64,000 bases of DNA from Ranitomeya imitator. Its lineage: Eukaryota. Both the position numbers and the translations under genes were made by a program. Below are positions 1 to 64,000 of the stretch, piece after piece; the first letter of the stretch is position 1; each line of letters starts with the position of its first letter. The notes beneath the pieces are model-generated. The model ran no database searches, was not told the origin of the DNA, and was given only the letters and a program-made list of their open reading frames with translations. Location: contig NC_091291.1 of the NCBI RefSeq assembly GCF_032444005.1, positions 144,150,001-144,214,000 on the forward strand. The letters are read 5' to 3'.

Positions 1-1412
1 TGATTAACTCTTTAGATGCCAGGAGGCTCCTGTTATAGCGCTGCTCGCTGCTGATTAACTCTTTAGATGCCAGGAGGCTCCTGTTATAGCGCTGCTCGCT
101 GCTGATTAACTGTGTAGATGCCAGGAGGCTCCTGTTATAGCGCTGCTCGCTGCTGATTAACTCTTTAGATGCCAGGAGGCTCCTGTTATAGCGCTGCTCG
201 CTGCTGATTAACTCTTTAGATGCCAGGAGGCTCCTGTTATAGCGCTGCTCGCTGCTGATTAACTCTTTAGATGCCAGGAGGCTCCTGTTATAGCGCTGCT
301 CGCTGCTGATTAACTCTTTAGATGCCAGGAGGCTCCTGTTATAGCGCTGCTCGCTGCTGATTAACTCTTTAGATGCCAGGAGGCTCCTGTTATGGCGCTG
401 CTCGCTGCTTATTAACTCTTTAGATGCCAGGAGGCTCCTGTTATAGCGCTGCTCGCTGCTGATTAACTGTGTAGATGCCAGGAGGCTCCTGTTATAGCGC
501 TGCTCGCTGCTGATTAACTCTTTAGATGCCAGGAGGCTCCTGTTATAGCGCTGCTCGCTGCTGATTAACTCTTTAGATGCCAGGAGGCTCCTGTTATAGC
601 GCTGCTCGCTGCTGATTAACTCTTTAGATGCCAGGAGGCTCCTGTTATAGCGCTGCTCGCTGCTGATTAACTCTTTAGATGCCAGGAGGCTCCTGTTATA
701 GCGCTGCACCGCTCGCTGCTGATTAACTCTTTAGATGCCAGGAGGCTCCTGTTATAGCGCTGCTCGCTGCTGATTAACTCTTTAGATGCCAGGAGGCTCC
801 TGTTATAGCGCTGCTCGCTGCTGATTAACTCTTTAGATGCCAGGAGGCTCCTGTTATAGCGCTGCTCGCTGCTGATTAACTCTTTAGATGCCAGGAAGCT
901 CCTGTTATAGCGCTGCTCGCTGCTGATTAACTCTTTAGATGCCAGGAGGCTCCTGTTATAGCGCTGCTCGCTGCTGATTAACTCTTTAGATGCCAGGAGG
1001 CTCCTGTTATAGCGCTGCTCGCTGCTGATTAACTCTTTAGATGCCAGGAGGCTCCTGTTATAGCGCTGCTCGCTGCTGATTAACTCTTTAGATGCCAGGA
1101 GGCTCCTGTTATAGCGCTGCACCGCTCGCTGCTGATTAACTCTTTAGATGCCAGGAGGCTCCTGTTATAGCGCTGCTCGCTGCTGATTAACTCTTTAGAT
1201 GCCAGGAGGCTCCTGTTATAGCGCTGCTCGCTGCTGATTAACTCTTTAGATGCCAGGAGGCTCCTGTTATAGCGCTGCTCGCTGCTGATTAACTCTTTAG
1301 ATGCCAGGAAGCTCCTGTTATAGCGCTGCTCGCTGCTGATTAACTGTGTAGATGCCAGGAGGCTCCTGTTATAGCGCTGCACCGCTCGCTGCTGATTAAC
1401 TCTTTAGATGCC
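1..1412. repeat. 51-bp minisatellite, ~27 copies (runs off the left edge)
   Basis: Unit gctgattaactctttagatgccaggaggctcctgttatagcgctgctcgct, period 51 read directly; the ORFs at 667-1382 are its translation. Confidence 0.97.
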
Positions 1413-1712
1413 GCTGTCTCTAGTGGTTGGCGCAGATCACCGGTGACCCCATTCGCAGAGCTCGCACGACGTCCCCTCGCTCCAGGAGGCGCCTCATGTG
1501 GTGCGACGTTATTTTCTTTACCTTATGTCCAGTATTTTGTTGGCTGCAGAGGCACAGACCCCTCCACGGCGCCGATGTACTTGGGGGTCTTCATCCTGCC
1601 TCATCACTTTTCTGTCCTGGTTTTTCTGCTGATGATGGGGGGTGTGAATACTTATGTAAACTTGTACTTTGCTTTGCAGTAAGAACAATGGAAGGTAAAC
1701 AGATAAGCGGGG

Positions 1713-1865
1713 TGGGGGGTGATGGGTGTGTGGGGGGTGATGGGTGTGTGGGGGGTGATGGGTGTGTGGGGGGTGATGGGTGTGTGGGGGGTGATGGGTG
1801 TGTGGGGGGTGATGGGTGTGTGGGGGGTGATGGGTGTGTGGGGGGTGATGGGTGTGTGGGGGGTG
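1713..1865. repeat. 18-bp G-rich minisatellite, ~8 copies
   Basis: (gggggtgatgggtgtgtg)n read directly. Confidence 0.95.
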
Positions 1866-2921
1866 CCGCCTGTCGCTTTATGGCGCTGGGAAGCTGCTGT
1901 TTCCGTAGGAGGTAAATGATCTTCTAGATTCCTCTCCGCAGACCCGGGCGATTCACAGGCGTCTGGTGCCAGCGGACGAGCCGGGTTGCTCCAGAATGTG
2001 AGTGAGGGGAATCTCCGGCCTTAGGAGCCGACAATCTATACTGTGGGGGGGACACAAGAACCTGACGGCTCATCCATGCAGGACCCTGGGAAAGCAGGGT
2101 GACATCTCTGTGCTGTGATGTTGCCATGTGCAGGTATGAGGGCCGCTCCCTGTATCCCGCTCATATTGGGGTGTTGTGGGGGCTGTGTATTCAGCTGTCA
2201 CCTTCCGTGGGAACGACGAGGCCGCTGCTGCCCGATATTAGCACCATATTCTTATAGAAGTGGCGCATGGAGCCGCGACACTTCACTGATGCATTTGGCG
2301 CAGCTCGTGGCCGCTGCATTCACACCTCGCAGTCACCTCATGGATTTTGTTGTAAATTTAGCAACAATTTTTCCTCTAGTTTTGTAAACTTCACTGCAGA
2401 GAACGTATCGCAGCTGTGACTGCGCCGGGGAGGCGTCCGATCAGAAGTCGCAGGAACAGAAAGATCTCGGTGGCGTCGCTCCTACGTGACTGACAGTAAA
2501 GTTGTAGGAGAATTGGGGTCAGAAATCCGCCAGGCTCCGCTTCCTCGTGACGCCGCGGTGGACAATGTGCCGCCATTCTCGTCTCGTCACTGTAGGCTCC
2601 TGGGGCCGTTCACACCTTCCGGTCAGGATGAGGTTTGTGTCTTGGGACATTTCTGTGTTCTCCAGCTCAATTTATCCCAAACCTGCGACTCGTGAAACGT
2701 GACGACCGCAGCGTGTGAACGCGTCCTCCATGTTACTCTGGGGCAGTTATGGTGCCGGGCGGCTCCTTCATGGGGGAGGACACAGCTGTGAGGAGCAGAG
2801 CACAGGCTGCGGGAACTGTCCCCTCCCCCGGTCCACGGGCTCCACTTACGTCACTGTCCCAGATAAACCTGAGCGGTGACTCGTCGGGCAGGACACAACC
2901 TGAGCGCAGACACAGCTGCCG

Positions 2922-5900
2922 GGACGCCACATCCCGAGTCCTGACCCGAGGAGCCTGCCGCAGAGCCCAGGACGCCACATCCCGAGTCCTGACCCGAGGA
3001 GCCTGCCGCAGAGCCCAGGACGCCACATCCCGAGTCCTGACCCGAGGAGCCTGCCGCAGAGCCCAGGAGGCCACATCCCGAGTCCTGACCCGAGGAGCCT
3101 GCCACAGAGCCCAGGACGCCACATCCCGAGTCCTGACCGGAGGAGCCTGCCACAGAGCCCAGGACGCCACATCCCGAGTCCTGACCGGAGGAGCCTGCCA
3201 CAGAGCCCAGGACGCCACATCCCGAGTCCTGACCGGAGGAGCCTGCCGCAGAGCCCAGGACGCCACATCCTGAGTCCTGACCGGAGGAGCCTGCCGCAGA
3301 GCCCAGGACGCCACATCCCGAGTCCTGACCGGAGGAGCCTGCCGCAGAGCCCAGGACGCCACATCCCGAGTCCTGACCGGAGGAGCCTGCCGCAGAGCCC
3401 AGGACGCCACATCCCGAGTCCTGACCGGAGGAGCCTGCCGCAGAGCCCAGGACGCCACATCCCGAGTCCTGACCCGAGGAGCCTGCCGCAGAGCCCAGGA
3501 GGCCACATCCCGAGTCCTGACCGGAGGAGCCTGCCGCAGAGCCCAGGACGCCACATCCCGAGTCCTGACCCGAGGAGCCTGCCGCAGAGCCCAGGAGGCC
3601 ACATCCCGAGTCCTGACCGGAGGAGCCTGCCGCAGAGCCCAGGAGGCCACATCCCGAGTCCTGACCCGAGGAGCCTGCCGCAGAGCCCAGGACGCCACAT
3701 CCCGAGTCCTGACCGGAGGAGCCTGCCGCAGAGCCCAGGACGCCACATCCCGAGTCCTGACCCGAGGAGCCTGCCGCAGAGCCCAGGACGCCACATCCCG
3801 AGTCCTGACCGGAGGAGCCTGCCGCAGAGCCCAGGACGCCACATCCCGAGTCCTGACCCGAGGAGCCTGCCGCAGAGCCCAGGACGCCACATCCCGAGTC
3901 CTAATACAATTATTAGGTTCTGTAGAAGGAAGTAGATCTGGGTATTTATTATGATGGAATATAGGCTGAACTGGATGGACAAATGTCTTTTTTCGGCCTT
4001 ACTAACTATGTTACTATGTTACTATTACTAACTATGAGTCCTGACCGGAGGAGCCTGCCGCAGAGCCCAGGACGCCACATCCCGAGTCCTGACCGGAGGA
4101 GCCTGCCGCAGAGCCCAGGAGGCCACATCCCGAGTCCTGACCGGAGGAGCCTGCCGCAGAGCCCAGGAGGCCACATCCCGAGTCCTGACCCGAGGAGCCT
4201 GCCGCAGAGCCCAGGAGGCCACATCCCGAGTCCTGACCGGAGGAGCCTGCCGCAGAGCCCAGGACGCCACATCCCGAGTCCTGACCCGAGGAGCCTGCCG
4301 CAGAGCCCAGGACGCCACATCCCGAGTCCTGACCCGAGGAGCCTGCCGCAGAGCCCAGGACGCCACATCCCGAGTCCTGACCGGAGGAGCCTGCCGCAGA
4401 GCCCAGGACGCCACATCCCGAGTCCTGACCCGAGGAGCCTGCCGCAGAGCCCAGGACGCCACATCCCGAGTCCTGACCGGAGGAGCCTGCCGCAGAGCCC
4501 AGGACGCCACATCCTGAGTCCTGACCGGAGGAGCCTGCCGCAGAGCCCAGGAGGCCACATCCCGAGTCCTGACCCGAGGAGCCTGCCGCAGAGCCCAGGA
4601 CGCCACATCCCGAGTCCTGACCGGAGGAGCCTGCCGCAGAGCCCAGGACGCCACATCCCGAGTCCTGACCGGAGGAGCCTGCCGCAGAGCCCAGGACGCC
4701 ACATCCCGAGTCCTGACCGGAGGAGCCTGCCGCAGAGCCCAGGAAGCCACATTCCGAGTCCTGACCCGAGGAGCCTGCCGCAGAGCCCAGGAGGCCACAT
4801 CCCGAGTCCTGACCCGAGGAGCCTGCCGCAGAGCCCAGGACGCCACATCCCGAGTCCTGACCGGAGGAGCCTGCCGCAGAGCCCAGGACGCCACATCCCG
4901 AGTCCTGACCGGAGGAGCCTGCCGCAGAGCCCAGGACGCCACATCCTGAGTCCTGACCGGAGGAGCCTGCCGCAGAGCCCAGGACGCCACATCCTGAGTC
5001 CTGACCGGAGGAGCCTGCCGCAGAGCCCAGGAGGCCACATCCCGAGTCCTGACCCGAGGAGCCTGCCGCAGAGCCCAGGACGCCACATCCCGAGTCCTGA
5101 CCGGAGGAGCCTGCCGCAGAGCCCAGGACGCCACATCCCGAGTCCTGACCGGAGGAGCCTGCCGCAGAGCCCAGGACGCCACATCCCGAGTCCTGACCGG
5201 AGGAGCCTGCCGCAGAGCCCAGGAAGCCACATTCCGAGTCCTGACCCGAGGAGCCTGCCGCAGAGCCCAGGACGCCACATCCCGAGTCCTGACCGGAGGA
5301 GCCTGCCGCAGAGCCCAGGAGGCCACATCCCGAGTCCTGACCGGAGGAGCCTGCCGCAGAGCCCAGGAGGCCACATCCCGAGTCCTGACCGGAGGAGCCT
5401 GCCGCAGAGCCCAGGAGGCCACATCCCGAGTCCTGACCCGAGGAGCCTGCCGCAGAGCCCAGGACGCCACATCCCGAGTCCTGACCGGAGGAGCCAGCCG
5501 CAGAGCCCAGGACGCCACATCCCGAGTCCTGACCGGAGGAGCCTGCCGCAGAGCCCAGGACGCCACATCCCGAGTCCTGACCGGAGGAGCCTGCCGCAGA
5601 GCCCAGGAAGCCACATTCCGAGTCCTGACCCGAGGAGCCTGCCGCAGAGCCCAGGACGCCACATCCCGAGTCCTGACCGGAGGAGCCTGCCGCAGAGCCC
5701 AGGACGCCACATCCCGAGTCCTGACCGGAGGAGCCTGCCGCAGAGCCCAGGACGCCACATCCCGAGTCCTGACCGGAGGAGCCTGCCGCAGAGCCCAGGA
5801 GGCCACATCCCGAGTCCTGACCGGAGGAGCCTGCCGCAGAGCCCAGGAGGCCACATCCCGAGTCCTGACCCGAGGAGCCTGCCGCAGAGCCCAGGACGCC

Positions 5901-6334
5901 ACATCCCGAGTCCTGACCCGAGGAGCCTGCCGCAGAGCCCAGGACGCCACATCCCGAGTCCTGACCGGAGGAGCCTGCCGCAGAGCCCAGGACGCCACAT
6001 CCCGAGTCCTGACCGGAGGAGCCTGCCGCAGAGCCCAGGACGCCACATCCCGAGTCCTGACCGGAGGAGCCTGCCGCAGAGCCCAGGAAGCCACATTCCG
6101 AGTCCTGACCCGAGGAGCCTGCCGCAGAGCCCAGGACGCCACATCCCGAGTCCTGACCGGAGGAGCCTGCCGCAGAGCCCAGGACGCCACATCCCGAGTC
6201 CTGACCGGAGGAGCCTGCCGCAGAGCCCAGGACGCCACATCCCGAGTCCTGACCGGAGGAGCCTGCCGCAGAGCCCAGGACGCCACATCCCGAGTCCTGA
6301 CCCGAGGAGCCTGCCGCAGAGCCCAGGACGCCAC
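2922..6334. repeat. 48-bp GC-rich minisatellite, ~68 copies, interrupted at 3903-4035
   Basis: Unit cccgagtcctgaccggaggagcctgccgcagagcccaggacgccacat; gives the 16-aa periodic ORFs on both strands. Confidence 0.97.
3903..4035 (+). mobile_element. 5'-truncated CR1-like LINE 3' end with 7-bp TSD
   Basis: 133-bp AT-rich insert flanked by GAGTCCT at 3896-3902 and 4036-4042. It ends ...taggctgaactggatggacaaatgtcttttttcggccttactaactatg(ttactatg)n, matching my recollection of frog CR1 3' termini with (ACTATGT)-type tails. Confidence 0.75.
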
Positions 6335-6608
6335 TCTTCTCACGTACGTCATTAGATTGGCATCTCTCCTGCCACGTCTGTGATAATGAGGGGCATTTTA
6401 TTATTCTCACCTGTATTAGATTGTGCCACAGTCCATGTGATGGAGGGCGGCTCTATTATTGGGGACAGTCAGGGCTGCATTAGATTGTCAGCTCTTCTTA
6501 AACAGGCCGGACGTTCGCGTGTGACGGGTTTCCCTGACACTGTAATCCCTGATTCTCAGCTAACAATACTTGGAGCATGGGGTTTTTGTGTGCGGTAATT
6601 CAGAGCTG

Positions 6609-7431
6609 CGCCCACCATCCGCCCCTGCGCCCGCCATCCGCCCCTGCGTCCGCCATCCGCCCCTGCGCCCGCCATCTGCCCTTGCGCCCGCCATCCGCCC
6701 TTGCGCCCGCCATCCGCCCCTGCGTCCGCCGTCCGCCCCTGCGTCCGCCGTCCGCCCCTGCGTCCGCCGTCCACCCCTGCGTCCGCCCTTGCGTCCGCCG
6801 TCCGCCCCTGCGTCCGCCATCCGCCCCTGCGTCCGCCGTCCGCCCCTGCGTCCGCCGTCCACCCCTGCGTCCGCCCTTGCGTCCGCCGTCCGCCCCTGCG
6901 TCCGCCATCCGCCCCTGCGTCCGCCGTCCGCCCCTGCGTCCCCCATCCGCCCCTGCGTCCCCCATCCGCCCCTGTGTCCCCCATCCGCCCCTGCGTCCGC
7001 CATCCGCCCCTGTGTCCCCCATCCGCCCCTGCGTCCGCCATCCGCCCCTGCGCCCGCCATCCGCCCTTGCGCCCCATCCGCCCTTGCGCCCGCCGTCCGC
7101 CCCTGCGTCCGCCCCTGCGTCCGCCGTCCGCCCCTGCGTCCGCCGTCCGCCCCTGCGTCCGCCGTCCGCCCCTGTGTCTGCCCTTGCGTCCGCCGTCCGC
7201 CCCTGCGTCCGCCATCCGCCCCTGCGTCCCCCATCCGCCCCTGCGCCCGCCATCCGCCCCTGCGCCCGCCATCCGCCCCTGCGTCCGCCATCCGCCCCTG
7301 CGTCCGCCATCCGCCCCTGCGTCCCCCATCCGCCCCTGCGTCCCCCATCCGCCCCTGCGCCCGCCATCCGCCCCTGCGCCCGCCATCCGCCCCTGCGCCC
7401 GCCATCCGCCCCTGCGCCCGCCATCCGCCGC
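6609..7431. repeat. CpG-rich degenerate 12/18/30-bp tandem repeat
   Basis: Variants of ccgccatccgcccctgcg. Confidence 0.95.
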
Positions 7432-8036
7432 ACCCTGAGAGTCTCTGATAGACATTGACCCTGATTCATTGTCGCTTTTCTCCCATTTTCCAGAGTTTTC
7501 ATTTTGGGTCTTTTTTTGGCAACTTTGAGCTAAAAAATCACAATAACCAGTTAAAGAAAAGTGATTGACTTTGAGCCGTAATGAAGAACTTGGTGAAACA
7601 TCAGCGAACGTCACAAATGATCCATCGGCATCCGTCCGCTGTGTTTTCCTTCTTTCCTGGTTTCAGGATCTCTGCTTGCTGTCAGCGGTTCAGCCCGATG
7701 TCCTACCTCACAGCTGAAGGTTTGTTGCTCTTGTTTCCAGTCTGAGCTAAACATCAGCAGCACAAATGTCTCTGGCCTGAAGGTTCGTTCCAATGTGTCA
7801 GTAGGAGTTTGGGCTGTGCAGCTCGCAGAGGATTGTCCACACTGGATACAACTGTAACAGCCCCTCAGCTGTGAGAAGTCAGGTTCAGTCTCTGAGGCTG
7901 AATGTAAATAAGAATTTCACATTCACTGACAGCAAGCGGAGATCCTGCAAATAGTGAAGAATTGTAAGACGTGGGGAAGACTTGTTTGGTGAGAGCCCCT
8001 GTAACCTGAGCCTGGCTCACCCAGCGATGTTGCTGG

Positions 8037-8056
8037 GCATGCTGGGAGTTGTAGTC
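8037..8056 (-). promoter_or_regulatory. ZNF143/Staf (SBS)-like motif
   Basis: Minus strand GACTACAACTCCCAGCATGC fits the ACTACAnnTCCCAGCATGC consensus and lies next to CpG-rich 8100-8250. The same string also occurs inside frog repeats, so function is unproven. Confidence 0.35.
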
Positions 8057-8351
8057 CTGCAGATGTGGGGTCTGAGCTGCTGCTGTTCTTGTCCTTGCAG
8101 GGTCCTGATGATCTGAGCGCTGGCACCGTCCGGACGTGACCGGCCCAGAAAGGTGAACACGGCGCTGCGGGAGGAATGTCACTAATGTGCCCGGATCCCG
8201 CCGGCGCTGCCATGGTGACGGCTGCCCTTCTCGCCAATCACTGCTGTCTTGGGAAACAATCACTTTCTTGGCACAAAGACTTTTTTTTTTTTGCATTTTT
8301 TTAATTTCCAGTTTGTAGAGGTCAGCGGTGCGGCGGCTGCACAGAGCGCTC

Positions 8352-8655
8352 TCCTCCGGCCTCCCCTCCGGCCTCCCCTCCCCTCCGGCCTCCCCTCCGG
8401 CCTCTCCTCCGGCCTCCCCTCCCCTCCGGCCTCTCCTCCGGCCTCTCCTCCGGCCTCTCCTCCGGCCTCCCCTCCCCTCCGGCCTCCCCTCCGGCCTCCC
8501 CTCCGGCCTCCCCTCCCCTCCGGCCTCCCCTCCGGCCTCTCCTCCGGCCTCCCCTCCGGCCTCTCCTCCGGCCTCTCCTCCGGCCTCCCCTCCGGCCTCC
8601 CCTCCGGCCTCTCCTCCGGCCTCCCCTCCGGCCTCTCCTCCGGCCTCTCCTCCGG
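8352..8655. repeat. 12-bp pyrimidine-rich repeat (ctccggcctccc/t)n
   Basis: Read directly. Confidence 0.93.
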
Positions 8656-8679
8656 TTTCGCGCTTTTTTTAATGCTAAT

Positions 8680-10040
8680 TTTCAGCTGCGTTTTTCCAGC
8701 AAAGTCTATGACATTTCTGAAATCTCAGCGCTTGGTTTTCTCATCAGGATTTTGTGCTCTGCCTGGCTATCTGCACAATGGCGCAGGTCACTGTGGCCTC
8801 CAGGGTTTTTTTCTGCATTTTTCACCCATTGAAATTAATGGGTGGTGAAAACAACGCTGAAAAAAAACTGCACCATATAAATGCAGGTATTGGGTTTTTC
8901 TGCAGTTTTTGTGCCAAAGCCGGATTCTATAGAATAGAACTTTTCTTCCAGCACTAAACATTATCAGCATGCACAAGAGACACGTAGCATGGCGAAACCG
9001 CAGCAAAAAATGCAAGGAGAACAGGCTTTTTTTTCTGCACCTTTTTTCCTGCCAAGAGATCAGGTTTTGCTGCAGAAAAATAACGCTGAACAAAGCCTAG
9101 TGTGAACTTACTCCAGGTACGCAGCTTACAAAAATCAGCAGGTTTTGGAGTTTTTTTTGCTGTCTCTTGTGCATGCTGATAAAGTTTAGTGCCCCCCAAA
9201 AAAGCCTGATTTACCTTCCGTAGGTTACGAGCCAACGATCAGGAATAGCTGCGCTGTGGAGGCAGCACATGTCCACTGAACCCGCGGATTCACCGCGTCC
9301 AATACATTCTATGGGAGAAATAGACCCACCATCTGTCTGTGTCCGCGGGCGATCTGCCGGCGTCTGTGCACACATAGTGGACGTGGGACTCTAGAACTCC
9401 CCCCGCGGTGCTGTAACATTCTGTACGCTGCTTCATAAACACGCGGTGTCAGACCCGCAGCAGTTCTTCATCGTGGGCACATCCCTTAGGGTATGGCACC
9501 GGTCAGGAATAGCATGTTCGCTGCGCTCTAATCACACAGGTAAATCCGCATGTGATCACTGTGTTGGATGCATGCGGTTCAGTCCATTGTGGAAGATTCT
9601 GTTGTGGAGACGAACGTGTCGGCTGCAGATAATTGACATGCTGCGGCTCGTAATCCCGCAGCGCGGGGAGGGTACGCAGCGTTACATAGAAGCGCAGTGG
9701 TTAGGAGATTCCTATAAATCCACTGTGCTTGTATCCCAGAACAGAGGCGTCCAAACCACTGCTGCTCTGGATTGTGGACACGTACCTTTAGATTTTTGCA
9801 CCAAAAATTAAACAAAAACCGACATCTGCCTTTTTTGCTGTGTTTTTGCTGCGTTTTTGCGCTCATTGCTTTCTATTGGTGAAAAAATGCTGCAAATGCA
9901 ATGACAGAAGCGACAGGCTGCAGGTTGTAAAAATGAGTCGGACTGAGCAGGACATTTCTGAAATCCCATAACTTTTACCGGTCCTGTAAAACGCAGCTTA
10001 AAAATTGCATAAAAATGCAGCAAAAACTCTGCATGTGAAC
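8680..10040. mobile_element. Cluster of degenerate Harbinger-like MITEs
   Basis: Termini such as agggtatggcacc (9488) and gtggacacgtacct (9787), gtgggcacatccct (~9486), gtgtgaac/atgtgaac ends; internal motif aattgacatgctgcgg shared with the element at 33331-33666. Confidence 0.55.
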
Positions 10041-10049
10041 ATCGCCAAA

Positions 10050-10078
10050 CTCACATCCCGGCCGCCGTCTTGAGCGCG
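10050..10078 (+). other. fam118b: Candidate non-coding first exon of FAM118B (3' end defined by donor)
   Basis: CpG-rich gccgccgtcttgagcgcg followed by perfect donor GTGAGT at 10079; next acceptor at 11503 precedes the ATG exon. The start coordinate is a guess. Confidence 0.4.
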
Positions 10079-10180
10079 GTGAGTGCGGAGCCACGGACCC
10101 TAATGGAGGACTGGCGGAGCAGCACAGGGGGAGCTGGGGGCTAGGGGGTAATTAGGTTCCAGTCAAGAGGAAGCAGAGGA

Positions 10181-11390
10181 TGCGTGGGGCGGTGTATAGT
10201 GTGTGTGATGGATGTACGGGGTGCGTGGGGCGGTGTATAGTGTGTGTGATGGGTGTGTGGGGTGCGTGGGGAGGTGCATAGGGCGTGTGTGATGGTTGTA
10301 TGGGGTGCGTGGGATGGGTGTACAGGGTGCGTGGGGTGGTGTATAGTGTGTGTGATGGATGTACGGGGTGCGTGGGGCGGTGTATAGTGTGTGTGATGGA
10401 TGTACGGGGTGCGTGGGGTGGTGTATAGTGTGTGTGATGGATGTACGGGGTGCGTGGGGCGGTGTATAGTGTGTGTGATGGATGTATGGGGTGCGTGGGG
10501 CGGTGTATAGTGTGTGTGATGGATGTACGGGGTGCGTGGGGCGGTGTATAGTGTGTGTGTGGGGTGCGTGGGGAGGTGCATAGGGCGTGTGTGATGGTTG
10601 TATGGGGTGCGTGGGATGGGTGTACAGGGTGCGTGGGGTGGTGTATAGTGTGTGTGATGGATGTACGGGGTGTGTGGCATGGTGCATAGGGCGTGTGTGA
10701 TGGGTGTACGGGGTGTGGGGCGGTGTATACAGCGTGTGATGGATGTACGGGGTGCGTGGGGCGGTGTATAGGGCGTGTGTGATGTGTGTACGGGGTGCGT
10801 GGGGCGGTGTATAGTGTGTGTGTTGGGTGTACGGGGTGCGTGGGGCGGTGTATAGGGCGTGTGTGATGTGTGTACGGGGTGCGTGGGGCGGTGTATAGTG
10901 TGTGTGTTGGGTGTACGGGGTGCGTGGGGCGGTGTATAGTGTGTGAGATGGATGTACGGGGTGCGTGGGGCGGTGTATAGTGTGTGTGTTGGGTGTACGG
11001 GGTGCATGGGGCGGTGTATAGGGCGTGTGTGATGTGTGTACGGGGTGCGTGGGGCGGTGTATAGTGTGTGTGTTGGGTGTACGGGGTGCGTGGGGCGGTG
11101 TATAGGGCGTGTGTGATGTGTGTACGGGGTGCGTGGGGCGGTGTATAGTGTGTGAGATGGATGTACGGGGTGCGTGGGGCGGTGTATAGGGTGTGTGTGA
11201 TGGGTGCGTGGGGCGGTGTATAGGGCGTGTGTGGGTGCGTGGGGCGGTGTATACAGCGTGTGATGGATGTACGGGGTGCGTGGGGCGGTGTATAGGGTGG
11301 ATGTACGGGGTGCGTGGGGCGGTGTATAGGGCGTGTGTAATGGGTGTGTGGGGCGGTGTATACAGCGTGTGATGGGTGCGTGGGGCGGAC
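10181..11390. repeat. ~41-bp G-rich minisatellite
   Basis: Unit ~gtacggggtgcgtggggcggtgtatagtgtgtgtgatggat. Confidence 0.95.
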
Positions 11391-11506
11391 GTACGAGATG
11401 TGTGGGATGGTGTATATGGAGGTGGTGAGTGTGGACCCCGAGGCGGTAATGCCGGCGTTCTGCGCAGACCCTCGGAGGTGACGCTGCGTCTTCTCTCACA
11501 CAGTTG

Positions 11507-11583
11507 ATGGCTTCTGCGCTGCACCTGAAGTCGGAGCGGCTGATGCCCGTACCGGACGGCGTTCCTGCAGCCAAGAAGCCCAG
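11507..11583 (+). CDS. fam118b: FAM118B coding exon 1 (MASALHLKSERLMPVPDGVPAAKKPR)
   Basis: Acceptor cacacag at 11503, ATG 11507, donor gtaaga at 11584. Phase 2 joins 14325 to give KKPR|KLLPSLKTK, as in human [16 protein letters not shown]. Confidence 0.85.
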
Positions 11584-11874
11584 GTAAGAGGCCGCTCGTC
11601 ATCCAGACCGCAGGGCGCACACTATGGCTGCGACCTCCTGCACCAGTGGAGGCAGAATGAAGACTTCATCAAGGTTGTGGAAAGTCCCCCGATATGTATC
11701 GTAGTGTATTCTCCTGTGGGGTCTTCGTGCATCGCAGCGCAAACCGAGGTGGGAGAAGGGGATAGGGGCACAAAGTAACAGGGTGCAGGTAACGGCATGC
11801 CCAGCTCTCACCTGCACTGAGGGCAGCTCAGGGTTAATAGGCACTGTAGGGCTGCACTGTTCTGTGCACTATAA

Positions 11875-12445
11875 GGCAGCATTATTAGCACGCATTGTGA
11901 TGGTATATCACATCAGAACTATATGGCAGTATTATTGGGGATCAGTATGGTCATTTATCACATCAGAACTATATGGCAGTATTATTGGGGATCAGTATGG
12001 TTATTTATCACATCAGCATTATATGGCAGTATTATTGGGGCTCAGTAAGGTGATGTATCACATCAGAACTATATGGCAGTATTATTTGGGCTTAGTACGG
12101 TGATGAATCGTGTCAGCACTATAGAGCAGTATTTTTGGGGCTCAGTACTGTGGTATATCACGTTAGCAGTATATGGCAGTATTACTAGGGAACAGTATGG
12201 TTATTTATCACGTCAGCACTATAGAGCAGTATTTTTGGGGCTCAGTACTGTGGTATATCACGTTAGCAGTATATGGCAGTATTACTAGGGAACAGTATGG
12301 TTATTTATCACGTCAGCACTATAGAGCAGTATTTTTGGGGCTCAGTACTGTGGTATATCACGTTAGCAGTATATGGCAGTATTACTAGGGAACAGTATGG
12401 TTATTTATCACGTCAGCACTATAGAGCAGTATTTTTGAGGTACTC
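11875..12445. repeat. ~50-bp minisatellite with 100-bp dimeric higher-order unit
   Basis: cacgtcagcactatagagcagtatttttgggg / cacgttagcagtatatggcagtattactaggg alternate; ORFs spaced exactly 100 bp. Confidence 0.9.
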
Positions 12446-12833
12446 TGGTGATGGTATATCACATCAACCCAGTATGGCGCAGCCTTATCGCCCCCAAATC
12501 TCAGGAGTTCACACACAGACTCGTTACTCAGATCAGAGGCCCAGATAATAACTTTTGCTGCACCCCTGAATTCGGAGACCCCCTATAATAACCTTTACTC
12601 AGTGAATATTAACCCCTCCAGCCCCACAACTCGACACTGAATGCGACTCCAGCGAGCAGTGACATAATCTATCGCTCCGGACGATAATCCCTGCCCCCGC
12701 TCCTACCCCACAGTCCCTGCCAAATCCTACAAGGCAGACCCCTGCCGATACCAACCCCTGACCCTAGAAAAACCCGGCTTAATTAGAGGAATCGGACCCC
12801 CGCCTGTATCGACCCTTGAATCCTAAACAAACC

Positions 12834-14021
12834 CCTCCTGCCTGCGGGAAGCAGCGCCCCTCCTGCCTGCGGGAAGCAGCGCCTCTCCTGCCTGCGGGAA
12901 GCAGCGCCCCTCCTGCCTGCGGGAAGCAGCGCCTCTCCTGCCTGCGGGAAGCAGCGCCCCTCCTGCCTGCGGGAAGCAGCGCCCCTCCTGCCTGCGGGAA
13001 GCAGCGCCCCTCCTGCCTGCGGGAAGCAGCGCCTCTCCTGCCTGCGGGAAGCAGCGCCCCTCCTGCCTGCGGGAAGCAGCGCCCCTCCTGCCTGCGGGAA
13101 GCAGCGCCCCTCCTGCCTGCGGGAAGCAGCGCCCCTCCTGCCTGCGGGAAGCAGCGCCCCTCCTGCCTGCGGGAAGCAGCGCCTCTCCTGCCTGCGGGAA
13201 GCAGCGCCCCTCCTGCCTGCGGGAAGCAGCGCCTCTCCTGCCTGCGGGAAGCAGCGCCCCTCCTGCCTGCGGGAAGCAGCGCCTCTCCTGCCTGCGGGAA
13301 GCAGCGCCCCTCCTGCCTGCGGGAAGCAGCGTCCCTCCTGCCTGCGGGAAGCAACGTCCCTCCTGCCTGCGGGAAGCAGCGCCCCTCCTGCCTGCCGGAA
13401 GCAGCGCCCCTCCTGCCTGCGGGAAGCAGCGCCTCTCCTGCCTGCGGGAAGCAGGGCCCCTCCTGCCTGCGGGAAGCAGCGCCTCTCCTGCCTGCGGGAA
13501 GCAGCGCCCCTCCTGCCTGCGGGAAGCAGCGCCTCTCCTGCCTGCGGGAAGCAGCGCCCCTCCTGCCTGCGGGAGGCAGCGCCTCTCCTGCCTGCGGGAA
13601 GCAGCGCCCCTCCTGCCTGCGGGAAGCAGCGCCCCTCCTGCCTGCGGGAAGCAGCGCCCCTCCTGCCTGCGGGAAGCAGCGCCCCTCCTGCCTGCCGGAA
13701 GCAGCGCCCCTCCTGCCTGCCGGAAGCAGCGTCCCTCCTGCCTGCGGGAAGCAGCGCCCCTCCTGCCTGCCGGAAGCAGCGCCCCTCCTGCCTGCGGGAA
13801 GCAGCGCCCCTCCTGCCTGCCGGAAGCAGCGCCCCTCCTGCCTGCGGGAAGCAGCGCCCCTCCTGCCTGCGGGAAGCAGCGCCCCTCCTGCCTGCGGGAA
13901 GCAGCGCCTCTCCTGCCTGCCGGAAGCAGCGTCCCTCCTGCCTGCCGGAAGCAGCGCCCCTCCTGCCTGCCGGAAGCAGCGTCCCTCCTGCCTGCGGGAA
14001 GCAGCGCCCCTCCTGCCTGCG
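12834..14021. repeat. 25-bp minisatellite, ~47 copies
   Basis: Unit gcagcgcccctcctgcctgcgggaa. Confidence 0.97.
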
Positions 14022-14253
14022 GCTTATGTCCGGCATTGCAGCTGAGCTCAATAGCAGTGAACAGAGCAGGCTGCAGTACCACACATGGACTGTGGTCAGG
14101 GTGGTGCTGGTTTTCCAGAGCTGTACGCCCCTCTGTTTCCGCACAGTGGCCTGTCCCTCCTCTTGTCTGGTGATGTCATCAGCTGATGTCATAAATCACA
14201 TGTGATGTCACTTCTTGCTGGATTCCGTGCAGGGTCATACCATCGTCATGTGA

Positions 14254-15586
<1,333 letters not shown>

Positions 15587-15602
15587 TCGTGTGTTCTGGT
15601 GA

Positions 15603-15923
<321 letters not shown>

Positions 15924-15940
15924 TGATTGTATATCAGATT

Positions 15941-17864
15941 GGCCAGGTGTGGGGATGTATCTGGGGATTATATATCTGGGCACCCGGGGATTATATATGG
16001 GGCCGGCCTGGTGTGGGGATGTGTCTGGGGATTATACGTCGGGCTGGCCCGCTGTGGGGATGTGTCTGGGGATTATACATCGGGCCGGCTGGTGTGGGGA
16101 TGTGTCTGGGGATTATATATGGGGCCGGCCGCTGTGGGGATGTGTCTGGGGATTATACGTCGGGCCGGCCCGCTGTGGGGATGTGTCTGGGGATTATACG
16201 TCAGGCCGGCCCGCTGTGGGGATGTGTCTGGGGATTATACTTCAGGCTGGCCCGCTGTGGGGATGTGTCTGGGGATTATATATTGGGCCGGCCGCTGTGG
16301 GGATGTGTCTGGGGATTATACTTCAGGCTGGCCCGCTGTGGGGATGTGTCTGGGGATTATATATTGGGCCGGCCGCTGTGGGGATGTGCCTGGGATTATA
16401 TATTGGGCCGGCCGCTGTGGGGATGTGTCTGGGGATTATACGTCGGGCCGGCCCGCTGTGGGGATGTGTCTGGGGATTATACGTCAGGCCGGCCCGCTGT
16501 GGGGATGTGTCTGGGGATTATACTTCAGGCTGGCCCGCTGTGGGGATGTGTCTGGGGATTATATATTGGGCCGGCCGCTGTGGGGATGTGTCTGGGGATT
16601 ATATATTGGGCCGGCCGCTGTGGGGATGTGTCTGGGGATTATACTTCAGGCTGGCCCGCTGTGGGGATGTGTCTGGGGATTATATATTGGGCCGGCCGCT
16701 GTGGGGATGTGTCTGGGATTATATATTGGGCCGGCCGCTGTGGGGATGTGTCTGGGGATTATATATTGGGCCGGCCGCTGTGGGGATGTGTCTGGGGATT
16801 ATATATGGGGCCGTCCCGCTGTGGGGATGTATCTTGGGATTATATATTGGGCCGGCCGCTGTGGGGATGTGTCTGGGGATTATATATGGGGCCGGCCTGG
16901 TGTGGGGATGTGTCTGGGGATTATACGTCGGGCTGGCCCGCTGTGGGGATGTGTCTGGGGATTATACATCGGGCCGGCTGGTGTGGGGATGTGTCTGGGG
17001 ATTATATATGGGGCCGGCCGCTGTGGGGATGTGTCTGGGGATTATACGTCGGGCCGGCCCGCTGTGGGGATGTGTCTGGGGATTATACGTCAGGCCGGCC
17101 CGCTGTGGGGATGTGTCTGGGGATTATACTTCAGGCTGGCCCGCTGTGGGGATGTGTCTGGGGATTATATATTGGGCCGGCCGCTGTGGGGATGTGTCTG
17201 GGGATTATATATGGGGCCGTCCCGCTGTGGGGATGTATCTGGGGATTATATATTGGGCCGGCCGCTGTGGGGATGTGTCTGGGGATTATATATGGGGCCG
17301 GCCTGGTGTGGGGATGTGTTTGGGGATTATACGTCGGGCCGGCCGCTGTGGGGATGTGTCTGGGAATTATATATTGGGCCGGCCTGCTGTGGGGATGTGT
17401 CTGGGGATTATATATTGGGCCGGCCGCTGTGGGGATGTGTCTGGGGATTATATATTGGGCCGGCCGCTGTGGGGGTGTGTCTGGGGATTATACATTGGGC
17501 CGGCCGCTGTGGGGATGTGTCTGGGGATTATATATGGGGCCGGCCTGCTGTGTGGATGTGTCTGGGGATTATACATCAGGCCGGCCCGCTGTGGGGATGT
17601 CTGGGGATTACATATTGGGCCGGCCTGCTGTGGGGATGTGTCTGGGATTATATATTGGGCCGGCTGCTGTGGGGATGTGTCTGGGATTATATATTGGGCC
17701 GGCTGTTGTGGGGATGTGTCTGGGGATTATATATGGGGCCGGCCAGGTGTGGGGATGTGTCTGGGGATTATACTTAGGGCCGGCCGCTGTGGGGATGTGT
17801 CTGGGATTATATATTGGGCCGGCTGCTGTGGGGATGTGTCTGGGGATTATATATTGGGCCGGTC
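15941..17864. repeat. ~40-41-bp G-rich minisatellite filling the intron
   Basis: Unit ~gggccggccgctgtggggatgtgtctggggattatatatt. Confidence 0.96.
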
Positions 17865-17952
17865 TGGGTGTGGCGATACGGTTCATTATATTGGTGGTCA
17901 CTGGTTCGTTATAACCCGCTCCCGGACTGTAATGCCTCGGTTTGTCTTGTGA

Positions 17953-18613
<661 letters not shown>

Positions 18614-18730
18614 TAGTGTCGCCATGCGGTGCTGGGTACAGGTGATTAATGGCCAAAACTCAGGGATCGGCAAATACTGCAACGTCTGTCTTACTCTGCA
18701 ACACAATCGATTAACAGTGTTCAATAACAC

Positions 18731-19868
18731 CCAGCAGAACAGTGAGTGCAGCTCTGGGGTATAATACAGGATGTAACTCAGGATCAGTAATGTAATGTAT
18801 GTACACATGACTGCACCAGCAGAATAGTGAGTGCAGCTCTGGGGTATAATACAGGATGTAACTCAGGATCAGTAATGTAATGTATGTACACAGTGACTGC
18901 ATGAGCAGAACAGTGAGTGCAGCTCTGGAGTATAATACAGGATGTAACTCAGGATCAGTAATGTAATGTATGTACACAGTGACTGCACCAGCAGAATAGT
19001 GAGTGCAGCTCTGGAGTATAATACAGGATGTAACTCAGGATCAGAAATGTAATGTATGTACACAGTGACTGCACCAGCAGAATAGTGCGTGCAGCTCTGG
19101 AGTATAATACAGGATGTAACTCAGGATCAGTAATGTAATGTATGTACACAGTGACTGCACCAGCAGAATAGTGAGTGCAGCTGTGGGGTATAATACAGGA
19201 TGTAACTCAGGATCAGTAATGTAATGTATGTACACAGTGACTGCACCAGCAGAATAGCGAGTGCAGCTCTGGGGTATAATACAGGATGTAACTCAGGATC
19301 AGTAATGTAATGTATGTACACAGCGACTGCACCAGCAGAATAGTGAGTGCAGCTCTGGGGTATAATACAGGAGGTAACTCAGGATCAGTAATGTAATGTA
19401 TGTACACAGCGACTGCACCAGCAGAATAGTGAGTGCAGCTCTGGGGTATAATACAGGAGGTAACTCAGGATCAGTAATGTAATGTATGTACACAGTGACT
19501 GCACCAGCAGAATAGTGAGTGCAGCTCTGGGGTATAATACAGGAGGTAACTCAGGATCAGTAATGTAATGTATGTACACAGTAACTGCACCAGCAGAATA
19601 GTGAGTGCAGCTCTGGAGTATAATAGAGGAGGTAACTCAGGATCAGTAATGTAATGTATGTACACAGTGACTGCACCAGCAGAATAGTGAGTGCAGCTCT
19701 GGGGTATAATACAGGAGGTAACTCAGGATCAGTAATGTAATGTATGTACACAGTAACTGCACCAGCAGAATAGTGAGTGCAGCTCTGGAGTATAATAGAG
19801 GAGGTAACTCAGGATCAGTAATGTAATGTATGTACACAGTGACTGCACCAGCAGAATAGTGAGTGCAG
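18731..19868 (+). repeat. 86-bp satellite, left arm (split by the L1)
   Basis: Unit cagcagaatagtgagtgcagctctggggtataatacaggatgtaactcaggatcagtaatgtaatgtatgtacacagtgactgcac; 81-bp variants lack one gtaat. Confidence 0.97.
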
Positions 19869-20650
19869 GGGGCGTGGCTATGTAGCCAAAGAGAGAAGAC
19901 GTACCCTGAGAGAGCTCCCAAATCCTGACATTATCCTGCCACTCAGACCCCTTTAAAGAGCGGGCTACCTGTGAGCTGTAGTCCCCCTTGGACCCTGGGG
20001 AGCGTGTGACCACTGCGGGAGGCTGTGTGAGATCCGGAGGAGAGCAGGGAGCCGGCGGAGCCTGCGGTAGTGGTGAGCCCTGTGTGGAGCGGCGGCCATT
20101 TTACAAGCGCGCGCTCTGAGGAGCGCAGCGGCGCCAGCACCCTTTGATCCCGGCGGCTGGACTCTAATACACCGGGAGCTGAGGAGTCTCGATCGGCGGT
20201 ACCGGCGTGGGCGGCAGTTAATACAGAGGCGCACGATCTGGTGAGAGGAGACGCGGCGCCGAGCACTAGATCTGCAGCGCCGCTTGGGAGGTGGACGCTC
20301 ATCCTGTGATACATTAAGGGACAAGCGGTGAGTGCTCTGGAAAATTGGGCCCCGCTTGCCCCCCATTTAAAGACATCTTCCCTACTGGTGCTAATAATTT
20401 GGAGGGTCTGGCTCCCCTCCCCCTCTGCTGCCTTTGCCGCTGCTGCAGGCTCCCCCCCCCCCTTGGGGCACAGAACTCTGCTGTTATCTGGGGGCAGAGG
20501 TGCTTACTGCTGGAAGGACTTTGCATGTCCAGGGCTGCCTCATAGCAACACGTGGGCAGTTTCTGCCGGCTCTACTGTTTATCTGACATTAAAACGACAT
20601 ATTTCAGATCATAACTCTAGTTACTCTGCTGCCTCTCATTCCTGTCAACT

Positions 20651-21559
20651 ATGCAGCACTCTAAAGGATCAGGAACGGCTGATAGGCTTAAAAAATTTGC
20701 CAGAGAGGATCCCCCGGATGGTGGACGGACCCTCAGAAACAACCCCTCACAGACTCAGCGTAAAGGTCGTCCTTCTGATAGTACTGAGGAAGGGGAACAA
20801 GAGGAGTTAACCCTTAAACAGGCCTCTGAGCAATTAATGCAGGCTATCTCCTTAACTAGATCCTCTCTTACTGAAAAGATAGAGGATGTACACACTGAGG
20901 TGGGCCGTCTAAGACTAGATATGCAGACTATGGGAGGTCGCATCGCAGAGGTGGAAACGAGAGTGTCACAAATAGAAGATACCATTCCGCCCATGGAGAC
21001 TAAATTGACAAAGGTGGCTGGCTCCATAAACGCCTGGAAACAAAAAGCGGATGACCTGGAGAATAGACTACGTCGGAATAATATTCGTATTATTGGTCTA
21101 CCAGAGCGCGCGGAGGGCCAGCGACCTGAGGAGTTCCTAGAGGACTGGCTTAAGACTTCTCTGGAAGGAGAATTCTCCTCAACTTTCTCTGTGGAGAGAG
21201 CCCATAGGGTCCCTGCGAGGCCCCTCCCTCCTGGAGCTCCGCCGAGACCTTTTTTGGCGCGTATTCTCAATTGCAAAGATAGGGATGCTATCCTGCGTCT
21301 GGCACGACAGAAGAGCCCTATTAAGTTCCACAATGCCACAATCTCGATATTTCCGGATTTCTCCATGGAGCTTCAGAAACAGCGGGCACGGTTCCAAGAA
21401 ATTAAGAAACAACTCAGAGACCGGAATGTTGTATACTCCATGATTTATCCTGCTCGTCTGCGGATCGCCCATGAGGGTTCCTCTATATTTTTCACTGATC
21501 CAGAGGAGGTGACTGAGTGGTTACGGGTCCACAAGGTGTCCAATGTAAAGACATTCTAA
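20651..21559 (+). CDS. L1 ORF1p (coiled coil, RRM, CTD), 302 aa
   Basis: Motifs RRNNIRIIGLPE, VERAHR, PRPFLAR, IFPDFS, YPARL typical of L1 ORF1p. Confidence 0.95.
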   Translation: MQHSKGSGTADRLKKFAREDPPDGGRTLRNNPSQTQRKGRPSDSTEEGEQEELTLKQASEQLMQAISLTRSSLTEKIEDVHTEVGRLRLDMQTMGGRIAEVETRVSQIEDTIPPMETKLTKVAGSINAWKQKADDLENRLRRNNIRIIGLPERAEGQRPEEFLEDWLKTSLEGEFSSTFSVERAHRVPARPLPPGAPPRPFLARILNCKDRDAILRLARQKSPIKFHNATISIFPDFSMELQKQRARFQEIKKQLRDRNVVYSMIYPARLRIAHEGSSIFFTDPEEVTEWLRVHKVSNVKTF

Positions 21560-21847
21560 AGTACTTGAGTGGATAATTCTATAGTGGAGCTTTCCATATG
21601 GGTGCCTAACCTACCAACAATACCGAACGCTTAATTTAGCCAGGGTATCCCCATTTTCACTTGATAATAGGAGCATGAGACGAAGCTCCTACTCTGTTTG
21701 GTTTTCGGTTTGTTTTTCTTTCTATGTTTGTTCTATTTGTTATGAAGGTAGAAATCGCCGCCAGTGGATATCTCGACCTCTATGTGTTATCCCTAGGCCC
21801 TTCCTGGACAACATTGTTTATTATATTTTTTTTTTTTATGAGTAAGT

Positions 21848-24800
21848 ATGGGGTCTGAAATAATATGCATGACCTGGAATGTGCGGGGTATTAAAGCTCC
21901 CCGGAAAAAGATAAAGGTATTTTCACAGATCAAGCGTCATCACCCACACATTGTAGCGTTGGTTGAGACACATTTGACTAGGGACACGGCCCGGTGTGTA
22001 CAGAAACCGTGGGTGCAGTGGTCCATACACGCGTTCCACACTAGTTATTCAAGAGGGGTTTCGCTGTTAATCCACAGAGACGTTAGATGGGAGGTGAGGG
22101 AGGCTAAGAGGGACTCTGAAGGTCGATTTGTCTTTGTATACGCATTAATTAACTCTCGTGAATATGTCATATTATGTGTTTATAACCCCCCTCCAGCTAA
22201 TCTTTCAATACTCCGGATGGCAATGAGCTTTGCCTTAAGCTATCCGGACGCAAATGTCATATGCATGGGAGATTTCAATCTGGTAATGGACACCCGCTTG
22301 GATAGGTTGAGACTGGGCGATGACATAGCAGGGGAACCCTCCTCTCAGACTCCATCCCCTTTGGCTTTGTTTATGGAGGGTAGTGGTTGGTTGGATTTGT
22401 GGAGAACGCGTCATCCGGGGGTAAGGGGCTATACCTGCCACTCATCTACCAGACGTTCCCTCTCTCGCCTGGATTATATATTCGGATCCGTGGGATTGGC
22501 GACAGTGGTGGATAGTATTGAACATGGCAATAGAGGAATTTCTGACCACAGCCCGGTTATCCTTAAACTTAAATTTGGGCACTCAAATAATGGCATAGTG
22601 TGGAAATTGAATCCATTTTGGCTCAAGTTAATAGATTCCAATGATAGAACTGTGGACCAGTTGAAGGGCTTTATTTTATCCCACCCGGAACCCCAAGACA
22701 CTAATCTATTCTGGGATACCCTTAAGGCATATCTAAGGGGGTGTCTTTCTTCTACGATATCTTACATAAAAAGGGTAACTTCGAGGGAGGATGACGAGAT
22801 GGAACAACGACTAAAAGATTCGGAGACTGCATATATTTCTGATCCAACTAACGGTAATAGACTTGAGTGGTTGACTTCCCAGAGGTTATATGTTCAGCAT
22901 ACAGATGCCAAATCTAAGCGTAAATTATTTTTTACCCGTCAATCCTTTTTTGAATTGGGAAACCAGGCTAGCAAATTTTTGGCTTTTCTGGTACGCCAAC
23001 ATAGTGTCTCCAATACTATACTACAGATTCGAACACCAGACGGATCGTTGGTGTCCTCGACTGAGGAGATACTTCGCTGCTTTCACGATTATTATAAGTC
23101 GCTATATACATCTAAGTGTGACTTTGATATTCAGGAAAACCTGGACTATTTATCAGATGTGACATTTCCTCTACTGACCCCAGCTCAGCGAGCCTTTATG
23201 GACGCAGAGTTTACCTTGGAGGAGGTTGAAAATGCTCTGATGGATATGGCCTCTGGGAAGGCTCCTGGCCCAGACGGGTTTCCCATTGAATTATATAGGA
23301 AATATCATGATATACTAGCACCACTTTTGTTGAGAGTGTTCCAGGGGGCGTGGGAGGGGGGTTCTATGCCCGACACGTTCTATGAAGCAAATATTATTGT
23401 ACTTAAAAAAGAAGGGAAGGACCCGCTGGAGTGTGGATCTTATAGGCCTATCTCGCTAGTAAATGTAGACTATAAAATCTTCACTAAAATCCTAGCTACT
23501 AGACTTAATTCGATTATATTGGACCTTGTACATCCAGACCAGACGGGTTTTATGCCGGGCAAAAATACTTCGATTAACATTAGAAGGGTCCAGTCAGTAG
23601 TTCAATACAGCTCATTGGAACTAGATAACTCCTGGGCTCTGGCATCCTTGGATGCGGCCAAAGCCTTTGACTCTCTTGAATGGCCCTTCCTATTAGCATG
23701 TTTACAAAAATATGGTTTTGGGGATAAATTTTTGAAATGGGTAGGTCTATTGTATATGAAACCCAAGGCCCGTATAATTGTTAACGGTTCCATCTCCAAA
23801 TCTTTTTCATTATATAGAGGGACCCGCCAGGGGTGTCCCCTCTCCCCGGCCCTCTTTGCCCTCGCAATAGAGGCCCTGGCGATACGTGTAAGATCATCTA
23901 CAGACATTAAAGGCATAAATATAGCTGGTCGTGTGGACACCATTGGCCTATATGCTGACGACATGGTGATATTTATGGATGAGGCGGAAGTAACACTACC
24001 ACGGGTAATCGCTACTGTGGACAGATTCAGTAGACACTCAGGCTTATACATAAATTGGGACAAATCGGCGTTGATGTCTCTCTCCCATATTCCGATGCCC
24101 GGTCTTGGGACCCTTTCCTCCCTTCCTATTGTACCTAGCTTTAAATACCTGGGTATACATATATCTCACTGTAATAGATCTGATCTACAACTTAATATAT
24201 TTCCGTTATTAGAATTAGTTAAATCTAAATTTGCAACTTGGAGCAAACTTCCATTGTCTGTAGCTGGCCGTATCAACTTAATCAAAATGATACTGCTCCC
24301 TAAGCTCTGTTACTGTCTTCAACATAGTGCTGTGCTAGTCCCTAAATTCTTCTTCATGGGTCTGAACTCTCAAATCACATCTTTCATATGGGGGAAATCC
24401 AGGCCCAGACTTAGACTGTCTACGCTGCAGAGACCAAGGCAGGGGGGTGGGGCTGCGTTGCCAGACTTCTATTTATATTATTTGGCCGGTCAGGTTAAAG
24501 CACTCAATAAATGGATGCCCAATAATTGCCTCCCTAACTCTGAAAGTCATTTACTTCATGCAGCTCAAACTGACTGTCCATTGAACTTTTTAGAGTTGGA
24601 GAAAATTAATATCCCTCGCATGTTGCCCTTGCTTCGCTTGGCGCGGTCAGTTTGGAGACAAATTAAAAAAACTGTAGGATTCACAGATATTATAGCGGAG
24701 ATGCCACTGTGGAGGAACGGTTATTTCTCAACTTTATTGAATCACCCATCAGCGGACTTTTGGATTGGGCATGGTGTCTCCTCAGTGGGTGATTTGTATG

Positions 24801-25615
24801 ATGGTGGGGTGTTTGTGTCCTTTGAGCAATTGCAAACTAAGTATGACGTACCGAGATCCCAATTCTTCCGATATCTACAGTTACGGTCAGCCATACAATC
24901 ATACATGAGACAGGCAGGTGTAGGTCGGGCTATATCCTCTTTACCCTTGATAGGAATTCTTAAATCGCAGGGCCCCCAGGGCCTTATCTCCTCCTTATAT
25001 ACCTATCTGCTATCTTCGGGAGCCATGTCGACTGTCAATTCCATTAAAGGGAAGTGGGGGGGACTTCTTTCCAATGTACAAGAGGAGGAATGGGATGACA
25101 TTCTTGAATCTCCAATTAAAGTATCCCCATCAGTTAACAATAGGATGACCCAGCTATACATACTACACCAATCATACTTAACCCCGGTAAGGCTCTTTAA
25201 GATGGGTAGGTTTCAAACATCTGAGTGTATGAGATGCCGGGCTCTAGATGCAGACTTCATCCACATGATATGGAGATGCCCTGTTGTTCTTCAATATTGG
25301 AGAGAGGTGATATCACTACTTGCAACATTGCTGTCAATTCCAGTTCCCCTTGACCCACTAGTTTGCATATTTGGGGTGTGGGAGGAGGAGTCCTGGGATC
25401 ATTGCATTGATATTTTCCTACGCGAAACGCTCTTTATGGCACGAAAGGTACTGGCTTTGCGGTGGATGGGGAGCTCGAACCCATCTACAAGAGCTTGGAT
25501 TGATTTGGTTAATTCGATCATTCCATATGAACGCACGTTGTATCAAAATAGAGGATGTCCGGGAAAATTTGAAAAGATCTGGGGTGGGTGGAATTCTTCC
25601 CATCTTACCCTGTAG
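21848..25615 (+). CDS. L1 ORF2p (APE endonuclease, reverse transcriptase, C-terminal CCHC), 1255 aa, uninterrupted
   Basis: EN: TWNVRG, LVETH, GDFN, SRLDY, SDHSP. RT: PGPDG, YRPISL, LDAAKAFD, GTRQGCPLSP, YADD, FKYLG. Knuckle: CMRC...HMIWRC. Confidence 0.98.
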   Translation: MGSEIICMTWNVRGIKAPRKKIKVFSQIKRHHPHIVALVETHLTRDTARCVQKPWVQWSIHAFHTSYSRGVSLLIHRDVRWEVREAKRDSEGRFVFVYALINSREYVILCVYNPPPANLSILRMAMSFALSYPDANVICMGDFNLVMDTRLDRLRLGDDIAGEPSSQTPSPLALFMEGSGWLDLWRTRHPGVRGYTCHSSTRRSLSRLDYIFGSVGLATVVDSIEHGNRGISDHSPVILKLKFGHSNNGIVWKLNPFWLKLIDSNDRTVDQLKGFILSHPEPQDTNLFWDTLKAYLRGCLSSTISYIKRVTSREDDEMEQRLKDSETAYISDPTNGNRLEWLTSQRLYVQHTDAKSKRKLFFTRQSFFELGNQASKFLAFLVRQHSVSNTILQIRTPDGSLVSSTEEILRCFHDYYKSLYTSKCDFDIQENLDYLSDVTFPLLTPAQRAFMDAEFTLEEVENALMDMASGKAPGPDGFPIELYRKYHDILAPLLLRVFQGAWEGGSMPDTFYEANIIVLKKEGKDPLECGSYRPISLVNVDYKIFTKILATRLNSIILDLVHPDQTGFMPGKNTSINIRRVQSVVQYSSLELDNSWALASLDAAKAFDSLEWPFLLACLQKYGFGDKFLKWVGLLYMKPKARIIVNGSISKSFSLYRGTRQGCPLSPALFALAIEALAIRVRSSTDIKGINIAGRVDTIGLYADDMVIFMDEAEVTLPRVIATVDRFSRHSGLYINWDKSALMSLSHIPMPGLGTLSSLPIVPSFKYLGIHISHCNRSDLQLNIFPLLELVKSKFATWSKLPLSVAGRINLIKMILLPKLCYCLQHSAVLVPKFFFMGLNSQITSFIWGKSRPRLRLSTLQRPRQGGGAALPDFYLYYLAGQVKALNKWMPNNCLPNSESHLLHAAQTDCPLNFLELEKINIPRMLPLLRLARSVWRQIKKTVGFTDIIAEMPLWRNGYFSTLLNHPSADFWIGHGVSSVGDLYDGGVFVSFEQLQTKYDVPRSQFFRYLQLRSAIQSYMRQAGVGRAISSLPLIGILKSQGPQGLISSLYTYLLSSGAMSTVNSIKGKWGGLLSNVQEEEWDDILESPIKVSPSVNNRMTQLYILHQSYLTPVRLFKMGRFQTSECMRCRALDADFIHMIWRCPVVLQYWREVISLLATLLSIPVPLDPLVCIFGVWEEESWDHCIDIFLRETLFMARKVLALRWMGSSNPSTRAWIDLVNSIIPYERTLYQNRGCPGKFEKIWGGWNSSHLTL

Positions 25616-25930
25616 ACTCATCGTGGTGTGGGGATTTCACGTGGAGAGGTAGGCGCGAGGCATTGCGGCGAGTTAGTAGTTAAGAGTACAGTTTTATTTT
25701 AGGAGTTCTGGTTTTACGAGTTTTTCTATTTACATAATTCACATGTTACAATCGATTTAATAAATCTAATAATCACAAGACAATGCTGGATATAGGTGAC
25801 AGTTATGTTTTATTGTCTGCTTACCAATGCATGATTTATGTGTATCATACACTATGTTTAATAATCTTGGATACAAAATGTATGTAACATCACTTATTTT
25901 GTTGCTAATAAACGAATTTAAAAAAAAAAA

Positions 25931-27984
25931 GAATAGTGAGTGCAGCTCTGGAGTATAATACAGGATGTAACTCAGGATCAGAAATGTAATGTATGTACAC
26001 AGTGACTGCACCAGCAGAATAGTGCGTGCAGCTCTGGAGTATAATACAGGATGTAACTCAGGATCAGTAATGTATGTACACAGTGACTGCACCAGCAGAA
26101 TAGTGAGTGCAGCTGTGGGGTATAATACAGGATGTAACTCAGGATCAGTAATGTAATGTATGTACACAGTGACTGCACCAGCAGAATAGCGAGTGCAGCT
26201 CTGGGGTATAATACAGGATGTAACTCAGGATCAGTAATGTAATGTATGTACACAGTGACTGCACCAGCAGAATAGTGAGTGCAGCTCTGGGGTATAATAC
26301 AGGAGGTAACTCAGGATCAGTAATGTAATGTGTGTACACAGCGACTGCACCAGCAGAATAGTGAGTGCAGCTCTGGAGTATAATACAGGATGTAACTCAG
26401 GATCAGTAATGTAATGTATGTACACAGTGACTGCACCAGCAGAATAGTGAGTGCAGCTGTGGGGTATAATACAGGATGTAACTCAGGATCAGTAATGTAT
26501 GTACACAGTGACTGCACCAGCAGAATAGTGAGTGCAGCGCTGGAGTATAATACAGGATGTAACTCAGGATCAGTAATGTATGTACACAGTGACTGCACCA
26601 GCAGAATAGTGCGTGCAGCTCTGGAGTATAATACAGGATGTAACTCAGGATCAGTAATGTAATGTATGTACACAGTGACTGCACCAGCAGAATAGTGAGT
26701 GCAGCTGTGGGGTATAATACAGGATGTAACTCAGGATCAGTAATGTAATGTATGTACACAGTGACTGCACCAGCAGAATAGCGAGTGCAGCTCTGGGGTA
26801 TAATACAGGATGTAACTCAGGATCAGTAATGTAATGTATGTACACAGTGACTGCACCAGCAGAATAGTGAGTGCAGCTCTGGGGTATAATACAGGAGGTA
26901 ACTCAGGATCAGTAATGTAATGTATGTACACAGCGACTGCACCAGCAGAATAGTGAGTGCAGCTCTGGGGTATAATACAGGAGGTAACTCAGGATCAGTA
27001 ATGTATGTACACAGTGACTGCACCAGCAGAATAGTGAGTGCAGCTCTGGGGTATAATACAGGAGGTAACTCAGGATCAGTAATGTAATGTATGTACACAG
27101 TGAGTGCACCAGCAGAACAGTGAGTGCAGCTCTGGAGTATAATACAGGATGTAACTCAGGATCAGTAATGTAATGTATGTACACAGTGACTGCACCAGCA
27201 GAATAGCGAGTGCAGCTCTGGGGTATAATACAGGATGTAACTCAGGATCAGTAATGTAATGTATGTACACAGTGACTGCACCAGCAGAATAGTGAGTGCA
27301 GCTCTGGGGTATAATACAGGAGGTAACTCAGGATCAGTAATGTAATGTATGTACACAGCGACTGCACCAGCAGAATAGTGAGTGCAGCTCTGGAGTATAA
27401 TACAGGATGTAACTCAGGATCAGTAATGTAATGTATGTACACAGTGACTGCACCAGCAGAATAGTGAGTGCAGCTGTGGGGTATAATACAGGATGTAACT
27501 CAGGATCAGTAATGTATGTACACAGTGACTGCACCAGCAGAATAGCGAGTGCAGCTCTGGGGTATAATACAGGATGTAACTCAGGATCAGTAATGTAATG
27601 TATGTACACAGTGACTGCACCAGCAGAATAGTGAGTGCAGCTCTGGAGTATAATACAGGATGTAACTCAGGATCAGTAATGTAATGTATGTACACAGTGA
27701 CTGCACCAGCAGAATAGTGAGTGCAGCTCTGGAGTATAATACAGGATGTATCTCAGGATCAGTAATGTATGTACACAGTGACTGCACCAGCAGAATAGTG
27801 AGTGCAGCTCTGGAGTATAATACAGGATGTAACTCAGGATCAGTAATGTATCTACACAGTGACTGCACCAGCAGAATAGTGAGTGCAGCTCTGGAGTATA
27901 ATACAGGATGTAACTCAGGATCAGTAATGTATCTACACAGTGACTGCACCAGCAGAATAGTGAGTGCAGCTCTGGGGTATAATA
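25931..27984 (+). repeat. 86-bp satellite, right arm
   Basis: Same unit and same orientation as 18731-19868. Confidence 0.97.
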
Positions 27985-28179
27985 CCAATCAGCGACGGGC
28001 ACAGTATCGACGTAGATGTCATAATGGTTGCCATGGCGACGATGATGTCATAAAGGTTGCCTCGACCAATCAGCGACGGGCACAGTCTGCCGCGAATTCT
28101 GGAATCATCATTGTCCATATACTACGGGGACATAAATATTCTAGAATACCCGTTGCGTTAGAATAGGGCCACAATCTAG
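27985..28179 (+). mobile_element. Probable Helitron 3'-terminal fragment
   Basis: Ends ...tattctagaatacccgttgcgttagaatagggccacaatCTAG|T: CTAG terminus before T, with a degenerate cccg...ggg hairpin just upstream. No 5' TC end seen. Confidence 0.55.
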
Positions 28180-28298
28180 TTATTTATATACAGCTCTGGC
28201 ACACTCCAGTTCTGTTATTGGGGTGAATAATATGTCTGCTCTATAATACCTCACCACTGAGGGGCCGCACAGACCTCCCTCTGTTATTGGGATATACA

Positions 28299-30443
28299 CA
28301 GCTCTGGCAAAAATGAAGAGACCACTGCAAAATGTTCAGTTTGTCTGATTTTTCTCTTTCTAGGTATATTTTTGAGTAAAATGTAAATTTCTCTTTTGTT
28401 CTATAAACTACTGACAACGTCTCCGAAGTTCCAAGCAATACATTTTGTATTTATTTTCTGAAAATGAGAAATGGTCAAAGTAACAAAAAACTGCATTTCT
28501 TGCAGATCTCAAATAATGCAAAAAAACAAGTTGATAATCATTTAGAAATAACAATATTAATGTTTTAGCTCAGGAAGAGTTCAGAAATCAATATTGTGTG
28601 GAATAACCATGATTGTTAATCCCAGCTTTCCTGCGTCTTGGCAGCTTTCCTCCAGTCTCTCTGCTCCTGGGTGACCTTATGCCGCTCCTGGTACAATAAT
28701 GTCAGCCGTTCTTCTTTGTCTGGTGGCTTGTGAATATCCATCTTCCATCTTGATTTCATTCCAGAGGTTTTCAGTGGGTTCAGGTCTGGAGATTGGGCGG
28801 CCATGACAGAGATTTGATGTGCTGTTCCTTCATCCACACCTTGATTGACCTAGCTGTGTGGCATGGCGCATTGACCTGCTGGAAAAACCAGTCCTCAGAG
28901 TTGGGGAACATTGCCTGAGCGGAAGGAATCAGCTGTTATTCCATGACAACCTTGTATTCGGCTTTGATGAAGCATCCGCAGATCATCACCTGGTCGTCTT
29001 AGGCTATGTTCACACCTTGCGTCGGGTCCCTGTGGGTTCTCCCGCAGCGGATTTGATAAATCTGCAGGGCAAAACAACTGCGGTTCTCCCTGCAGATTTA
29101 TCGCGGTTTGTTCCGCGTTTTCCGCTGCGGGTTTCCGCCTATACTATTGATGCTGCATATGCAGCAATATGCAGCATCAATAGTAATGTTAAAAATAATA
29201 AAAATTGGTTATACTCAACCTCTGATGTCCGGATCTCCTGGGCGCTGCACCCGGCGGTCCGGTTCCTAAGATGCTGTGGGAGAAGGACCCTTCGTGACGT
29301 CATGGTCATGTGACCGCGACGTCACCGCAGGTCCTGGTCGCACAGCAACTCTGACCGGACAGCCGCGTGCAGCGCCCAGGAGCTCCGGACATCAGAGGGT
29401 GAGTATAACCAGATTTTTTATTTTTAACCCCAAATATGGTTCCCAGGGCCTGGAGGAGAGTCTCCTCTCCTCCTCCCCGGGTACCACCCGCACATTATCC
29501 GCTTACTTCCCGCAACGTGGGCACAGCCCCATGCGGGAAGTAAGCGGTTCAATGTATTCCTATGGGTGCAGAATCGCAGCGATTCTGCACAAAGAAGTGA
29601 CATGCTGCGGGTTGTAAACCGCTGCGTTCCCGCGCGGTTTTTCCCGCAGCATGTGCACAGCGGTTTGCGGTTTCCATAGGGTTTACATGTTACTGTAAAC
29701 GCTATGGAAACTGCTGCGGACCCGCAGCATCAAAATCGCGGCGGTTCCGCGGTAAAAACCGCTAAGTGTGAATATAGCCTAATGGTTAGATGGAGACCTG
29801 GAGAGGCGGACAAGCCACAGGGCCCTGCACCCACTGTGAGATCTGGTGGAGGATCGGTGATGATCTGCAGATGCTTCATCAAGGCTGGAATTGGGCAGGT
29901 TAATCTTTGTGAAGGACGTATGAATCAGGCCGAATACAAGGTTATCCTGGAATAACAGCTGATTCCTTCTGCTCAGACAATGTTCCCCAACTCTGAGGAC
30001 TGGTTTTTCCAGCAGGACAATGCGCCATGCCACACAGCTAGGTCAATCAAGGTGTAGATGAAGGACCACCACATCAAACCCCTCTCATGGCCAAATCCAG
30101 GAGGATCCTGGGATTAACAATCATGGTTATTCCACACAATATTGATTTCTAAACTCTTCCTGAAGTAACACAGTAGTATTGTTGTTTCTAAATAATTATG
30201 AACTTGTTTTTTTGTTTGTTTTTTGCATTATTTGAGGTCTGCAAGCTGTGCATTTTTTTTTGTTATTTTGACCATTTCTCATTTTCAGAAAATAAAAACA
30301 AAATTTATTGCTTGGAAATTCGGAGAGACGTTGTCAGTAGTTTTGAGAATTAAAGAACAACTTACATTTTACTCAAAAATATAAAGAGCGAAATCAGACA
30401 AACCGGCCATTTTGCAGTGGTCTCTTAATTTTTGCCAGAGCTA
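28299..30443. mobile_element. Foldback non-autonomous Tc1-family element made of two inverted copies of the element's 3' portion
   Basis: TIR cagctctggcaaaaatgaagagaccactgcaaaatg / cattttgcagtggtctcttaatttttgccagagct. Arms 28299-28990 and 29856-30443 are reverse complements and both carry transposase C-terminal remnants (QSPDLNP on -, TVRSGGGSVMI on +). Confidence 0.85.
29001..29780. mobile_element. Harbinger-like MITE at the centre of the foldback element
   Basis: TIR aggctatgttcacac / gtgtgaatatagcct; TTA/TAA flanks; internally palindromic. Confidence 0.75.
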
Positions 30444-30463
30444 TACACACGTACACACACAGA

Positions 30464-32044
30464 CACTTGTGCTCAAAAGTTTACACACCCCGGCAGAATT
30501 TTTGCTTTTTTGGCCTTTGACTATGAATGATAACGCCAAAATTTTTTCTCCCCTGATGGTTAGTGGTTGGGTGAAGCCATTTATTGTCAGACTACTGTGT
30601 TTTCTCTTTTTAAATCATAATGATAATCTAAAACATCCAAATGACTCTGATCAAAAGTTCACATACCCTGGTGATTTTGGCCTGATCACATGCACCGATG
30701 TTGACACCAATGGGTGTGACTGGCTACTAAAGGTAACATCCTCATCTGTGACCTGTTTGCTTGTAATCAGTGTGTGCGTATAAAAGCCGAGTGAGTTTCT
30801 GGGATCCAGACAGACTCTTGCATCTTTCATCCAGCCACTGGACGTTTCTGGATTGTGAGTCATGGGGAAAGCAAAAGATTTGTCAACTGATCTATGAGAA
30901 AAGGTAGTTGAACTGTATAAAACAGGAAAGGGATACAAAAAGATATCCAGGGAATTGATAATGCCAGTTCACACTGTGATTAGCAAATAGAAAATCAGGG
31001 GCTCTGTAAAAACAAAAGCACAGTCAGGTAGACCAACATAAATGTTGTCCACAACCGCCAGGAAAATGCGAAGAAAAACCCACAAATAACATCAGCTGAA
31101 ATACCGGACTCTCTGAAAACTAGCGGTGTGGCAGTTTCAAGAAGCACAATAAGGAGGCACTAGAAGAAAAATGGGCTGCATGGTCGAGTCGCCAGAAGAA
31201 AGCCATTACTGCACAAATGCCACATAGTATCTCACCTACAATATGCAAAACAGCACAGAGAAAAGCCTCAAAACTCCTGGAACAAGGTAATTTGGAGTGA
31301 TGAGACTAAAATTAAACTTTTTGGCCTCAACCATAAGGGTTACATTTGGAGAGAGGTCATCAAGGCCTATGATTAAAGAACACCATTCCTACTGTAAAGC
31401 ATGGAGGTGGATTGCTGATGTTTTGGGGATGTGTGAGCTACAAAGGCACAGGAAACTTGGTCAGAGTTGAAGGAAAGATGAATGCTGCATGATGTCAGCA
31501 CATACTGGAGGCAAATTTACACTCATCAGCCCGGAAGCTGCGCATGAGACGTACTTGGACATTCCAATATGGCAATGATCCAAAACACAAGGCCAAGTCG
31601 ACCTGTCATTGGCTACAGCAGAACAAAGTGAAGGTTCTGGAGTGGCCATCTCTGTCTCCTGACCTCAATATCATTGATCCTCTCTGAGGAGATCTCAAGC
31701 ACTCAGTTCATGCTACAGTAGACAGCCCAGGAATTTACAGGAACTGAGAAAATAAAGATCCTCATCCACAACTACCACAAAAGCCTTCAAGCTCTCACTG
31801 ATGTTAGAGGGGGCAATACACGGCATTATGAAATGGGGGAAGTGAACTTTTGATCAGGGTCACTTGGATGTTTTGGGTTGTTATGATTTAAAAAGAGAAA
31901 ACACAGTAGTTTGACAATAAATGACTTCACCCAACCACTAACCATGAGTGGAGAGAAATGTTTTGGTGTTATCTTTTATATTCTCTGAAAAATGACCAAA
32001 AATCAAAATTTCTGCCGGGGTGTGTAAACTTTTGAGCACAACTG
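30464..32044 (+). mobile_element. Full-length but decayed Tc1-like transposon with IR/DR-type ends
   Basis: TIR cacttgtgctcaaaagtttacacaccccggcagaa / ttctgccggggtgtgtaaacttttgagcacaactg|TA; inner DR tgatcaaaagttcacatacc (~30648); transposase from ATG 30862 (MGKAKDLSTDL*...WSDETKI...NDPKH...SPDLN) with stops and frameshifts. Confidence 0.9.
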
Positions 32045-32367
32045 TATGTGCAAAATACCTGCAGTCTGACATCAGTCATGTGTTTAATTGCTGTTTTTGG
32101 CAGAAAAGTTCACACAACATGGGAATAAATTCCTGACTAGGTGTAGGCGAGTAGGCAACCAACAGAATCGGAAGCCATGACACGCACGCTGCGAATAGGG
32201 TGTTAGTGGCTCATTTAATGAAAGGGGGGTGTACTAATTTATAGCAGTACGGAATTCATAAGTGATGTCAGTCATTATGTGAAGAATCAGGTGTCTATTA
32301 TGTCCCCTATGTAAAGGAGGCCGCAGATCTTGTACCTGCTGGATTTAGCCCTGGCTCAGTGAGTAAA

Positions 32368-33250
32368 ATGGGTTGTTCCAGACATTGTACCGAAGGAGAA
32401 AGAACTATGATCAAGAAGTTGATTACAGAAAGCAAAACATGTAAAGAAATGCAGAAACTAATTGGCTGCTCAGCTAAAAAAGATTTCTAATGCTTTAAAA
32501 TGGCATAGATCATAGAATCACAAGAATGGCAGAGAAGCGTCCAGTGATCGGCTCCAGGGAGATCAGAGAAGATTTTCAGTTACCCGTCAGTCCTGCAGCC
32601 ATCAGAAGACGAAGTATCTGCAAGAAATCCTCGTGTCATTGCTGAGAAAGACGCTGCGAGAAGGTTACAGTGAACCAAAGAGCAGACGGACAAGAGAGAA
32701 GAGGCGGAATGTTCTATGGAGATGAGAGTGCGATTGTCCTCACTGGGTGTAAGGGCCGCAGACATGGCGAGACCACCCATAGACCCTGGAGTCAGCCACA
32801 GGACACTGAAGGCTGGAAACCAAGGAGGTTTGAGCAGAGCGTTCTGGGGATGTTCCTCATACTCTGGAGTTGGGTCCATTTATCACAGACCAGGCACCGT
32901 GGATCAGTTTGAATATATCACAATACTGGAAGAGGCCAAGTTGTCTTAAGCTGAAGAAGAAATGCCCTCGAAATGGACAACGACCCCAAACACAGCAACA
33001 AGCGGGCGACATTCTGGGTCCAGACCAACAAGACTGATGTTATGAAGAGGCCGCCCGATGCCCGGACCTCGGGCCCAATGCCCGGACCTCGGCCCGATGC
33101 CCGGACCTCGGCCCGATGGAGAATTTGTAGAGCGACATCAAAAATGAAAAAGACCTGTGGGACATTGTCCTGTAAATATGGGCTGAATATCTGTCTGCAG
33201 GGTCCGATGTTAGGTGACTCCTCGCTGTACAGATGTAAAGCCGTTCAGAA
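32368..33250 (+). pseudogene. Third, more decayed Tc1-family transposase remnant
   Basis: MGCSRHCTEGE...IKKLITESKTCKEMQKLIGCSAK, then WGCSSYSGVGSIY...FEYITILEE and DNDPKHS; frameshifted; termini not identified. Confidence 0.7.
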
Positions 33251-33330
33251 ACAAAGGCCATAAAACAAAATATTAGATCAGAGATTAACAGAAAAACCAT
33301 GTCTGGAATAAATCTCGGTTTATCCTGTAA

Positions 33331-33666
33331 GGGCGGGTGCACACAATCCGGAACTAGCAGAACTTTGGATGTTCGCTGCCGTCTATTGAATGCAGGTGAC
33401 TCCTCTGTGATCACTTCACCGTGTTCCGTACATTGTATTGATGCAATTTCTGTAGCACAGACTCGCGTCTCCAGAAGAGAAATTGACATGCTGCGGTCTT
33501 GAAAGACGCGCCGCATGTCCATCTCCGCGGGTGATCCGCAGGCGCACAGAGTTGCATAATGGACATGAGATTTCTAGGAATCCCAACCACTGTGCTGGAA
33601 CATCTGGATGCTGCATAAATCTGCCGCATCAGACCCACAGCAAATCCTCAACGTGGGCACGTACCC
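33331..33666. mobile_element. Harbinger/PIF-like MITE with TAA TSD
   Basis: taa|gggcgggtgcacac ... gtgggcacgtaccc|taa. Confidence 0.7.
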
Positions 33667-34793
33667 TAAAAATTCACGTCTGAAAAAGACAATGCACGGC
33701 CCTTATCTGAGCAGAGCATTATTCCTTCTTCATTTTCACTTTATAAATTGATATTTTGTTGCTCTTTTCACTTGGAGTTGAGTGTGAGGCTCCTCTGTGT
33801 ATCTGGGGATAACGTCGGGTGTGATGGCGACTTGTCTCATCGCTCGCCATCACCATAAACGTTGTCCCGTCCAATATCTATAAAACTGAATTTCCTTTCT
33901 ATGTATTCTCCATACAATGACACGCTGTAGCCTCAGGGCCGTCGCTGCTGACGGTGGCTGTGACCAATCACTGTTCCGTCCTAGATGGTAATGGTGCTGC
34001 AGGTGCCGTCCTCAGAGTGCGGTGGTCGGAGTGTTGAGCGCCCCCTGGTGGAGCGAGGTCTTGGTGGGGGCCATTGTGCGGATGGAGTCTGGGTGGCGCT
34101 CCGCCACTCCCCTGGTGCACAGGACATCCAGCGTGGATTACTTGGGTTGCGTTGAGCAATAGTCAGACCGCAGCTTGGAACATAATCCAGAGGCGGTGCA
34201 CGTCCCGCACATCCAGTGACACCAGGACATGGAGTCGTGACCGAGCGGATGGGCTCCGACAGGAGTAGCAGAGCCGAGCGTGTTTTAGTGATTTGTAGGA
34301 CAAGGATCAGGAAGAAATAACCTTCCTTTAGGATAATGAGCGGGAATCAGGACAAAACCGACCAAGGAGTAAACGCAAGGCTGAGCTAAAGCGAGCGAGA
34401 TCGAGACCAGGACTGGTCGTGTGACCCCGATGTCCCCACTCTGTACCCTAATTTGTCTGCATCAGGTGCTCGATCTGCGGCATGATCCGGATGGTCAGAA
34501 TTAGGCTGCCCCCACATGTCTTATGTTTGAGGAGTCTGGGTCCAACTCTGATAAAAGGAAGACGCCCACAGCGCACTCCGAGGAGGAGGAGGACGATGGC
34601 GCTCTGTTGTGGTCAGATACATGGAAGTTACTCTGTAACGTATTGGATCCTACAAAGCTCCACATCCACTTCTGTAAGGAGCAGGACACGATCCTGAGCG
34701 GAGGACGATTCTTGGGCAGAAGCGCAGAGACCTGAGGCGGAAGGATCCTGGATATGGAGGAAACCAGAGCTTAAATATGGTGTCTGTATGTAA

Positions 34794-35526
34794 AGGTACC
34801 GTCACACATAACGATATCTTTAATGATATCGTTGCTTTTTGTGACGTAGCAACGATATCGTTAAGGAAATCGTTGTGTGACAGCGACCAACGATCAGGCC
34901 CCTGCTGGGAGATCGTTGGTCGCTGAATAAAGTCCGGAACTTTATTTTGTCGCTGGATCTCCCGCTGACATCGCTGGATTGGCGTGTGTGACGCCGATCC
35001 AGCGATGTCTTCACTGGTAACCAGGGTAAACATCGGGTAACTAAGCGCAGGGCCGCGCTTAGTAACCTGATGTTTACCCTGGTTACCAGTGTAAACGTTA
35101 AAAAAAACAAACACTACATACTTACCTTCAGCTGTCTGTCCCCGGCGCTCTGCTTCTCTGCACTCCTCCTGCATCCTGGGTCAGCGCCAGCCAGCCGGAA
35201 AGCAGAGTGGTGACGTCACCGCTCTGCTTTACGGCTGACCGGCGCTGACAGTGCAGAGAAGCACAGCGCCGGGGACAGACAGCTGAAGGTAAGTATGTAG
35301 TGTTTGTTTTTTTAACGTTTACGCTGGTAACCAGGGTAAACATCGGGTTACTAAGCGTGGCCCTGCGCTTAGTAACCCGATGTTTACCCTGGTTACCGGG
35401 GACTTCAGGATCGTTGGTCGCTGGAGAGCGGTCTGTGTGACAGCTCTCCAGCGACCAAACAGCGACGCTGCAGCGATCGACATCGTTGTCAGTATCGCTG
35501 CAGCGTCGCTTAGTGTGAAGGTACCT
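34794..35526. mobile_element. Palindromic MITE (aggtaccgtcacac family) with TAA TSD
   Basis: taa|aggtaccgtcacac ... gtgtgaaggtacct|taa; internal hairpin ggtaaccagggtaaacatcggg...atgtttaccctggttacc. Confidence 0.85.
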
Positions 35527-35599
35527 TAAGGCACTGTAGAAAATGTGATGGCGCTGTATAGAAGACATCATCACGGTCCTATTGGGGCTCACAATCCAA

Positions 35600-35750
35600 G
35601 TTTATCGGCTTTTGGCGTGTGGGAGAAAACCGGAGGACGCCTACGCATGTACGAGGCCAACAAAGTCCTTTCAGATGTTGTCCTTGGCAGGATTTGAACA
35701 CAAGACCCCAGCACAGCAAACAGTGCTAACCATTGAGCCACCGTGCTGCC
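35600..35750 (-). mobile_element. tRNA-derived V-SINE-like element, 5' part
   Basis: Minus strand GGCAGCACGGTGGCTCAATGGTTAGCACTG...GTTCAAATCC..CCAAGGACAACATCTG...TCCTCCGGTTTTCTCCCACACGCCAAA; A-box 35730-35740, B-box 35690-35699, V-domain-like core. Confidence 0.85.
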
Positions 35751-37409
35751 TTATATACAGTACAGTGCTAACCACTGAGCCACCGTGCTGCTCTATATAT
35801 AACCAGTCAGCCACTGTGCTGCCCTATATATAGTACAGTGCTAACCACTGAGCCACTGTTACCATATACACAGTACGGTACTAACCACTGAGCCAGCATG
35901 CTGCCCTATACACAGTACAGTGCTAACCACTGAACCACTGTGCTGCCCTATGTAGAGTAGTATTATCCAGTGTGCCACTGTGCTGCCCTATGTACAGTAG
36001 TTATCCACTGAGCCACTGTACTGCCCTATGTATAGTAGTGCTAACCACTGAGCCACCGTGCTGCCCTATGTACAGTGCTAACCAGTGAGCCACCGTGCTG
36101 CCCTATGTACAGTAGTGTTATCCAGTGAGCCACTGTGCTGCCCTATGTACAGTACTAACCACTGAGCCACCGTGCTGCCCTATGTACAGTGCTAACCACT
36201 GAGCCACCGTGCTGCCCTATGTACAGTGCTAACCAGTGAGCCACCGTGCTGCCCTATGTACAGTGCTAACCACTGAGCCACCGTGCTGCCCTATGTACAG
36301 TGCTAACCACTGAACCACCGTGCTGCCCTATGTACAGTGCTAACCACTGAGCCACCATGCTGCCCTATGTACATTACAGTGCTAACCACTGAGCCACCAT
36401 GCTGCCTTATGTACATTACAGTGCTAACCACTGAGCTCCCGTGCTGCCCTATGTACAGTAGTTATCCACAGCCACTGTACTGCCCTATGTATAGTACAAT
36501 GCTAACCACTGAGCCACCGTGCTGCCCTATGTACAGTAGTATTATCCAGTGAGCCACTGTGCCGCCCTATGTACAGTACTAACCACTGAGCCACCATGCA
36601 GCCCTATTTACAGTGCTAACCACTGAACCACTGTGCTGCCCTATGTACAGTAGTATTATCCAGTGTGCCACTGTGCTGCCCTATGTACAGTAGTTATCCA
36701 CTGAGCCACTGTACTGCCCTATGTATAGTAGTGCTAGCCACTGAGCCACCGTGCTGCCCTATGTACAGTGCTAACCAGTGAGCCACCGTGCTGCCCTATG
36801 TACAGTAGTGTTATCCAGTGAGCCACCGTGCTGCCCTATGTACAGTGCTAACCACTGAACCACCGTGCTGCCCTATGTACAGTGCTAACCACTGAGCCAC
36901 CATGCTGCCTTATGTACATTACAGTGCTAACCACTGAGCTCCCGTGCTGCCCTATGTACAGTAGTTATCCACAGCCACTGTACTGCCCTATGTATAGTAC
37001 AATGCTAACCACTGAGCCACCGTGCTGCCCTATGTACAGTAGTATTATCCAGTGAGCCACTGTGCCGCCCTATGTACAGTACTAACCACTGAGCCACCAT
37101 GCAGCCCTATTTACAGTGCTAACCACTGAGCCACCGTGCTGCCCTATGTACAGTAGTTATCCACTGAGCCACTGTACTGCCCTATGTATAGTACAGTGCT
37201 AACCACTGAGCCACCGTGCTGCCATATGTACAGTAGTGTTATCCAGTGAGCCACTGTGCCGCCCTATGTACAGTACTAACCACTGAGCCACCATGCTGCC
37301 ATATGTACAGTAGTTATCCAGTGAGCCACTGTGCTGCCCTATATACAGTACTAACCACTGAGCCGCCATGCTGCTCTATGTACAGTACAGTACTAACCAC
37401 TGAGCCACC
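35751..37409 (-). repeat. ~37-bp minisatellite derived from the SINE 5' end, ~45 copies
   Basis: Minus-strand unit ATAGGGCAGCACGGTGGCTCAGTGGTTAGCACTGTAC equals SINE nt ~1-31 plus flank. Confidence 0.93.
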
Positions 37410-37802
37410 GACCATCTGTATAAGGAAATTGGTATAACAGGCCTGCTGCGCGGGACGATCAGTAGACACCAGGATCGGGATGAGGAGGCTGCAGAGCATC
37501 GCTCTCTGAGAGCCGGAGCTGAATATGGTGGACGAGGAGATCACGGCCCAGATCTCCCCTGAAGATACGCAGGAGGACTCGCCGGATCACCAGGGAGATC
37601 CTTGCCATGGCTGCCCTGACCCTTCTGTATGACTTTGGGTGGCCGGTATAATACTAGGCGGCCTTGGCTGTGGGGTCTGGGTGAGCGACGTCCCCCCTGT
37701 GAGCTGCACCGGCGACATATTGGTATATAACCTGACTGCCGCCTTCCCCTCCCCCAAACCCATCACATTACCTGGTTTAACGTCTCCACCTTCCCATTTT
37801 AG

Positions 37803-38482
37803 GTCAATCACGTGGTCACAACTACGAAGCGGAGGAGTCCTATGAGCCCAGAGGTCCGTTTCTGCCATTTTTCCTTGAGGAGCCCAGAACAGACAGGTCG
37901 ACACAGACCGATGGAGAACATGGCCTCCGGCCAGCCCCACTTCCCATGATGCCTCGGTCCACGGATCCACCACGCACCAACTATTACCAAAAATCATTTC
38001 CGCAGCCGTCACTGGACCGCAGCCATGGGGGCTGGGTGCTGGGGGAGCAGCTCCGGAGCTTCACGGCCGCACAGGAAGGGCTGCGGAAAGTGATACTGAC
38101 CAAGGTGAATGCGTTACACTTGGACTTGTGTCAGCTCGCCACCGGCGCGGACAGGAACAGCGCCGTGTTCAGGAAGATCCTAAAAGTGGAGACGGAGAGA
38201 AACCATCTGCTCGCTCACCTGAACACCAACATCAGCAAACTGACCGCGAGCTTACACCTCCTAGCAATCCAGCAGAGCAGCGACCAGAGGGCGGCACAAG
38301 CCTTGTGTGACCAGGAGGGGGCAGCACCCGAGGAAACAGCCAGACTGTCAGCCGCTGCCGCCAGCCCGTTACCTCCTCCTGCCCAGTACCGCTACTCAAT
38401 GCGGGCGAGAACAGCGCCTCCTACTACCTTAAACTATAGCTCTGACCTAAGACCGAAACCTGCGAAGAGAGGCCGGAAATAA
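37803..38482 (+). other. Candidate terminal coding exon (680 nt, phase 1) of unknown ownership
   Basis: Strong acceptor tttaac...ctccaccttcccattttag at 37802, open frame to TAA 38480-38482, overlapping AATAAA 38478-38483; non-repetitive sequence. Confidence 0.45.
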
Positions 38483-38610
38483 AAGCATCATGAACGTTGT
38501 TAAAACTTTTTTCTATTAACAGGAAAATATGAAATTTTTTAGGCTCTGGTTATTAAAAGGTTTAATAATGAATCTTTGATTATTTCATCAACTAACATTA
38601 CAGAGAGAAA

Positions 38611-40152
38611 CAGAGCTGCACTCAGTATTCTGCTGGTGCAGTCACTGTGTACATACATTACATTGCTGATCCTGAGTTACATCCTGTATTATACTCCAGA
38701 GCTGCACTCCCTATTCTGCTGGTGCAGTCACTGTGTACATACATTACTGATCCTGAGTTACATCCTGTATTATACTCCAGAGCTGCACTCAGTATTCTGC
38801 TGGTGCAGTCACTGTGTACATACATTACATTACTGATCCTGAGTTACATCCTGTATTATACTCCAGAGCTGCACTCACTATTCTGCTGGTGCAGTCACTG
38901 TGTACATACATTACATTACTGATCCTGAGTTACATCCTGTATTATACCCCAGAGCTGCACTCGGTATTCTGCTGGTGCAGTCACTGTGTACATACATTAC
39001 ATTACTGATCCTGAGTTACCTCCTGTATTATACTCCAGAGCTGCACTCACTATTCTGCTGGTGCAGTCACTGTGTACATACATTACATTACTGATCCTGA
39101 GTTACATCCTGTATTATACTCCAGAGCTGCACTCACTATTCTGCTGGTGCAGTCACTGTGTACATACATTACATTACTGATCTTGAGTTACATCCTGTAT
39201 TATACTCCAGAGCTGCACTCACTATTCTGCTGGTGCAGTCACTGTGTACATACATTACATTACTGATCCTGAGTTACATCCTGTATTATACTCCAGAGCT
39301 GCACTCACTATTCTGCTGGTGCAGTCACTGTGTACATACATTACATTACTGATCCTGAGTTACATCCTGTATTATACTCCAGAGCTGCACTCACTATTCT
39401 GCTGGTGCAGTCACTGTGTACATACATTACTGATCCTGAGTTACATCCTGTATTATACTCCAGAGCTGCACTCACTATTCTGCTGGTGCAGTCACTGTGT
39501 ACATACATTACATTACTGATCCTGAGTTACATCCTGTATTATACCCCAGAGCTGCACTCACTATTCTGCTGGTGCAGTCACTGTGTACATACATTACATT
39601 ACTGATCCCGAGTTACCTCCTGTATTATACCCCAGAGCTGCACTCACTATTCTGCTGGTGCAGTCACTGTGTACATACATTACATTACTGATCCTAAGTT
39701 ACATCCTGTATTATACCCCAGAGCTGCACTCACTATTCTGCTGGTGCAGTCACTGTGTACATACATTACATTACTGATCCTGAGTTACATCCTGTATTAT
39801 ACTCCAGAGCTGCACTCACTATTCTGCTGGTGCAGTCACTGTGTACATACATTACATTACTGATCCTGAGTTACATCCTGTATTATACCCCAGAGCTGCA
39901 CTCACTATTCTGCTGGTGCAGTCACTGTGTACATACATTACTGATCCTAAGTTACATCCTGTATTATACTGCAGAGCTGCACTCACTATTCTGCTGGTGC
40001 AGTCACTGTGTACATACATTACATTACTGATCCTAAGTTACATCCTGTATTATCCTCCAGAGCTGCACTCACTATTCTGCTGGTGCAGTCACTGTGTACA
40101 TTACATTACTGATCCTAAGTTACATCCTGTATTGTACTCCAGAGCTGCACTC
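38611..40152 (-). repeat. 86-bp satellite array in inverted orientation
   Basis: Reverse complement of the 18731-27984 unit. Confidence 0.97.
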
Positions 40153-40342
40153 GCATTGCTTGGCGTCTTGTTGCTGCCCCTTCACAGCTCAGTATATTTT
40201 GGGTGTAGGGGGACAGGTGGCGATCTTAGACCCCCGGCAGCTGTTCTCTGTGGTCAGACTGTCTCTGTCCGCCAGCGTTGATGATCAGTGCTCTGCAGCA
40301 TTTCTACTCCTCACTTTAAGATAACTATTCCCCTCTGTGCAG

Positions 40343-40375
40343 GTTTTGCGCCGTTATCGGCCATTACAAGGAGCG
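40343..40375 (+). CDS. fam118b: Candidate FAM118B penultimate exon (33 nt, GFAPLSAITRS)
   Basis: ccctctgtgcag acceptor, gtgagt donor, phase 1 to phase 1. Human has a small exon at the equivalent position, but there is no sequence similarity. Confidence 0.4.
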
Positions 40376-40739
40376 GTGAGTTCTGTGTGTTTGATGAATG
40401 TCACTATTCACGGGGAGGATACCTTTATCATCCCCATCACTCACACCAATTTGTCATGAACCGGGATTGTTTGGTTGCCCCTGGTTTTCTGATGGGGATT
40501 TATCTATATCCCACTTCTGGTTTGGAACTTGCAGCTCTCTGATGCCCCCCTACCCTCAGGTCAGTCAGGGTACTGCTAGGATAATTAGTCGCCAGAAAGG
40601 CTGCATTACTTTGTACTGGCTAATATCCCCCGTAGCTCCAGGATGCAGCCTCGTATAGCGATCACGGAACTACCATTCTTCTGGGCATGATCTTGGCATT
40701 AATTGGAGCCTAAACACAACTTGGTATGAGCTCCTGTCA

Positions 40740-41389
40740 AGGTACCGTCACGCTGAGCGACGCTGCAGCGATACCGACAACGATGTTGATCGCTGCAGCG
40801 TCGCTGGAGAGCTGTCACACAGACAGCTCTCCAGCGACCAACGATGCCGGTAACCAGGGTAAACATCGGGTTACTAAGCGCAGGGCCGCGCTTATTAACC
40901 CGATGTTTACTCTGGTTACCAGCGTAAAAGTTAAAAAAAACAAACACTACATACTTACCTTCCGCTGTCTGTCCCCGGCGCTGTGCTTTCCTGCACTGAC
41001 TGTGAGCACAGCGGCCGGAAAGCAGAGCGGTGACGTCACCGCTGTAATCTGTTTTCCAGCCGGCGCTTACACAGTGCAGGAAAGCACAGCGCCGGGGACA
41101 GACAGCGGAAGGTAAGTATGTAGTGTTTGTTTTTTTAACTTTTCCGCTGGTAACCAGGGTAAACATCGGGTTACTAAGCGCGGCCCTGTTTACCAGTGAA
41201 GACATCGCGCCGATTCAGCGATATCTGCGGGGAGTCCAGCGACGAAATAAAGTTCTGGACTTTCTGCAGCGACCAACGACATCACAGCAGGATCCTGATC
41301 GCTGCTGCCTGTCACACTGGACGATATCGCTAGCGAGGACGCTGCAACGTCACGGATCGCTAGCGATATCGTTCAGTGTGACGGTACCT
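40740..41389. mobile_element. Second copy of the aggtaccgtcacac MITE
   Basis: aggtaccgtcacgc ... gtgtgacggtacct; same internal palindrome as 34794-35526. Confidence 0.85.
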
Positions 41390-41514
41390 TTAAGCAGTGA
41401 TCAGTTTCTCTGTATCCGCTGCACCTAGAAAACGCACTGTGTAATGGCGCAGCCGATGCACATAAGTTATATATTGGTTATCTCTGTCACTAATTGGGGT
41501 CAAATGATGCCTAA

Positions 41515-41775
41515 GGCTACTTTCACACTAGTGTCGGAATCTCCCCGTCGCAATGCGTCGGGCAGAGATTCCGACGCTAGCGTTTAACGCACTGCACAAC
41601 GGAGGCAGCGGATGCGCCGGAGAAATGTGAGGTGGGGGCGGAGTTCCGGCCGCGCATGCGCGGTTGGAAAAAGCGGTCCGTCAGGAGCAAAAAACGTTAC
41701 ATGTAGCGTTTTTTGCTCCCGACGGTCCGCCAAACACGACGTGTGGCAATCCGTCGCAATGCGTCGTCAATACAC
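41515..41775. mobile_element. MITE fragment (ggctactttcacact family)
   Basis: taa|ggctactttcacactag start; internal inverted repeats; right end not seen. Confidence 0.5.
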
Positions 41776-41924
41776 ACTGGAGTTTTAAGTTACAACTGTA
41801 TTCTGGGGGGAGGGAGTTGCCTGCAGACTGCCTGGAACAGTGTGGGTCTGTGCGGGGCTGAGGGTCATCCATGAAGGGTCGAGGGTCATCTGTGCAGGAT
41901 ACTGACTCTCGTTCTCTCCTACAG

Positions 41925-41938
41925 GTAGCAGTAAATGA
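41925..41938 (+). CDS. fam118b: Probable FAM118B last coding exon (G-S-S-K-stop)
   Basis: gttctctcctacag acceptor; phase-1 GT AGC AGT AAA TGA parallels the human C-terminus G-C-S-T-stop; AATAAA at 42588-42593. Confidence 0.6.
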
Positions 41939-42587
41939 TGCCGCCACTCTCTGTGAGGCCGCTGCAGCACAAGTCTTTCTGGAGGACGAGGTGACGTCAG
42001 TATGGAGGACGGGAACATTGGAGCCGACGTGACACCGTGCCGCTCATCAGGCAGTTTGGCGGCAGCTCTATCAGTGTCCAGATGACGCGCACTCCTAGGA
42101 TTCTCCACGCTGCTGTACAGCGACCTGCACCCATGTCACATCCAGCGTCGAGGATCTCACCTAGTACAGACCACTCTGATGTGCAGACCCCCCACATCTT
42201 TCCACGTTGTCATGCACACTCTTCTGGTCAGTACACCTGTACGGTGCTAGTACTTCTCTCAGCTGGGGGTTTGTTACCATGTCTCCCTCCTAGCATTAGC
42301 CAGTTGTCATAATGCAGTTACTCGAGTTCTTCTCAGAGGCTGCAACTGGCACAAACCTTCACCTGTGAGGTCCAGAAATGTGAAGCTTCTCACGTCAGAG
42401 TTACAGAACTGTATGATCACAATTCCTGTCTGGTCTCTATCATCCGGATCCTCTGTGACCAGTGATGACTGACGGCAGCGCTAAGGATGGCGGACAGTGG
42501 TCTGCTCGCTGCTCTGGAGGGGGAGAGACGCCATATTCTTGCCGACACTTCATACGATGTGTTGACAGGCGGCCAAGCTGCAAACTA

Positions 42588-42593
42588 AATAAA
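42588..42593 (+). terminator. Candidate FAM118B polyadenylation signal
   Basis: AATAAA ~650 nt after the probable stop and before the convergent SRPRA end. Confidence 0.4.
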
Positions 42594-42627
42594 TGCATCA
42601 GGGGACAGACTGCTGGGTAATGAGAGG

Positions 42628-42792
42628 CGCCGTGCCGGACCCCCTGAATCTGTGACAGGCGCCGCGCCGGCCCCCCCGAATCTGTGACAGGCGCCGTGCC
42701 GGACCCCCTGAATCTGTGACAGGCGCCGCGCCGGACCCCCCGAATCTGTGACAGGCGCCGCGCTGGACCCCCCCGAGGCGGTGACAGGCGCC
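42628..42792. repeat. ~32-bp repeat, ~5 copies
   Basis: gtgacaggcgccg(t/c)gccggaccccc(t)gaatct. Confidence 0.85.
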
Positions 42793-43791
42793 TGACAATA
42801 ACACACAGATAGATGGTTTATAATTATGTAAGAAATGTATTCTCTTATAAATTATTTTCGCTCTGATCCATATATTGCACGTGAGCAGAACTTGGTGCCG
42901 TGACACGAGGTGCGGACGCCTCCTGCCTGAATGAACATATGGATACGGCCTCCGACAGACAGACGAGCAGGAACCCCGAGATCTGGCCAGCACTATGCGG
43001 AGGGGAGCGCCCCCTGGAGGCAGCAGCCTCGCTCTGCACTGAGAACTGCTCTGGAGGCGTCTCGGCGAGTTCTCGGCGCAGTGCTGACAGATGGCGCAGC
43101 CCCCGTGAGGGCCGGAGACAAACACTGAGGGGCCCTCCATCCCCATGTAAAGGAAGCAGTCTCTGCATTCCACACGCCCTTCATTACCACAGGATCTCTG
43201 CTTGCCATCAGTGAATGTGTCCTGCCCCAATATCTGCATCCAGAGCAGACATCACAAGTCAGTGCTGTTAAGTCCCAGCTGTTATGTTCGGAGTCATCTA
43301 GACTAGATCCAGACGTGAGAGCGCTGGTCAGGAAAGTGTGCTAAGCCTCGGAGTGCAGACATTCACTGACAGCAAGCAGAGATCTTGACAAGAAATGATA
43401 ATACAAGGTACATACGAATGTCATACATGAGATAGGATCGTTTACACGCGCCCGGAGGACCCCTTTAAGGGATTGCAATTGGTTTAGCAGCAATAGAATA
43501 TAATGATGTGGCGCCATCTGCTGGACACTGAGCATGTGACAGCAGTTAGTCTGGTGAGGACTGATCCCGCCGGGGGGATGGGGCGCACAGCGCCGGTGCC
43601 TGCAGTATGGACTGTGCCTGACCTTCCACCTCCGTCCTGGGGATGCCGGATTATTGGAATCATCATGTACGATGTGGCCGGTGTCCTGACCCGGGTCGGC
43701 CAAGTCTACAGGGCGAGGATTCAGGCAGCGAGTGTTCACATCAGCAGAGAACATGGCGGATAAGAAACCTGGACTGTGGCGAGCGCAGCGC

Positions 43792-43920
43792 TCAGGCTTT
43801 CATCAGCGCTCCCACCACCGCCTTCACATTCAGGCTGCGCAGGTCGCAGTACGTCTGCCCCGTGCCCACAAACACGATGGGCTGCCCGGTGATGTACGTC
43901 ATGGAGATGGCAGCGCCCAC
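43792..43920 (-). CDS. srpra: SRPRA exon 14 (last)
   Basis: [42 protein letters not shown]; 129 nt. Confidence 0.98.
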
Positions 43921-44638
43921 CTGCGGGAGAGAAGAGACCCCTGGGATCAGTGCACAGGCTGCAGCTGGTTTATCCCCACAATCTCTGCTTGCTGGCAGGA
44001 GATCCATCATGGTGGTTTCTAACACTGGCGCCTGTGGCCAGGATGATAACGGAGAAGCCGTCCTCTGTGAGACGGACACGGCGTGAACAGATCCCCAACA
44101 GCAAGCAGAGATCCTGACATTGGCGAGGAAACAAAAAGCAGGACACAGAATAACCACTAAGCAGAAGAGAGTGGGGACGAGGATTGTGGGGCAGGATGGC
44201 ATAGAAGTGGTGCAGCTTGATATAAATGCAGCTCTCGGTGTGACTAGAGATCTGATCAAATAGCAAAAGGCAAAGCACAATTCTGTGCAAATACTAAGTC
44301 TGAGTAAGGGTGCAGCTGCCTCTTTAAAAAGTTATCCCCCCTCCAACTTGCTCATTGCTGAGGATCTGGCCACGGAGACCTCCTGAAATCAAGGCTCCAG
44401 AAACCTGAGAAAAGGGCTCTGCCACCCATGAGGATTGGAGTGAGCGGCGCGCACTCGACCTCTGCTCTACTCATTGTCTATGGGACTGATGCAAATATCA
44501 GAGCAAGCACTATAGACAATGAATGGAAGGAGGGAAGCTGAGCATGTGCCCCGATCCTCACAGAAACAGACTCTGCTCTTGGGATCCTGGGGGGCTTAGT
44601 GGGCAAAACCCCAGAAATGAGCAACATATCCCCTAAGG

Positions 44639-47600
44639 TAGTGGTGGCGAACCTATGGCACGAGTACCAGAGGGCACTAGCACCATCTCCTCAGCACTAC
44701 TATTACCGCCGCCACCATGCTACTCTGCACGCACGACTTCTCAGCCCATGCGCCATCCCCCATCAGGCTGTGCTAGTGCTGAGGAAATGGAGCACACACA
44801 GGTAGCACAGTGCTATATGAAAAGTCCAAGGCAGCAGGGAACAAGCAGAAGAGAGGTATTTATTCTTTTTTCAATGTGGGGCCATTATATACTGCACAGA
44901 GCAGCACGTGGGGCCATTGTATACTGCACAGAGCAACACGTGGGCCATTGTATACTGCACGGAGCAACACGTGGGCCATTGTATACTGCACAGAGCAGCA
45001 CGTGGGCCATTGTATACTGCACGGAGCAACACGTGGGCCATTGTATACTGCACGGAGCAACACGTGGGCCATTGTATACTGCACAGAGCAGCACGTGGGG
45101 CCATCGTATACTGCACAGAGTAGCACGTGGGGCCATTATATACTGCAAGGAGCAACACGTGGGGCCATTATATACTGCAAGGAGCAACACATGGGCCATT
45201 ATATACTGCACAGAGCAACACGTGGGCCATTGTATACTGCACATAGCAGCATGTAGGGCCATTATATACTGCACAGAGCAGCACGGGGGTTTATTATATA
45301 CTGCACGGAGCAGCACATGGGGCCATTATATACTGCACAGAGCAGCACGTGGGGCCATTATATACTGTACAGAGCAGCACGTGGGGCCATTATATACTGC
45401 ACAGAGCAGCACGTGGGGCCATTATATACTGCACAGAGCAGCACGTGGGGCCATTGTATACTGCACAGAGCAACACGTGGGCCATTGTATACTGCACGGA
45501 GCAACACGTGGGCCATTGTATACTGCACAGAGCAGCACGTGGGGCCATCGTATACTGCACAGAGTAGCACGTGGGGCCATTATATACTGCAAGGAGCAAC
45601 ACGTGGGGCCATTATATACTGCAAGGAGCAACACATGGGCCATTATATACTGCACAGAGCAACACGTGGGCCATTGTATACTGCACAGAGCAGCATGTAG
45701 GGCCATTATATACTGCACAGAGCAGCACGGGGGTTTATTATATACTGCACGGAGCAGCACATGGGGCCATTATATACTGCACAGAGCAGCACGTGGGGCC
45801 ATTATATACTGTACAGAGCAGCACGTGGGGCCATTATATACTGCACAGAGCAGCACGTGGGGCCATTATATACTGCACAGAGCAGCACGTGGGGCCATTG
45901 TATACTGCACAGAGCAACACGTGGGCCATTGTATACTGCACGGAGCAACACGTGGGCCATCGTATACTGCACAGAGCAGCACGTGGGGCCATCGTATACT
46001 GCACAGAGTAGCACGTGGGGCCATTATATACTGCAAGGAGCAACACGTGGGGCCATTATATACTGCAAGGAGCAACACATGGGCCATTATATACTGCACA
46101 GAGCAACACGTGGGCCATTGTATACTGCACAGAGCAGCACGGGGGTTTATTATATACTGCACGGAGCAGCACATGGGGCCATTATATACTGCACAGAGCA
46201 GCACGTGGGGCCATTATATACTGCAGAGAGCAGCACGTGGGGCCATTATATACTGCAGAGCAGCACGTGGGGCCATTATATACTGCACAGAGCAGCACGT
46301 GGGGCCATTATTTACTCCACAGAGCAGCACGTGGGGCCATTATATACTGCAGAGAGCAGCACGTGGGGCCATTATATACTGCAGAGCAGCACGTGGGGCC
46401 ATTATATACTGCAGAGAGCAGCACGTGGGGCCATTATATACTGCAGAGAGCAGCACGTGGGGCCATTATATACTGCAGAGAGCAGCACGTGGTGCCATTA
46501 TATACTGCAGAGAGCAGCACGTGGGGCCATTATATACTGCAGAGCAGCACGTGGGGCCATTATATACTGCAGAGCAGCACGTGGGGCCATTATATACTGC
46601 AGAGAGCAGCACGTGGGGCCATTATATACTGCAGAGAGCAGCACGTGGGGCCATTATATACTGCAGAGAGCAGCACGTGGGGCCATAATATACTGCAGAG
46701 AGCAGCACGTGGGCCATTATATACTGCAGAGAGCAGCACGTGGGCCATTATATACTGCACGGAGCAGCACGTGGGCCATTATATACTGCAGAGCAGCACG
46801 TGGGGCCATTATATACTGCACAGAGCAGCACGTGGTGCCATAATATACTACACAGAGCAGCACGTGGGGCCATTATATACTGCAGAGCAGCACGTGGGGC
46901 CATTATATACTGCAGAGCAGCACGTGGGCCATTATATACTGCAGAGAGCAGCACGTGGGCCATTATATACTGCACGGAGCAGCACGTGGGGCCATTATAT
47001 ACTGCAGAGCAGCACGTGGGGCCATCATATACTACACAGAGCAGCACGTGGGGCCATTATATACTGCACAGAGCAGCACATGGGGCCATTATATACTGCA
47101 GAGAGCAGCACGTGGGGCCATTATATACTGCAGAGCAGCACGTGGGGCCATAATATACTACACAGAGCAGCACGTGGGGCCATTATATACTGCACAGAGC
47201 AGCACGTGGGGCCATAATATACTACACAGAGCAGCACGTGGGCCATTATATACTGCACAGAGCAGCACGTGGGGCCATTATATACTGCACAGAGCAGCAC
47301 GTGGGGCCATTATATACTGCAGAGAGCAGCACGTGGGGCCATAATATACTGCAGAGAGCAGCACGTGGGCCATTATATACTGCAGAGAGCAGCACGTGGG
47401 CCATTATATACTGCACGGAGCAGCACGTGGGCCATTATATACTGCAGAGCAGCACGTGGGGCCATTATATACTGCACAGAGCAGCACGTGGTGCCATAAT
47501 ATACTACACAGAGCAGCACGTGGGGCCATTATATACTGCAGAGCAGCACGTGGGGCCATTATATACTGCAGAGCAGCACGTGGGGCCATTATATACTGCA

Positions 47601-48761
47601 GAGCAGCACGTGGGGCCATTATATACTGCAGAGCAGCACGTGGGGCCATTATATACTGCAGAGCAGCACGTGGGGCCATCATATACTACACAGAGCAGCA
47701 CGTGGGGCCATTATATACTGCACAGAGCAGCACATGGGGCCATTATATACTGCAGAGAGCAGCACGTGGGGCCATTATATACTGCAGAGCAGCACGTGGG
47801 GCCATTATATACTGCAGAGCAGCACGTGGGGCCATAATATACTACACAGAGCAGCACGTGGGGCCATTATATACTGCAGAGAGCAGCACGTGGGGCCATA
47901 ATATACTACACAGAGCAGCACGTGGGGCCATTATTTACTCCACAGAGCAGCACGTGGGGCCATTATATACTGCACAGAGCAGCACGTGGGGCCATTATAT
48001 ACTGCAGAGCAGCACGTGGGGCCATTATATACTGCACAGAGCAGCACGTGGTGCCTATAATATTGTATAGAGGAATTTTTGTGCCCATTGTACAGAATAT
48101 AGGGCTGTGTGGGGAATCATACTGTGATGGGGACACCATTCTTTGCTGGGGGGGTACAGTAGGGTCATCATACTGTGTGTGGAGGAATTCCCTGTGGGGG
48201 GATCTTACTGTGTTTGGGGCCCGTTGGCATCATACTTTATTATCTGTATTATTCAGGGTTTTTTATCCTTTGTTATTATATATAATTACTCCATTCGGCC
48301 ATCTGCTCTTACAGAATATAGATTTCAATATAATTTCAAAGCATCATCGTTTTATTTGATACGTCACAATTGTAGACACTTTTTAACAAATATCAAGGTC
48401 GGCCGTGATTTTGGCCAAGCTTTTCATTTTGTCCCTTTGTGTATTTGAGTTTGACCTCCTTGGCTTAAAGGGTTATTGTCATCATGATAGTTACAATTGC
48501 AAAGAGGTTGTAAAAACAAAACAATTTTCCATTTTTCTTTTACTTTAGATTAAAAATCCTCTCCATTCTCCGGAACAGACGTCCACTGCAGTCGGTGGTG
48601 GGATCTTAGCTTGGAGTGCAGCGCTTACAAGCTCTTTGCTATAGACTCTGTAGTGCGCTGGTGTACGAGTTGTTTTCCTCAGTATTCAGGTTAAATTGCC
48701 GTGTTGGCACTGTGCTGTAAATCAGGGGGGTTTGGGCTGCAGTTTGGGCACTCGGTCGCTG
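44639..48761. mobile_element. Non-autonomous hAT-type element with 8-bp TSD carrying a 3.2-kb minisatellite
   Basis: CCCTAAGG at 44631-44638 and 48762-48769; left end tagtggtggcgaacctatggcacg; right end tttgggcactcggtcgctg with most of the TIR deleted. Confidence 0.75.
44874..48055. repeat. 30-32-bp minisatellite, ~100 copies, most containing CACGTG
   Basis: Unit tatatactgcacagagcagcacgtggggccat. Confidence 0.97.
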
Positions 48762-49184
48762 CCCTAAGGATTGTGGTCACGGGACATAGAACTAGTGATG
48801 GGCAGCGCAGAGTCCAGGAGCTGCCGCCCATCCTCAGGTCTAGGTCCTGATACCTGGCAGCAGTTGCAGGGGCTGCACACTGACAAGGTGCAGCATAAGT
48901 GTCTGATAGGCAGCGACTCTACACGTGCCGCTGCCTCCATTTCTACGGGGGTCTGTGCACTTGACAATGTTTGGAGCATCCATAGAAATAATCAGAGATG
49001 GACGCACAGTCCGGGCTGCGACCGCAAACGATGAGACCCTGCTCTCCCACTAGAGGTAACTGCTTTTATCAGACAGAACCGTCCCTTTAAAACAATTTAG
49101 TTTAGCAAGGAAGCAGCAGATCTCCTGTGTCCGTCACTTGACATCTTCCCCCAGCCAGACAGTAAGGGGCCCCGGTATAAAGAG

Positions 49185-50385
49185 CCACTGACAGCATAAA
49201 GGAGGAAAACTCCGGACAGTACGGGGCCCCAGTGACAGCATGAAGGAGGAAGGCTCCGGACAGTACGGGGCCCCAGTGACAGCATGAAGGAGGAAGGCTC
49301 CGGACAGTACGGGGCCCCAGTGACAGCATGAAGGAGGAAGGCTCCGGACAGTACGGGGCCCCAGTGACAGCATGAAGGAGGAAGGCTCCGGACAGTACGG
49401 GGCCCCAGTGACAGCATGAAGGAGGAAGGCTCCGGACAGTACGGGGCCCCAGTGACAGCATGAAGGAGGAAGGCTCCGGACAGTACGGGGCCCCAGTGAC
49501 AGCATGAAGGAGGAATGCTCCGGACAGTACAGGGCCCCAGTGACAGCATGAAGGAGGAAGGCTCCGGACAGTACGGGGCCCCAGTGACAGCATGAAGGAG
49601 GAAGGCTCCGGACAGTACAGGGCCCCAGTGACAGCATGAAGGAGGAAGGCTCCGGACAGTACGGGGCCCCAGTGACAGCATGAAGGAGGAAGGCTCCGGA
49701 CAGTACGGGGCCCCAGTGACAGCATGAAGGAGGAAGGCTCCAGACAGTACGGGGCCCCAGTGACAGCATGAAGGAGGAAGGCTTCAAACAGTACGGGGCC
49801 CCAGTGACAGCATGAAGGAGGAAGGCTCCGGACAGTACAGGGCCCCAGTGACAGCATGAAGGAGGAAGGCTCCGGACAGTACGGGGCCCCAGTGACAGCA
49901 TGAAGGAGGAAGGCTCCGGACAGTACAGGGCCCCAGTGACAGCATGAAGGAGGAAGGCTCCGGACAGTACGGGGCCCCAGTGACAGCATGAAGGAGGAAG
50001 GCTCCGGACAGTACGGGGCCCCAGTGACAGCATGAAGGAGGAAGGCTCCAGACAGTACGGGGCCCCAGTGACAGCATGAAGGAGGAAGGCTTCAAACAGT
50101 ACGGGGCCCCAGTGACAGCATGAAGGAGGAAGGCTCCAGACAGTACGGGGCCCCAGTGACAGCATGAAGGAGGAAGGCTCCGGACAGTACGGGGCCCCAG
50201 TGACAGCATGAAGGAGGAAGGCTCCAGAGAGCACGGGGCCCCAGTGACAGCATTAAGGAGGAAGGCTCCAGACAGTACGGGGCCCCAATGACAGCATGAA
50301 GGAGGAAGGCTCCAGACAGTACGGGGCTCCAGAGAGCACGGGGCTCCAGACAGTACGGGGCCCCAGTGACAGCATGAAGGAGGTG
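49185..50385. repeat. 44-bp minisatellite, ~27 copies
   Basis: Unit ggccccagtgacagcatgaaggaggaaggctccggacagtacgg; begins ~25 nt from the exon 13 donor. Confidence 0.96.
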
Positions 50386-50409
50386 GCTGCGGGAGGACGT
50401 CGGACTTAC

Positions 50410-50508
50410 CTTATCATCAATCGTGTCGAACTTGGTGAGCACGATGCCATCGATGAGCCGCGGCTTCTCGGACAGTGAGTGATCGGCCAGCGCCTTGTTA
50501 AACTTCAC
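50410..50508 (-). CDS. srpra: SRPRA exon 13
   Basis: VKFNKALADHSLSEKPRLIDGIVLTKFDTIDDK; 99 nt; AG/GT. Confidence 0.98.
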
Positions 50509-50591
50509 CTGTGATTATGAAGACGACACATTATCTCCATGAAGCATCTCAGCCCCAGCGCGCACCCAAATCCAGCAATATGTCACCGCAC

Positions 50592-50755
50592 CAGCTGATC
50601 CACCGCCTCATTGCCCACCAAGGCTTCCCCGACAAAAAGGACGAGATCAGGCATGTTGACGGCGATGAGCTTGGCCAGCGCGGTCATCAGGGGAGCGTTG
50701 TCCTGCATGCGGCCGGCCGTGTCCACCAGCACCACGTCATAACCCTGATTCCGAG
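50592..50755 (-). CDS. srpra: SRPRA exon 12
   Basis: [54 protein letters not shown] (DTAG GTPase motif); 164 nt. Confidence 0.97.
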
Positions 50756-50904
50756 CTGCACGAAGACAAAATAATCACAGAGGGTCTCATTCACCAGACA
50801 GCGCCGTCCCCCCAGAGCAGATGATCTAAGGAGCGTCACAAGCCTGGACCACCCCTGTATGGAATGAATCCTTCCTGTGCATCTCTCCTGCAGATAGCGC
50901 TCAC

Positions 50905-51118
50905 CATAAGCTATGGCCTCCATGGCGATGCCAGCAGCGTCTTTGCCATAGCCCTTCTCATAGAGCTGCACCATGGAGCGGCCATTGTGCTTCTCAGGAG
51001 GGTGCAGGGAATTAAGGCGTTTCGTGTGGGTGCGCAGCTGTTCCACCGCCCCGGCGCGGAATGTGTCACACGCCGCAATCAGCACATTATAGCCGTTCTC
51101 AATAAGCCAGAAGGAAAT
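50905..51118 (-). CDS. srpra: SRPRA exon 11
   Basis: ISFWLIENGYNVLIAACDTFRAGAVEQL...GYGKDAAGIAMEAIAY; 214 nt. Confidence 0.98.
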
Positions 51119-51185
51119 CTGCAGAAGAGGTGACATAAGCGAATGTGGGAGAGAAGGAACGACTGGCTATTGCTCACTCACTTAC

Positions 51186-51358
51186 CTTGGCCAAATTGGT
51201 GGATTTCCCCACTCCATTCACCCCACAGAAAGTGATGACGTACGGACGACGCGCGCGCTGCGACTCCATCACATCACGCAGCACGTCCACACGGCGCTTT
51301 GGCTGCAAGATCTGCACCAGGGACTCCTGTAATGCTTGTTTCACTGCAGACGTCACAG
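51186..51358 (-). CDS. srpra: SRPRA exon 10
   Basis: VTSAVKQALQESLVQILQPKRR...FCGVNGVGKSTNLAK (P-loop); 173 nt. Confidence 0.98.
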
Positions 51359-51386
51359 CTGATGGGAGAAATGAGAACAGCGGTGC

Positions 51387-52975
51387 ACAGTGAGCGCAGC
51401 TCTGTGGTATAATACAGGATACGTAATGTATGAACAGTGAGCGCAGCTCTGAGGTATAATACAGGATGTAACTCAGGATCAGTAATGTATGTACACAGTG
51501 ACTGCACCAGCAGAATAGTGAGTGCAGCTCTGGGGTATAATACAGGAGGTAACTAAGGATCAGTAATGTAATGTATGTACACAGTGACTGCACCAGCAGA
51601 ATAGTGAGTGCAGCTCTGGGGTATAATACAGGATGTAACTCCGGATCAGTAATGTAATGTATGTACACAGTGACTGCACCAGCAGAATAGTGAGTGCAGC
51701 TCTGGAGTATAATACAGGATGTAACTCAGGATCAGTAATGTAATATATGTACACAGTGACTGCACCAGCAGAATAGTGAGTGCAGCTCTGGAGTATAATA
51801 CAGGAGGTAACTCAGGATCAGTAATGTAATGTATGTACACAGTGACTGCACCAGCAGAATAGTGAGTGCAGCTCTGGGGTATAATACAGGATGTAACTCA
51901 GGATCAGTAATGTATGTACACAGTGACTGCACCAGCAGAATAGTGAGTGCAGCTCTGGAGTATAATACAGGAGGTAACTCAGGATCAGTAATGTATGTAC
52001 ACAGTGACTGCACCAGCAGAATAGTGAGTGCAGCTCTGGAGTATAATGCAAGATGTAACTCAGGATCAGTAATGTAATGTATGTACACAGTGACTGCACT
52101 AGAATAGTGAGTGCAGCTCTGAAGTATAATACAGGATGTAACTCAGGATCAGTAATGTAATGTATGTACACAGTGACCACCACCAGAATAGTGAGTGCAG
52201 CCCTGGGGTATAATACAGGATATAACTCAGGATCAGTAATGTAATGTATGTACACAGTGACTGCACCAGCAGAATAGTGAGTGCAGCTCTGGGGTATAAT
52301 ACAGGATGTAACTCAGGATCAGTAATGTATGTACACAGTGACTGCACCAGCAGAATATTAAGAGCAGCCCTGGGGTATAATACAGGATATAACTCAGGAT
52401 CAGTAATGTAATGTATGTACACAGTGACTGTACCAGCAGAATAGTGAGTGCAGCTCTGGGGTATAATACAGGAGGTAACTCAGGATCTGTAATGTATGTA
52501 CACAGTGACTGCACCAGCAGAATAGTGAGTGCAGCCCTGGGTTATAATACAGGATATAACTCAGGATCAGTAATGTAATGTATGTACACAGTGACTGCAC
52601 CAGCAGAATAGTGAGTGCAGCTCTGGAGTATAATGCAGGATGTAACTCAGGATCAGTAATGTAATGAATGTACACAGTGACTGCACCAGCAGAATAGTGA
52701 GTGCAGCTCTGGAGTATAATGCAGGATGTAACTCAGGATCAGTAATGTAATGTATGTACACAGTGACTGCACCAGCAAAATAGTGAGTGCAGCTCTGAAG
52801 TATAATACAGGATGTAACTCAGGATCAGTAATGTAATGTATGTACACAGTGACTGCACCAGAATAGTGAGTGCAGCTCTGAAGTATAATACAGGAGGTAA
52901 CTCAGGATCAGTAATGTAATGTATGTACACAGTGACTGCACCAGCAGAATAGTGAGTACAGCTCTGGAGTATAAT
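51387..52975 (+). repeat. 86-bp satellite array filling SRPRA intron 9
   Basis: Same unit as 18731-27984; occupies ~96% of the 1648-nt intron. Confidence 0.97.
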
Positions 52976-53006
52976 GTAACAGAGTTGGAATTGATATAGG
53001 ACTTAC

Positions 53007-53093
53007 TTGAGAAAGTTCCCATGACTTTCCCTTCCAGTCTCTTTGCCACGGACTCGCACAGCTGCACAGCAATTTCCGCTGCTACATTCTTGG
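53007..53093 (-). CDS. srpra: SRPRA exon 9
   Basis: AKNVAAEIAVQLCESVAKRLEGKVMGTFS; 87 nt. Confidence 0.97.
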
Positions 53094-53214
53094 CTGCAAG
53101 AATAGCAAACATGTAAGAAATTTCTGATCTTTTGCCATTCATGACACCAGGAAAGCTGAGTGTCAGGAGCAGCTGGCCTCCGTTATTCACCGTGTACTTT
53201 TATATCAGCCTCAC

Positions 53215-53333
53215 CTATGAGATGATCCTTCATCTTCTCCAGCACTGGCTCCATGTCGTCCATGGTTAGACTTTTAGCCCCAACCAGACCCTTCAACATC
53301 CCGAACATCCCTCCAAAGCTGCTCTTCTTGGCA
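53215..53333 (-). CDS. srpra: SRPRA exon 8
   Basis: AKKSSFGGMFGMLKGLVGAKSLTMDDMEPVLEKMKDHLI; 119 nt. Confidence 0.96.
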
Positions 53334-53408
53334 CTAGAAGAACCCAATAGCGGTGAGAGCGCAGCACGGACCCACAGCCCTGGCCAGTAGGATAGACAGG
53401 TGGGCTAC

Positions 53409-53530
53409 CTGGACCCGTTCACAGATGGAGGAGATTTGGTTTGGACAGTGGGGACATCTTCCTCTTCTTCGCTGCTGCTCTCATACTCCACATCTGGGGG
53501 GTTCCCCGACATGAAACCACTGCGAAATCT
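53409..53530 (-). CDS. srpra: SRPRA exon 7
   Basis: RFRSGFMSGNPPDVEYESSSEEEEDVPTVQTKSPPSVNGS; acidic linker, phases 0 to 2 fit; 122 nt. Confidence 0.85.
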
Positions 53531-53966
53531 CTGAAATACACATGACATGAAGACTTTAAGGGAATGTTCCAGGATCCGCCAAACATGGATGGATGCCTTC
53601 TTCCAAAAACAGCGCCACACCTGTCTACAGGTTGAATCTGGCATTACACCTCCTATTCACAGAGGTAAACGGTGCAGAAACGTAATCCCACACACAAGCT
53701 GTAGATTTTGAAAGAATGCTGTCATGTTTTTCTGATCGTGGGCAAGTCCCTTCACCTGGGTGACCAATACTAATGGCTGCCATTACAGTAACCTTATGGA
53801 CAAACGACGTGCAACGGTAACAAACCCTCAACTGTAAGAATCAAAACTTTTTCTTATTCTCTGAGATTTCTACTCGTTGACTGAAAGCGCAGATCTTATA
53901 AATGATGATTAATAGAAATATAGATTCCTATGTCCAGCAACAGGATACGGTGGTGCCGATTCTTAC

Positions 53967-54123
53967 CAGTGCCTCCAGATCCTCGTCTGGTGCGGCCCCC
54001 TCGTCCACGCTGCCGTTGGTGGTGGGTTTGCTGTAGTCTAGCTCTTTGGTGTTGGATGCTCCGAGCTCCCACACCCGTGGCTGCTTTCCTTTTTCCTTCT
54101 GAGCCTCCGGTTTTGGAGATTTA
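53967..54123 (-). CDS. srpra: SRPRA exon 6
   Basis: KSPKPEAQKEKGKQPRVWELGASNTKELDYSKPTTNG...; 157 nt. Confidence 0.95.
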
Positions 54124-54201
54124 CTATAAAAAAATGGATAAAACTGTCAGTACTCAGTGACAGGACCCAGCCCCCGGGATCCCTGTGCACCGTGTCCGCA
54201 C

Positions 54202-54352
54202 CTGGCCTTGTCCCCGGTCTTCATCTTCTTCTTGAAGAACTCCTCACGCTTCCGCTGCATGGTCTCCTCGGCGCTCAGCTCCTCCTTGTCCCCGGAGGAT
54301 GGCGGCACACTCACCTTCGGTTTACTAGAAGTGACGGCTTCTGGTGCGATAT
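54202..54352 (-). CDS. srpra: SRPRA exon 5
   Basis: IAPEAVTSSKPKVSVPPSSGDKEELSAEETMQRKREEFFKKKMKTGDKA; phases 1 to 2 fit; 151 nt. Confidence 0.9.
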
Positions 54353-54540
54353 CTGCAAAACATAGCGGAGCTTGGGAAATGGAGAACAGGCAGAGGAGCC
54401 CCCAAGGCTCTATGGACGCCCCTGATGTGTGAGGTCTGTGGGGTCCACACAAGTCCTGGCCCCCACATATCAGCTAGACACCACATAATACACACAAAAT
54501 CTCCATCCAGGGCACTGCGGGGTTAACTCTCGGCACTCAC

Positions 54541-54695
54541 TCTCTTTCTTAGAAGACTTGCTTTTCTTATGATTTTCCTTCACTTTTTCACCCGGCTTTT
54601 CGATCATGGACTTCACCGTCTTCTTGGACTTCTCGGACTGTTTGAAGGTCTTCATGGCGGCAGGGGCTCGAGCTCGGCTACTCTCCTCCGCTGCC
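54541..54695 (-). CDS. srpra: SRPRA exon 4
   Basis: AAEESSRARAPAAMKTFKQSEKSKKTVKSMIEKPGEKVKE...; 155 nt. Confidence 0.95.
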
Positions 54696-54785
54696 CTGTA
54701 CGGCAGACACAAGTCAGCTCAGGATCACACAACAGTCCCTGGATAATCCATACTGAGGTCGGACTACACCCCGTCACCCACCAAC

Positions 54786-54949
54786 CTGAGAAGAAAGTCA
54801 AAATCATCCTGAAAATCGAAAGAGCCGCTTAATAAACCCAGCGTGCCGTTCTGCTGGATCTGATTGCGGTACTTATCCCGGAATTCTTTATGGACGTCAT
54901 CTATTAACTTGTCCACATACGTTAGCGTTAAAATCTTCTGGTATCCGAC
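54786..54949 (-). CDS. srpra: SRPRA exon 3
   Basis: VGYQKILTLTYVDKLIDDVHKEFRDKYRNQIQQ...; 164 nt. Confidence 0.96.
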
Positions 54950-55120
54950 CTATGGGGACAGGAAACGGATGTAGAGGTGACACTCAAGGGGTAATGTGAC
55001 CATACTGCGCAGTCCCATCCCCCACTCCATCCATCATGAGGCTCATGATGAGCAAGGAGGACACAGAACAACATGGGATATGAAGCAGCGCACTGGCCAC
55101 CGCCGCCGTCCATGTCTTAC

Positions 55121-55204
55121 CACGAACACCAGCTCAAACTGATTGTCCAGCTTGTACTTCAGGGTGAGGGAGTCATGGTTGTAGCAGTTGCTGCCGCCTC
55201 GCTC
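55121..55204 (-). CDS. srpra: SRPRA exon 2
   Basis: ERGGSNCYNHDSLTLKYKLDNQFELVFV; 84 nt. Confidence 0.97.
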
Positions 55205-55586
55205 CTACAGAGACAACACAGACAATGATAAGAGTAGTGGTCCACACCCTTCACAAAACGCAGCTCCCAGGTCCGAAGCAGCTGCACAGCACCTGGACAG
55301 GACCCCCCAAAAGTGCCAGTCCCCTCCACAGTCTCCATACGACAGACATCCCCCTTGGAGCCTCAGTGACCCCCAGAATATTACGACTCATTTGTCTCCA
55401 GGTATCTGATACGTTGTCCTCACTGCTGGAATAAAATCACAGGAGATTCAAGACTGCGGCCATTCCCTCCCTACATCCGAATGTTAGCACAGTCCTCAAC
55501 CCCCCAAGACCTTACATCACCCCTCCCCCACATCAGGGGCGCAGTAATACAATCATGTCATCTCTGTCCTGAACCTCCCGGACTTT

Positions 55587-55825
55587 AGGTACCTTCACAC
55601 TAAACGATATCACTAGCGATCCGTGACGTTGCAGCGTCCTGGCTAGCGATATCGTTCAGTTTGACACGCAGCAGAGATCAGGATCCTGCTGTGATGTCGT
55701 TGGTCGGGGCTAGAAGGCCAGAACTTTATTTGGTCGCTGGACTCCCTGCAGACATCGCTGAATCGGCGTGTGTGACACCGATTCAGCGATGTCTTCACTG
55801 GTAACCAGGGTAAACATCGGATTAC
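55587..55825. mobile_element. Truncated third copy of the aggtacc MITE
   Basis: aggtaccttcacactaaacgatatc... to ggtaaccagggtaaacatcgg, then replaced by the 55852 array. Confidence 0.8.
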
Positions 55826-55851
55826 TAAGAGTACAGACCCCAACACCACAC

Positions 55852-58151
55852 GGGAATCACTGCTCCCCCCATCACCTCATTATACCGCGGGAACCACTGC
55901 TCCCCCCTCACCTTACACCCCGGGAATCACTGCTCCCCCTCCCGTCACCTCCTTACACCTCGGGAATCACTGCTCCCCCTCCCGTCACCTCAGGAATCAC
56001 TGCTCTCCCTCCCGTCACCTCCATACACCCAGGAATCACTGCTCTCCCTCCCGTCACCTCAGGAATCACTGCTCTCCCTCCCGTCACCTCCTTACACCTC
56101 AGGAATCACTGCTCTCCCTCCCGTCACCTCAGGAATCACTGCTCTCCCTCCCGTCACCTCCTTACACCCAGGAATCACTGCTCTCCCTCCCGTCACCTCA
56201 GGAATCACTGCTCTCCCTCCCGTCACCTCAGGAATCACTGCTCCCCCTCCCGTCACCTCCTTACACCCCGGGAATCACTGCTCCCCCTCCCGTCACCTCA
56301 GGAATCACTGCTCTCCCTCCCGTCACCTCCTTACACCTCAGGAATCACTGCTCTCCCTCCCGTCACCTCAGGAATCACTGCTCTGCCTCCCGTCACCTCC
56401 TTACACCCAGGAATCACTGCTCTCCCTCCCGTCACCTCAGGAATCACTGCTCTCCCTCCCGTCACCTCCTTACACCCAGGAATCACTGCTCTCCCTCCCG
56501 TCACCTCAGGAATCACTGCTCTCCCTCCCGTCACCTCAGGAATCACTGCTCTCCCTCCCGTCACCTCCTTACACCCAGGAATCACTGCTCCCCCTCCCGT
56601 CACCTCCTTACACCCAGGAATCACTGCTCCCCCTCCAGTCACCTCCTTACACCAAGGGAATCACTGCTCCCCCTCCCGTCACCTCCTTACACCCCAGGAA
56701 TCACTGCTCCCCCTCCCGTCCCCTCCTTACACCCCAGGAATCACTGTTCCCCCTCCCGTCACCTCCTTACACCCCGGGAATCACTGCTCCCCCTCCCGTC
56801 ACCTCAGGAATCACTGCTCTCCCTCCCGTCACCTCCATACACCTCAGGAATCACTGCTCTCCCTCCCGTCACCTCAGGAATCACTGCTCTCCCTCCCGTC
56901 ACCTCCTTACACCCAGGAATCACTGCTCTCCCTCCCGTCACCTCAGGAATCACTGCTCTCCCTCCCGTCACCTCCTTACACCCAGGAATCACTGCTCTCC
57001 CTCCCGTCACCTCAGGAATCACTGCTCTCCCTCCCGTCACCTCAGGAATCACTGCTCTCCCTCCCGTCACCTCCTTACACCCAGGAATCACTGCTCCCCC
57101 TCCCGTCACCTCCTTACACCCAGGAATCACTGCTCCCCCTCCCGTCACCTCCTTACACCCCAGGAATCACTGCTCCCCCTCCCGTCACCTCCTTACACCC
57201 CAGGAATCACTGCTCCCCCTCCCGTCACCCCCTTACACCCCAGGAATCACTGCTCCCCCTCCCGTCACCTCCTTACACCCCAGGAATCACTGCTCCCCCT
57301 CCCATCACCTCCTTACACCCCGGGAATCACTGCTCTCCCTCCCGTCACCTCCTTACACCCCGGAATCACTGCTCCCCCTCCCGTCACCTCCTTACACCCA
57401 GGAATCACTGCTCTCCCTCCCGTCACCTCCTTACACCCAGGAATCACTGCTCCCCCTCCCGTCACCTCCTTACACCCCGGGAATCACTGCTCCCCCTCCC
57501 GTCACCTCCTTACACCCGGGAATCACTGCTCTCCCTCCCGTCACCTCCTTACACCCAGGAATCACTGCTCCCCCTCCCGTCACCTCCTTACACCCAGGAA
57601 TCACTGCTCCCCCTCCCGTCACCTCCTTACACCCCGGAATCACTGCTCTCCCTCCCGTCACCTCCTTACACCCCGGAATCACTGCTCCCCCTCCCGTCAC
57701 CTCCTTACACCCAGGAATCACTGCTCTCCCTCCCGTCACCTCCTTACACCCCAGGAATCACTGCTCTCCCTCCCGTCACCTCCTTACACCCAGGAATCAC
57801 TGCTCCCCCTCCCGTCACCTCCTTACACCCCGGGAATCACTGCTCCCCCTCCCGTCACCTCCTTACACCCCGGGAATCACTGCTCTCCCTCCCGTCACCT
57901 CCTTACACCCAGGAATCACTGCTCCCCCTCCCGTCACCTCCTTACACCCAGGAATCACTGCTCTCCCTCCCGTCACCTCCTTACACCCCGGGAATCACTG
58001 CTCTCCCTCCCGTCACCTCCTTACACCCCGGAATCACTGCTCTCCCTCCCGTCACCTCCTTACACCCAGGAATCACTGCTCTCCCTCCCGTCACCTCCTT
58101 ACACCCAGGAATCACTGCTCTCCCTCCCGTCACCTCCTTACACCCCGGGAA
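55852..58151. repeat. 30/39-40-bp minisatellite in SRPRA intron 1
   Basis: ggaatcactgct(c/t)ccctcccgtcacctc with or without cttacaccca. Confidence 0.96.
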
Positions 58152-58385
58152 CCGCTGGAGTTTGGGGTCACCCCCGTCCATACGCCGTGCCCCCCAATAC
58201 CACAGTCCTGAGGTTTAGGTCGCTGGATGTCACCACTCTCAGATTCTCCGCGCTAAGTCATCAGCCCATCCGCCAACATAGTGACGAGCCCCTCAGAACG
58301 TCTTCTCCGGAAGCCCAATGTCCCCTGTGGGCCCCGACAACAGGAGCTCTGACACCTCTGTCCCCGCAGCGCCCCCGGCGGTCAC

Positions 58386-58502
58386 CTGCAGGATGACGGA
58401 GCGCAGAAGCGCATTCACTGGGCCGCTGATGGAGCCGCGCACCCCCTGGAAGCACCAGAGCACGATGCCCCCTTTGCTGAAGATTGTGAAGAAGTCCAAC
58501 AT
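58386..58502 (-). CDS. srpra: SRPRA exon 1 (SRP receptor alpha; 14 exons total 1935 nt, 644 aa)
   Basis: MLDFFTIFSKGGIVLWCFQGVRGSISGPVNALLRSVILQ; 117 nt; all 14 exons join in frame. Confidence 0.98.
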
Positions 58503-58789
58503 GTTTCTCCGTCCGCGCTGCGCACCGCACGTCACTCACGGCCCCGGGACACGTCAGAGAAACACCGGGATTCGCGTCACTTCCGCTTGTGCCGGAAAAG
58601 GCGGGAACTCTGCACTCAGACCGCCGCCATCTTACTACACCCATCACCCGCGCGCTCTCTGGAGTAGACGGTGTCACTGCGCTGCTCTGATTGGCTGTCA
58701 GCACGACGCTCCCTGATGATGTCACAGAATGTAAAAAGTTCTCTATCGGCTGTGTGGTCACTCACCAGCACCACAGTCACTGCAGAGCT
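58503..58789. promoter_or_regulatory. Bidirectional CpG promoter SRPRA/FOXRED1
   Basis: 287 bp between divergent ATGs; cgtcacttccg 58575-58585 and ccggaa 58592-58597 (ETS/GABP), CCGCCATCTT 58624-58633 (YY1), ATTGG 58690-58694 (NF-Y). Confidence 0.8.
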
Positions 58790-58928
58790 ATGAGTGTGAG
58801 CAGGGTGTGCAGGACTGGAGCGCTGCGGCTGCTGAACCGCGGGGGCCCTGCTCTGGGGGCCACAGCAGCGGCACACAGGGGCTTCAGGACATCCACAGCT
58901 TTACTGAAGGAGGATGACTTCACCAAAA
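58790..58928 (+). CDS. foxred1: Probable FOXRED1 exon 1 (mitochondrial presequence-like)
   Basis: MSVSRVCRTGALRLLNRGGPALGATAAAHRGFRTSTALLKEDDFTK: Arg-rich, acid-free until after RGFRTS; donor gtaagc at 58929, phase 1. The name rests on synteny (head-to-head with SRPRA in human), not sequence identity. Confidence 0.6.
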
Positions 58929-58932
58929 GTAA

Positions 58933-61900
58933 GCGACCCCCCACAATGAAGGATATATACAGTGTGAGCGGTGACTGCAGAGACCCCCACAATGAAGGAT
59001 ATATACAGTGTGAGCGGTGACTGCAGCGACCCCCACAATGTAGGATATATACAGTGTGAGCGGTGACTGCAGAGACCCCCACAATGTAGGATATATACAG
59101 TGTGAGCGGTGACTGCAGAGACCCCACAGTGTAGGATATATACAGTGTGAGCGGTGACTGCAGAGACCCCACAGTGTAGGATATATACAGTGTGAGCGGT
59201 GACTGCAGCGACCCCCACAATGTAGGATATATACAGTGTAATCGGTGACTGCAGAGACCCCCACAATGTAGGATATATACAGTGTGAGCGGTGACTGCAG
59301 ACCCCCACAATGAAGGATATATACAGTGTGAGCGGTGACTGCAGCGACCCCCACAATGTAGGATATATACAGTGTGAGCGGTGACTGCAGACCCCCACAA
59401 TGAAGGATATATACAGTGTGAGCGGTGACTGCAGAGACCCCCACAATGTAGGATATATACAGTGTGAGCGGTGACTGCAGCGACCCCCACAATGTAGGAT
59501 ATATACAGTGTGATCGGTGACTGCAGAGACCCCCACAATGAAGGATATATACAGTGTGAGCGGTGACTGCAGCGACCCCCACAATGTAGGATATATACAG
59601 TGTGAGCGGTGACTGCAGAGACCCCACAATGTAGGATATATAGAGTGTGAGCGGTGACTGCAGAGACCCCACAGTGTAGGATATATACAGTGTGAGCGGT
59701 GACTGCAGCGACCCCCACAATGTAGGATATATACAGTGTGAGCGGTGACTGCAGAGACCCCACAGTGTAGGATATATACAGTGTGAGCGGTGACTGCAGC
59801 GACCCCCACAATGTAGGATATATACAGTGTGAGCGGTGACTGCAGAGACCCCACAGTGTAGGATATATACAGTGTGAGCGGTGACTGCAGCGACCCCCAC
59901 AATGTAGGATATATACAGTGTAATCGGTGACTGCAGAGACCCCCACAATGTAGGATATATACAGTGTGAGCGGTGACTGCAGCGACCCCCACAATGTAGG
60001 ATATATACAGTGTGAGCGGTGACTGCAGACCCCCACAATGAAGGATATATACAGTGTGAGCGGTGACTGCAGCGACCCCCACAATGTAGGATATATACAG
60101 TGTGATCGGTGACTGCAGAGACCCCCACAATGAAGGATATATACAGTGTGAGCGGTGACTGCAGCGACCCCCACAATGTAGGATATATACAGTGTGAGCG
60201 GTGACTGCAGAGACCCCACAATGTAGGATATATAGAGTGTGAGCGGTGACTGCAGAGACCCCCACAATGAAGGATATCTACAGTGTGAGAGGTGACTGCA
60301 GAGACCCCCACAATGAAGGATATATACAGTGTGATCGGTGACTGCAGAGACCCCCACAATGAAGGATATATACAGTGTGAGCGGTGACTGCAGAGACCCC
60401 CACAATGAAGGATATATACAGTGTGAGAGGTGACTGCAGAGACCCCCACAATGTAGGATATATACAGTGTGAGCGGTGACTGCAGACCCCCACAATGTAG
60501 GATATATACAGTGTGAGCGGTGACTGCAGAGACCCCCACAATGTAGGATATATACAGTGTGAGCGGTGACTGCAGACCCCCACAATGTAGGATATATACA
60601 GTGTGAGCGGTGACTGCAGAGACCCCCACAATGTAGGATATATACAGTGTGAGCGGTGACTGCAGACCCCCACAATGTAGGATATATACAGTGTGAGCGG
60701 TGACTGCAGAGACCCCCACAATGTAGGATATATACAGTGTGAGCGGTGACTGCAGAGACCCCCACAATGTAGGATATATACAGTGTGAGCGGTGACTGCA
60801 GAGACCCCCACAATGTAGGATATACACAGTGTGAGCGGTGACTGCAGAGACCCCCACAATGTAGGATATATACAGTGTGAGCGGTGACTGCAGAGACCCC
60901 CACAATGTAGGATATATACAGTGTGAGTGGTGACTGCCGACCCCCACAATGAAGGATATACACAGTGTGAGCGGTGACTGCAGAGACCCCCACAATGTAG
61001 GATATATACAGTGTGAGCGGTGACTGCAGAGACCCCCACAATGTAGGATATATACAGTGTGAGCGGTGACTGCAGAGACCCCCACAATGTAGGATATATA
61101 CAGTGTGAGCGGTGACTGCAGCGACCCCCACAATGTAGGATATATACAGTGTGAGCGGTGACTGCAGACCCCACAATGTAGGATATATACAGTGTGAGCG
61201 GTGACTGCAGACCCCACAATGTAGGATATATACAGTGTGAGCGGTGACTGCAGCGACCCCACAATGTAGGATATATAGAGTGTGAGCGGTGACTGCAGAG
61301 ACCCCCACAATGTAGGATATATACAGTGTGAGCGGTGACCCCCACAATGTAGGATATATACAGTGTGAGCGGTGACTGCAGCGACCCCACAATGTAGGAT
61401 ATATAGAGTGTGAGCGGTGACTGCAGAGACCCCCACAATGTAGGATATATACAGTGTGAGTGGTGACTGCCGACCCCACAATGTAGGATATATAGAGTGT
61501 GAGCGGTGACTGCAGAGACCCCCACAATGTAGGATATATACAGTGTGAGTGGTGACTGCAGAGACCCCCACAATGTAGGATATATACAGTGTGAGCGGTG
61601 ACTGCAGAGACCCCCACAATGTAGGATATATACAGTGTGAGCGGTGACTGCAGAGACCCCCACAATGTAGGATATATACAGTGTGAGCGGTGACTGCAGA
61701 GACCCCCACAATGTAGGATATATACAGTGTGAGCGGTGACTGCAGAGACCCCCACAATGTAGGATATATACAGTGTGAGCGGTGACTGCAGAGACCCCCA
61801 CAATGTAGGATATATACAGTGTGAGCGGTGACTGCAGAGACCCCCACAATGTAGGATATATACAGTGTGAGCGGTGACTGCAGCGACCCCCACAATGTAG

Positions 61901-62666
61901 GATATATACAGTGTGAGTGGTGACTGCAGAGACCCCCACAATGTAGGATATATACAGTGTGAGCGGTGACTGCAGAGACCCCCACAATGTAGGATATATA
62001 CAGTGTGAGCGGTGACTGCAGAGACCCCCACAATGTAGGATATATACAGTGTGAGCGGTGACTGCAGAGACCCCCACAATGTAGGATATATACAGTGTGA
62101 GTGGTGACTGCAGAGACCCCCACAATGTAGGATATATACAGTGTGAGCGGTGACTGCAGAGACCCCCACAATGTAGGATATATACAGTGTGAGTGGTGAC
62201 TGCAGAGACCCCCACAATGTAGGATATATACAGTGTGAGCGGTGACTGCAGAGACCCCCACAATGTAGGATATATACAGTGTGAGCGGTGACTGCAGAGA
62301 CCCCCACAATGTAGGATATATACAGTGTGAGCGGTGACTGCAGAGACCCCCACAATGTAGGATATATACAGTGTGAGTGGTGACTGCAGAGACCCCCACA
62401 ATGTAGGATATATACAGTGTGAGCGGTGACTGCAGAGACCCCCACAATGTAGGATATATACAGTGTGAGTGGTGACTGCCGACCCCCACAATGTAGGATA
62501 TATACAGTGTGAGCGGTGACTGCAGAGACCCCCACAATGTAGGATATATACAGTGTGAGTGGTGACTGCAGAGACCCCCACAATGTAGGATATATACAGT
62601 GTGAGCGGTGACTGCAGAGACCCCCACAATGTAGGATATATACAGTGTGAGTGGTGACTGCCGACC
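58933..62666. repeat. 46-bp minisatellite, ~81 copies
   Basis: Unit gagacccccacaatgtaggatatatacagtgtgagcggtgactgca; 43-45-bp variants. Confidence 0.97.
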
Positions 62667-63220
62667 CTGTGTTCACTATATGGTTACACTGCAGTGAGGG
62701 CTGCGTTATATGAATCCTGGGTGATACAATGTGGCATCAGATTCCTGTCAGTCGCTGATATGTCGCCGTCACATTCTGCAGTGCTCCATCCCTGTCCCCA
62801 TTGGACGCTCTGCTTGGATTATTCTGTCACCTGTGGGGTCGTCCCGTCACGTCGCCCCCTTGCCTCTTCCCCGCACTGTAATAACAGGACGCACTCGCTG
62901 CCATTATTCTCTTTATTTATTGTCACTTTGTGGCATCTGATTGTAGTAAAGTTCTGTGACAACCGACATGAGAGTCTGCACGGCGTCCTCGCAGGTTGTC
63001 AGGATCATTACTGGGGAAATATTGTCACATGACGACTCGTTATCTTGTATTAACCCCGTTGGGTAACGAGCTGTCACAACTGCTGACAACGCCGCTGACT
63101 GTGCAAGAGTTATCTCTGGTTATTGCTTAATATTGATAGTTAATGCCTAAACCCGTTATAAACAATCACCGGCTGTTTATCTGTCACAAGTTCAATATAT
63201 CAATTCTGGAAAAAAGTCCC

Positions 63221-64000
63221 TGCTGACAACCAGCCTGTGTATCATGTAGAGAGGTTGTCAGCCCCGCCCCCAGTGATGACATCACTGATATAATGACCTG
63301 TGATCAGGCAGGAGACCACGCACCGTATACTACGACACCAGCTCATCATCTATCACTGCTGACAACCAGCCTGTATATCATGTAGAGAGGTTGTCAGCCC
63401 CGCCCCCTCATCTATCACTGCTGACAACCTGCCTGTATATCATGTAGAGAGGTTGTCAGCCCCGCCCCCAGTGATGACATCACTGATATAATGACCTGTG
63501 ATCAGGCAGGAGACCACGCACCGTATACTACGACACCAGCTCATCATCTATCACTGCTGACAACCTGCCTGTATATCATGTAGAGAGGTTGTCAGCCCCG
63601 CCCCCTCATCTATCACTGCTGACAACCTGCCTGTATATCATGTAGAGAGGTTGTCAGCCCCGCCCCCAGTGATGACATCACTGATATAATGACCTGTGAT
63701 CAGGCAGGAGACCACGCACCATATACTACGACACCAGCTCATCATCTATCGCTGCTGACAACCAGCCTGTATACATGTGAGAGGTTGTCAGCCCCGCCCC
63801 CTCATCTATCACTGCTGACAACCAGCCTGTGTATCATGTAGAGAGGTTGTCAGCCCCGCCCCCGGTGATGACATCACTGATATAATGACCTGTGATCAGG
63901 CAGGAGACCACGCACCATATACTACGGCACCAGCTCATCATCTATCACTGCTGACAACCTGCCTGTATATCATGTAGAGAGGTTGTCAGCCCCACCCCCT
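63221..64000. repeat. 198-bp higher-order repeat (136 + 62 bp subunits), runs off the right edge
   Basis: ctgacaacc recurs at 63223, 63359, 63421, 63557, 63619, 63755, 63815, 63951. Confidence 0.93.

What the first reader, a model, noticed from the sequence alone, without database searches (positions are those of the whole stretch)
19853..25945. Intact full-length L1 inserted in a hairpin loop of the 86-bp satellite: candidate satellite-targeting retrotransposon
Seen: both ORFs open, all EN/RT motifs present, A-tail and a perfect 15-16-bp TSD, so the copy is young and possibly active. The target reads CCAGC|AGAATAGTGAGTGCAG, lacking the TT of the canonical TT|AAAA site. The inferred nick lies in the loop of a 6-bp stem (ctgcac...gtgcag) present in every monomer. 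Known: target-specific APE elements (Keno, Dewa, Mutsu, Kibi/Koshi, Xenopus Tx1L/Tx2L) belong to the Tx1 group, whereas this ORF1 looks like canonical L1 ORF1p. Inference: if other copies share this site, it is an L1 family using a dispersed satellite as a safe harbour. One copy cannot show this.
Basis: partly seen in the sequence, partly recalled or inferred. Interest (0 to 1): 0.75.

Follow-up and report, generated by a model that had tools for sequence, protein, structure and literature searches.

The report
Intact frog L1 inside 86-bp satellite
A complete, undamaged L1-type jumping gene really does sit inside an abundant 86-bp frog repeat, but nothing found here shows that its family aims at that repeat, and an ordinary chance landing explains the data.

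Summary
Window 19869-25929 is a 6061-bp L1 with two open ORFs, intact endonuclease, reverse-transcriptase and C-terminal Cys/His motifs, AATAAA, a 10-11 A tail and a perfect 15-16-bp target-site duplication. Removing the element and one duplicate restores the exact 86-bp period. ORF1 is the vertebrate L1 type (coiled coil, RRM, C-terminal domain, no zinc knuckle). ORF2 groups with fish and frog L1s and is much closer to human L1 ORF2p than a separate zf-RVT-bearing group.

The satellite-targeting idea could not be tested.

The indirect evidence favours chance:
- The satellite is very abundant, with four array segments in this window.
- The nick site GC|AGAATA is one of only 3 of 172 monomer positions with four A in the six bases downstream.
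- The 6-bp hairpin is no more stable than shuffled sequence.

This scan earlier reported, on another piece of this genome, a Tx1-type LINE homing to an 86-bp satellite (s1-274989). I could not check whether that is the same repeat or site.

Verdict: an ordinary young L1 insertion (0.75). Satellite homing stays open (about 0.1).

The parts
18731..19868 (+). 86-bp satellite array, part upstream of the insertion (about 13 monomers)
   Evidence: TRF period 86, 97% matches
19843..19868 (+). Monomer hairpin at the target: stem CTGCAC (19843-19848), 14-nt loop (19849-19862), stem GTGCAG (19863-19868). The inferred first nick lies between 19852 and 19853.
   Evidence: Read. The hairpin is perfect in 65 of about 73 monomers. 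The single-strand DNA fold is not better than shuffles, z -0.19.
19853..19868 (+). Left copy of the target-site duplication (AGAATAGTGAGTGCAG)
19869..25929 (+). Full-length L1 element, 6061 bp
19869..20650 (+). 5' UTR (782 bp), begins GGGGCGTGG
   Evidence: Contigs of run X1 cover it at a depth similar to that of the 3' UTR.
20651..21559 (+). ORF1, 302 aa: type II L1 ORF1p (coiled coil, RRM, C-terminal domain), one Cys only, no CCHC knuckle
   Evidence: PDB 2ykp E 2e-13, 2ldy, 2jrb. Weak coiled-coil Pfam hits at residues 42-146. Translation.
21848..25615 (+). ORF2, 1255 aa: APE-type endonuclease (residues 8-234), reverse transcriptase (520-772), C-terminal Cys/His motif
   Evidence: Pfam. Human L1 ORF2p 8sxt E 3e-153 with catalytic residues aligned. 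Tree.
25616..25929 (+). 3' UTR with AATAAA (25907-25912) and a poly(A) of 10 A (25920-25929)
25930..25945 (+). Right copy of the target-site duplication. The first A could belong to the tail, so the duplication is 15 or 16 bp.
25930..27985 (+). 86-bp satellite array, part downstream of the insertion (about 24 monomers)
   Evidence: TRF period 86, 95% matches

Best explanation
This is one young copy of a multi-copy, possibly still active L1-clade retrotransposon of a poison frog. It inserted by ordinary target-primed reverse transcription into an 86-bp satellite array that lies in an intron.

Proposed mechanism:
1. The ORF2 endonuclease nicked the bottom strand after ...TATTCT, which reads GC|AGAATA on the top strand.
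2. The T-rich 3' end primed on the poly(A) tail.
3. The second nick fell 15-16 bp downstream, giving the duplication.

The element landed in the satellite because the satellite is a very large target. It landed at that position because it is one of the few A-rich spots of a monomer that has no TTAAAA. The hairpin is incidental.

Shown: the anatomy, the real duplication, the L1-type proteins, the multi-copy state and the satellite's abundance. Inferred: the order of nicks, the role of A-richness and the absence of targeting.
For: Anatomy: complete L1 anatomy with intact catalytic motifs. A true 16-bp duplication restores the 86-bp period.

Lineage: type II ORF1 goes with vertebrate L1, whereas RRM/CCHC variants go with Tx1 (PMC5203782). 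ORF2 sits in a fully supported 30-row clade of fish and frog L1-like proteins, apart from the zf-RVT-bearing clade. Bit scores against human L1 ORF2p are 515 for this ORF2, 589 and 468 for clade members, and 286 for the zf-RVT group.

Target site: AGAATA is one of 3 of 172 monomer positions (both strands) with at least 4 A in the 6 nt downstream of the nick.

Satellite size: it fills about 6.3 kb of this 64-kb window in four segments. Its summed contig depth is about 3 million, against 50-1600 for the L1, in the same run.

Hairpin: a 6-bp stem with a 14-nt loop, fold z -0.19.

Tail and duplication length are typical of non-specific L1 (my own knowledge).
Against: - The site lacks the TT of TT|AAAA, and five monomer positions match that consensus better, 4 of 6 against 3 of 6.
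- The starts of the three arrays in the window fall within 13 nt of the same monomer position as the L1 nick, which hints that this spot may be prone to breakage or nicking.
- No other copy's flank was seen, so chance is inferred and not shown.
Confidence: 0.75

Rival explanations
1. The family is a sequence-specific L1-clade lineage whose endonuclease recognises the monomer around CCAGC|AGAATAGTG. It would use the dispersed satellite as a safe harbour, as Tx1-clade elements do with their targets.
For: - The insertion is at a non-canonical site inside a conserved, hairpin-bearing part of the monomer.
- Depths of the 5' UTR and 3' UTR contigs in run X1 are similar (about 45-100 against 85-105), so few copies are 5'-truncated. 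Many site-specific LINEs show this, but so do ordinary L1s of fish, lizards and frogs (my own knowledge).
- Satellite-targeting Tx1 families exist (PMC4494074).
Against: - Only one copy was seen, and no second junction could be retrieved.
- The lineage is L1 proper, in which I know of no sequence-specific family. The known ones are Tx1.
- The chosen site is what an unspecific A-preferring insertion would pick.
- The 3' UTR contig branches right after the A run. That fits varied flanks, but it fits varied tail lengths as well.
Confidence: 0.1
2. The family is not sequence-specific but is enriched in the satellite for a regional or structural reason. Candidates are open or transcribed satellite chromatin, single-stranded hairpin loops during replication, or a break-prone spot in the monomer that also marks the array borders.
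For: - Array starts in the window lie at monomer phases 82, 9 and about 6, and array ends at 21-32, where phase 1 is the base after the L1 nick.
- Satellite contigs are very deep in run X3, which is guessed to be RNA.
Against: - There are only three arrays and one L1.
- The hairpin is weak.
- The poly(A) and a regular 15-16-bp duplication point to normal endonuclease-dependent insertion rather than capture at a break.
- The RNA label of X3 is only a guess.
Confidence: 0.1
3. Assembly artefact: an L1 wrongly joined into a satellite array.
For: Both partners are repeats. No listed public contig bridges the junction.
Against: A poly(A) followed by an exact 16-bp duplication whose removal restores the 86-bp period is the signature of a real insertion and not of a misjoin.
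Confidence: 0.03

Closest known systems
Vertebrate L1-clade elements (human L1; the many low-copy L1 lineages of fish, lizards and Xenopus)
   Same: - Two ORFs: type II ORF1p, and ORF2p with an APE endonuclease, reverse transcriptase and a C-terminal Cys/His motif.
- AATAAA and a poly(A) tail, with a 15-16-bp duplication.
- Mostly full-length, low-copy family, as described for non-mammalian L1s.
   Different: - The nick site is GC|AGAATA and not TT|AAAA.
- ORF2 is at most 50% identical to any protein found, so it is a lineage not represented by close relatives in the protein collection.
Tx1-clade target-specific LINEs (Tx1L in the repeats of Tx1D, Keno in U2 genes, Mutsu in 5S genes, Kibi/Koshi in microsatellites, satellite-targeting Tx1 families; PMC4494074)
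   Same: A LINE with an APE-type endonuclease sitting at a defined position of a tandemly repeated, dispersed target.
   Different: - ORF1 is type II without a zinc knuckle.
- ORF2 groups with L1 proper and is far closer to human L1.
- Repeated use of the same site, which defines these families, is not shown.
The 7.6-kb Tx1-type LINE reported by this scan at one exact position of an 86-bp satellite on another piece of this genome (s1-274989)
   Same: Same genome, same stated repeat length, and an intact LINE inside the repeat.
   Different: - The length differs (6.1 against 7.6 kb) and so does the stated clade.
- I could not see that record's sequence, so identity of satellite and site is unknown. 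Look-ups by sequence were blank.

Membership tests
L1 clade (L1 proper) | ORF1p of type II: coiled coil, RRM, C-terminal domain, no CCHC knuckle | tested here: met
   - phmmer to human ORF1p 2ykp E 2e-13 over residues 93-291, and to mouse and human RRM and CTD chains.
- Coiled-coil-type Pfam hits at residues 42-146, below their cut-offs.
- One Cys in 302 aa.
- Pfam Transposase_22 itself did not reach E 0.01.
L1 clade (L1 proper) | ORF2p with N-terminal APE endonuclease, RT and C-terminal Cys/His motif, catalytic residues intact | tested here: met
L1 clade (L1 proper) | RT/ORF2 phylogeny places it with L1 and not with Tx1 | tested here: inconclusive
   - In the FastTree tree ORF2 lies in a 30-row clade (support 100), apart from a zf-RVT-bearing clade.
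- Similarity to human L1 ORF2p is 515 bits, against 286 for that other clade.
- No sequence labelled Tx1 could be obtained, so the other clade's identity is inferred.
L1 clade (L1 proper) | Poly(A) tail and variable-length target-site duplication from staggered nicks | tested here: met
Sequence-specific (target-homing) LINE | Independent copies inserted at the same nucleotide position of the same target sequence | not testable with these tools
   There is one copy in the window. The runs are short contigs that end at the poly(A). The metagenome scans were blank.
Sequence-specific (target-homing) LINE | Copies absent from unrelated flanks, or far rarer there than chance predicts | not testable with these tools
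   Same reasons. The branch right after the A run in run X1 fits either varied flanks or varied tail lengths.
Tx1 clade | ORF1 with RRM/CCHC-type (type I variant) architecture and RT grouping with Tx1 | tested here: not met
   ORF1 is type II with no knuckle. The link between ORF1 type and clade comes from PMC5203782.

The most novel reading that the evidence does not exclude
An L1-clade (type II ORF1) family has evolved sequence-specific homing to one position in the hairpin loop of a dispersed 86-bp frog satellite, independently of the Tx1-type LINE that this scan reported in an 86-bp satellite of the same genome. As far as I know it would be the first target-specific lineage within L1 proper.
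Probability: 0.1. Interest if true: 0.6.

Novelty: new member of a known kind. Interest (0 to 1): 0.25.

Why it matters
As it stands, this is a clean example of an intact, probably recently active frog L1. Its ORF2 is at most 50% identical to anything in the protein collection. That is useful for annotation but not surprising.

It would matter only if the family proved to home to the satellite. In that case target specificity, so far tied to the Tx1 branch among L1-like elements, would have arisen inside L1 proper. The endonuclease, a close structural relative of the well-studied human L1 enzyme, would then offer a natural experiment in how that fold is re-aimed.

A single flank survey on the species' assembly settles the question cheaply.

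Tried and rejected
Searches that gave nothing usable:
2. Reads. All 24 runs are Logan contigs. Laying X1, X3, X15 and X16 on 20031-26030 showed a multi-copy family and a hugely abundant satellite, but no listed contig bridges the 3' junction. The 246-bp 3' UTR contig ends at 25930.
3. Metagenome scans for poly(A) plus target, and for the bare satellite: both blank, so that collection holds no DNA of these frogs and the blank says nothing.
4. A second copy in the window by blastn and tblastn: none.
5. Earlier findings by sequence and by relatives: blank. By words: only the Tx1 note.
6. ESM Atlas: generic EN-RT clusters, with no clade information.
7. Rfam on the window and on the satellite: no match, so the monomer is not a recognisable small-RNA gene.
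8. The careful IQ-TREE run did not finish in time. FastTree was used instead.

Ideas rejected:
- The hairpin as a structural target: a weak 6-bp stem, fold z -0.19.
- The 'duplication' as mere satellite periodicity.
- Endonuclease-independent insertion: poly(A) and a regular duplication are present.

Left out on purpose:
- A protein search with the spurious ORF that spans the 3' junction, because the chance of success was very low for a costly search.
- Any consensus of the family.
Full report
**What is there**

Window 19869-25929 (+ strand) is a 6061-bp non-LTR retrotransposon.
- It has a 782-bp 5' UTR.
- ORF1 is 20651-21559 (302 aa). A 288-bp spacer follows.
- ORF2 is 21848-25615 (1255 aa).
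- The 304-bp 3' UTR carries AATAAA at 25907-25912 and ends in ten A (25920-25929).
- The 16-mer AGAATAGTGAGTGCAG flanks it on both sides (19853-19868 and 25930-25945). Its first A could equally be the last A of the tail, so the duplication is 15 or 16 bp.

The flanks are a tandem repeat, so I checked that this is a real duplication. With the L1 and one 16-mer removed, the satellite anchors are spaced 86, 86, 86. With both 16-mers kept, the spacing is 86, 102, 86. The window has no N.

**The proteins**

ORF2:
- It carries an APE-type endonuclease (Pfam Exo_endo_phos, residues 8-234, E 1e-14) and a reverse transcriptase (RVT_1, residues 520-772, E 5e-40).
- It matches human L1 ORF2p (8sxt) at E 3e-153 over residues 3-893 and again in the C-terminal part.
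- The endonuclease residues aligned to human N14, E43, Y115, D145/N147, T192, D205 and S228-H230 are kept. The polymerase motif reads YADD.
- A C-x2-C-x8-H-x4-C motif lies near the C terminus.

ORF1:
- It matches human L1 ORF1p (2ykp, E 2e-13) over the end of the coiled coil, the RRM and the C-terminal domain, and it matches separate RRM and CTD structures.
- It has a single Cys and no zinc knuckle.

**L1 or Tx1**

Ivancevic et al. 2016 (PMC5203782) tie type II ORF1p to vertebrate L1, and RRM/CCHC variants to the Tx1 branch.

In a FastTree tree of ORF2 with 45 near-full-length relatives, the window's protein lies in a fully supported clade of 30. Its nearest kin are P0001-P0003, at 47-50% identity. 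A clade of nine stands apart, and six of its nine members carry the zf-RVT domain.

Bit scores against human L1 ORF2p:

| Protein | Bits |
|---|---|
| Window ORF2 | 515 |
| P0014 (same large clade) | 589 |
| P0001 (same large clade) | 468 |
| P0049 (zf-RVT clade) | 286 |

I could obtain no protein labelled Tx1, so the placement in L1 proper is well supported but not formally proven. The closest named fragments come from Ranitomeya gene models at 62-76% identity over parts. That agrees with earlier notes of this scan that the genome is a poison frog's.

**The target**

The 86-bp repeat forms three arrays in the window:
- 18731-27985, split into two segments by the L1
- 38611-40152, in reverse orientation
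- 51432-52975

Together they make up about 6.3 kb of the 64 kb. The consensus monomer is 43% G+C.

The hairpin CTGCAC-N14-GTGCAG is perfect in 65 of about 73 monomers. The nick lies four bases into its loop. As single-stranded DNA, two monomers fold no better than shuffles (z -0.19), and a 6-bp stem with a 14-nt loop is weak. I therefore see no reason to give the hairpin a role.

Rfam finds nothing in the monomer.

**Why that position**

I scored all 172 possible nick positions of the monomer on both strands.
- None matches TT|AAAA well. The best match 4 of 6 (five sites), and the observed GC|AGAATA matches 3 of 6.
- The observed site is nevertheless one of only three with four A in the six bases downstream. 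The other two are AATACA and ATAATA.
- An element that primes on its poly(A) tail needs a T-rich primer end. In this monomer, that restricts it to very few places.
- So the position is what an unspecific L1 would be expected to choose once it is inside this repeat.

**Other copies**

This was the decisive test, and I could not do it.
- All 24 public runs are kept as Logan contigs.

Laying four runs on 20031-26030 showed the following.
- The family is multi-copy in the same species. In run X1, contigs specific to this subfamily have depth 47-105, and conserved ORF segments sum to as much as about 1600.
- It is also present in two other organisms (X15, X16).
- The 5' UTR and 3' UTR depths are similar in X1, so few copies are truncated.
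- The window's copy differs from X1's main contigs by about 1.2% (17 differences in 1386 bases of the listed pieces). It differs from X3's contigs by about 0.5% (13 in 2667). X3 is only guessed to be RNA.
- The one listed 3' UTR contig of X1 (246 bp, depth 90.6) ends exactly at the last A. The assembly graph therefore branches there. This fits differing flanks and differing tail lengths equally well.
- No listed contig bridges the junction.
- The satellite's summed depth in the last bin is about 3 million in X1, and it is also huge in the other three runs.

Two metagenome scans were blank even for the bare satellite. The window has no second copy.

**Weighing**

From the depth ratio I roughly estimate 10^5 or more monomers, which is about 0.1-1% of a multi-gigabase genome. 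Contig depths are a poor measure, so this is an order of magnitude only.

A frog genome carries very many LINE copies, so some L1s must lie in this repeat by chance. A scan that reads many windows will meet one.

Against this stand three points:
I could not check it or compare the site.
- Tx1 families with satellite targets are published (PMC4494074).
- I know of no sequence-specific family within L1 proper.

I put ordinary insertion at 0.75, strict homing at about 0.1, and a looser regional or structural enrichment at about 0.1.

**Verdict**

The interpretation remains untested and is less likely than chance. The element is a new member of a known kind. A flank survey on the species' assembly would settle it in minutes.

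I built no consensus of the family and propose no alteration of the element.

Noticed in passing
window 18731, 27985, 38611, 40152, 51432, 52975 (array borders): The three 86-bp arrays have unrelated unique flanks but similar phases. They start at monomer phases 82, 9 and about 6, and end at 32, 21 and 30, where phase 1 is the base after the L1 nick. No duplication was found at their borders. This suggests the arrays spread as units with set ends, or grew in place from a dispersed element of about 110 bp with repeated ends. Only three arrays were seen, so this is weak.
   Followed up: partly
window 18308-18592 (+): An exon-like open stretch of 95 codons ends at a GT donor and has a weak SIR2_2 hit (E 7e-4, below the cut-off). 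The satellite array and the sense-oriented L1 would then lie in the intron just downstream.
   Followed up: partly
whole window: The window is unusually rich in unrelated tandem arrays. At least fifteen families are present, with units including 12, 18, 19, 25, 32, 37, 39, 41, 44, 46, 47, 48, 51, 62 and 198 bp, many 1-4 kb long.
   Followed up: no
window 27986-28200: Directly after the first array, a 20-bp motif (CAATCAGCGACGGGCACAGT) recurs about 110 bp downstream. It may be the end of another repeat or mobile element abutting the array.
   Followed up: no
window 20031-26030, run X3: A run guessed to be RNA holds contigs of 234-509 bp that differ from this copy at only 0-5 positions, and it holds the satellite at very high depth. 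If the run is RNA, both the L1 subfamily and the satellite are transcribed. The label is a guess, and DNA carry-over is not excluded.
   Followed up: no
window 25930-26030, runs X15 and X16: The 86-bp satellite is very abundant in runs of two other organisms as well, so it predates the split of at least three species.
   Followed up: no
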